A DNA stretch of 57,406 nucleotides, filler included, from Platydemus manokwari (Eukaryota), in assembly GCA_037951405.1 (NCBI GenBank). It is 5 parts of 5 records of this genome, joined end to end, with 100 filler letters (N's around TTAATTAATTAA, not from the genome) between each part and the next. Parts side by side here need not be neighbours in the genome. Positions count along the whole stretch, not along the records: positions 44,412 to 57,406 come from JBBMOY011885832.1; 4 more parts are not named here. The stretch is one strand, 5' to 3'. A program made the position numbers and the translations under genes. The number at the start of each line of letters is the position of its first letter. Within the stretch, counting starts at the first letter, position 1. Shown here piece after piece: positions 1-57,406 of the stretch. Below the pieces are notes generated by a model, which worked only from the letters and a program-made list of their open reading frames with translations, did not search any database and was not told where the DNA came from.

Positions 1-232
1 CTAATGTTAAAAAAGGGGTCTTCGCTAATTTTCAATAAATTGCAATTCTACCTACTTTTATCCGTTTATCAAATAATCAAATTTTAACATATTTTGAAGC
101 CCTACTCTATTTAATATTTGATTTCAAACAATTAACATTCTTCTTAAGTACTTAAATAAAAAATTGAAAATGTTTTTAAAGAATATAATTAAATTTAAAA
201 TTTCATTTTAAGACCCTTTATTTTAACTTTAG
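1..232. mobile_element. MITE-like element with ~21-22 bp terminal inverted repeats (may extend upstream of the window)
   Basis: 1-21 ctaatgttaaaaaaggggtct is near-complementary to 211-232 agaccctttattttaactttag. A diverged copy of the left ~55 bp recurs at 21995-22050. Confidence 0.5.
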
Positions 233-2140
233 CCAAAATGTTTTTGATATTAGACGATCTCAAGATTCATATTTGTTGAATTCTGGAATGCTTGTGAAAA
301 ACATGTACAGTGTTCTACTAAAAACAAAACGAAATTATAGAATGTGACTGTAATTTATAATGAAATAATTATTATCATATCCAGGCAGTGAAAACACGAC
401 ATAATTTATCATGTGATTCGTCTACGATACGTTGTTGTATATGCATTGCATGATAAAATTAACTCTCGGACCCATGGTTCATGTAAATTATTAAAAAAAA
501 ACGTAGCGTGTTGTAAGTTGGATGTTTTCAATTTTAATATTGTGACAATAAATTTTGATATGCTGTGTCAAAGTCCAATACGATTTCTTATCTCCATGAT
601 TAGATGGTCAATTTATATAATTATATTTTTATAGGTCAAGTTTCGCTTAATATTGATTCATATTTCCAACAGTAGCATTGATTTCCAATTTTCAATTCGA
701 ATATTTTTTGTTTGATAATTGTTTATAATAATTATTTGATGAGTTTATTACACGACAATAATGATGTCAAAAGTATTAGATGAAAGTCTAAGTATTTTAT
801 TTTCAATGAATCGATATTTCGAAGCAAAGTATTTATTAAGATTAATCAGGGTCAGTATTTTTAACATAATATTATAAACAATATGACCATGACATCTAAG
901 GCTTATGTTAACTATAACTATGAAAATGAATAAAATAAGATATTTGATTTACGTGTGAAAGAGTTATAATTATTTTAAAATTAAAATCTCAATAATTATA
1001 ATGAGTTAGTGATAAGAGAAATTTGTATTTGAATTTATAAATAAAAGCTTTTTGTTATTATTATTATTATTATTATTATTTAATCGATAACAGACTAATT
1101 TTTTCCTTGTTTTTCAATCAAATAACCAAATTATAGAAACTAGACGATGAAACTTCCAGTTAAATGATACTAAAATTATAATTTAACTTGATGAGAGATA
1201 TTTTGTCAGTAATGTGTTTAAAATAAATGTGTGTTAAAACAAGTATTGATTTGAACACGAGTTCAACTTTACTTTTTTGGTTTATATTTCAAGTACATTT
1301 TTAAATCCAATTATTTGTGAAATGATTTATAAATAAAATACAGAAAGGCAAACAAATCTGTTGAATTTGTGTTGAATTTAAATTCAATTCTAAATCACAG
1401 TACATGTCGTGTAGTAGAAACAAATTCGTTCAATAATATTTTATGTTAAAATAATTGTATGGATTGAAAAGTTAAAGTTTAGATTGTTATTTTTGTTCAT
1501 AATATCTAGTTCTATTTGTTTTCGATTTTGAGTGAATGAATGAAATTTATTAAATAGAAAGATAAAAAATAATATTACAATCACTACTTACCGAACGTCA
1601 TATTCGTTTAAAATTTCACCGAAATATATCTTATTAATTAAGTGATAGATTAGTCAGCATCTTTGATGCCGGAAGAGGTTTTATCCATCAGAGCAATTAT
1701 ATAATAACAACTTACACCATTTATAACGAAAACATATTTATGTTTATCGAAATAAGAATTTTTAATCTAGAGTTTCATGTGGTCTTAAAATGTTGAACCT
1801 TTTTACAGAGGAATCGTAGGAAAATTTGAGAAGAGATAATAATAAAATGAAAATATTATTACTAATGTGATTTTTAAAATAATTATTAAGTTGACAATTA
1901 TTAGATTTCGTACAATTTTTATTTATCATATAATATTACAAAGATTAGGCAGAATAAAAAAGATTTTATCAATATATATCTTATATTTATTTTTGAAATA
2001 TATTTCATTATTTGACAACTATTGTGTTGTTTAATGATATAAATTTTCAATATCTCTCCTTTATATATTATATTAATTTTTTATAATAATAATTTTCTTC
2101 TTTATGTTATAATAATTTTAATTTTTTTTTCTTTTTTCAG

Positions 2141-3101
2141 CAAGAGTTGCTAATGGGTCATCCAGTATTGGTTTCCGGTTGTCATAAAACTATGGATTTG
2201 TCACTCTGGTCGCCTGAAAAGTTTCTTGAAGAATTTGAATTAGAACATGCCACACTTGTTGATTGTGAAACAGGATTTCCGGTACAGAAAGGAACAATGA
2301 AAGCTTTCTGGGAAGGATTCGAATGTGTCAGCAGTTAGTTTATGACTTAATATTTTATTTTGTTTATACTTTATAATTTTAAAAGAACGGATATCGTCTA
2401 CAGAATCTGGGTCAAAGCCTGCCTGTCTCAAATTGAAAGATTGGCCTCCATCTGATGATTTTAATGATGTTTTACCTCAACGATGTAAAGATATCTTAAA
2501 TAATTTGCCGATCAAACAATATACCGGTCGTCAAGGCGAATTAAATTTAGCTGGCCATTTACCTGAATTTTTTGTTCGACCAGATTTGGGACCGAAATTG
2601 TATAATGCATACGGTATGCCTCGCGAATCAAAAGTAATGACTGAATCTAATAGATATTGAATAGCTAACTTAACTTGAAAATTAAGCTCGGAACAACTAA
2701 TCTTCATTTGGACATAGCAGATGCAGTGAATGTCATGCTTTACGTAGGCATACCAAAAGATACAATGGAATCGGAAATTCAAAATGTATACGCTAGCATG
2801 AAAGAAGCCATGGTTGATGACAGTGTTTTAAAAAGAGCAGAAACAGAACTACCTGGAGCATTGTGGCATATATTTTTATCCAAGGACGTTCCGAAATTGA
2901 GACAGTTTTTATATGATGTTCTAGCTGAACAAGGGGAAGTGATTGATTCAAATCAAGATCCTATTCATGATCAGCAGTTTTATCTTGATCAAAATTTGCT
3001 TAACCGGTTCAAAAGAGAATATAACGTAGAAGGGTGCGCCATTGTTCAATTTCGTGGAGATGCTATATTTATTCCAGCTGGATCCCCTCATCAAGTACGG
3101 C

Positions 3102-3183
<82 letters not shown>

Positions 3184-4071
3184 AAATGATTCTCTATTTA
3201 TGTTTGAAAGATATAGTTAATAAAATTTTATCCTGTTGTTATCATTCTTTTATTATGGGATTCAAACAAAAGACCCTGAAGCAAAGATAAATCATCTTCA
3301 CTGCTTAGAAATCAAGAATTATTATAATAATTGTGAGGATTTTAAAATTAATTAAAATTAAAAATCAGAATTTATATTAAAAGGATAAACTATCAATTTT
3401 TATTTGTCAAAATAATTTGGTTAAATATGCTTTCAATACGTGCTTTATAATATTAGTGTTATTCTTTTATTAAGTTCATTGGGGGTAAGAGTATTAAAAT
3501 TGTTATTTCAAATTGATCGTTTGCAGTGAATATAAGAAGAATTTCTTAAATAAATTTTAAATCAAATAATAAATCAAAAAATAATCAAAATCGAAATAGA
3601 TTAACCGGGTATTACAAATTGTAATGAAATATTTATTTACTGTAAAAATAATTTTTAAATTCTATTTAGGTTCGAAATTTACATAGCTGCATGAAAGTCG
3701 CAAATGACTTTGTTTCACCTGAAAATATTCTTCAATGTCTTCAAGTGACAAAGGAGTTCAGAAAGTTATCGCCAACTCATGCGAATCATGAAGACAAATT
3801 GCAAGCTAAAAATATGATTTTCCATGCCATGAAAGATGCAGTTGCTACTTTGATAATGAAAAATAGTCAGTATCCTGTGGACATGTTCACAAAACACTTG
3901 AATTCTTCTCACAGAAAACGAAAAAACAGTCAATTAGACGACGAGAAAGGAACGTTTCCAGTGGTGCCGGTGAAACAAGAATATAAATGTCCAACAAATA
4001 TCATTTTGCCTAATAATAACAATAATTGCCTGGATGATGAATCGATTGGTATTTTAGATAATGGGAAATAA
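2141..4071 (+). CDS. KDM3: JmjC-domain H3K9 demethylase, KDM3/JMJD1 family, 3' portion; exons 2141-2333, 2386-2633, 2687-3094, 3670-4071
   Basis: Motifs [98 protein letters not shown] introns of 52, 53 and 575 bp join in frame. The Fe-binding HxD...H is intact. N-terminal exons were not identified in the window. Confidence 0.93.
3104..3180. repeat. (TTA)n microsatellite in the third visible KDM3 intron
   Basis: About 25 tandem TTA units just after the 3095 donor; explains the poly-Leu and poly-Tyr ORF artefacts. Confidence 0.97.
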
Positions 4072-7000
4072 ATTTGTACAAAAAAAATAATCATAAATTT
4101 CGAAAGTGATTCAATGTTATTCAATGTTAATGTACACCGCTTATGAAGATTGTTAATCAAATAGCTGACAAATTTTGTATGTGTGACTTCAGATGATATT
4201 ATTTATGATAACAACAAATTATCATTGTAAATTGTTATGTAAGATATATTTGTATACAACTTAAATACTCCTCTTCATTCATTATCACGTGATTTAATCG
4301 AATGGTTTAATTCCAATGCCAGACAACTAGCATTTCAATGCAATCGTGTTTATAAATATAATTTATTTCGATAAACTTACAATGCAATTTAGATAGTTAT
4401 GATTTGTGTGTATATTTGTGTGTTTAATTGACCTATTTAGATATTAATTCTAGTCATTTGACATTATCGATTGTTTGCAGTCAACATTTACTCTTCAGTG
4501 CAATAAATTTCTTCCAATAAATTGAATGCCAGGTTGTTTGTCTGTAGTTGAAGAAAATTATTTAACTTTCTAAAAGTTTTTGTTTCGATTGCAAAATCAT
4601 AATAGACACGTGCGTGGAATGTGTGTTGGTTTGTAAAATTTGGGAATCGGTTCCTATTGGTTAATTCCATAAGGCGAGGTAATGAAACCTTGGTGACAAA
4701 CAATTTCAAAATGAAGTTTATTGCTCTGTGAAATGTGAATAGATTATTTTGTTTGGTGGATATTTATAGATCGAAACATAATAAATATTTGAGAATGTAA
4801 ATAACTTTCTGAGCAATAAAGGATATAATGAATAATTGATAAATATTTTATTTAGGAATTTTAGTTACTTATTTTGAGACAAGCTATCACTATTTAACAA
4901 ACAATTGCATGAATATATTATGGTTATAGAATAACACTAATTGGTCATCAAAGTATGAATAATTTGTGATATGGTAAAGTTATTGCAAGTGTATTACTTT
5001 CTACCGCCTGTCATTAAAATTATATTTGATCTTGTAATTATTAGATACTTCATTTTATATTTTCTTTCATAAAAATCACTCTCATATTTCGAAAGCCTTT
5101 TATAATCTTTAATATAAACATAAATATATTCCTAGAGATAGTTGAATTTTATATGTAATTATATGTAAAGAACTTTGAACTGATTTAGTACTTTGACTAT
5201 ATTGAATATATTTTCAAAAATGTAGAAGAATCACGCGAGTCAAGTGGCCTTTAATCAATAAAATGTTTAGGTGAAAAAAGTACAATTTTATCTAAGTTTT
5301 TGTTATTGAAGTCTCTAATAACAAGTTATTGAACTCATAATTATATCAATGTATAAACAGAATATTTTTCAAACTATAAACTTATTTGAGTGCAACATTT
5401 TTTTGTCTTTCTCTCAAGTTCGATTATGTTTACTAGTTTTCATAATGTAGGCAAATGTGGTGCTAAAACAAACATTTTTATACTTAATTTTATCTGTAAG
5501 CTGATATCGAGCTATTTGTTGGAATTGAAAGATTTTATTACTAACCAATAATGGTTTTGAATATGAAAATGGTGGCACGATTTTTTAGTTGATGATTTTC
5601 ACGAAATCATTTTTACAAGGACAAACAATGATTGTCAGCGTTTGGTTAGCTTTGATATTAACAACGTATAGATGATATGATAAATGACAAAAGTACAGAA
5701 GTATGGTTTATCAATTATGAAAATTACGACTTTACTCGTAAACATAACGTCACTGATGTAGGTTTACATTCAGAAGAAATTATGGGAAAATCGTAAAGCT
5801 TTAATTACAATTAGTAACAAATAGACATAATTTTAAATAATATGAAATTAGTATTGTTGATTAAAATTATTAGTCAAAAGGCTAAATGTTTCATTTTCAG
5901 TTAATCGATATTTCAATCTAAGTCTATAAATATGAGGATGATAAAATTTTAAATATATTATGCTGTGGTAGAGTGTGATTTTGGTAAAAAAAATTGTTAC
6001 AATTTAATATTGGTTTGAACATACAAGTTGGACTTAGCTCAGGACTTAATAAACGAGATAACTGTAACCCAGAGAATTGAACAGCAAAAGAAGAAAAACA
6101 ATTGCGCTATCTAATGTCAGATATAATCAAGATTACTCTTTGAAAATCTGCGAGAGAAATAGACGGAGAGAAATTATTTAGGAAAGTTATAACTACTTGC
6201 ATTACTAATCTACCTGTTGGGTTTACTGGCAGTATAGATTTCATACAAGATGGATCAGAATAAATTGAAAGCTATTTGATAATTAATATAATTGGTTTAC
6301 GCTATTCTTTAGATTCATAAATATATCGAGTTCAAAATTATTTTTATCAACAATATTAATACATCCAAAATGTATCAATAAAAGGTATATGTATAATCAT
6401 GAATAATATAAAAAGTAGATATATAAATAAATAATAAGATCAATAATTCAATTAGTAAAATGTGTCATAAGATTTATTAAAATACAAGTTTGGTTCATTT
6501 TTCTAGGATAGATTTTGACCTGGTTATGTCTGTAAGAGACCTATTTAATAAATAGTTTGTAGGTGGTTAGGTCTAATGGTACTGTAACTACGAAAATCGG
6601 GTGATAATTTATAGATAAGTTTATCAATTATTTATGCTTCAGTTGACCAGGATTCAATCTGAAGTTTCTATATTATAGATAAATTTTAACGATATAAATT
6701 TACTTTACAATAAATAAAAGGAAAGAATTCGTGGCTCTTTTGATATAAGAAATTCTTTTTAATAAAATATACAGATTAAACAATTGTAAGTCTAATAAAT
6801 GATTTTTTCGCCATGGATTTTGTAATAAACGATTGTTACGGTATAGCAATGGTCCGTTTATCAAAAATAATCTTAAGTTGATAATTCTTCAATGACAATA
6901 ATAGTTTGTTAGCTTCAATTTCTCAATTTTCGTAGTTGATGAATTTTTAAGAAACGAACAAGGCCAGTCGAATTTGTTCTAACATACCACCAACATAAAC

Positions 7001-10000
7001 TTTAATTGGTTTATTTTTTGTGAATAAATACATATTTACCTTCAAATGTACCTGTTTGGCTGTAATGTGCTCAACGCATATTTGCCATCTTAGTCGTTAA
7101 TCATGAGGGCGGTATGGTTTACGTTCAAGAGAGGATCGGATTGGTAGGTAGATCCTACTTGGGTTGACTGTAGTTTTGCATTCGGTTGTCTGAAAAATAA
7201 AAACTAATTATTATAATATGAAAAAGATGAATATTGTTTGGAAACAACATTATGGCAGGCCATAAAATTTTATATAAGTACATGATTATGTAAATAAGAA
7301 TAATTATTTTAGGCGTTTATTATGTTGCCTCCAGGTCCTGGGATCACTAATAACTTACTTTAATCACTCAAACTGGTTTTTTAGCATCTGTATGGATTCA
7401 GATTCTTCATATACTTGTGGTGGTTCATAGCTGGTTTGGTTATTCTGATGGATGATTTTCCCCTTCCCTTCTTTTTATCCTTTTCCACATTTCTGGTTCT
7501 AATGACCAACACGATTGAATTGTAGTGACATTTCCAGCCCTAGCGATGGTGGTATTTGTTATAAAAATAGATGATAGTGTGTTAGTTAATTCCTCAGTAA
7601 AAGTCATTTTCAGAATAATATTTCTACTTGGGAATGCTGTTGTGAACCTTGAATTCGTAGGCTAGTCTTTTAATACATCACTCCTGAGTCGAATAAGTAA
7701 TGTTGCAGTTTGATCGTATAGGTACGAATCACGATTATGCTTGTACTAAATTTGCTCCCTGTCAGAGAGAGAATAGGTTATAATTCCAATAGCCATCAAT
7801 TATTGATCCTAAAATCTGGTTGAAAATACTCGGTTCCTTGGTAATGGTGTTGACTGTGTCATTATGATATATAGTTACTGTCTTATTAAACGGTTTTAAT
7901 TGTGTTCGAACACCTTTAAAATCGGTAGCACTGCTAGAGTATGGGTTGACGAATTATTAATCGTAAGATTTACGTTTGGCTTTAGAACCTCGAACAATAT
8001 GAGCGATTTTGCCTGATTAAGACTGTACTATAATAATACTGCTAGTCTGTGTGTGCAGCAATTAACAACCAGAATTTATCTCAATCGAATATCCGCATTG
8101 GACATATTACAGATAGATGTTGCTCTACTTGAAGTTTTAACAACTTAAACAATTGGTGAGCCTGCTCTTATATTGTTGGCTTCTCATGGGTTTTATAAGA
8201 ATATTATGAATAAGAGAATGATAGATTTATAAATAGAAAATCAATAGACACCAATGAAAAATAATGAATACTTTTTAATAATAATTGTAATTAAATATAT
8301 GACAATTATAATTTAATATGACAATTTAACTGGGCAGCAACAATTTTAATTAATGAAACAATAACCCAAGCAAAAAATACATGGGCTTATTGTTCCTATA
8401 GTAATAATTTTGAATCTCCTACGCTTTAGCTGCAATAGTACCTTTTGTTACATTACTTACTGAGGGTTGGGCCTAAATGTGCCGGCAATCACTCTTGTTA
8501 AGATAAATTCACCTTGGTAGTTTAAATATAATTAATTGAAAGGTTGGATTGGGTCCCATTCACTTAAAATTAAGATAAAGACATAAAATCAGTAAGATAA
8601 TATTAATTAGAAAAGTCGTTTTAACCAATTGAAATTAATTGAATCAATATAGGTGATGAAATATTTCTTTATTTGTCAATTAACACACTTACTTCGCTTT
8701 CAATTAATTTATTTTTCTTTTAATAAGATTTGTTTCTTTCTTCTTAGTTTGTGGGTTGATTATGTGCAATAATGCGCAATGATTTTTTGTCTGAAATCGT
8801 TGTGAACGTTTTTCATAATCGATATAGTATGGTAATTATTAATGATACTTAGTCTTATAATAAAACATGGCAGAACTGTCATTCTTTCGGTGTATTTATA
8901 TATGTTATCTTTTTCTTTCTTCGGCTGTGTTTCTAATTTTGTATTTTATACATTGTATTTTTACAATTTATCATTTTCTGATACAATTTCTAGTTGTTTC
9001 TATTTCATCATTCCATTTGATATTTCATTATTGTTATTTCTATTTACAAATCTACATTTAGGTTTTTCCTAAAAAAATTTCTACCTATTATTATTTCAGT
9101 CTAGGATGGGGTCCGATAAACAACAATATCAAATACCGCGGAATATAAATTAATCAACTGATAATATTATTATAAACTATTACTAAAATGAAAAAGACCC
9201 CACAATGAAGATTTTTTTTGTAAATATAAGTAATGTTTTTGATTGATTACATATTATAATTATGAGCTAGAGTTCGAGCTCAAGTCAAAATTATTTTCCA
9301 TGTCATGATTATTCTGGAAAAATCAATACATAATTTGATCACATCTAAGTAGATTGCTTGCTACAATTCAAATTTCAATTATAATTTTAATAAATTTTCA
9401 TGAATCTTATTTTTATTACAAAGTTTTAATTATCTTACTTATTTTTATTAGATTATTTCTACTACAATGTCGAAACATCAAATATTATGAAAACAAAATC
9501 ATAAAAATAGAATGAATCCATCTTCAATAATTGTATATATCTATTCACAAAATGATAAAATACCACATAACGAATGAGAATTAAATTATTTCATAAAAAT
9601 CAACAGATATAATTTATGAAATTTATGTAAATTTATATAATTTCAACACAGCTATGTTCATGATATACTAGATTTTAATTGAATTCAAGAAATATTGATT
9701 ATAATAGATTAAATAACTGTTTAAACAAACTTCATTTTTAGATATTTTTTCTTTTTTATATGGGAATTAAATTCCGTAGTTGAAACTTTGTAATTAGGAA
9801 TCCAAGGTTTATTTATAACCAGGATATAATTAAATGAAACAAATAAATGAGATGACGCAAACTTTTAAATAATTTATATGAAACCTTTGTCTGAAAATCA
9901 GAAATGTAATGATTTCAATCCAAATTTGAATTTATCCAATCAAGTTATCACAAACAAAATTGTTAAGAAATATCTGATTAGTCATCTTTGAAATACGTTT

Positions 10001-10028
10001 GAATTCGAAACAAAGACATTGACATGTG

Positions 10029-10035
10029 TATAAAA
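10029..10035 (+). promoter_or_regulatory. Candidate TATA box of the secreted Asn-rich gene
   Basis: TATAAAA about 35-40 nt upstream of the first in-frame ATG (10068). Confidence 0.4.
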
Positions 10036-10067
10036 TACCATTTCATTTGCTGAACAATTTATTCACT

Positions 10068-12128
10068 ATGAATTTGAATTTATCTGTAAGCTTAAACTTG
10101 CTGTTGGTTATTTTTGTTTCAGCCAGACCTTGGTCTGGATTAATTCCAGTTAGAAATGATGGATACATTAATAGTCCAAGGGTGATTTCATCACTGGGCT
10201 ATAATATTGAAAATGTTAACAATGATCCATTAAACAGTATGGATAAGTTAAACATTAATACTTTAAAAACGAATGATCGTTTTCTAAATCATGTTGGAAG
10301 ATTATACAATGGATATGGTATTCGGAAATTAGGAATAGTAAGTCCAGCAAGTGAAAAATTAAGTATTATGAATGGATATTTCCCAAATAATGCGAGGATT
10401 TATAATCCTTACTCAGGGGTTTCAAGAATCCGAGTAAAAGATAAGTCTGGTATAGATCTACCGAATGAAAACTATGACATAATAAATCCTCAAATGAACG
10501 AAAAATATAATTCTCAAATATCAGAAGAAGATATTGCAAATACAATTCCTGAAATTGAATCAAATGGCTCTTTCTTTCCAGAAATTGAAGAAAATCTTAT
10601 AAGTGAAACTCCTGAAACAGAAATTGATTATACTCCTAGTGTTACGCAGATAGATAGAACTAATGAAAATAATATTCCTGAATCAGGGTTTAGTTTTGAT
10701 TCCATTGTTCCTCGAGATTTAACAATTTATGAACCTGATATTCGGGAAATGAAATCAAACTTTTTAAATGGTGGAATAAATAACAATGATGGAACTGAAA
10801 TTCAGAAAATCAGTTCAAGTTCAAACTTTCAATTTCCCCAATTTGGTATTACTTTTGCATCTGATGTTCCAAATTCTAACCAAGCATGTAAATCAAATAG
10901 TGCTCATATTGTTGAAGGATACATATCAAATTTATCTGGAGAAAATGAAAATCCTGAATTAATAATATTAAGAAAAATCGGTAAACAGAGATCGGCTTTA
11001 AGTGGATTAAACCCAACAGATAGAAATACGGCCTCAAACGTAGTCACCAGATATAATCTGAGAAGAAAAAATCTGTACCCCAATAATCTACGTGCAGCAA
11101 ATAATGGTTTAGGATTAGAAATACCCAGTAATTCATTTAACATAATGTCTAATAATTACCAACAAAATCCACGTCATATTAATAGAATAGCCTTACCAGA
11201 TGGGCTTTTACAAGTGAATAGAAATGTTTATGGATCAACAGATTATATTACTCCTTTCTATCGAAGATTTAATTCTTTAAATTCAAATCCTATGAGTAAT
11301 TCTCAAACACATGAAGGTAATCTACAGGGAGAAAATTATAATAACTTAAATCGTGATGTCAATATCCATACAGGAATCAGTAATAAGTTGAATTTTAATG
11401 ATCTAGGTTTATTACCCGGTTTAAATAGCAATAATAATATTGGTGATGATTTGGGCAGAATTAATAATATGGGATTAATAAGCCAAAATAACCATTTATT
11501 TCCGAATAAGCAGTTTAATACGAATAGCAGAAATGTTAGAGAATATAATTTATACGATATGGAACCTTATGTATCAGGTCTCAGTAATTCCTATGAGACA
11601 GACACTAATAGATTTTCTTCCAAACACGCCTTGAATAAAAATATATGGCCAGATAATACTAACACCAATCTTTTAAACAATGGATTGAATAGAAACAGTT
11701 TATCGCAAATTGATAATTTGTCAATGTTTGGGACTACAGTTTCAAATTCGATGCCTTTCATTGATAATGCCAATCAATTAAGCAATTCTGGAGTATTAGG
11801 ATTATCGATTGATATTAATAAAATGAATGATCCGAATCAAATATATCAATTACAAAAGTCAGAGTCACCAATACCAAATGTTTTCAATAAAAAAGCAAGT
11901 TCAAGATCTAATCAAAATTATAAAATTGATGATATCAGATCTTCAAAAGCTATAGTCGGAAACAAAATGAATCTTTATGATGATTTGATTAACTTCAAAA
12001 ATTTGAAATTGAGTGTTCCAAGAAGCGATGTGAATAAAGAAAATCCATTTATAACTAATCTGAATAATATTAAAACTGAAAAGTCAAAAGACATGAAAAA
12101 CATGTTACCACCTGCAAATATAATAAAT
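10068..12128 (+). CDS. Large Asn-rich, low-complexity, probably secreted protein of unknown family; 3' end lost in assembly gap
   Basis: Uninterrupted ORF >2 kb in very AT-rich DNA. Signal-peptide-like start MNLNLSVSLNLLLVIFVSA|RP, an acidic E/T/P-rich segment, a single Cys, no recognisable domain. Confidence 0.8.
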
Positions 12129-12228
12129 NNNNNNNNNNNNNNNNNNNNNNNNNNNNNNNNNNNNNNNNNNNNTTAATTAATTAANNNNNNNNNNNNNNNN
12201 NNNNNNNNNNNNNNNNNNNNNNNNNNNN
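12129..12228. other. Assembly gap spacer (N44-TTAATTAATTAA-N44)
   Basis: Exactly 100 bp with a six-frame stop linker; identical at four places in the window. Confidence 0.98.
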
Positions 12229-12529
12229 CTCATTAAAGAAATTACCAATAAACTTTTTACGTTGGTTAAATGAATGAAAAATTGGGAAAATTGGTAATAT
12301 TTTAAATTTAAATTGATAGCTAGAAATTAAAATTATTACTTTAATTACTTATTTATTAAAATTGACTTCTATTTATTAAAGCTAGGTAGGAATTAATAAA
12401 TTAAATAAATATTTTCATAAACGTAAAACCAAAACGAAAACTAAAATTTATTAAATTAAAAATATGAATAATATAGACATAGGTTTTATGATGACTTTAT
12501 GAGAGTATCTGCGAGTTAAAGATAACAAA

Positions 12530-13000
12530 CTCTCACAAAATCTGATTGTTTGCGATGGTTAAGAATACTAAAGATTCGGTATAATTATAATATGGGTTGA
12601 ATTATAAATACCAAAAAATTAGTTTATGATAACAAATTATATATTTCCAAAATAGAATAAAGTACAGTATTTTAATTTATTAAAGATTATTCGGATCTTT
12701 AAATGGATAAGAATTCGAGTTTTTGCATTAGATTGTCAGAATGTCCACGAATAACAAGCTGGGAGACTAGATAATGTGAAGAGTAACTTAATAAATTTAA
12801 ATATTCTAAATGGCCAGCAGACATAACATATGAAGACAGATTAGTTAAGTTAGGAAATTCAATACCTTAACAAACATCATTATTAATGTCAATTAATATA
12901 TAAAAATAAATAAAATTGACGTTATTCAAATCATTTCACACAATAAGGCTTGTTACAAATATTCAAGAGTCATGTATTTCGCTTCCTGGTAGACGTATTA
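12530..13000 (+). mobile_element. Heavily decayed CR1-like LINE reverse transcriptase remnant
   Basis: ITYEDRLVKLG (~12823-12855) resembles the CR1 ORF2 C-terminal YEERL-x-x-LG motif; an LFAD-like remnant lies near 12547. Many stops. Confidence 0.35.
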
Positions 13001-13379
13001 CTACTCTATTTATGAGATAATCAATTTGTAAAACACGAAGTATAATATACACTCAAATTAACTAAAAAGTTATTTAATTTAGATTATTTAATACAATTTA
13101 ACTCAATCAAGATTCTAGCATTATGTCGTGGCTATCTCTTTGTGTGCAAGAGTGTTTTTCGTACAATACATATTTTAGACATAGATTCTCTGATAAGTTA
13201 ATTGAAATAAGCCTGCTTTATTCAAGAGATTTTAATCTGTATTAATAAAAATGCAAATCAAAATCGAAAAACTCCTAAGATTTTTCACCGAAAATTTTGC
13301 AATTTTGATACAACGTTGCATTAGAATCCAGATATGCTTTTACATTTTTTGATTTAATTATTTCACGTTTTCTTAATTA

Positions 13380-15580
13380 ATCTGGATTTGGAATTAAATA
13401 TTTTCTTAATTTGTACGAAATTATTATGTAAAATATGATATGAGTGACAGAGAACGATGGATATCCCTTATACAAAAGAAGATCGATAGTTGAAAGTGCT
13501 ATATTGCCAACTCTACTAATATGCAATGGTGACATCGAAATAGATAACCAAAGGGTTGTTCCAAATTCGCCATTCCTACCAAAAACATACAAGGCTCAAA
13601 TAACTTTGAATACTCTAACTTCGTTAAATCAATCAAATGCATTTATAAGCACGTAAATAAAGGCAGTAATTTGACAGTTTATGGCGTGAAATAAGAGAGA
13701 AGTGCAGCCACACATTTTGATAAAATCACACATACCAGGCTGGAAGATATGCAAACAGAAATGAAGTTGTAAGAAATTTTCTCTTTCCACATACATGATC
13801 GAATTCTAGCTGTTGTTTACTTATCAGTTCATCTAGAAAATTGTTAAGACGTTTATTTCACAACTGCAAATACGCACCAAATAGCTCTGAATCCACCAAA
13901 TGCAACGTTAACTGCATTCTTCAATTTCCGTCAAAATGACTCCTTTTCGAAAAAAACTGTTGTACTCGAAAGTACCTACGTATTACATATGGGATATAGG
14001 CAGACAATCATTTCAACGATGTTAAAGAATCGAACTAGTTGACGGACAAAGTGCGATATTCAAAGACACCACTATGGACAGACTGTATACCGTGCATCCC
14101 AGTCAAGATGAATGCTTCTAGCTTCGTAAGCTGATGATAGATGTGTCTTTCCATGAATCAAGAACTGTAAATAGCATTAGATATTGGGATATGTGAATTA
14201 ATGACACATGCAATATGTCACATCCAAATCAAGCTCTTGAATTGCTTGTAATCACACTAACCGTCTGCTCTACTTCATCTACAGAGTTATGAGAGAAGTA
14301 TAAATCGTGTGTCTGAAGATATTTTCCGCAGAATACCCAAAAAATTCAAACATGAAAGTGAATTTCACAGCAGAAATCAATAACAAAGAGTTGATAATTA
14401 TTGAGAAATCGTGCTTGGATAATGCAAACAAAGTTATAAATCAATTTGGATGCCATTACTGAAGCTAATGGATTTTATGTAAAACTACATCGTGAACAAA
14501 ATTTCAATTTGGGGAAATCTTTTGTCATCTGAACAATTAAATATTCTTAAGCTAACGTTTGAGCAAAAAATGTTACCAATACGATAATCCAAGGTGCCAA
14601 TGTTGGAGTGGAAGAAAACTTCTTAGATGTGCTTTCCTAATAAAATTATTTTTAGTAACAATTCTATCACAAAATGGCATAGCCTTGACCCTTGCCAAAT
14701 CCAGAACAGTTGAGGCAATTCAACTAGATTGAAGAGCAGCTCATTCGACTTTCATACTATTTAGGGACTGATTAATAGTGATTGTAGGTAGTTTTAGGTA
14801 AACATTACTTGTAATTCCAAGATTGACATCAGCAGACGAAATTAATGCTTGTCTAAAATATTCTACTTTATAGAGATACGTAAAGTCGTCAAAATTTATT
14901 AAAAATTAGTGTGTCTAGCTGTAAAATGATCAATCAGCTGAGATATTCTCGCACTAGTTGCTGCAAATTGAGAAGCATTTTCTAATATTGAAACTAATAA
15001 TAAGAATCATGTTTGGTTAAGTGAACGAGCTATTCTGGCAAGTAAGAATCAAGACGCCTGGATCTATAAGCACTGTTGTGGATGCAGATGATACACTCAA
15101 TTATCCAACAGAATTTTGAATTCACTCTATTTGTCTGGGGTACCACCGCAAGTACTGCAATTGAAAATCGGTGTGTTAGTTATCATATTGCGAAATGTTA
15201 ACCAGCTTGCAGTAAAAAATGTATGAACCAACAATCTTGAAGGGACTTTCAAATGTGTTGATGTTCCTCATATTCCTCTGATTCCAACAGATACACCATT
15301 TTAATTTGAACGATTAGAATTTCCAATTTGACAAGCCAGTCTTTAGAAATATGCGATTTAGATCTTGGAAAGGATTACTTCTCAAGTGGACAATTGTATG
15401 CTGTGTGTTCTAGAGCTGGCAAACCAAGCAACCTCTCTAATGGAACAATGGAAGGACAAAAATATTGTATATCCATAAGCATTGTAAAATTAAAAATCTT
15501 AGAAACATTCTCATTCTCCTATCTTTTATATTTAATTTAACCGGATTGAGTCACAGCAACGAGAGTCCGGGAATGGTGAG
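13380..15580 (+). mobile_element. Decayed Helitron (Rep plus PIF1 helicase remnants with degenerate 3' terminus)
   Basis: DGYPLYKRR, IDNQRVVPNSPFL, KSIKCIYKHVNKGS, HLEN, GRLYTVHP-like, WLSERAILA, NYPTEF, GVPPQVLQLKIG and GQLYAVCSR occur in canonical order with many stops and frameshifts. cacagcaacgagagtccggg at ~15552-15571 resembles a Helitron 3' end. Confidence 0.88.
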
Positions 15581-17702
15581 TAAATTAATACAATTGATTA
15601 ATATAAACCAATTTCCAATATTTCTGATCTCAGGGAGAATCTTGAATTTCCTGACAGTTGATCCAATGTAACTTGTAAAATTAATTAAGCGATTGCTTAC
15701 CTAAATCGATAACGACACCCGCAACCCTGTACAAATTATAATTTGGACTAATTTTAGTTTGGAATTTAAATAGAACAATTATTCAGTATAATGATGGTGA
15801 AATCGTTTATAAAACCTGTAGATATTTCCAAGTGAATAATCTCAATAAACTGTTACAGCAGTCAATAATGTGAGCTGAAGTAAAAATTCAGAAGTGCATA
15901 AGAACAAACTTAAATGGCATCTAGTTAAAAATAAAATTAAAATATTTATCGAATATGCAATTTAAATAAGGCTTTATTGACTGAGTCCGTTATTTCAATT
16001 GGTCCATAATGAATTATATTACATGGTTCAAGGTAAAACTTCTGTCACTTGTGAGCATAACAGATATGAGCTATAAAGGATTATTAACAAAATTATAATC
16101 GTTATTTACTAATCGAAAATTCTGCTTGAATATTTTTTCTGAAAGCAAATTTTATGTGCCATTCCATTTGTTGACTGGGATTCAGCATTAATTCATTTTC
16201 GACAATAAAAATCGAGTTTGCAACATTGACGGAAAGGCTAAGTTTATTCTGAAATCAATTATAAAGCATCAATTAAATCCAAATTCCAGTCACAAGTTTA
16301 TCTTATTGGTTTTAAACGATTTAAAAAAAATTGAAAACGCAAAATATTAATAGCCTATGAAATTTTATTCTATTATTTGTCGGACTTTAGCAAACGTTAA
16401 TAGCATATATTAAATTGTGCTCTAAACTTTACAATATTTTGCTTGACTGAAATGTTATTACCTATATATACTTTGACTATTCTTTATCTGTATACTTTCA
16501 AGGTTTATAAATTCGATTTCTAGTAATTATTTCATTATATCTGGTATTTGTCTTTTATTTATTATTTACTTAATTTGTAGAAAATTTTATCAAATTATCT
16601 TCAATATTAGAAAATTTATGAAAAATTTTTTTTAAAAATAATAGATAAAATCTATGTAGGAGGAAAATAAATTAAGAAAAAAAATATTATTCATAATGTG
16701 AGCGACATCAAAAATTTAATTTTAATAATCTGAGTGGATTTATGATAAATAATCAAAATATAATTAATAAAATTATCAAAGTAGAAAAATAAAATAATTT
16801 TATAAATTAGTGAAGAAAAAAAATAAAAAAATTAATTATTCATAATCAGCATAGTATAGAACAGAAAATAGTATGAGAGCAGAATGGAAAGTCAGAAAAT
16901 CGCTCACAAAACTTTTCATAAGTTCCGAATAAAGGAATTTGAAACTTTCAGAAATACTTAATGAAAATAGACTTGAGAATTGTTGATAAAGAATAATAAT
17001 TGTTAATTAAAAGATACGGATTGTGTCGTAAATTAAGATTTCTATTAAATTATATTATAAACTTTATATCGACACAATGGAAGTTCTTTATTCAAACCTT
17101 ACTTCGATGACCCTCTTTCTAAATTCTCTGATTGATTAAACTCTTCATTTTGTAGCGTGTTGTAATAAATAGCTTCTTTGAACTTATTTGATAAGGTGGA
17201 TACATCCGTTAATTTGTATGATATTTTATAAAGGGGTTTAAATTTATTGATCATAATACTCTATCCACCAATAACTATTACATCGACTTAGTGAAATTGC
17301 TTGAAGTTGATTTTCCTAAGCTTCACAAGTTAAGTGTCCGAGTACCAAGAATTGAACCACAATCATTTTCAATAATATTAATTTACTTTATTAATGACTT
17401 CCAATGTTATACAATATAAAATCAAGACTTTGGAAGTGCCACAATTAAATTACTTAAAAATATTTGGGAAGTTCGAATTGTTAACAAAAATTCAAAAACA
17501 TAAATTTAGGTCAAATAAATTTTCTATTCAAATACTGATTTTAAATTTGTAAGATAATGTGCCAGTAATATTAATCATAAATCGATAATGGATTTTCACA
17601 GCACTTTCGATATTTATGCGGATGTTTAAATAATATTTATAACATTCTTAATTTGCGAAATTTTAAACGTTTATATTTTTTATTCATTATTATTTGATTT
17701 TT

Positions 17703-20700
17703 ATGGATAAATGTCATGTAATTATTGTTGATACTGTTAATTCCAAAAAATTCAATTCAAAAAATGTCAAAAATATTGTAAGTTATCTATTTTACTCCGT
17801 TATAAATCCAGATTTATTTTGTTAACATATTATATAATTTTATTTGATTTTAGATAAATGAAATTCTCATATCTGACTCCAATTTTCTTTTTAATAAACA
17901 GAGTTATTTATCAAACAATGTCGAACTTTTGGATCTGGATATGGTTAATTGATTAGTTTATATATCAAAACCTTTACAACATCGTCTTTAGAATTGTGAT
18001 AAAATTGCAATTGAAAAAGCACTTTTAAAAGAACATTTATTTATTAATATTATTAGGTTAAAACTTTCAATATAAATGATTTTGTTAATTGTTAAATTAA
18101 AACATTAGTTCATCGACAATGTTATCGATTGGCGATCAAGATCGTAACAATGGGCATGAAAAATCTTCACATCGTGTTCAGAATTCATTGCCATTTCGTT
18201 ATTATAATTTGTTGAGACATGCATTCATTTCCAAGAATAGAAATTGTGATTTTATTATTAACTTATTAATTAATTAATGATAATTAAATGATTTAGCTAT
18301 GTTTTTATTGGTTGATAATGATGAATATTTCTATAATAATAGTGATATCGATGGTCATTGTTATCCTATCAACATCAATTGGATGGAAATAGAATCAGAA
18401 ATATGTGTAAATATTCATTTTTTTTACCGAATGACTTAATTTTAATTAATTAATTTTGTTTATTTGATAAATAATTGTCTATTTTTGCTTATCATGGTTT
18501 TCATTATCAAAACAATTGGTTTGATTTTCTATTTGATTGGAATTCGTAAATTGTTGAATTACGTTCGATTTTTTTTAGCGATGATGAGCTTACCTTGTAT
18601 GCGAGTCTTCGAACGCGATAGAGTCGTCAAAATATTTGGCATTTTACTAGCTTTTATTAATATTTTCCCATGTTTTATTAATTGATATTTGATTTGTAAT
18701 GTTTTGCGCGAGTATTGATTTATGAAACTGTATTCTTTGTATCCGGCGAGATTCTCGCGATACACCCCGAGTAATATTAACAATATTTTTAATAATTGTT
18801 GAATATCAATCTTGTTTTGCTTATTTATAAATTTGATTGTGCGCATTAATAATCGATGGCGAGAACAAATAAATCACCAAAATATAAATCTTGTATTGAT
18901 TGTGATTGAAAGATGATGTGGCGAGAAACTCGTCAACAATATTTCAATTAGCGTGATTTTTGTTCCTCGCTTGACTTCAATAGATTTTGGATAGGATTTT
19001 CTTTTTTAGTGGTTATCTTGTTAATTAATCTCTATATCGACCAATCATTACCTTTTAGGCATTGAAAACATTCATCATTGATTTATGTATTTAGAGAGAT
19101 CAATTGATCCGAATCGCTTATCCGGGTAGTTCGTATGAGAAACAAGTAATGAAATAATCATCAATTCATATTTTAAATCGCAATATTTTAATTTATGGCT
19201 ACTTCTAGCTACAAATGTGGCTTTTATCCAAACTTATCGCTATCGATGGCAATTTTCCTTTCTTTTGTTTTCCTATTCTTTGTCAATTGATGAATTTACC
19301 CAACAATGGTTTTGTACAAATGAAATTGAATTTATTCGACAATTGTGATGATTCGTCAATGACCTTGAAATATAGCGAGATGGTCGCCGATAAATTAGCG
19401 AGATTTAATACCTCGTCAAATGATGAGTATTGTTGTCCAGTATTTATTCACGCCAATCAAAATGTTGATTGGCATATTATCAGGAAATGTATTTATGAAA
19501 AATTCAGGTATTTGGTATTGCTGGTTGTTGAACGATACCATGTTGATTCGATATTTGATATGATTTATAGTGCTCCAAATGTATTTATCGGTCATTATTC
19601 GTCAAGAATCAATCCATTATATCAAGATATTAATTTCCTTCTTGTTTCTTTGTTGAAATATTTCGAAATATTGCCACAAGTAAATAAAACATCGATTGTT
19701 GTTATATATGGTCAATGACGAGATATTTTTGTGTCAAATCTAGGATCATCAGTTGCCCTTTACTACAATTCAAATGGCAACTCTCGTCAGTGATTGTTTG
19801 AGATCTAAATCGACAATGAAGGGTGGGAAATCTCTGGTGATATTTATCGAGGATATCGATTGGGTAAGTACTTGTTATTGATTTATCACACACACAAACA
19901 TATATTCATTCTTAAGCTAGCATAAATAATCAATATTGGTATTGATCTGTTACTATTATATCAGTATTGGTATCGATATGGTGTTGTTATTTCACATTTT
20001 ATTTGGATATTAGTATCGATCCCGTTATTGATATTGTTAACAATATAATAATATTGGCATTGATGGTGATCTAATCATTTAATAGTATTTGTGCGTTACG
20101 CTCTGAAACATTGAAAGGAACATCATTTTTGATGATAATTATATATTGATATTATTGAGAATGTCGATACTTGTGTCAGTATTGATAATAATGATAAATG
20201 AACGTGATTGATATTTTTATCTCAACATGAGTATTGCTTTATAGTTTTATTGATAGGTGTTACAATATATAGGTATTGGTGTTTGTGTTGGTATCAATGT
20301 AATTATATTCATATTGGTTTCGATATCATTGTATTTCTATCGGTATCGATATCATTATATTCATTTGGTATCGATATTATTATTATTCTATCGGTATCGA
20401 TGGTATTATATTCATATTAGTATCGGTATCATTGTATTTCTATCGGTATCATTGTCATTTAATTGGGAATAGAATGTTTCGAAATTAAAACAAATGTTTG
20501 TAATACCCAAAGTCTGGGAATATATTGTTACTTCGTTATTCATCATTTATTTCATAACAATTGAATAAATTTCCCATAGTAGTGATTTGTTCTAAATTTT
20601 TATTTACTTCGGTTCAATAATATTTTTGGCAATGGTGACCAATATTGATGCCAATATATGTGTCCAGATTGCGTCTACATCATTAACCAATGAAGCGTGT

Positions 20701-21775
20701 TCATGGTTACCAGAAAAGTGTGCACCAAACATTCAAATTATTATTACGGCTTCTAAAGATTCCATCCACGAAAAAAGTCTAAAATGTCGTCGAAGTCCAC
20801 CAATATTCATTGATGTATCCTATCCAGATTCATGGCAATTTCAACAACATTGTTCTTGTCAACAGCAATGGTGCATATCAAAATTGTATTAGTAAGATTA
20901 TGTTATATGATTACGTGATTTCATAATTCTATTACCATAATTTGTTTGTAGCTCCACAGAAAAATTGACTCATTTCATCTCGTGTCCAGTTAATGAAAAT
21001 GTCAAAATTTTTATCATTAGATTGCTTTCGATCTTCATGTGCTCTGTGATGTGTGCCTTGACGCGATCGCAAATTGATTGGTTGTTGTCGTTTAATAGCG
21101 CTCATGACGTCATCGATAGTAGAGATGTGGATTTTACCACTGCCGAGAAGGGTGAGGACACTCATTTCTAATGTAACCATGACAACTAATGCACAGTTCA
21201 TTATTGTAATGGTTTATTTTGGATGTCATTGAAGAAAATCGATAATATTTTTTGCAGATCAATCGGAATTATCAGAAAAGGTCATAATGACCTTCAATAA
21301 AGAAAGCCAGAAGATCGTTACCGAAGAGGAGTCAAAAAATATAACGCACACTATTGGATTATTGATCGGTGCAGGCATCATCCACCAGTCGAGCTTCAAT
21401 TACATGAATGAACCTTATTACGCTCTGACTATCCCACAATTGAATCAACACATCAGTGATTATTTGCGAGATAAAATCGATCCGAGAGATATCGAATTAA
21501 TCAAATGTCAGTTGGCTGCATATTTCGTCTATCAGGCGACAGATCTGCATTTAGAAATCCTTTTTGTGCCCAACTTGCTCCAATACTTGTCGGTGATTAA
21601 AGATACAACTCTCAAGGACTGGCTAGTCAGTTGGCCCGTTCTCGTGCGGTTGCGGGACGAATTTTGCGTTCCAGTAAAGCTCCTGTCCTTATGGCGTGCT
21701 CTCCTTGGTCCCCATACCGATTACAAGCCTATGATCAATGCGTACATCACTACATGTCTTCCAGATAAACGGTAA
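17703..21775 (+). CDS. Multi-exon divergent DUF4062/NACHT-like protein (NPHP3/TTC41/NWD/TEP1-like architecture); 3' end probably beyond the gap
   Basis: Phase-consistent GT-AG exons 17703-17777, 17854-17943, 17992-18056, 18109-18245, 18297-~18404, with further exons in 18579-21772. Motif echoes in expected order: PININWMEIESE, CMRVFERD..IFGIL, APNVFIGHYS, SWLPEKCAPNIQIIITAS, ALTRSQIDWLL, QLNQHISDYL, LAAYF. Start codon and the middle exon boundaries are uncertain. Confidence 0.6.
20300..20460. repeat. Degenerate ~25-bp minisatellite (core ggtatcgatatcatt) in an intron
   Basis: Repeated atcattgtatttctatcggtatc and atcattatattcatttggtatcg units; related copies at 19930-20030. Confidence 0.7.
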
Positions 21776-21880
21776 TACTGGATTATTATTCATTATTATT
21801 TTTGGTTGTTGGGAAAATAATGGCCGTTTGTAAACGTATACTTTAAAATACTATAACTCGCTTTAAAATGAACTTTATTA

Positions 21881-21980
21881 NNNNNNNNNNNNNNNNNNNN
21901 NNNNNNNNNNNNNNNNNNNNNNNNTTAATTAATTAANNNNNNNNNNNNNNNNNNNNNNNNNNNNNNNNNNNNNNNNNNNN
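21881..21980. other. Assembly gap spacer
   Basis: N44-TTAATTAATTAA-N44. Confidence 0.98.
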
Positions 21981-21994
21981 CACTCAATTTGCTT

Positions 21995-22050
21995 CTAATG
22001 TTAAAAAAGGAGTCCCGTTAATTTTATTAAATTGCGACTTGACCTACTTG
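21995..22050 (+). repeat. Diverged copy of the element end at window position 1-58
   Basis: ctaatgttaaaaaaggagtcccgttaattttattaaattgcgacttgacctact versus ctaatgttaaaaaaggggtcttcgctaattttcaataaattgcaattctacctact. Confidence 0.7.
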
Positions 22051-25000
22051 GAGACCTTTCAATTATTATTCTCAAATTTTATTCTTCAATGTTCGATATC
22101 AACAATTCGCCTAATTCTGTTATAAAATTAAATCTCTTCAAGCGTTACTCTTTCCTTCATTAAGCATTAAACTCGTATTTTATCTCATTATTAATAATTA
22201 TATTTTTAAATATGGGGTTAAAATAATCTCATCTTTGATTTGTATTAGAATTTACAGTAACTGAAAACGATAATTATTTATAATAAATATGTTGAATAAT
22301 TGGTGCTTTCAAATGATATAAGATGAAATTAAGTTTTGATTCAAGATTTTGATGTAAGGGTAAGACGAGTATTTGATTATAAGTTCAGTGTTCTATTTTA
22401 GCATGTCTATTTAACTGAAGAATTTTAAAACAATTTGATGGTTAATCATCGAAAATGACCTTAATTATAAAAATAATTATAATCATAATTTTAATCAATA
22501 ATAATATTATAACTATTTTATTTATTTACGAATGTTGTTTTGGAATGAATTTCATTCGGCATTTCATTTACCAAAGTAATTATGCTCTCAGTGAATTACT
22601 TGGTTCTAACTCTTTTCAAAAGTGTTTTTCATTCATCTACCAATGGTATTTATGGTCTCATTAATCAATATATCTTCACTATATTTTCTGGGACTATTTA
22701 TATGTACATACTATTTTCGAGATATTTTATGATACTGTTCGCGCGTTATTTATGGTAATTTTCGAGATATTTTTATTCGATCATTATATTATTCCATCAA
22801 TTTGTTATTGTTAACCTGTCTCTTCGTTTTTTTTTCATATTTTTATTTTTAAAATTTCTCGTTTATTTTTCTTCTTATTATTTCTTTAATTAATGACATT
22901 TTTAACAACTTCTTTTTACTATTTTCTCTTTTAAAAAACTGATTTTTTAAATCCTCATTTATCATAAAAATAAACAAAAAATGCAAATAAAAATCAATAT
23001 TTTATTAAGGCTGAAATAGAAAAATAAAATCAAAATTCATTAAAATGAAATGTTTATTTGCAACATAAATATTGATGGTTGTTGTGAATTACTTAGATGC
23101 AATAGGTGAAGATTTGAACTTGATTTTATGATTATTAGGATTGAAATGCTCTTGGTTTTGAAAAGATGCTATGAAGCTTGATTTATTTTCGAGCATTATG
23201 ATTCAGATGAATTGCTTTATTTGGGTTAAGCAGGATTGTTTTGATTTGATTGGTTGAAACATCAGGATTAGGATCAGGGGTGTTTGACATTGTTTTCTGG
23301 GAATATCAATTATAATAATATTCATCTGTCGAGTTTGGAATAAAAATACCTGAGGAATGCTTAGCTAAACCAGATAATAATCGTTCAATGGTCCATACAT
23401 GGAATCAAAACAAGCATACTCACAGAAACGAAATAAAAAACGTCCAAATCCGCCAATAATATCACAGAAACAAATAATTATATCAATTAATAACTTTGAC
23501 TAACATTTGAACATTAAAAGAAAACAAAAATCTAAGCAAAACACATCAAAAATACACAAAAATAGCCAATAAATTGAGATGGATCTTGACATGGTACAGA
23601 TTTCCCGTTTTCTTCACTAACCCTTATGTATTCATTTCATTTTAGGAGCTTTGATCCCATTTTGATAGTGATATTTCCTTGACTCTGAATTTGAATCCTA
23701 GAACTTCGTGAGACATTATTTTGTCTGAGTCTGAATTATAATTTATTAAATTTAACTTTCCATATTTCAATCATTTTATAATCTGACACTAATCTAGCAA
23801 ATGTCCACTACTCTAATTGATCTTTCATTATCATTATATTTTAACTTATTAGTTTTAAAACAATTTGTGAATAATTAGAGAATAACAACTTGAAACGAAC
23901 GTTGAAGCAGGTCGTTATGAATGGAAAAGTCTAAAAGAAATTTAGAGTTACTCTAATTATATTCTTTATTTCGAGGTTAGTATCGAATTACTTCGCACAC
24001 TTTCGTTGATAGAAGAACGGGATTATCATATCTAGACAAAATATCATTTGAGTGCAGACAAGTAAAAGTATGAAAGGTAATATTATTATCTTTATATTGA
24101 TCTTTCCTGAATTTCCAAATAATCACGTGAATAGGTATTTGAAAGATATTGCAGAAATTGTACAGTAACATTACCTTATTCTATACATTAATATTTGTTA
24201 TAAATATCCACTTCATATTATATGCGAGTACTTTTATTAACTCCATTTTAATCTTGTGTGATAGAAATTGCGCTTGTGTTCAGAGTACAGTAATTTGTAA
24301 AATCCATAGATATACTGATAGGCGCTCGACATAAGCATCTAAGAAAAAATCATTAAATTAACCATACCGGGCTATCTAACTCAGCCAAATTTATATTTTA
24401 TATAATAATATAAACATTGAAAGTAAAAATTTTATCAACATTAGTCTCCTAAGCACTTATTGTCTATCCTAACAGTTAGATTTTGTCGTTGAGCATGCAT
24501 TAATTATAAGGATATTCAGCCAACTTGAATTTCAATTCGTGTATTATCAGTAAGTCACAAATAATAAGTCGATACTCTTTTGATTAGTTTCTGAAACATT
24601 GACGATGACATTTTAATCCATAAAATCATTCATGATTTTTCCTAAATCTCTTTAACAAATTCAATCTGGCTTCAGTATTAGATATTTATGTAGAAATAGA
24701 AGAATTTAATTCATATCATTATTCAATAGATTTTTTTACTTTTCTCTTGGAAATCCGTGATCAAATCAAAAATATAACTGTACGGTATTTTTTTACGTTT
24801 TTGTTTTTTTTTAACTAACGCAAACTAATAATGTGGTACAAATAAAAAAATACTCTTTAATGTGTTTCTAACCGACACATTTCTTGTTAATATTTTCATT
24901 GTTACGTTTATAATTCAAAGGTAACCACCGAGATAAGACCTAATTAAATAGACATTAATTAGTAACATTCGCATCGAAATTGGAATTTAGGTTAAACTTG

Positions 25001-25209
25001 TTTTTTGATCTAATTTCATTATCATTAATCTGTAAAAATTATTAGATTTTAGAATTGATTTATATAAAAATTGTAATTTTAGAGGAACATTGTATGGGTT
25101 AATTGCATTTTAATTGTTCATAATTATTATTGTAGTAATTTATACGGTTTGACCAATTAATGAAATATTTTCAATTGTTGCCAGTGCCGCATTGATATTT
25201 AGAGCTTGA

Positions 25210-25820
25210 TTGTAGCTGGAAGACATTCCAACAAAATATATAAATGATTTATCCAAAGTTAACCATTTTCAAATAAATCACATGTTATTTTATCTTTCTC
25301 TTTAATTTCGTCATCTATAATTTTCATGGTTTATACTTCAAATAACAAGGAATCATGAATTTTAATAATGAATTTAATTATTTTCAGTTTTTTTTTCAAA
25401 ATTTTGAGAGGTTCGGATTTTATGAAATTCATTTAATAGCTCAATTTTTATACGTTTCTAATAAATAGATTTAAAAATATTTAGAATGTCGCATTTGAAC
25501 TAAAAAATTACAATTTTATGACAACACTTGTTTTACATTTTATTTAGTATTATTATTTTTAATATTAAAACTAAATTTACTTCATGAACCCATTCAACAC
25601 TCTCGTATGGTAAAAAAAATTAAAAAAAATAGAAGTAAAAAATTTGATTTTTTTGATTAAGACGTTATTTTTACTGCAAAGTTGAAGTATAAAACTTCAC
25701 GAGGAACTAATTAAAGATAAAGATAAAATAACATTTGATGTATTGCGTAATTTTTAATTTATTATGGGTAAGCCCTGGTCAACCATTTGTACATTTCTTT
25801 GAAGATTATATATTTCCTAC
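25210..25820. mobile_element. Foldback/MITE-like element with long imperfect inverted arms
   Basis: atcacatgttattttatctttctctttaatt (~25277-25307) matches the reverse complement of aattaaagataaagataaaataacatttgat (~25709-25739) at 29/31. tttatacttcaa pairs with ttgaagtataaa internally, and weaker similarity extends outward. Confidence 0.6.
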
Positions 25821-27966
25821 GATGAGTTGGTTATAAATACGATATTGTTAAACATTCAAATTCTTTATTAAATTTTAATTTTTATTAAATATCTGATAAT
25901 TTTTTTCTCATTTTCATTTAATATAAAATCATGTTTATAAATAATATTTTTCTAAAAAGAAAATGATTTTTATAAAAAGAAACTTAATCTACTTCCTTTC
26001 ACAAATGTGTTACTAGATAAATAATAACTATTCATAAAGATTATTTTAAATATTTGTTTTATTATTATTTTCTGTTAATTAATCGATGTCTGGTTATTAT
26101 AATTATTGTGCAGAAAATTGATATGATATAAAATCTATAAATGAAGTGAAAAATCCATAATTCTAACGCATTAATGATGTTAACATGATCTAAAATATAA
26201 TTGTTTTTTATGTTTTCACAATTAGTGAAAGTGTTTTTTGTACATCAGCTATAATGAAAATATAAATGGTTTGTAAAATATTATGTTAGGGTTTAATTTA
26301 GAATTTTGTTTATTTGTATTAAATATGGATTCAAGGTTAATGCAAATAACCCTGGGACTTTGTAGTTTATATTTTGATGGTGATTTTTATGGTGATCTCA
26401 AGCTAATGATCAAATGTTCGAAAACTATTTATGGCATTAAATCATAACCTATGGAAATTTGAAAATATTGTCAATTAAATATGATTATTAAATAAATGAA
26501 CGGCCTTGTTACAACGGCAATAACTGCTCATTACCAGTAGGAAATTGAGTATTAACTATGATTTTCATTCAACGGAAAATCGCTTTGAAGTTTTTATTAA
26601 CTTAAGTGCAAATAATATTATGTTATGAATTTTGGAACACACAAGTGTTTCAGAACCATTGAAAGTTAATATTGTTATTGTTTATGCAGAACATGATGTA
26701 TTCGGTGTATTTGTTTGAAATTGCTTTTGCGATTGATTTGATGTACGGTTTTAAATGTTTGTATTATGATACTCATGAATTTCTAGTCGAAAATTTGTCA
26801 ATTTTAATTTTGAAACTTAAACATTTGGAAATTATTTTTGATTTTTTATAATTCGTTGAGAAAAAATAACATTTTCTGGTTCTAATGCAGGTGTTAGAGA
26901 AATATTTAATGTTTTTATTTAGATTTGAGGAAACCAATCGTAATAAACTTCATATTCTGTGTTAAGACTATTGTTTGTATATCATAACGTGTTATTTAAA
27001 TTTTCTAGAATGTCATTATTTGTTTATAGCAAGCATTAGATTTTCGGGTTATGCGTGAATATGGATTTGGATGTCAAATTAAGTTGATAGCATTTAATTG
27101 ATGTAATTATGGTTTTAGTTAGCTTAGATCTCGGTTTGAAGGAATTCGCACATTTCTTCGAATTATCCTTTACTTGTCAAAAATTGAAATACTGAATCAC
27201 AGAAAACAAGAAATTTAGTCCTGACTAATATTTTTAAAATAATATTACTAACATTTATTATTTGAGTAATATATTTAAATTTATAATTCTAAAATTGTGT
27301 TAGTGTTATAATTACCAACTGTTTGAGAGTATAAGTAACTAATCATTTGTCTTTTTATTTAATTGTTCACTATTGCGCAATTTCGTTATGTTTACTCAAC
27401 AATATCAGATTACTTCCAGCCCAAAAGTATTGATTAAACATTTAAATACTCTTTCTATACTTTATAATTTCCCATAGAATATTTTATTTTTTTACTGACA
27501 ATGTAGGCGTTAACAAAAAATTTAATTTTCATATTTTTAAAAATTTTGCAACCATGTTGTAAAAACCATGTGTTTAAAATTATATCTTATAATAAATTAT
27601 AATTTATCCAGGTTAGCAAAATGAGCTTGATATATTTAATTGGTTTTGTTAAACATTTATTGGGATCTTGGGTTAACTGATCAACTAAACTCATTAAGTG
27701 ATCCATTCTGTATCAATGTATAAGTGTATCCATTTGCTGATCTATTAATTATTTACGCGTAATCACAGTATCAATGTACAGGTGTATTAATTTCATTGAA
27801 CAAATGCGTCCATTTTAGAAAAACAATAACATTTTATTCGCGTAATCAAAGGACAAAATAATTATTTAATTGAAATAGCAAAAATTGTATTAAATAATAA
27901 GTTGATAATATTCTTAATAAAAATAATTTATCTTGATGTTCTTAGAATAAATATTGAATAAATACA

Positions 27967-28006
27967 AATAATAATAATAATAATAATTATTATTATTATT
28001 ATTATT
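27967..28006. repeat. Perfect 40-bp palindrome formed by head-to-head (AAT)n and (TTA)n microsatellites
   Basis: aataataataataataataa|ttattattattattattatt. Confidence 0.9.
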
Positions 28007-29699
28007 ATTAATTTTCAAAAAAGAATAGCAATAACAATTTCTATAGCTAAAATTTTATCAAACGATTTACGCTTTGAAACTGCAATAATGATGAGAAATT
28101 GTATTCAAATTCCGTAGGTTTATCAGTTTAGTGTTGGTAATATGTTATTTTTATTGATCCAATTTTTTACCTGACAAAGACATTGCTGGAATTTTTATTT
28201 TTACAATTTCGTGGAAGAACTTATAAGACGGTTGAGTCTTTTCTTGAAAGTTTTGTGATAAAATATTTTCGTCGTATCTTGTCTGATCAAGTTTTGTGTG
28301 ATCTGTAAAACTCATTATTCAATTGTTATGTATTTCAGACACCAGGGAGTTTACTTCAATATGATAACCGCCTTTATATTGGTTTGCTTTTTGATAGGAT
28401 AAAGGCCATTAATTTTCTAGATAATATAACACGGATTATTAAATACTCTGTAAGACCAAAGACTCAGAATACTCGAAACAAGGAATTTTTGGTCTTCTCA
28501 TTGGATTTTTTCGTCTTTGTATTTCTGTTGGTTGGCTTTATTTGGAATAAATCTCAATTAAGTGAGGTGATTCATCCTTTACAAATCTCAATAAAAACCA
28601 AGCACTTCCTAATTTCATGATTTTTATTGTTTTATATTTTACGAATTATTACTGTTAGTTGGGCCATCCTATGTTTAACTGTTGTTGGAATTTATATTGG
28701 TTGTTAATATTTCATTGAAATATTTATAAATTCACTTAAATCTACTTCAATCCTGATCTCATATCGATCAAATTCAAATTTTAATCATTAATAAAATCTT
28801 TTAAAATTAAAAAAGAGTTAAATTTTATTTAAAAACCATAAAAAGTGAAAATCGATAATTTTAGTCTATTGTATAGTATTTCATGAAATTCAAACTTAAA
28901 AACAAATTCATTTCCATGGCATTAAACCAAGTTCATTGATGTGAATTGACAAATTCTCTGTTAATCACAAATTAAATTAAATATAAATAATTCATGAAAC
29001 AAATTGCCGACGAATACAATTTGGTGAAATTTTATCTTTCAATGAGATTTTCCTCAGAAGATGAGTTTAAAGTTTATTCAAAATCACTTGCAAAATTCAG
29101 CTTTTATTGATAATAAATATTTTCGCTAGTAAATCATTTGTGATATTTTAAATTTCCCATCTCACTGTTGGTGACACATAATAACTTGTCGTGCAGTCCT
29201 CTTGACAATGGTGTAATGAGACTCATTTTTGCTGATGTTTCATCTATAATTTGTCGTTTATTTAGAGCATTTATTTCAGATAGTTTCAAAGTATAAAAAT
29301 GTTGAAAATAATCATATCGTGATTTTCAAGTAATTACTCAAGTCTCCAGTATACCTGGAGAATGAGAAAAGAACGACTGTTGAAAATTTTCTTTCAAAAC
29401 TAAAACATTATTTAAAATTAAACTTGCTTAATACTTTGACTGATTTTTTACTCATCATTTTACATTCACTACTTTATTTTTAACAAACTTAATTTTAATT
29501 AAAACGATGGATTTTATCGCAGAATTTAGTTAAAAATTAGTGTTTTGATTAACCGTTGTATTCATCAGAATACCGATATGACTTTAAATTTAAATAATCT
29601 GACGTATTTGCCACACAAAATTAAACATACACTAACAAATAGCAGCAAACTAATTTCGAAATTACCGGATATTTTTCCAATACCATGGAATCTGAAAGA

Positions 29700-30250
29700 A
29701 CAGTGGATTAAAATACATGACAGAACATAAAACAATGAATCCTATTTCAGATATTGTTAACAAGTTCGGTGCTTTTTCTCTATTTTTTTCCGATCAACTT
29801 AGAAATACACTCGTTGTTACAGAAACCTGGACAAAGTACTCTAAAAGGATTACTAATTAGTAACTGACTGATTTATCTTCGCGACTTTACCTTCACACAG
29901 CAGGTATCAAGTGAAATAGAGAGTAAAAACGCTATTTTTTAAATTATCTATCTGATTAAGCATATTGTCTATAACTTTATCCACCAAGATCAGACCGAAA
30001 CTTGACTTGTTAATGCGCATTTGTTCATTCTGCAAGCACAAGGCAGCCTTTGTGGGAGATGACAAATATTCATGTTGGTTTTCTAATCTTTGAAGAAAAA
30101 CAAGATGAAAATCACGATACGAATGTCTGAACATCAACTTTAATACAAGAAAATCCCATCATTTTTCATGCTAATTAACCAAAATATTCATAACTACTGT
30201 GGGTTTTCCATGTGTGCAATCTCAGCAAGTTGACGCTTATTTTAGAATAT
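29700..30250 (+). mobile_element. Decayed AP-endonuclease-type LINE ORF2 N-terminal remnant
   Basis: IVNK..., LVVTETW (~29810-29830) and FVGD are reminiscent of APE motifs (xxTETW, GDFN); interrupted by stops. Confidence 0.35.
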
Positions 30251-31014
30251 ACGAACGAGACACATTCTATTCAATACAGAAACAAAAATCAAAGAACAAT
30301 GATATCAATGAATATAACAGTGAGACATGCTGAGATTGACTAAATTCCATTCTCAGATTTTAAAGTTAAATTTGTAAACGTGAATGATATGACCTTGGGT
30401 TTGAATCAAGCAGTACCAGAATTATATTAATTAGTTAGTTTATGAGTTTCGTATTTGTTATCAGAAGTGTTCGAAATTATTCGAAAATATACAACGGCAA
30501 ATAACACATACTACTCCAATAATAAATCGCAGATATTCAGTTAACAATCGCTTGGAATAATCAGAGGTTCAAACTAGAGACTCTCATGATTATGGTAATA
30601 AACAGAAGGTGATATAAGAAGGAATAATAGTTTTCCTAACATGCAGAATCATCTTCCAAACCGATTCTGTATTTTTTTTCTATTATCTCAAATTTAGAAT
30701 CGCTTTGAAATAATGTGAGTACTTGGTTTCTATGGTGATTTATTGTCATTTATCTTTGTATCGGTGCAATTGGATAGGTAATTTTTAAAATTCTTCATCA
30801 ACATCTATTTGTTTGTTTTATACATAAAATTGGACCCGAGACGTGCCATCTATACAAAAATATACACAAGACGAATCAATATTTACCACTTGTTATGTCT
30901 TGTTAATCAAATTATATTTAAAACAAAGATGACAATAATAAATACAGTGTATTACGCACTCTGAATAATATAAAGAATTATGATTAGAAGTTATATGATT
31001 AATATTTGGGATTT

Positions 31015-34000
31015 TTAAGCGAAAAATCCCCAATAGAAAATCGTTATGGCCACTAAAGCCAAACACACACAATCAACAATGATTTTCCACTTTCTTTCTT
31101 CGTGAATACTATTTTGTAGCTGTGTTATTGCAATAATTTCTTCAGCTGTCATTTTTGGAGCTGCTTTCTCTTTATTTAAGTCTTCAATACCACAAACCCA
31201 ATGTAGAGCTTTCAAATACCATGGCAACACGTTGACCTTTTCTAGACTGTTGCCGTCCTCAGCATGATTCATTTCGAAATCGCTTTCTAGAAGAAGAGAA
31301 TAATATTAAAGTTGAGAAATGTTTTCTGAATGATTTCAAATGATTATATCAACTTGTCTGTCAGACAACAAGCAATTTATGGGTTTTATAGTCTTGTAGA
31401 CTATATGGTAGAGCTATTTTCGATTATAATTAAATTGAAAAAATTATGTTACGTTAAATTTAAATTATATTACTTTTAAGTAAAAATATCAACCGAACAG
31501 AACCAAGATCGATTAATTTAAATAATAATTAATATGGAATAATTAAATATGGAATTAGTATACCTAAATATTACCATGGAAACAGTATGTATTGTTATGG
31601 CAATATATCAAATAACAAAAAAGATAAATAAACGATAACGAAGTAAACAAATAAGAATTAATCAGTCATAAATGATCATAGCAAAAATAAAAACAAAAAT
31701 GCTATAAAAGTAGTTAACTAATATTACAAAATCGCACAAAAAGTTAACGGAAAAACTCGAAGACAATTTGAAATCGACCTTTGCTACAAATTAAAGAATC
31801 TTTTATACGAAAAATTTGCACGTAAAAGGATTATCATTGATTAATTCGTAGTGAACATTTTACAGTTTTCTTAACTCATTACTTCTCTGACCTCTTTTTT
31901 CTTCCTAAGATGAGATGCATTAGTTCCCAACACTGGTTAATAATCTTTTTATGACATTACAGCCGTAAAAAAATTGAATATATCTTGACAATTGCATTGC
32001 TTATTCTATTGTTACGCAACATACTCTTCGGCATGGCTTAGAGTCAGATATTGGTGGCACTAATTGATTTCTACCTCAAACCTAGCAACGTAAATAAATG
32101 TTATCGACTCAACTAAAGTGAGCAATAATCACATCGCTAAGTTCCATCAGATTTATGGCCTATAATAAGTAACAGCTTCAGAGAAAGCTATTATTATAAC
32201 TATTTATATTTATTATTTGTTAGAATTTCTCATAAAATATTATTACTATTATAATATAAAAATATATAAATTCTACCGTAACATGGGTTGACATTTCCAG
32301 TGTTATATAATACGTCTTTGTGATATGTTTTGCGACAATTCCAAAACAAAAGCCCATTCGTCTGAATTGAATGTTACTGATAATTATATCATGAAAATAT
32401 ATAATTTATAATATAATCAAATAATTATATTATGGATAAATTTAGCAGATAAATAATATTTACATGTTCTTCATCCATGGGTTTCGTTACAATACTGGTA
32501 AAAATAGCTACGATAAATGTCAGACCAAATAACATGATTCCAAAATGAAGATAATGTACTCTTGATATAATCGAAGGAATAATGTTCACTTCTCCACAAG
32601 GTTTTGGAGGATAAGCTACTTCGGAAAAAAACCTCAAAAGTCCCACAACTAATCCAAACATTAAACCCACGAAAGCACCCTATGAGATGTAATGAAATAT
32701 TTTTTACTTTTTAAGAGATTAAAATACTTTTTCATTGCAACGTTTCCAAAACAAGGCCAACAGATAAACGGCACATATCGGCGGAGCCAAATAACTGGTG
32801 ACGGATTGAATGTAGTGAAACAATTCGTTACTTGATTTAACGATTGGAATCCACGCTATACCTATTGCCACCATCACAAGGACAAAGACTCTAAAATATT
32901 AATCAGATGAGTAGTATAATTGTGATTTTTATCTTGATTTCGATGTTTTTTTAACACGGATGTATTCGGTTATTATAGAAGATAAAAATTCAAAGTAATA
33001 AACTGGAAGATATTGAGATGACACATAAATATACAATATAGAAGAGTACCGACTCCGAAAAAGCTTCATAAAATAAATATTCTTTGAATAATAGGAAATA
33101 AACTGAATTAATGTCACGTGTAATTGTTCTCGTTAAAATCAAGTAGTAAACTCTAAAATCAACTCTAAGTCACTATCACTAAGTTTTCCGATTTGCTTAC
33201 ATGAGATTTGAGCTCAAAATAGTATCAAAACGTTAAATGATAGCATTTATCGATTAGTTTTAAATCATATATATAAACAATTTTAGGTAAACAATTCATC
33301 TTTCCACAAACTACAGCTTTGCCGAACCACATTAAAAACAAATTTGATATTCAAAGTTTATTTGATAACGATTTACCGCCCAGAATCTTGATAAACCTAA
33401 ATGGGTTTATTTTAAAATCTGCGACCTATTTAAATTCTGCACGAAATTGTTGACAAAATAAACATTCTAATAAAGGTTTCATGTTTAATCAGTAATTTTA
33501 TGCTTTCAGAAATTATTCTTTTCTGAAGTTTACTTTAAATGAAATCAATATTCCAGTTAGAAGAGTTTTCAGTTATTCAGCTTATTGAGATTTCGTTAAC
33601 AGCTATTATTGTTATTGATTTTAATTGTGACAAACATTGGTCATTATATTTTATATTTTATACCAAATCGTACTAATAAACTTAGATCTGCTAAATATGT
33701 ATTAGGCTCAATCGATGTTATTAATAAGAAATTATCGATTTTCTTTAACTCAACATATGTTTGATGACGTAATAGCTCAAACTAGATTTTAACCAATCGG
33801 AATTGAGAGTTGAAAACCATTTGAAATAACTTGAAACTAAAATTATTCGTCATCGTCCATTTTAATATTCATTGAATTTATAAAAGATAAACGAAAAAAA
33901 TTTACTTCGATTGTGAAAACAAAATGTTTAATCTAATCTCTTACAGATGATGATTGATTCATTTTGATGATGTTAATAAGCTTTGTGGTTATTATTAATA

Positions 34001-34381
34001 CTGTATATCAGTTAATTCGGTAAGAATCTTTCTCTGAATGTATATATTGATGAATTCGTTTTATTAAATGATACATTGAATGATATTTTATTTTCGATTT
34101 AGAAAATTAAAGGAAAATATACCGTCCGACAATCATGAGTTCGACATCAGTTGCAGATTTCCGTATGCGCTGCCAGATATCGAGAGTAAAAATAGTCGAT
34201 GCGGAATTGAATATGCTTGTCAAACTGGAGACTAAACTTGCAATCATTACTGCCAACATCAAACCTCTGGCACCCGTTGGGAGGATTTCTAATACAAGTT
34301 TCGGATAAGCAATATCTGAACATCCCTTTTCTTTGCCACAAATTGAAGCACATATTGATGGTGTGTTGCATGCGACCTCGT
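31015..34381 (-). CDS. SLC5A: Sodium:solute symporter, SLC5 (SGLT-type), last five exons: 34381-34123, 32890-32728, 32679-32464, 32361-32277, 31286-31015
   Basis: [50 protein letters not shown]|[32 protein letters not shown]|GAF, VHYLHFG, C-terminal WGFFA-stop. All junctions are GT-AG and in frame. Upstream exons were not seen before the gap at 34909. Confidence 0.93.
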
Positions 34382-34717
34382 CTTAAAAGAAAAATGGAGA
34401 ATTATACAGAAAAACATTTAGAAATTAAAATAAAATTAGAAATTAGACAATCAATGTTTGTTGAAGTTAGATCTTAGATATGGGATTTGTTTAAATATTC
34501 GAAAACGTTTAACGTTCAATAAATTACTGGATGAATATTTATATATTCTAAATTTCTTGAGCCAAGAAATATTCTCCCGGTTGTAAAATGATATATAATT
34601 TATAAATACGTATTCTTCTCTATTCATAAACCTATGCTCAATCCTGTGAAAGATATTTCTCCTATAGTCAATAAGGGGTTATATAAATCGATTGCACAAT
34701 ATTCCAATGTTTTAGGG

Positions 34718-34743
34718 CAGGGATCTCCAAAGTACGGCCCGCC
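34718..34743 (+). mobile_element. hAT (Charlie/SPIN/OC1-like) terminal inverted repeat fragment
   Basis: cagggatctccaaagtacggcccgcc resembles the CAGGGGTC..CAAA.TACGGCCCGC terminus typical of these hAT elements; partner end not seen. Confidence 0.55.
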
Positions 34744-34908
34744 AAGCTTGCTATGAAACACACGAACATTATGACAAAATCAAGTGATACACATATTTAT
34801 GATAATCGCGGTATTTTTAATGATGTTTCACCGCGTTTTTAGATATGTTCCAGAGCGCCTAGAGTTACGAAAATTACATAGATTATTCCATTTTCCGTTA
34901 TCTTTCTA

Positions 34909-35008
34909 NNNNNNNNNNNNNNNNNNNNNNNNNNNNNNNNNNNNNNNNNNNNTTAATTAATTAANNNNNNNNNNNNNNNNNNNNNNNNNNNNNNNNNNNN
35001 NNNNNNNN
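34909..35008. other. Assembly gap spacer
   Basis: N44-TTAATTAATTAA-N44. Confidence 0.98.
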
Positions 35009-35035
35009 TATTATTATTATTATTATTATTATTAC

Positions 35036-35069
<34 letters not shown>

Positions 35070-35106
35070 ATTATTAGTATTATTATTGTTATTATTATTG
35101 TTATTA
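35009..35106. repeat. Imperfect (TTA)n microsatellite at contig edge
   Basis: About 32 TTA-type units with variants. Confidence 0.95.
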
Positions 35107-36179
35107 TGAGAACTTTCGTTAATAATATTTATATATCTGTATAAGTTGATTTTATTAATTAATATCCAAAATATTTGTTTAAATTGCTCAATGAAAGAAC
35201 ACGCCACATAAAAATATTTACTATAGCCTTTAATTCCAATCTATAATATCCAGTAACTTAAGTGTCGATTAATAATTCAATGGTATAAATTTAAATTAAA
35301 TATAAACAGTGAATGTTTAATTTAAACAACAATTAAAGCTAATTCAGAAATACCTACAATTATTAGAAAAAATCGATATATTTCTTATTATATTTCTAAC
35401 ATTAATATCGTATTCGTATGATTTCTTATCTTGTTTCTTTACTGACTTATCTAAACTTTATTTCATAATTTTCTTTTCTTAAATCCGTATTGAGTTATAA
35501 ATTTTAAAATTCGTCTCGTCAATACATTAACATGAACTCGTTTATGAGCTTATTTGGTTATATTTAGCCACGTGCTTATATATTTATCCTTTTGTTTTAT
35601 CGATATATTTATTTATTTATATTTATTTATTTATATTTTCATTCATATTCTTTTAACAAATATATTTTCTATTTCAATTCTGATTTGTTGCTACAAATAT
35701 ATTTCAATCATTCACTCTGACAACATAAAGCCTTACGGAATCAAATGAAGTCGCTTTAGAAATGAAAAAACAGTCACGGGAAATCAGTAACCATGTTATA
35801 TATGTTTTCCTAAACTATTTGACAATATAAACACAATCATTAATGAACCACAAAATATAATTACTCAATCCAGTAAAACGTCACATTTTAAAGAATATAA
35901 TCGGTCGACGGTTTCAAGGTTTTAATTATTTTTTCAAGCATATCACATTTAGATCATCATCAAGATTGATGTTATTGTTATTTTCATAGGATTAGACACC
36001 AATCTTCTATCTGGTGCTTTCAATTTTTTTCTATGCTTATCGTTATATTTATGAAATTTTCAGCCGGAATTCTTTTACCAATAATGAATTTCTGAATATA
36101 TTATTATTACTACAATTGTTTTCGGAATTTATTAACTTTATTTTCATTCCTTTTATCATACATTTATGTAGAGTATAAA

Positions 36180-37530
36180 AGATGTGTCTTAGATTTGCAA
36201 CATTTTAATCAGGATTCCCCTTACAAATGTCACAATGTTTAGAATCATAAAGATATTGATTACATCAAGGATATACAAAGATATGATATAAACTCTTTTT
36301 TTAGTTGCTTGTAAATGTTTCTTCAGTCGTGATCAAAGATAGATGTGGCTGGACATCTTGATCAGTACCACATCAAATTTTCACAACAAAGAAAGTCCTC
36401 AAATCCCTCTTTCTTAAAATATCGTCATTTTTTCAGCACTTTTTACTACTATCGAATTATCTTTAACCATCTTTAATAATCTATTTCTGTCCACATTTTT
36501 ATCGAATTGTCTTTGTCGATATTAATTTTCTATCTATATATTCTATTTTATAACCCTTTCTATTGGATATAAAAGAACTGCTACTAATATTTCATTCTTG
36601 AATCTGGTGTTTCCTACTACTCTTCTGTAATTTGCTGATATTGATATTTTCAGATTCAAATCAAGTGCATGATTGTCAAATTAGTTGCTATGAGAATTGA
36701 AGCGAATTAATATGTTCGAGATTTGGTTCCAATAAATTTACTTAATTTTTATACAAATTTTATCGTTAAATAGAATTGCGTGACCCATAGTGCGGACAAA
36801 ATTAACTTCTGTATTGTTATATTCAGAACAAGTACATTGATGTGATCCATTTCTAGGTCAATAAATAACAGGTATTTTTGAATGTAGTCCTCAGTAACTT
36901 ATGCATGAGCTTGATATGTGATTTATTATAAGTATTTTCACCGACTTGAATGATTTTTGTTAGTGGTACGAATAAATTGATTGGGTTCTGATAGAACGAT
37001 GTAAATAGCATTGAAACCAACAGATTCAGGCGTTATACATGAATTTCAAATTTAGATGGTGGATGAAGCATAATGATTCTGATTAGTGATTCGATTACTT
37101 GAGTTCACATGGTTTAGTCTAATTATAGAAAATAAAATAGAAGCAAAAGTAAATGGTAAAGATTAAAATGATTTATCTTGTTTTCTATTTCCTATATCAT
37201 AGTATCTCTTCTTTATGTAGGTCGATTTTTTTAATTATTTTCTTTGATTTGATTGCCTTTAATATGAATACTTTGCGTTTACTGTTTTCGTTCACTTTAA
37301 TCATCTTTGCTATGTCAGTAAAATCACTTATTTCATCAAAAGCGCAATCATTTAATTTGTCATTTACAGAGATTGATGTTTTCTTACAACAAACCGCTCC
37401 TGTAATGTAGGCATGAAATGAAGTTCTTTGATATACATAAAAATTTATGCAATCGATGAGTGAGCAGAATATGTTTCGACTGATGTTAGGTTTGAGATTT
37501 TGCAAATCGTCATGGATTAGCATTTTATCA
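36180..37530 (-). pseudogene. Decayed coding remnant with SWIM-like and other Cys motifs, possibly a MULE-type transposase
   Basis: Minus strand reads HQCTCSEY...(frameshift)FCPHY at ~36780-36850 (CxC...CxH), HCDICK near 36220-36240, and a 108-aa ORF at 37197-37523. Many stops. Confidence 0.3.
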
Positions 37531-39181
37531 TATCGATTGAGAAACGAAATTTAATTCTTCTAATGGGATATTGATTTAAGAATTTTTTGAGTGTATGGAT
37601 TTTTAAATCAATCATTAATAAAATGATCGATTTGAAATAGAAAATATATTGATATTAAAAATATATAAATGATCGATTAAATTTATTTGAATATTTTGAA
37701 TAAATATACTTTTGTGGTTTGAAGTTCTTAGATTCGTGTTCTATTGGAAATTTGAGAAATACTACCATCTTACACAGAGCAAAGATTCTTTCATACGTTG
37801 TAGCAATTGCTCTACGAGGTTTTCAAGAATGTCTTCATCTTTTATAGAATTATTAAAGTGATTTCATGATAATTATAATTTCACAAACTACTATGTATAA
37901 GAGGCTAACATTAATAACTCTAACAATATTATCTCGATTAATATTATTTCCTCCTAATCGACAGTCCAGTCATTTTACGTCGATATCAATAACTATTGAA
38001 AATTAATAAAAATCAACACGCAAAACTTTATAATTAATAAAAATCACTTAGGTAGTGATTTGAAAATTTTAGGAATAGTTTTCACCATTTCAATTACCAT
38101 TGTTACAGTCTCAAATGATGGAGATTTCAATAATAGTATTCTCTCAGATTTCATTTCGATTTCCTTTCTTGAATGAATTTTTTTTCCAAATTTTTTTCTC
38201 TTCATTCGAAGTAGACTTAAACACAATATTCACGTTCACAGATCGGATTACCGTTCTCTCATCTTATCGCCTAATGACAGGTTTTCATATATCATTTTGT
38301 TACATTTCATTCTCATATGATCACAGTGTGTCGAAGTTGGGGTTGATTGTAATATTTATTAATAGGCATTGATTTTCAAGAACTCAAATCCATATCCATG
38401 CTTCTCGTTTTCAGATTTTCCCATACTGTTTCTGTGTCGTATTTGTGGAAGCTATTAAATGGACAAAAAATAGAAATAAAATTTTCTATCAATTTTTGTC
38501 AAGTACTGTTATGAATATTGCAATACAATTTCCAGTAGACAACGACGATCAAATCACGATAAGATTTATCTCTCTAGTATAGGAGATTTGAAAATATTTT
38601 CAAGATTAAAGTTAATATTTCTCAATAATTGCTTTTGTTTGGTGGAAAATTTTATAGTCAGTCTTTTCTATCTTGGTTGTCAAGGTGAAGTAATAAATTG
38701 TTTTCCCTTTATTTTATATAAAAATAACATACTTTTATATTGGAGTGTCTGTTCATGGTTTAACTGATGGTATTCAGATATTTGATATGCTCATGGACAC
38801 ATCGTTGCGAAATATAACTGATTTCAATTGTACTGATATTTAGAAGAGGCTGAAATGATTAAAAAGCTATTAAATGATTCTATTTTGTTAAATTTTTGAT
38901 TTAAACACTTCCACCAAAAACGTATTTAGATAAAAATCCAGTCTGACAATGTAAATCCCAATCATAGGTATTTTTGAAAATAAATTTTTAATATTTTCAA
39001 AAGAGTTTTATGATTTTTACATCAATAGGGTGAGATGAAACCATATTTAGTTATTATTGATAGTTAAGCTTTTTCATATTAACCGATCTAACCAATGTGT
39101 GTGTGCGTGTGTGTGTGTGACCAAACACTATAAATTTTAAAAATAATTTTACAAAAATTAATATAATAATTTAATTACATA

Positions 39182-41795
39182 TTTCCAGGCAATAGCATTC
39201 ATCGATATTAGAAGTGCCTTCCCCAGTGTTCCACATCAACTTATGATGAGGATCATGGAAAAGTATGGTATCGGAGAAGATTTCATAGCAGTCATCAAAG
39301 ATATTTATACGAGCTTGACCACTTATTATAAATGCCTGGTTACAAAGACACGGTTACAAAGGAAATACCATTTGAAGTGGGTGTAAAACAAGGTTGCCCA
39401 TTATCTATGCTATTCTTTGCGTTGATTATAAATCCAATTTCAATCGCGATTGAGTCAGCAGATATAAGACCTTTCGAAATTTATAGCAAAAATGTCTCCG
39501 TACTTGCTTATGCTGATGACATTGCCATTGTGACACGATCAGAAGATGATCTATAATACCTACTTGATTTAGCCTCCGATCTGGTCATAAAATGCAATTT
39601 CTTATTCCAGCCGCAGAAATGTGCATATATCTCACTTCCATTTATGGAAAACGAAAACAAAAGGTTTAAGGTGAATCTGGAACCGATTCGGATAATTGCT
39701 CCGGGTGAATTCTACCAGTATATGGGAGTCCCTGTTGGATATGGAAACGATGAAACTCCATATTCAATACTTCAGAAATTTCTGAAGTATGTACAAAGTA
39801 TTGCAGGCTCAAACCTGCTTGGCCATCAGAAAATAGATACAATTAAAAGCATTCTATTTCCGACTCTCATCTTTAGTTTCCGCACTAGAGAAATATCAAT
39901 GAGATCTCTTAGATTTGATTATGATTTGAAAAGGGCTGTTGTCTCAGGTAATTTGACCTCAAGATCCAGAGAGTCAGTCAAGAAGATACTCAAACTCCCT
40001 GACTGGGCTGACACGTGCTATATCTATATGGATAGGTTGAACGGAGGAGCTGGCTTCTGGGACTTACTAGATGAATACCACCTGCAGCAAATTATGCAAA
40101 CATTTAAATTGCTTAACGTATCGGACTTAAAGCTAAGGCATATAGTCAAAGCTGGACTTATGAAAGCCTTTAAAAATGGATTCTCTAAAAATATAGACAC
40201 ATTTAACGAAATCCTAAAATGGTTAAATGGATCTATCGAAACGAAACGAAGTTCAAACTCTAAGAAAACCTACTGGTTGAGAGTAGTTAGAGGAATCAAC
40301 TACTTTAAAATGGTACACTGGATAGTACTAGAGTTTGAAATGGATGGGGAGAATGCGTGCATTCGCATGAATGATGCTGTATGCCATACGCAGGCCATTA
40401 GGGATAAATGTAAGCGACAAGCTACACGAATTTTCAATATAGCACTTGCAGAATCATATTTACGTAAATGGCTGCAGAACCGAAACTCAAACTATCTTGG
40501 CGACGTCATTCACAAAAATATGAACATAAACAAGATCATTTGGAATGCTCAAATAACAGGCTTTGCTTGGCATTTCATACACCAAGCGAGGCTCAACTTC
40601 TTGCTATTGAATGCAGCTGCATATAAAAAAGACCCACTTAAAAGGAAGTGTCGTCGATGCTCAGTTGACGAAGAGTCTCTAAGTCATGTACTGAAATCAT
40701 GTATTCCGTGTATGACACTAATTACACAAAGGCATGATGAGTGTTTAAGGCTAGTCCACGAGTTTATTAACTCTCCTGGTCTTATGGTAAATGTTAATGA
40801 AACAGTACCATATCTTGTAGGATATGACACTGTTGCGAAATTCAGAGTAGATCTCTATATTGAGAACTGCTCAGATAAACGAATCTTCCTTGTAGACATT
40901 AAATGTCCATTGGATACGAAAAACAAATGATGCAGGCAGATGAATGGAATCTAACTCATTATGCCCCACTCTGCGATCTGGTAAAAAACATAAGCCCAAC
41001 TATAATGTCACCGTACACATTATAGTTGTTGCCTCACTACGCTCGGTCCCACAAAAGACATTGAATGTCCTAAAAGTGCTTGGCTTAACGGATACAAATA
41101 TTAAGATTTTTAGCAAACTTATGTCTGCTTCGAACATTAGGCAGTCAGCCCGGATCTGGCATCACCATCAAACGAGGTGCTAATCAATATGAAAGAAGGG
41201 TCAAGTCTACCAATTAGAGGTAATACCCAATTTCATGATGGTTTTGGCATAACACCCATAAACCAAGATCCGACAACATAAAGCCATGTGCCTGTAAATG
41301 GACAACAAATATTAGGTTATATTTTAATAATACATATGTTCTCCTTGTGATTTTAAATTCATAGGTGAGAACGCTAAAATAGGATTTCATACCTAGCTAG
41401 AATCCGGACAGCCGACCATCGGAATTTGGAAATTCAAGAGCTCTCAGATCTGGACAGAATATTGGAACATACAACTTGAACCAATGATGAATCCAGGAAT
41501 ATCGAACTCAGTATATAACCCAGTCCAACTTCTGAGAAGCTGGTCGACCAGTCTAGCCTTCACTCCTCTTTTTTCCCATCTTCTGTTCGGTTAGTTGGGG
41601 ATCAGTTCCCTTCTAGCAATTGAGCTCATACCCATCTATTGGACAAGCTCATTCTAAGTAAGGGTACTGCCTTGGGTCAGGTAACCCACTTTCTCATGAC
41701 TGGTCGAACCTCCAATACTACAATGAAAACTTTTATGTATTATAATAAATATTACATAATAATTTTAGGAATAAGTATAATAAGTTAGATTAATG
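39182..41795 (+). mobile_element. 5'-truncated RLE-type non-LTR retrotransposon (R2/NeSL group), pseudogenised RT-ZnF-RLE ORF ~39182-41183 plus ~600-bp 3' UTR
   Basis: AFIDIRSAFPSVPH, GVKQGCPLS, LAYADDIA, QPQKC, YQYMGV, GGAG, CRRC..ESLSHVLKSC (CCHC), RHD, RVDL..LVDIKCP. In-frame stops at 39329 and 39554 and a frameshift near 40930. Confidence 0.92.
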
Positions 41796-43667
41796 ATAAT
41801 TTTAATTACATAACAAATTTGGCATCGATAAAATAAAATTAATATTAATTAATCCCGTATTTTCGTTATCAATCGAAAATTACAACAATTAATATTAATC
41901 CATTATCTTGAGAATAACATAAAGACAAAACCTTCATAGCCACAAATAGGCGAGAATATAAATATTATTCAACTCACTATATTTGGACAAATTATAATAG
42001 TAGAACAAAATATGCAGCCCGAATATTAAAATAATCCATTATTCTAATTGGCTGCGCAACCAATATATAAGGCCGTTAACAGTTAGTGCCTCCGACTGGA
42101 ATGACAAGTAAATACACCGTTACTTTATTCGAGAAGATCATTTGTTCAAATTGCCAAAGCCGAGTCAATTCTTCGACCAAGACAAGAAATTGTTTATGCT
42201 CTGTAATTTCACAGGAAGGGAATAGAAATATTCTGATTGCCAAAGTAAGATTGTTCGTATATATATATCGCTATATTCTTCTAATTTATCATGTGTAGCT
42301 TAAATATCTTGTAAACACACTTCTCCATTATAGACGAAGGGACTTGTTGGTCTGCAGTCTTCCTCATTTGTTGCACATTGTATCCAATGTTTAAGTGTAT
42401 AGTGTAGAATTAAAATTCTAGTTGTATATAACTGTCAAATTTTATGTATTTGTTATCTCCAATAAACATTTTTTATATATAAGCCGAGTTTGTTATAAAC
42501 ATGGCAGTTGGCCATTAGGATTCCCAAATTTATCATTTTTATCAATATTTCATGGCCACTCATTACCTTTTGGCAGTATTTAGGATAAAAATTGAAGTAA
42601 ATGAGAGTGATTAATATACCTGAGACATTTAAGGAGTAATTGATAAAATCAGTTTAATGAAATCATTATCAGCGTCGTTACACTTAGCTCCATATAGGTT
42701 GAGAACTGTAAGGCGAAAAAAACATTAAGTTAAGGTCTAATTACAAGCGGCTTCTATAGAATGATGAATACATAGATGGTGATCAATCAAAAATAATTAA
42801 TAATAAAACCAAAATAAACCAAGGATCCCAAAACGCATTACAAATAATAAAACACAGTTATAAAAAAAGTACAATAAATCACAGTTTACATCAGATTAAT
42901 GTTACTTTTCTTAGATGCTTTATCGAATTATTTCAATTATGATTCTTTTCATTATTAATTGGACACTAGTCACATCAGTCTCTAACTGAGTTCTCTATAT
43001 TAGGGTAAGTAATGTAATTTATGGATTTTCTGTTACTTTCCATCTACTTTAGACAGCTTGCATGAAAGCAGAGCAAACAGCACGTGATACTATTTTTATT
43101 TGGAATTGTATTTACTCCATACAAACGTTCACTACACCTATAATCTCTCATTTTGATTTTTCTAATAATACGATGCAGACAATGAATGCATTTTTTTCGC
43201 TACTTATATTATAAAGAGTCGCAGTGGGGAGTTTTATATTAGCTACTACTGATTTTAGAGAGCTTTTGTATCTCGTATGAGGAATAAGTTTCAAAATATT
43301 AACTAAAGGCTATATAATTTCATTACTGAAAGAAAAATTGAATGAAAGAAGAATATCCACTTCAGAGATATTGGAAAACCAAACGAAGGCGGCAAAAGTA
43401 TAAATTAATATAAGATTAATTAAATCAGCTAATTATTAATAGGGGAAATTTGATTACGATAATCCATTGTCGGTAAATTTTAAAGGCTACGTTAGTAGAA
43501 AATCTGTAATTGGAAGTGGTACTTCCTGCTCTACCATTGATTCCAAATTTTTAGCAGATCGTGCTATAAAATGCGTTGCCTTTATATGCTATTTTGTAAT
43601 TAATGTGATAACCCATCATATCTTTGTTTATTTTATTTTAAAGTTTATTATTTTTTGGTTTAATTTA

Positions 43668-43669
43668 AC

Positions 43670-43724
<55 letters not shown>

Positions 43725-43725
43725 A
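43668..43725. repeat. (TTA)n microsatellite
   Basis: About 18 tandem units; explains the poly-Ile ORF. Confidence 0.95.
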
Positions 43726-44311
43726 TTATCAAGGTTGACTATTTATTAGTATTAATTTGACTGACTTACTTGATCACAAAGACACTTTGTAGAAAGTAAA
43801 AATAAAATAAAATCTACAAAAATGTAATTTATTTTTGGAATTTTCTAGATCTTGGAAGGGTGAAATCAATTTAATCGAATCTCTATCCCATACACTGGAT
43901 GAGCTTCTATCTTTCAAAGTAATTGATATACATTCAAAGATACTGATGGAAGTGAAAACTGATCAAATGTTTGCATTGGATGTGTTTATGAAAAAACGAA
44001 ATGGTGAGCAAACTTTCCACAATTGCTTTCAGTTGAAGTCATGAATTAAAAATTTTATTTTAGCAAAGTTCAATTACTTCATGCCAGAGACATGTTATTT
44101 ACAGAATGGAAATTTAAATCAAATCATCTATTCTCGCATTAAAAGTATTTCCGTCAGGTATTATTGCTAAATTATTCTCATAAGTTATTATTATTAAGAT
44201 ACTGTACAACATATATTTCAGTGTGCACACATTTTAACATTAGCACGCTAATCAAGGGTGTAACAGCTACATGACAATTCATTTATAAACATCACTAACA
44301 TACAATGTGTG

Positions 44312-44411
44312 NNNNNNNNNNNNNNNNNNNNNNNNNNNNNNNNNNNNNNNNNNNNTTAATTAATTAANNNNNNNNNNNNNNNNNNNNNNNNNNNNNNNNN
44401 NNNNNNNNNNN
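44312..44411. other. Assembly gap spacer
   Basis: N44-TTAATTAATTAA-N44. Confidence 0.98.
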
Positions 44412-44726
44412 CTAGTTAGGAGAACATTGATGAGTTCATTCTATTAGCTATTTTTGAAGTTTGTATGTTTGTTTGTGTGTTAGGAAAATTTTTTAGTATG
44501 CATTGAAGAACATGAATGAGTACTTTTCATATTGAATGCATTAGAGATCACAAGATAGAAATAGATAAGAAAAGGAGAAAAATTTTGCATTGTACAATAT
44601 TGTCTTCATATGGATAAGTAATCTTCTTCCAATTATAATAAGATTTTTGACTTTCCAACTAAGATTATTTGAATTATGTCTATTAATAACATCGATGAAA
44701 TTTAATGGATTTACTTTTAACTGGAT

Positions 44727-45368
44727 ATGTATGTCAAAAGATCTAAGAAGATCTCAATCAATATAACATGGAATTATTCAAAATCACAAAGCACCACTTT
44801 CAAATCAGAAACTCGCATTCTGTTCATTAATAGTAATTTCACCACAGATAAATCTGACTCTCAATATGCCACTTATTCGCCCAACGAAGGAATACAAACC
44901 GGGGTTGTGCTAGGCTCGGTATTGCTCATAGTTTTTATTTATGGAATTATAAAAGCAAAATGCAAACGTAAAAGTGAATTATATGAAAAAGAAATGATTC
45001 GAAAATCTAGAAATGATCCTCATAAAATGTGGGATTTATCTAATCAGCTGCTGAAATTCAAAAAACGACAGTCACTAATAAAAAAATATGGACATCTTCA
45101 TCCTCCTATCGACCCAATAAAAGATAAACAGCCAATATTTTTGAAAAGATTATCGAGTGTTAGAAATTGGTTGCATAATTATGTACCCAATAAATCAACT
45201 GATAACTCTTTAGCAAAAAACCAATACTCATTTTCAGATTTGGCTATCTATGTTACACCTGAAAATAGCACTAATCAGATTTTACAAAGTAAAACCTTTG
45301 AAATGTACTCTTTACCCAAAGGAAAATTTACTCAATCAGTATGTAGCCTGAATTTTGACTCAATATAA
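44727..45368 (+). CDS. Single-pass membrane protein of unknown function (213 aa)
   Basis: Three N-glycosylation sequons (NIT, NYS, NFT) precede the hydrophobic GVVLGSVLLIVFIYGII, followed by basic KAKCKRK. AATAAA at 45415-45420. Confidence 0.7.
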   Translation: MYVKRSKKISINITWNYSKSQSTTFKSETRILFINSNFTTDKSDSQYATYSPNEGIQTGVVLGSVLLIVFIYGIIKAKCKRKSELYEKEMIRKSRNDPHKMWDLSNQLLKFKKRQSLIKKYGHLHPPIDPIKDKQPIFLKRLSSVRNWLHNYVPNKSTDNSLAKNQYSFSDLAIYVTPENSTNQILQSKTFEMYSLPKGKFTQSVCSLNFDSI

Positions 45369-45627
45369 TGTAGATATTATTCAAACCTAATTGCTTATTT
45401 TTATATTTTATATAAATAAAATTTAGAAAAATTTAATTAATATTATGTTTGAAATTATTAAAATAAAATAAATTATTAACAAAAATTATGATTATTAATT
45501 TTAATAAAAAGAAGTTTCTTCAATTAATTCAATTTTAAATAAATTAGAATATTATTAAGCTTGTTTTAATACACTAATTTGTATTAAATTTATTAAAATT
45601 CATTGCTACTAGAAATTACCATTAGGA

Positions 45628-47354
45628 ATGGCAGGAAGACAAATTGCACAAATAGCTATTGATGAATATGGTAGACCGCTTGTTATTTTAAGAGATGAAG
45701 AAAAGAAAAAGAGATTAATTGGAATTGAAGCTCATAAAGTATTAATTATTTTTTTAAATTTGTTTTTAACTTTTTGATTGATTTAGTCACATATTATGGC
45801 CGCTAAGACAGTTTCCAATATCTTACGTACTTCTCTTGGGCCAAAAGGATTAGATAAAATAATGGTCAATCCTGATAATGATATTACAGTTACTAACGAT
45901 GGAAGAACCATTATGGAAATGATGGATGTAGAACACGAGATTGCTAAATTGATGGTTGAACTTAGTAAATCACAAGATGACGAAATTGGTGATGGGACAA
46001 CTGGTGTTGTAGTTTTAGCAGGTTCATTGTTAGAACAAGCTGAGCAATTGTTAGATCGTGGCATTCATCCAATTCGAGTTTCTGATGGTTATGAAATGGC
46101 TGCGAAATTATGCTTAGATGAACTTGATAGAATCAGTGATACATTCGTTTTCAGTCGAGAGAATAAAGAACCACTTATTCAAACTGCAATGACTACCTTA
46201 GGATCAAAAATTGTTAATAAGTGCCATAGGCAATTTGCAGAAATGGCTGTTGAAGCAATTTTGTCTGTAGCTGATATTGAGAGAAAAGATGTTGACTTTG
46301 AGTTGATTAAAGTTGATGGTAAAGTTGGTGGAAGTCTTTCAGATTCTATTCTAGTTAAAGGTGTAATTGTTGATAAAGATTTTTCACACCCACAAATGCC
46401 AAAGTCAATCAAAGATGCAAAGATAGCTATCTTGACTTGTGCTTTTGAACCACCAAAACCAAAAACCAAACATAACCTCTACGTAGAGACTGTTAAAGAT
46501 TACGAAAATCTTGCAAAGTATGAACACGACAAATTCGTGGAAATGGTTGATCAAGTTAAAGATTCTGGTGCAAATTTAGTCATTTGTCAATGGGGATTTG
46601 ATGATGAAGCTAATCATTTATTATATCAAAAAAATTTACCAGCTGTAAGATGGGTTGGTGGACCTGAAATTGAATTGATTGCCATTGCCACTGGTGGACG
46701 AATTGTGCCAAGATTCGAAGAATTAACATCAGAAAAATTGGGTAAAGCTGGAATTGTTAAAGAATTATCTTTTGGAACAACTAAAGATAAAATGCTTGTT
46801 ATTGAAGAATGCAGAAATTCCAAAGCAGTTACATGTTTTATTAGAGGTGGTTCACGTATGATTGTCGATGAAGCCAAACGTTCATTGCATGATGCTCTTT
46901 GTGTTGTTAGAAATTTGGTATGATTGATTTTTGATTATTTTTTAATTAATTTATAACAAATCAGGTCAGGGATCCACGAGTTGTATATGGTGGTGGTGCA
47001 CCTGAAATCGCCTGCTCCCTTGCCGTTTCTAATGCCGCTGATCAAATTCCAGGTTTGGAACAGTATGCTATGAGAGCATTTGCAGAAGCATTGGAAGCTA
47101 TACCTATTGCTTTGTCAGAGAATTCCGGTTTGCCATCAATTTCTACGGTGGCTGAATTAAAAGCTAGTCAATTGAAAGAACAAAATCCAAGATTAGGTGT
47201 GGATTGTAAACGCGTAGGAACAAATGACATGAAACAACAACTTGTTCTTGAAACTCTTAGTTCGAAGAAGGCACAGATAATGTTGGCTGTTCAAGTTTGC
47301 AAAATGATCTTAAAGATTGATGATATTCGAGTCCATGCTGAAGATGTAAGTTAA
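45628..47354 (+). CDS. CCT5: T-complex protein 1 subunit epsilon (543 aa); exons 45628-45738, 45787-46917, 46965-47354
   Basis: [97 protein letters not shown]. Introns of 48 and 47 bp; AATAAA at 47537-47542. Confidence 0.98.
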
Positions 47355-48679
47355 AATAATTGTTTTTCAAATAATCCGTGTTGTCATGTTATTCAGAAAT
47401 AGCTATTTCTGTTGTAAGTGACTCGCAATATTGTTTATGTTTATAATTTATCGTTTGTTAATGTTTTTTTCATTTCAGCTTGGATCCATGTATTAAATTT
47501 GAGAAATAGTGTTGTCAAGTTGTAAATGTTTATGTTAATAAACATGGATAAATATTGTTTGTTTTATTGCAACATATAAAATATTGCTATGGTATTCGAT
47601 GCTTTTGTGCATTTGTTTTATATTTTGTATTACTTCATTTTTGGAATTTAATCTACGTTAATCTTTGTTTTGAGATCTTTATTGAATAACGTATTTTGTC
47701 TGTTTATTGTTTAATTTCAAGATTGAGTGACAAATTAGGAATCTTGTTTATGTCATGATTCTGAATTCGTGTGTGCGAAAGATTTAGGTTTTGATCATTT
47801 TATAGTGTTAATTGTTTTATTTTTGAGTATGTTTGCTCTACTTATGAAAACCAAAACTGTTTTAAATGGAATGATTATTGATATACTGCTTACTAATTTT
47901 TTTGTAGGAACAGTTTATATTAGCACAATTTTTCATTGACTCCATATGAAAGGACTTGTAAATTCTGTGAAGACAATTCAAAATAAAATTTAGAATTAAA
48001 AAGGTGTTTGTATACGTCAGAATTAGCACAATTTATTACTGAAATAGACATGAGAATGTATAAACTATTTAAATTTAATAATGTAATATAACGACAAAAA
48101 TTCAATGTCAATGAGCAATGTTTGGTTATATTTATCATTTAAATGCTTACGCAGAAAAATGATTGAAAACTATCAAATTATTATTTTTAATTTAATCTTG
48201 CTATTTGCAATTGGTGTATGGCGATGATCTGCAAATCAAATCTAGAATTATATAAATAATATGATTTTTTATGGCTTCATTAGCTAGTGCAGCCGTGTAA
48301 TGGGTTTGGTATATTTCAGTTGTTACGCGATGCCTTATCTAGTTCATTTTTTCATTTTATATTAGTATAATTTATATTAATTTTGTTCTTATTATTTAAT
48401 CTCATGTTACGAGAATAGTACTTTATATTCCCATCCATATTATTAATTTTTATTTATTTTTTAATACATAAAGATATATTATGAAAGTTTCACAAAATTT
48501 AAAGTGACAGATATACTTTTGATATACATATCAATAAAATATTATCAAATAAACCATTAATTGTCAAATAACGATTAACATCAAATTAGTATTAAGTTGA
48601 ATTGTTTGGTATGGATTTTGTTAAATTGAACATCTTTGATAACTATTGTTTCAAATAATTATTTATATAACATGGTTTT

Positions 48680-51600
48680 TCTAATACAAGTAAGACATAG
48701 TCTAAAATCTTCACCACTAAGTGGTAGGGCATTTTATTACAGGTAGTCTCTTCTTTCCTTCGTCACTCATAGATAGGCTGTTATCATTGGCTCATCCAAG
48801 TTTGCTGGACATCTCATCTTCACAGTCTACAAAGTCATCGTCCGAGATGTCATTGTGATCATTTGATTAGGTCCTTGTATTCGAAAAGAGTCTGGCTTTC
48901 CTTCAGTGAAACTGCTATTGTTTAAATGCAGAGTCGAAGTATAACTTGCGTTTTTCGATTACCAGGTTCCAAGTACCCTCATTAAGAAGGTACGGAGCTC
49001 AACCGTTCAGCCTGTTCTTGGCTTTCTTTACTTCCTTTCGTAGATTTTCGTATTTTTGCAAGTTGACTTCATCTGCATTTTTCATCAGTTGCTGTTCGTC
49101 CATGGGGCATTTGACGTCGACTAAAAAGATACAACTACTGTGGTTATTGACTACCGGTAATTTCAATCTCAACTTTGATCCCATGAATTGACAAGCATTT
49201 TCCACCTTAAACGTCGTTGACAGTATGATTGTTTATATATCCCGCAAGTAGTTCCATTATTTTCATGTACAGGTTGAGTATATATGAGTGTGATAAGTTG
49301 CATTTTGTAAAGACATGGGTCTGAGATTCAACTTCGTAGAGATATTTCCGGCATTAGTCCTCTTGCATATGTTTCTTGTTGAGAGTTACCAATGTATTTG
49401 ATAGCATTTGGTGTAGAAATATGAACTCAGCAATTTATAGCCCACTATTGAAAAAAAACTTTTTCCGCGCAGATGTTATTTCAGGCAGGATTTTGGTTTA
49501 CCGACTACATTGGATCTCCTATGACCATAGGAGTTGATAACTTCAATGAAAACATTGCCGTAATAACTTCGTCAATTTCTTAAAGTGTTTCGTTCCCCAT
49601 GGTATCTCAGTAGATACATCCCCTTCGTCCGTTGTGATGCATTGGAAGACTCTGATCCTAATCTTGCCATCGATAATTTGGAAGCTGGTTGATGTGATGA
49701 TATGATATCTTATCGAATTTTGTCCCACCAAGAGTGCTTCTTTTGTCTGATCCCAGGATGGGAGTTCAGCCAATTTAGGAATTCCAAGAAATTTTGGTTG
49801 GATTGCGAGTATAAAGATTCTTTTACAATTTCGTTGATAATTGTTTGTTTACTGTTCAGTATTGCTATTCCGTTTGATATTGTCTGGATCATAAATTTTG
49901 CTACAATAATCCGTAACCTGCAGCCCCCATTTGATTTCGTTGTATATAGGAAGTGAGTAGAGAACGATTTTGGTACACCGATAATTTTCTTTAGAACTTT
50001 CCGAATTTATGTGTTCATTTTCTTCAGCTTGATGTATGTTGCATAGTATGTCCTAGCAAAAAATATCACTTTATTATGAATAAGCATGCTGTAGGTATGG
50101 AGTTTTTGCCAGGGTAGCAGAATACTGTCAGCGAGTTTCTCAGATAATGAATTGAGTTCAACTTCTAGGCTTTCGAAGGAGTTGTGTAGTTTCTGTGTAA
50201 ATTTGACTCCCAAGTATCTAGAATGTTCTTCAGGTTGCATCTGTGGTAATTGTTGGCCATTGATCGTCAGGGCGTTGATTGCTTGTCTCGATTTGATATT
50301 CCATACATGGCTGCACTTGTTGGGCTTTAACTTAATGCCTGGTTAGTTCACGATCGGTAATGATAGATTGATTTGATTCTGGCATTTTTCTTCGTTTTTG
50401 GAGATGTTTGCTATGTCATCTGCATAGGCAAGTGTTGTAACTCGATGGCTTGCCAGCATGATTTCCGGTATTCTGTGATTGTTCCATTTGTATTGGGATC
50501 GGGTTTACGGCAATATTGAACAAAAGCATGGAGGTAGGGCAGCCTTGCCTAACTTTTCTTCTAATGATAATAAAATTGGTCGTATAATTCTTACACTGGA
50601 ACGCGATCTGGCAATTATCAAATAGGCTTCGAATAATTTGTATTGCTGTCAAACTAAGACCCATTTTTTATAATATAGCAAAGAGTATAGCATTATTGAC
50701 TAATGGCAATGTCTCTTCGATATCAATAAAAAAGAATTTGACATTATTCTTAGTATTCTCGTGCAGTTTTTCAATGGCAGCCCTCAAGATGAAGTTGTAT
50801 TCGCTGCATCCATGGCTTGGTCCAACCCTTTTCTGCAGCGGGTGTAGAAGATTGTTTTAATTGATCCATGAATTGCGTTGATCCAGGTCTCCAAGAACCA
50901 ACTTGATAGTATTGATCTTGTTTCATTGGATTGGGAATCATTGTGGTATAATATTTATGCCACTCATCGAGAATTGATTTTAAATTAAGGCAATTATTAA
51001 AGATAGTCGTCATAATCTCTGTATTTGGACCTTCATAAATCATATTTCCATAAGTGATCTTGCTTCTACATGGTGCACTAGGCTTCTTATCTTTTAGTAC
51101 CGCATAAATTTCCTCGATATTAAAATTTTTGAACTCAAATTTTGGACCCTTTTTAATAAGATTATCCAACATGCATGCATTCTCACATGGTTTGGAGCAT
51201 CTTACTATTAAATGTGCCTCGCCTTGTTTTCTGATATAGTGGTTTCCCAGATCCTATTTCGGAGGGCAATAGTATGTATCATTGGAGCTCGTAGCTATCT
51301 GAAATGCAGAATCCGGGACAATTTTATACAATTTTCACAAACACAAGTCATTTTTTCCTCTATCGGTTGATTGATCGACTCGCCCCATATAAGAGCTGGT
51401 CTCATCTTTGACCACACATAGTCCTCCGACAAAGGCAATAAATAACTTGTATTTTTCATCCAATGGTACATTTTCAATTTTGCAATATAGTTCAGTGACC
51501 AAGATTCTCCGTGTATCAATGATGGTTCGAGGATTATTATTGGTCACTGGTAACATAAGATTCTCCAAGTTCTTTCTCTTATCCTCGCTTAGAATAATTA

Positions 51601-52740
51601 ACTTCTTGGCTTTTTCTTTGATCGTTTTGACATTGATTATTCTCTGGCTGATAATGGAGCAGATATTTTGATGTATCCAAATACAATGGGGCCACTGTCT
51701 CCGAATTGAGTTTGGGTTAGTTTAGTTGGATTTTGATCCTTTTCAAGCAAAAATATTTGGCTTTCCGGACAATATGCTTTAATTTTTATTGGCATTCGAA
51801 ATCATCTGTTGGTGTTCTTCAGTAATGATATCGCACATCGGATCCATGAAAGAAATCGTTTCATTCCTAACATTAACTTTCACCAGGGTTCATTGTTTTG
51901 ACTTCAGAAGTGCTTGACAAAATATTAATTCGTGATCTTTGAAAAATCTAAAATCAAGGTTATGGATGATGTCCGTCACTTTGTTCCTCGTTATCGCCTC
52001 ACTGATAAACGGGTCAAGTACAAGATTTCTTCTCTGTCTGAATTCACTTCAGATCAACAATCGCATGTGTTTTTCGGAGAAGAGCGCATAATCGTCTTTG
52101 TTCGTAAGTGTTTCTGAACCATCTCCTATTTTAGATAGACTTTTGACCATTTTTCTATTGACATCTCACACTTTCTGACAAATTTTCTCAATGTTGATTG
52201 GAATATTATCATCTTCTGATATGATAATTTCGGCGTAACCACAGGTCATTGGTCCACAGTCATTACTGTTCGTTTGACATTTCCGCATTTTAAAATTGAC
52301 AGATTGTTGTAATATCATGTTCATTCTGCTCATTGATTGGTTTATGGTGTCAAACAAGATCTTCCCTTTTTCCATGGCTCTGGATACATACGGACTTTGG
52401 TCTCCAAGTGGGTCGATTATTTCGACTGAAATGTTGATCGATCCGATAAAGAAAGTCCAGTGCGTATTTGACACATTGACTGAAGCGATAATGATATCGA
52501 TTTGTTGAGATATTTCAAACCATGCTGTAGCTTCCTCAAGTTCTTTATTATACTGGAATATCGCCTCAGTCTGGTACGAATCGATATAAAGAACTTTTAG
52601 AATGTTTTGATTCGCAGTCACATCTATTTGGTCTTTATAAGGTTTAAATAATTATGAATATTTTGCAGATATTTGAGTAAAAAGGGTTTTTTCATTCATG
52701 AATTCATGTTTATAACAAGGCCATCCACCAACTTCTTTAT
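48680..52740 (-). mobile_element. Decayed RLE-type non-LTR retrotransposon (NeSL-like) with Ulp1/C48 protease, RT, CCHC finger and RLE
   Basis: In order on the minus strand: NTHW..IIDPLG..QTNSNDCG, PSAP, SWRP, FIDI, VRQGCPTSMLLFN, LAYADDIA (~50412-50435), LKPNKC, RYLGV, GGC, CRK..ESQTHVFTKC, LVDVKCPMD. Many frameshifts; element ends are approximate. Confidence 0.88.
52166..52621 (-). CDS. Ulp1/SENP-like (C48) cysteine protease domain of the retrotransposon ORF
   Basis: Catalytic His (NTHW), Asp (IIDPL), oxyanion Gln and Cys (QTNSNDCG) occur in clan CE order within an open 151-codon frame. Confidence 0.82.
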   Translation of the reverse strand: MTANQNILKVLYIDSYQTEAIFQYNKELEEATAWFEISQQIDIIIASVNVSNTHWTFFIGSINISVEIIDPLGDQSPYVSRAMEKGKILFDTINQSMSRMNMILQQSVNFKMRKCQTNSNDCGPMTCGYAEIIISEDDNIPINIEKICQKV

Positions 52741-55700
52741 CCTAATAACAAAAATCTGTAATCGATATATTTGAAAATGATATTTATAAATCTATTACAA
52801 TGAGAGACGCAAATCATCAAATGTTGTAGTTAACACCAAATTTACACCCACACATTTTTCTGATAAAACTCTGTGCCATAAAATAAAACTCATTGTTAAA
52901 ATTCATTACCAAAATCCGACAATGCCACGCCTTATTAGTTTAAATACAATAATAACGTGGTGTGAAAAATAATACCAAATATTAAATTATCTTCAAATCA
53001 AATTAATACAACAACCTAATTACGTGTTTATTGCAAACTATTCTTATGCATTCTGCATGTATTTGCGGATTTATTAAATAAAAATATAAATGAGATTGGC
53101 TTATCATTTCTCTTGTATTTGGTTGTATTTATTCGGTTGCTCGTGATTTTATTGGTTCGAGGAAATACTTTGGTATCTTATATATGGGAATACAATTATA
53201 TTGAGCATGTGTTGTTAAAAGTTGTTATCAAACTCAACGGTGTGAGTTCAGTGAATGTAAATTGATTGATTAAAATGCAGGGAACTACAAACTCTTTATT
53301 TTATTTTTAGAATATCAAATAACACAAATATAATTATTTATGATACATTTTTATTGATCAAGAAATTTACAACACAGGCACGTAAACCTAAACTACGTTA
53401 AAATCTATGGTAGAGTTACCTTACCCAGAGCCCAACAGTTAATTTAGGACCTTAAAGATTTTAAAGATACAGATTCTTGTTTATATTTTATTACGTTTTC
53501 AAAGGGAAATATCTTTTTGGCAAGTTATTATTTTTAAATTAATAGATACAAATATAACTAAAATTTGAGATTTGAATTATGGCATATTTCATTTTCTTCA
53601 GTTCATACAATTTATTTGCTCCAATCGAAAGACACTGCTGAAAATGTTAAGAATTCTAAGCGATTTTTACAAGAGGGATTTTTTCTGAAATTTTCGGTTA
53701 CTTATTTATACAAGTTTGATTTAGCTACTTTGTACTCGATGATTAATTTAAAATCTTTGAAATTCAAGTTGTTTTTGGTACCTTGTATCGATAATCATAA
53801 CTTATTTTGATATTTTTTATCAGCTTATTCTGATTTATATTATAACATGTTTTATCTCTTTAAAAAGTTTTATTTTTAAACTTAATTTCTTGAATATAAA
53901 AATGAAAATTCTATCCTTTTTATTTACAAAATTTATTATGAAAATCAATCTGTACAAATAAAAATTAATCGACTATCATATTTGAAAAGTCATTTTTATC
54001 AATAATCAAATATTATATTAATTAATAACAAATATCGAATAATTAAAATCATTTGGCGGATTGGATTGTATTATGTTGTATTGGGATATTTAAAATTGGG
54101 ACTTGCCTGGCATCCTTTGTCTCTAGGCAAATATTGTGGTAAGAGTTTTTACACGTCAAGATCTAAACTTGACGCTCTTCATCTTCTGCGGGTTTCTTCC
54201 TGTATCCAATCTTTCAATTTCCTTTCCGACATTCGTTTATTTTGTTTCAACTTTTCTGATCCCTTTTTTTAATTCGCCTTACGGTTTCCAAAGTTTATGG
54301 GCCTTTCTTTCCTGATCGTTGTCTTCACTTGTCAATTCATATTTTTCTGTTGATTTTTGGTATTATTTCGGCGTTATTCTTCTTCAATTGATCAAATGAT
54401 CTCACAGAGTAGGGCATCATTTCAAAATCTCCTGTTTTCTGCCAGAATACAGCTCAGGTAAAAATAATCAACGAAATTTCAAATCTTGGATACCTTCGAT
54501 AAAGGTAGAAGTTTTCTTTAATTCAAGTTTGTCTCAAAGACTCATCAGTTTTATTTTGGTTTTGTTCGAGATAAAGTCAAGTAGTTGATTTCTCAAGAGA
54601 AAAAACCTTTGCTGAGAAAACAGGAAGTCTTTGCCTTTTTTAAAGAGAGGATTTTATTCTGACAAACGCAATGCAAAGCTTCAGAGATAAGAAAACAAAG
54701 CGGAGTCTATAAATTCTGTGAAGGCAATTCAAAGTAAAATTTAGAATTTTAAAGGTGTCTGTATACGCCAGTTGACTAGTTGTACAGTTGTGTGGTACCA
54801 ATCGTAAGTGTTTTTGTGCTCAAACTTATTTGAGGAATATTTTATTTTTAGAGCAAATCTTTATTATTCTCTAGCAATTTAAAAGTATAATTGAATATTT
54901 AAGCCAAGAGTCAAATAATTGTGTAAAGGCTATAATAGTCATTAGGCTATATTAAGTTGATGTCCGTTGAGATAAGTAATCAAACGAGTGTTAATAAGTA
55001 ATTCGGAATCACTAAATATTTGTTGACACCATGTACTAATTAGTGGGATACTCTAAAACTCAACACAGTATCTCAAAAATACAACCAAAACTTGGCTTCG
55101 AGCTTGCAGTTCGCCATCTTTACAGAGGTATTTATACTTGAGATTTGTGTGTCATTTTTGTATCACTCTTGTATCACACTTTGATTTGATCTTTAACTTT
55201 TCAAGTTTTTATTGGATTTATTGGTTTTGCATGAGCGGGATTGGTCAATCCTTATGTGTGTGTTACTATGTGTCTATAGCCTTTTTCAAATTACCATTTT
55301 CCATCTAAGTTAACTGTGATTGATTGATTGCCATGCTTGCATGGTTGTGTAGGCATGAAAATGATTAAAGTGCTAAAACAAGAGTTCCAATATCCAAACC
55401 CGGTTTTCTTTCGTCAGATTTATTCTGTACTTAACACCAGAAAATTAGTAACCTAAGTAAATAAATAAACAATAGGAGAGCTAGAGTACACAAAAATCAA
55501 ACAAATCCACATTTTCACAACAATTATGTGATGAGTTATTTTATAATCACAATCAACTATTATCATATCCTCTGATAAGATTCAAAGTTTTTTACCGAGT
55601 CCATTTATGCTCATCTCAATAATTTACATCTACCATAAAACCTAATTTCAATTAAATACAAAACATTTTATGAGTTAAATATTAGCTGACTACCAATTTC

Positions 55701-56202
55701 GACAATATTATTACAAGAACACATGGTTTTTATTTACTACACAGAATGCGGGGCAGTGATTTTATTATCATTTATATTCGGATATCAACATTTTCTCTGA
55801 TTATTTTATTTTAAATTAATTTCCTCGAATTTTCCAAAATAATATAAAAAATTAATTAAACTTGGATCTTCATTAGAAAATATTGATGGAACAATTGTGA
55901 TAAAATCAATGCACGTAAAATCAAATTACGAAACTTGATAATATAAATACAATTTTTAGATTTCTACCGGTACAGATATAAAAACAAAATCAGATACAGT
56001 AAAGTATCATTTTAATCATAAAAATATCGTTTCATTCATTGGAGTGTTAATCAGAATTGAGCGTTAATTTATTACAGTAATTTCTTTTCCTCAAATATTA
56101 AATTTTCAACATCATCATTTCCGCAACTGTATTTTTTGAGTAATACTTGCATCATATAAGTAGAATGTTTGTCAAAGATTCCATTAGAAACTATTCTCAT
56201 CG

Positions 56203-56556
56203 ATGGAATCAAATATTTCAGTTAAACAAATCATCAAATTATTTGATAATGTTAATGAAATATCACTTGATAATGTTAATGAATTATCGCGTGCGAAACA
56301 AAATTTAAAATTTAAATTGCTAACAAAAACTTTTAATAAAACCATTTCCAATAATTGTAAATCAAATGAATCCGAAACAAATGTCCAAAGAAGATGGGCT
56401 TCACTAGTGGCAACTCGAGGCAAAGGTCAAGTTCCGTGGATCCGAGAAGTTGTTGAAAAAAAAATAACGACCATGAAACCAATAAATTACAGTTGGATAG
56501 ATGAATTGGAAGTCCGAAATTGTAGTCTATCGAAAAAAGTTTTCAACAATAATTGA
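56203..56556 (+). CDS. Possible small protein or exon of unknown function (117 aa)
   Basis: Open frame with protein-like composition, an internal DNVNE duplication, and an upstream ttag acceptor at ~56184-56187. No recognised domain. Confidence 0.3.
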   Translation: MESNISVKQIIKLFDNVNEISLDNVNELSRAKQNLKFKLLTKTFNKTISNNCKSNESETNVQRRWASLVATRGKGQVPWIREVVEKKITTMKPINYSWIDELEVRNCSLSKKVFNNN

Positions 56557-57406
56557 CAATTTAATAGATAAAGCATTGCAGTATTATTCAGTAGTGTTTT
56601 TGCCAAGCATAATCAATGTCGTTTTTGCTCTATTTTTCTTCGGCGCTACACATTTTGTTTCTATTTTATATCTATATGTAATAAAGTGTTTATTGAATGC
56701 AAACAATCCTATTTTATAAACACTAGAAGTTTGAATAAAATATCATTTCAAACCTACGTGAGAATCTTTGATAACAAGTGACTATAAAACTAAGCGGTTA
56801 CAATTTTATGTATTAAAATATAGGAACCATTATTTTATTTATTATTTATTCTCATTGGTATTTTTCGATGTGGTAATGGCAGTGTATTTTCAAAGGAGTT
56901 ATTTTGTCGTTTATTTTTTTCAGATGAAAGGTATTATAAAATGTCATCGTATAGATATAGTGATTTATATTTATTGATGATTTGATAGAATTTCGAGTTG
57001 GGTTCTATATTTGGTGATGTATATCAATAAATCAACAATAATTTATAGGTTATGTATTTCTTAAATTAGTAATACACTTTAGAGCAGATAGTTGTTGATT
57101 CCATGAAAGATCTGGCATCTGACAGATTAATAGGTGCATGCTATTATATATGATAGTAAACAAGATAAATTGTTATAGATATATTGTTAAAATGTGCTTA
57201 ACAAATGCGAACGCTTTTTAAAATTAACAGAGAAGATGTAGTGTTCTGAAAGTATGAACAATCTTCGGAGAAAACTAATAGTATTATACTGCGATATTGA
57301 AAAATAATATTACGTGTATTAGTATGATCCCGGCTTTTACAAAAATGAGTTAAAATTTGTATTTCAATGAATAAATTTAATTGTTATCATTTATTAATTG
57401 TAAGGT

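What the first reader, a model, noticed from the sequence alone, without database searches (positions are those of the whole stretch)
48680..52740. Non-LTR retrotransposon carrying a Ulp1/SENP (SUMO-protease-like) domain with intact catalytic motifs
Seen: a C48 protease module (H-W, D-P-L, Q-x-N-x-x-D-C-G) lies upstream of and co-oriented with RT, CCHC and RLE motifs. The protease frame stays open for 151 codons while the RT is broken into shorter pieces. Known: nematode NeSL-1 elements carry a similar protease, and SUMOylation takes part in transposon silencing in several animals. Inference: this is a NeSL-like family whose protease could deSUMOylate host silencing factors (an anti-silencing cargo) or process its own polyprotein. 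Whether this family is already described cannot be judged from here.
Basis: partly seen in the sequence, partly recalled or inferred. Interest (0 to 1): 0.7.

Follow-up and report, generated by a model that had tools for sequence, protein, structure and literature searches.

The report
Dead flatworm retrotransposon with Ulp1-like protease
This is a long-dead copy of a jumping gene in a flatworm genome, of a known general type that carries a SUMO-protease-like domain. Its intact relatives elsewhere share a conserved layout (one active and one inactive protease domain joined by a Gly-Gly linker), which suggests the protease cuts the element's own protein.

Summary
On the minus strand, about 52650 to 48700, lies one non-LTR retrotransposon with the order Ulp1/C48 protease, RT, CCHC knuckle, restriction-like endonuclease (RLE). 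The C48 piece passes Pfam's cut-off (25.1 vs 20.7 bits) and keeps His, Asp, Gln and Cys.

The linkage is not chance. The whole stretch is colinear with at least 9 intact metagenome proteins of 1250-1540 aa that have the same architecture.

The copy is dead. It has about 15 in-frame stops and 7 frameshifts, and 30 of 93 family-invariant residues are lost. There is no AUG upstream of the catalytic His. The 161-codon open protease frame is within chance; another 160-codon open stretch exists.

The host is a flatworm outside Neodermata (CCT5 tree). The RT lies outside true R2, in a supported clade beside Utopia/NeSL-like elements. This fits the planarian R5/LIN lineage, but no curated references were available to test that.

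New at family level:
- The clade carries tandem C48 domains. d1 is catalytically intact. d2 has Cys replaced by Ser and His usually lost, but the Trp kept.
- A conserved (I/L)xGG or GxG motif sits in the disordered linker after d1. I read it as a likely self-cleavage site.

DeSUMOylation of host silencing factors remains untested. The element itself is ordinary; the family detail is modestly novel.

The parts
48680..52740 (-). Whole decayed non-LTR retrotransposon copy. The ends are approximate; protein homology runs from 52588 to 48887.
   Evidence: Frameshift-aware alignment to P0006, P0019 and P0002. Colinear tblastn. GC 0.37 inside against 0.24 and 0.27 in the flanks.
52169..52651 (-). C48/Ulp1-like protease domain d1, a stop-free frame of 161 codons. 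H-W at 52457-52462, D-P-L at 52406-52414, Q..N..DCG at 52253-52276. The first Met is at codon 93, after His and Asp.
   Evidence: Pfam PF02902 25.1 bits against cut-off 20.7. 56% identity to P0001. The model matches SENP1/SENP2, probability 1.0, TMq about 0.6. Coordinates.
52118..52129 (-). I-G-D-G in the linker after d1. It is the counterpart of the conserved (I/L)xGG or GxG motif of intact relatives, the candidate self-cleavage site.
   Evidence: Motif table. G206 is invariant in alignment A1. The linker is disordered in the P0004 model. Coordinates. A stop at 52166-52168 lies between d1 and this motif.
51640..52048 (-). Second, inactive C48-like domain d2. D-P at 51836-51850 and Q-T-Q-F-G-D-S-G-P at 51688-51714 (Ser in place of the catalytic Cys). 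It is broken by a stop at 51890-51892 and by frameshifts near 51790 and 51660.
   Evidence: Family C48 HMM and hmmalign. d2 clade at SH-aLRT 95 including the window's d2. Breaks.
49713..51172 (-). Reverse transcriptase (fingers, palm, thumb), in three frames with internal stops. YADD at 50415-50426.
   Evidence: RVT_1 fragments. tblastn to P0006 at 27-45% identity. RT tree. Breaks.
49300..49353 (-). CCHC zinc knuckle upstream of the endonuclease. The second Cys position now reads Tyr.
   Evidence: Family invariants C1087, C1090, H1099 and C1104 mapped onto the window.
49020..49223 (-). Restriction-like (PD-(D/E)xK) endonuclease core. D-V-K is kept at 49110-49118, and the first family-invariant Asp is replaced.
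   Evidence: tblastn to P0006 residues 1103-1170, 37% identity. Invariant mapping.
48680..48960 (-). C-terminal tail of the ORF and presumed 3' UTR. The 3' end is not defined, and no poly(A) or simple repeat was seen.
   Evidence: Sequence read. Alignment ends at 48887-48962. No tRNA or Rfam family at the junction.

Best explanation
The stretch is one old, inactivated insertion of a restriction-like-endonuclease (RLE) type non-LTR retrotransposon in the genome of a free-living (non-neodermatan) flatworm. It lies 1.3 kb downstream of the CCT5 chaperonin gene, on the opposite strand. In intact relatives a single ORF of 1250-1540 aa encodes, in order: a short N-terminus; an active Ulp1/SENP-like C48 protease (d1); a disordered linker with a conserved (I/L)xGG or GxG motif; a second C48-like domain (d2) that has lost the nucleophile (Cys to Ser) and usually the His but keeps the Trp and Asp; about 190 aa without zinc fingers; RT; a CCHC knuckle; and a PD-(D/E)xK endonuclease. 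By homology to R2, the element moves by target-primed reverse transcription (inferred). I infer that d1 cuts the polyprotein after the Gly-Gly of the linker. This parallels Ulp1/SENP cutting SUMO precursors after GG, and CE-clan viral proteases (adenain, ASFV pS273R, poxvirus I7L) cutting polyproteins at GG/AG-X. The cut would release the protease from a d2-RT-RLE protein. A further trans activity on SUMO or ubiquitin-like conjugates is possible but not shown. In this window none of it works: the copy is riddled with stops and frameshifts. The stated confidence applies to the identity of the element. For the self-cleavage mechanism I would give about 0.45.
For: Identity and linkage:
- The C48 hit is above the Pfam cut-off.
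- The whole 3.7 kb is colinear with P0006, P0002 and P0019, in the order C48, C48-like, RT, CCHC/RLE.
- Pfam finds C48 plus RVT_1 in P0002, P0005 and P0006 and in further relatives.
- The ESM Atlas holds clusters of 50 and 102 members with RVT_1 plus C48.

Decay:
- About 15 stops and 7 frameshifts against each of three references.
- 63 of 93 family-invariant residues are kept.

Clade:
- win_RT is sister to P0006 (SH-aLRT 90), inside clades supported at 99 and 97 that hold the tandem-C48 proteins.
- This clade is separate from the Phytophthora, Trichinella and arthropod (Utopia-like) clade and from a basal R2 clade.
- That basal clade is true R2: its members score 327-348 bits to solved R2 proteins, against 175 bits for P0006 and P0088.

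Tandem domains:
- Shown by the family HMM and column alignment.
- The d2 domains form one clade at SH-aLRT 95, nested among the d1 domains.

GG motif:
- GG is found 44-48 residues after the catalytic Cys in 9 of 12 relatives, and GxG in the other 3 and in the window.
- The Gly is invariant in A1.
- The linker has pLDDT below 50 in the P0004 model.

Fold: Ulp1, SENP5, SENP1 and SENP2 are the top matches.

Host: the CCT5 tree places the window in a flatworm clade supported at 97, outside Neodermata.
Against: - No curated NeSL-1, R5, LIN, HERO, R4 or CRE references were available, so clade naming rests on a few named proteins (Trichinella, Phytophthora, ants) and on PDB R2 scores.
- The node joining this clade to the Utopia-like clade is weak (SH-aLRT 83).
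- win_RT is a long branch (1.52) with biased composition.
- No other copy from the host genome could be examined, so the ends, target site, copy number and age are unknown.
- Self-cleavage at GG is an inference by analogy.
- The window and three intact relatives have GxG, not GG.
- d2 is poorly conserved overall (mean pairwise identity 0.19 against 0.28 for d1 and 0.43 for RT).
- Structure models are of modest confidence (mean pLDDT about 65).
Confidence: 0.85

Rival explanations
1. The protease of this family does not process the polyprotein. It works only in trans as a deSUMOylase (or other Ubl protease) that counters SUMO-dependent transposon silencing or assists integration or repair.
For: The d1 fold and catalytic residues are those of Ulp1/SENP. 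Ulp1 domains recur in unrelated transposons (Mutator, Ginger1), where no polyprotein needs cutting and a role in transposition or repair has been proposed (PMC2836005). Trichinella-type and other single-C48 elements lack the GG linker motif.
Against: There are no data on substrates. The conserved GG/GxG in a disordered linker directly after d1 is better explained by a cis site. The Pfam match covers only profile positions 70-185 of 217. The d1 model covers under half of SENP catalytic domains (TMt 0.43-0.46), so canonical SUMO binding is uncertain.
Confidence: 0.25
2. The open C48 frame in this window is a domesticated, host-retained protease gene derived from the element. It would be kept by selection while the rest decayed.
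For: The frame is open for 161 codons with all catalytic residues intact. Nine of 11 d1 invariants of alignment A1 are kept, against 63 of 93 elsewhere.
Against: With about 22 lesions in about 1234 codons, about 2.9 lesions are expected in 161 codons (Poisson P of none about 0.06). The expected longest open run is about 200 codons (my arithmetic). A second open run of 160 codons lies in the RT. The first Met is at codon 93, after His and Asp. A stop follows the domain at once. 9/11 against 63/93 is not a significant difference. No near-identical protein turned up among 1.84 billion representatives; the best hit is 56%.
Confidence: 0.04
3. Chance adjacency: a fragment of a host SENP-like gene lies next to an unrelated RT element.
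For: None beyond the fact that only one copy could be inspected.
Against: One colinear alignment covers C48, C48-like domain, RT and RLE against many independent intact proteins. The window's d1 and d2 group with TE domains. GC is uniformly raised across the whole element.
Confidence: 0.01
4. The element belongs to the R2 clade proper rather than to the NeSL/Utopia/R5-LIN group.
For: Solved R2 proteins are the closest PDB sequences. Databases name many relatives 'R2' automatically.
Against: True R2-like proteins in the same tree form a separate basal clade (SH-aLRT 99). They score about twice as high against solved R2 proteins (327-348 against 175 bits). There is no N-terminal zinc finger or Myb. 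No 28S rRNA sequence lies at the flanks.
Confidence: 0.04

Closest known systems
NeSL-1 (Caenorhabditis) and Utopia-1_TSP (Trichinella): NeSL/Utopia non-LTR retrotransposons with an N-terminal Ulp1-like protease (Malik & Eickbush 2000, from memory; Kojima & Jurka 2015, PMC4640811)
   Same: Single ORF with an N-terminal Ulp1/C48 protease, RT, then a C-terminal CCHC knuckle and RLE. The RT lies outside R2. The Trichinella protein P0088 (C48 plus RVT_1) is among the named relatives.
   Different: The host is a flatworm, not a nematode. This clade has two C48 domains (active plus Cys-to-Ser) and a GG linker motif. P0088 and other single-C48 elements (P0257, P0259, P0078) have one domain and no such motif. 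No spliced-leader or U2 target lies at the flanks. The RT clade is separate from the one holding P0088. C. elegans NeSL-1 itself could not be fetched.
R5 / LIN families of planarians (Repbase R5, LIN9_SM and others; the NeSL-related 'R5/LIN' cluster of PMC4640811)
   Same: Flatworm host. RLE-type. A NeSL-related lineage distinct from Utopia/NeSL proper. This fits the position of the window's clade in my tree.
   Different: Not testable here, because no R5/LIN sequence was available. The paper reports 28S, tRNA-Arg and tRNA-Glu targets for some LIN families; none is seen next to this copy. The paper mentions a protease only for nematode elements.
Ulp1/SENP SUMO proteases (peptidase family C48, clan CE)
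   Same: d1 has the His-Asp-Cys triad, the oxyanion Gln and the H-W Trp. Its predicted fold best matches SENP1, SENP2, SENP5 and Ulp1.
   Different: The domain is shorter (Pfam profile positions 70-185 only). It is embedded in a retrotransposon polyprotein. The substrate is unknown.
CE-clan polyprotein-processing proteases of DNA viruses (adenain, ASFV pS273R, poxvirus I7L)
   Same: Same clan, and they appear among the weaker structural matches. They cut their own polyproteins at GG-X, GX-G or AG-X sites (established knowledge). This parallels the conserved hydrophobic-x-G-G motif after d1.
   Different: There is no specific sequence relationship. Cleavage in the retrotransposon is only inferred.
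Ulp1 domains captured by DNA transposons (Mutator/KI-MULE, Ginger1; PMC2836005)
   Same: Recurrent recruitment of a C48 domain by mobile elements, with unknown function.
   Different: Those are DNA transposons with the domain fused to or beside a transposase. No tandem active/inactive pair has been reported for them.

Membership tests
Peptidase C48 (Ulp1/SENP), Pfam PF02902 | Profile match above the curated gathering score | tested here: met
   25.1 bits against 20.7 for window:52169-52651:-. Relatives score 34-81 bits.
Peptidase C48 (Ulp1/SENP), Pfam PF02902 | Catalytic His, Asp and Cys with the oxyanion Gln, in that order | tested here: met
   d1 has H64, D80, Q126 and C132. d2 does not: Ser replaces Cys, and the His position is lost.
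Peptidase C48 (Ulp1/SENP), Pfam PF02902 | Ulp1-type fold | tested here: met
   Foldseek best matches are SENP1/2 (TMq 0.58-0.61) for the window's d1 and SENP5/Ulp1 for P0004. Model confidence is modest, pLDDT about 65.
Peptidase C48 (Ulp1/SENP), Pfam PF02902 | Isopeptidase or endopeptidase activity on SUMO or another Ubl | not testable with these tools
   Needs an enzyme assay. This copy cannot encode an AUG-initiated full domain.
RLE-type (early-branching) non-LTR retrotransposons | RT followed by a CCHC knuckle and a PD-(D/E)xK endonuclease in one ORF, with no APE domain | tested here: met
   Colinear with relatives whose family invariants are C..C..H..C and D..D.K. APE-type LINEs form the outgroup.
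NeSL clade in the broad Repbase sense (NeSL, Utopia, R5/LIN, YURE) | RT groups with curated NeSL-clade references | tested here: inconclusive
   The RT is outside true R2 and beside the clade holding Trichinella and Phytophthora Utopia-like proteins, but the joining node has SH-aLRT 83. No curated references were in the tree, and HERO, R4 and CRE were not represented.
NeSL clade in the broad Repbase sense (NeSL, Utopia, R5/LIN, YURE) | N-terminal Ulp1-like protease (present in NeSL and Utopia-1_TSP only) | tested here: met
NeSL sensu stricto / Utopia | Insertion into spliced-leader (NeSL) or U2 snRNA (Utopia) genes | tested here: not met
   No Rfam family with E below 0.4 anywhere in the piece, and no tRNA. 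None in the flanks of relative L001. The flanks of an old copy may have decayed.
NeSL sensu stricto / Utopia | One to three zinc fingers at the N-terminus (Utopia; PMC4640811) | tested here: not met
   No zinc-finger Pfam hit N-terminal to the RT in P0002, P0005 or P0006. No invariant Cys or His before the RT in alignment A3.
R2 clade | RT groups with R2; N-terminal ZF/Myb; 28S rRNA target | tested here: not met
   A separate basal R2 clade exists. P0006 scores 175 bits against solved R2 proteins, where true R2-like proteins score 327-348. No ZF/Myb. No rRNA at the flanks.

The most novel reading that the evidence does not exclude
A flatworm-associated clade of RLE non-LTR retrotransposons encodes a self-releasing protease module. 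The active Ulp1-like d1 would cut the polyprotein at the conserved (I/L)xGG in the linker and be freed to act in trans on SUMO or Ubl conjugates, for example those of SUMO-dependent transposon silencing. The Cys-to-Ser pseudo-protease d2 keeps the Gly-Gly-clamping Trp. It would stay at the N-terminus of the RT protein as a binding module for Ubl or GG tails, replacing the zinc-finger/Myb DNA-binding domains that this clade lacks.
Probability: 0.2. Interest if true: 0.6.

Novelty: new variant of a known kind. Interest (0 to 1): 0.35.

Why it matters
A Ulp1-like protease in RLE-type LINEs has been known since NeSL-1, yet its role has never been settled. The family seen here offers a concrete hypothesis that can be tested at the bench. 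It has an active domain, a long-retained inactive copy of that domain, and a Gly-Gly motif in a disordered linker between them. That layout looks like a built-in substrate. It also extends protease-bearing NeSL-like elements from nematodes to flatworms and to many unnamed metagenome contigs. The window copy itself is inert and matters only as a marker of the family in this genome.

Tried and rejected
- Complex prediction of P0002 d1 (1-140) against linker plus d2 (141-345) gave no verdict, score 0.00. This is not evidence either way.
- Pfam did not recognise the window's d2 pieces or the linker pieces. d2 was found only with a family HMM.
- Rfam and ARAGORN found no target RNA gene at the element's flanks or in L001-L003.
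- Self-BLAST found no terminal repeats or target-site duplication, only an unrelated 62-nt repeat.
- The third protein search, seeded with Trichinella P0088, did not return Caenorhabditis NeSL-1.
- Malik & Eickbush 2000 and Burke et al. 2003 are not held in the paper library.
- The metagenome scan returned mostly generic insect-gut RT contigs. Only L001-L003 are near relatives.
- I considered selection on the open d1 frame and rejected it; see the rival explanations.
Broken frames were read with X at each break, inside scripts only.
Full report
**What is there**

The piece (44412-57406) is AT-rich; the flanks have GC 0.24-0.27. It holds a block of GC 0.37 between about 48.7 and 52.7 kb. All coding signal in that block is on the minus strand.

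It matches Pfam Peptidase_C48 above the curated cut-off (25.1 against 20.7 bits). Downstream lie RVT_1 fragments with YADD, a CCHC knuckle and a D..D-x-K restriction-like endonuclease.

**Is the protease part of the element?**

I ran phmmer with the C48 piece against 1.84 billion representative proteins. It found only 11 hits. Three of them are 1266-1537 aa and carry an N-terminal C48 plus RVT_1.

tblastn and a frameshift-aware alignment show that the window is colinear with these proteins from 52588 to 48887, across C48, a second C48-like region, RT, CCHC and RLE. A search seeded on the RT found more such proteins, all unnamed, from JGI, ENA and Logan assemblies. The ESM Atlas holds clusters of 50 and 102 members with RVT_1 plus C48. 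Chance adjacency is excluded.

**State of this copy**

- Each of three references gives about 15 in-frame stops and 7 frameshifts.
- Only 63 of 93 family-invariant residues survive. The second Cys of the knuckle and the first Asp of the endonuclease are among the lost ones.
- The first Met of the open protease frame is codon 93, after His64 and Asp80.
- A stop follows the domain at 52166-52168.

With about 22 lesions in about 1234 codons, about 2.9 lesions are expected in any 161-codon stretch (P of none about 0.06). The expected longest open run is about 200 codons (my arithmetic). A second open run of 160 codons sits at 51253-50774. The open protease frame is therefore no sign of selection. 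The copy is a fossil.

**Host and context**

The gene at 45628-47348 (+) is CCT5, the epsilon subunit of the TCP-1 chaperonin. It is 93-97% identical to an unnamed JGI protein and 79-80% to cestode and trematode CCT5. In a tree it sits inside a flatworm clade supported at SH-aLRT 97, but outside Neodermata. So the host is a free-living flatworm or a close relative. The element lies 1.3 kb beyond the 3' end of this gene, on the other strand.

**Which kind of element**

I built an RT tree of 117 rows, rooted on APE-type LINEs.
- The window's RT is sister to P0006 (SH-aLRT 90).
- It lies inside clades supported at 99 and 97 that hold nearly all the C48-bearing proteins.
- A basal clade is true R2. 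Its members score 327-348 bits against solved R2 proteins, against 175 bits for P0006 and for the Trichinella protein P0088.
- The large sister clade holds Phytophthora, Trichinella (C48 plus RT) and ant, bug and scorpion proteins. These are the hosts in which Utopia elements are described (PMC4640811).

The family is thus an RLE-type element outside R2 and next to Utopia/NeSL. The published tree places the planarian R5/LIN lineage in the same position (PMC4640811). I could not test membership of R5/LIN, because no curated sequences were available. The node joining the two clades is weak (83), and the window's RT is a long branch.

None of the known targets of these lineages lies next to the copy: not the spliced leader, U2, 28S or tRNA genes. 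The family also lacks the N-terminal zinc fingers of Utopia and R2.

An HMM built from the family's protease domains finds two C48 domains in tandem in P0002, P0019, P0014, P0016, P0018, P0006, P0076, P0005 and P0004, and in the window. The column alignment shows the following.
- d1 always has H-W, D-P and Q-x-N-x-x-D-C-G-P.
- d2 has Ser (once Thr) in place of the catalytic Cys in 10 of 11 intact sequences. The motif is D-S-G-P in most.
- d2 has lost the His in most sequences.
- d2 keeps the following Trp in 9 of 11 and the D-P.

The window's d2 (52048-51640) reads Q-T-Q-F-G-D-S-G-P at 51688-51714. It is broken by one stop and two frameshifts.

Ten d2 domains, the window's among them, form one clade (SH-aLRT 95) nested among the d1 domains. 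This fits a single internal duplication followed by loss of the nucleophile and long retention. d2 evolves fast: mean pairwise identity is 0.19, against 0.28 for d1 and 0.43 for the RT. C48-bearing elements outside this clade (Trichinella P0088, P0257, P0259, P0078) have a single domain.

**A candidate cleavage site**

Nine of twelve relatives have Gly-Gly 44-48 residues after the catalytic Cys of d1. It is mostly preceded by a hydrophobic residue two positions earlier (L-E-G-G, I-H-G-G, I-T-G-G, L-I-G-G, I-G-G-G). The other three relatives and the window have G-x-G. The Gly is invariant in alignment A1. It lies in the only long low-confidence segment between the two domains of the P0004 model (residues 195-219).

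Ulp1/SENP enzymes cut after the Gly-Gly of SUMO precursors. The CE-clan proteases of adenoviruses, ASFV and poxviruses cut their polyproteins at GG-X or AG-X (established knowledge). I therefore infer that d1 cleaves the polyprotein at this motif and separates itself from a d2-RT-RLE protein. This is an inference, not a result.

The docking attempt gave no verdict. The structure models have modest confidence (pLDDT about 65) but clearly match the Ulp1/SENP fold.

**Function**

Shown:
- the architecture;
- the catalytic residues of d1;
- the inactivating substitutions of d2;
- the conserved linker motif;
- the decay of this copy.

Inferred:
- TPRT mobility, by homology to R2;
- self-cleavage at GG.

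Open:
- what d2 binds.

Ulp1 domains occur in Mutator and Ginger DNA transposons too, where a role in transposition or repair has been proposed without proof (PMC2836005).

**Novelty and verdict**

An RLE-type LINE with an N-terminal Ulp1-like protease is a known kind (NeSL, Utopia-1_TSP). I found no description of it in flatworms in the searchable literature, nor of the tandem active/inactive pair with the GG linker. Repbase entries for the planarian LIN families could not be checked, so the layout may already be annotated there. I rate it a new variant of a known kind. The window copy itself is an ordinary dead transposon.

**Limits**

Without a run list, read laying could not be used. Other copies in the host genome, expression, element ends and target site therefore remain unknown.

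Noticed in passing
window 45628-47348 (+): Complete host gene for CCT5 (TCP-1 epsilon chaperonin) in two blocks, 45628-46920 and 46953-47348. It is 93-97% identical to unnamed JGI protein P0131, and it places the host among flatworms outside Neodermata.
   Followed up: yes
window 47959-48020 and 54710-54771 (+): A 62-nt direct repeat, 90% identical, on either side of the element (0.7 kb and 2 kb away). It does not extend in self-BLAST. It is probably a fragment of a short interspersed repeat, not part of the element.
   Followed up: partly
window 44727-45368 (+): ATG-started ORF of 213 aa with one hydrophobic, transmembrane-like stretch, upstream of CCT5. Possibly a host gene or exon; not searched.
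   Followed up: no
window 56203-56556 (+), tandem repeat 56243-56288: ORF of 117 aa containing a 24-nt unit repeated twice (95% match). Not examined.
   Followed up: no
protein P0044 (JGI, 1843 aa): An RT protein on the stem of the same larger clade carries an AlkB-like dioxygenase domain (PF13532) and a weak C48-like domain. An AlkB domain in a non-LTR retrotransposon would be unusual.
   Followed up: no
L001 126-5732 (+): A JGI contig holds a relative (P0022). A 719-aa ORF with no Pfam family ends at 2285, and a d2-like-RT-RLE frame continues in the same frame directly after that single stop. This could be read-through, or one recent lesion. This relative has no d1.
   Followed up: partly
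protein P0001 (ENA, 218 aa): This is the closest relative of the window's d1 (56% identity). Its unrelated first 60 residues resemble a SAM-methyltransferase motif (weak CMAS hit). This probably reflects a chimeric contig or a mis-called start.
   Followed up: no
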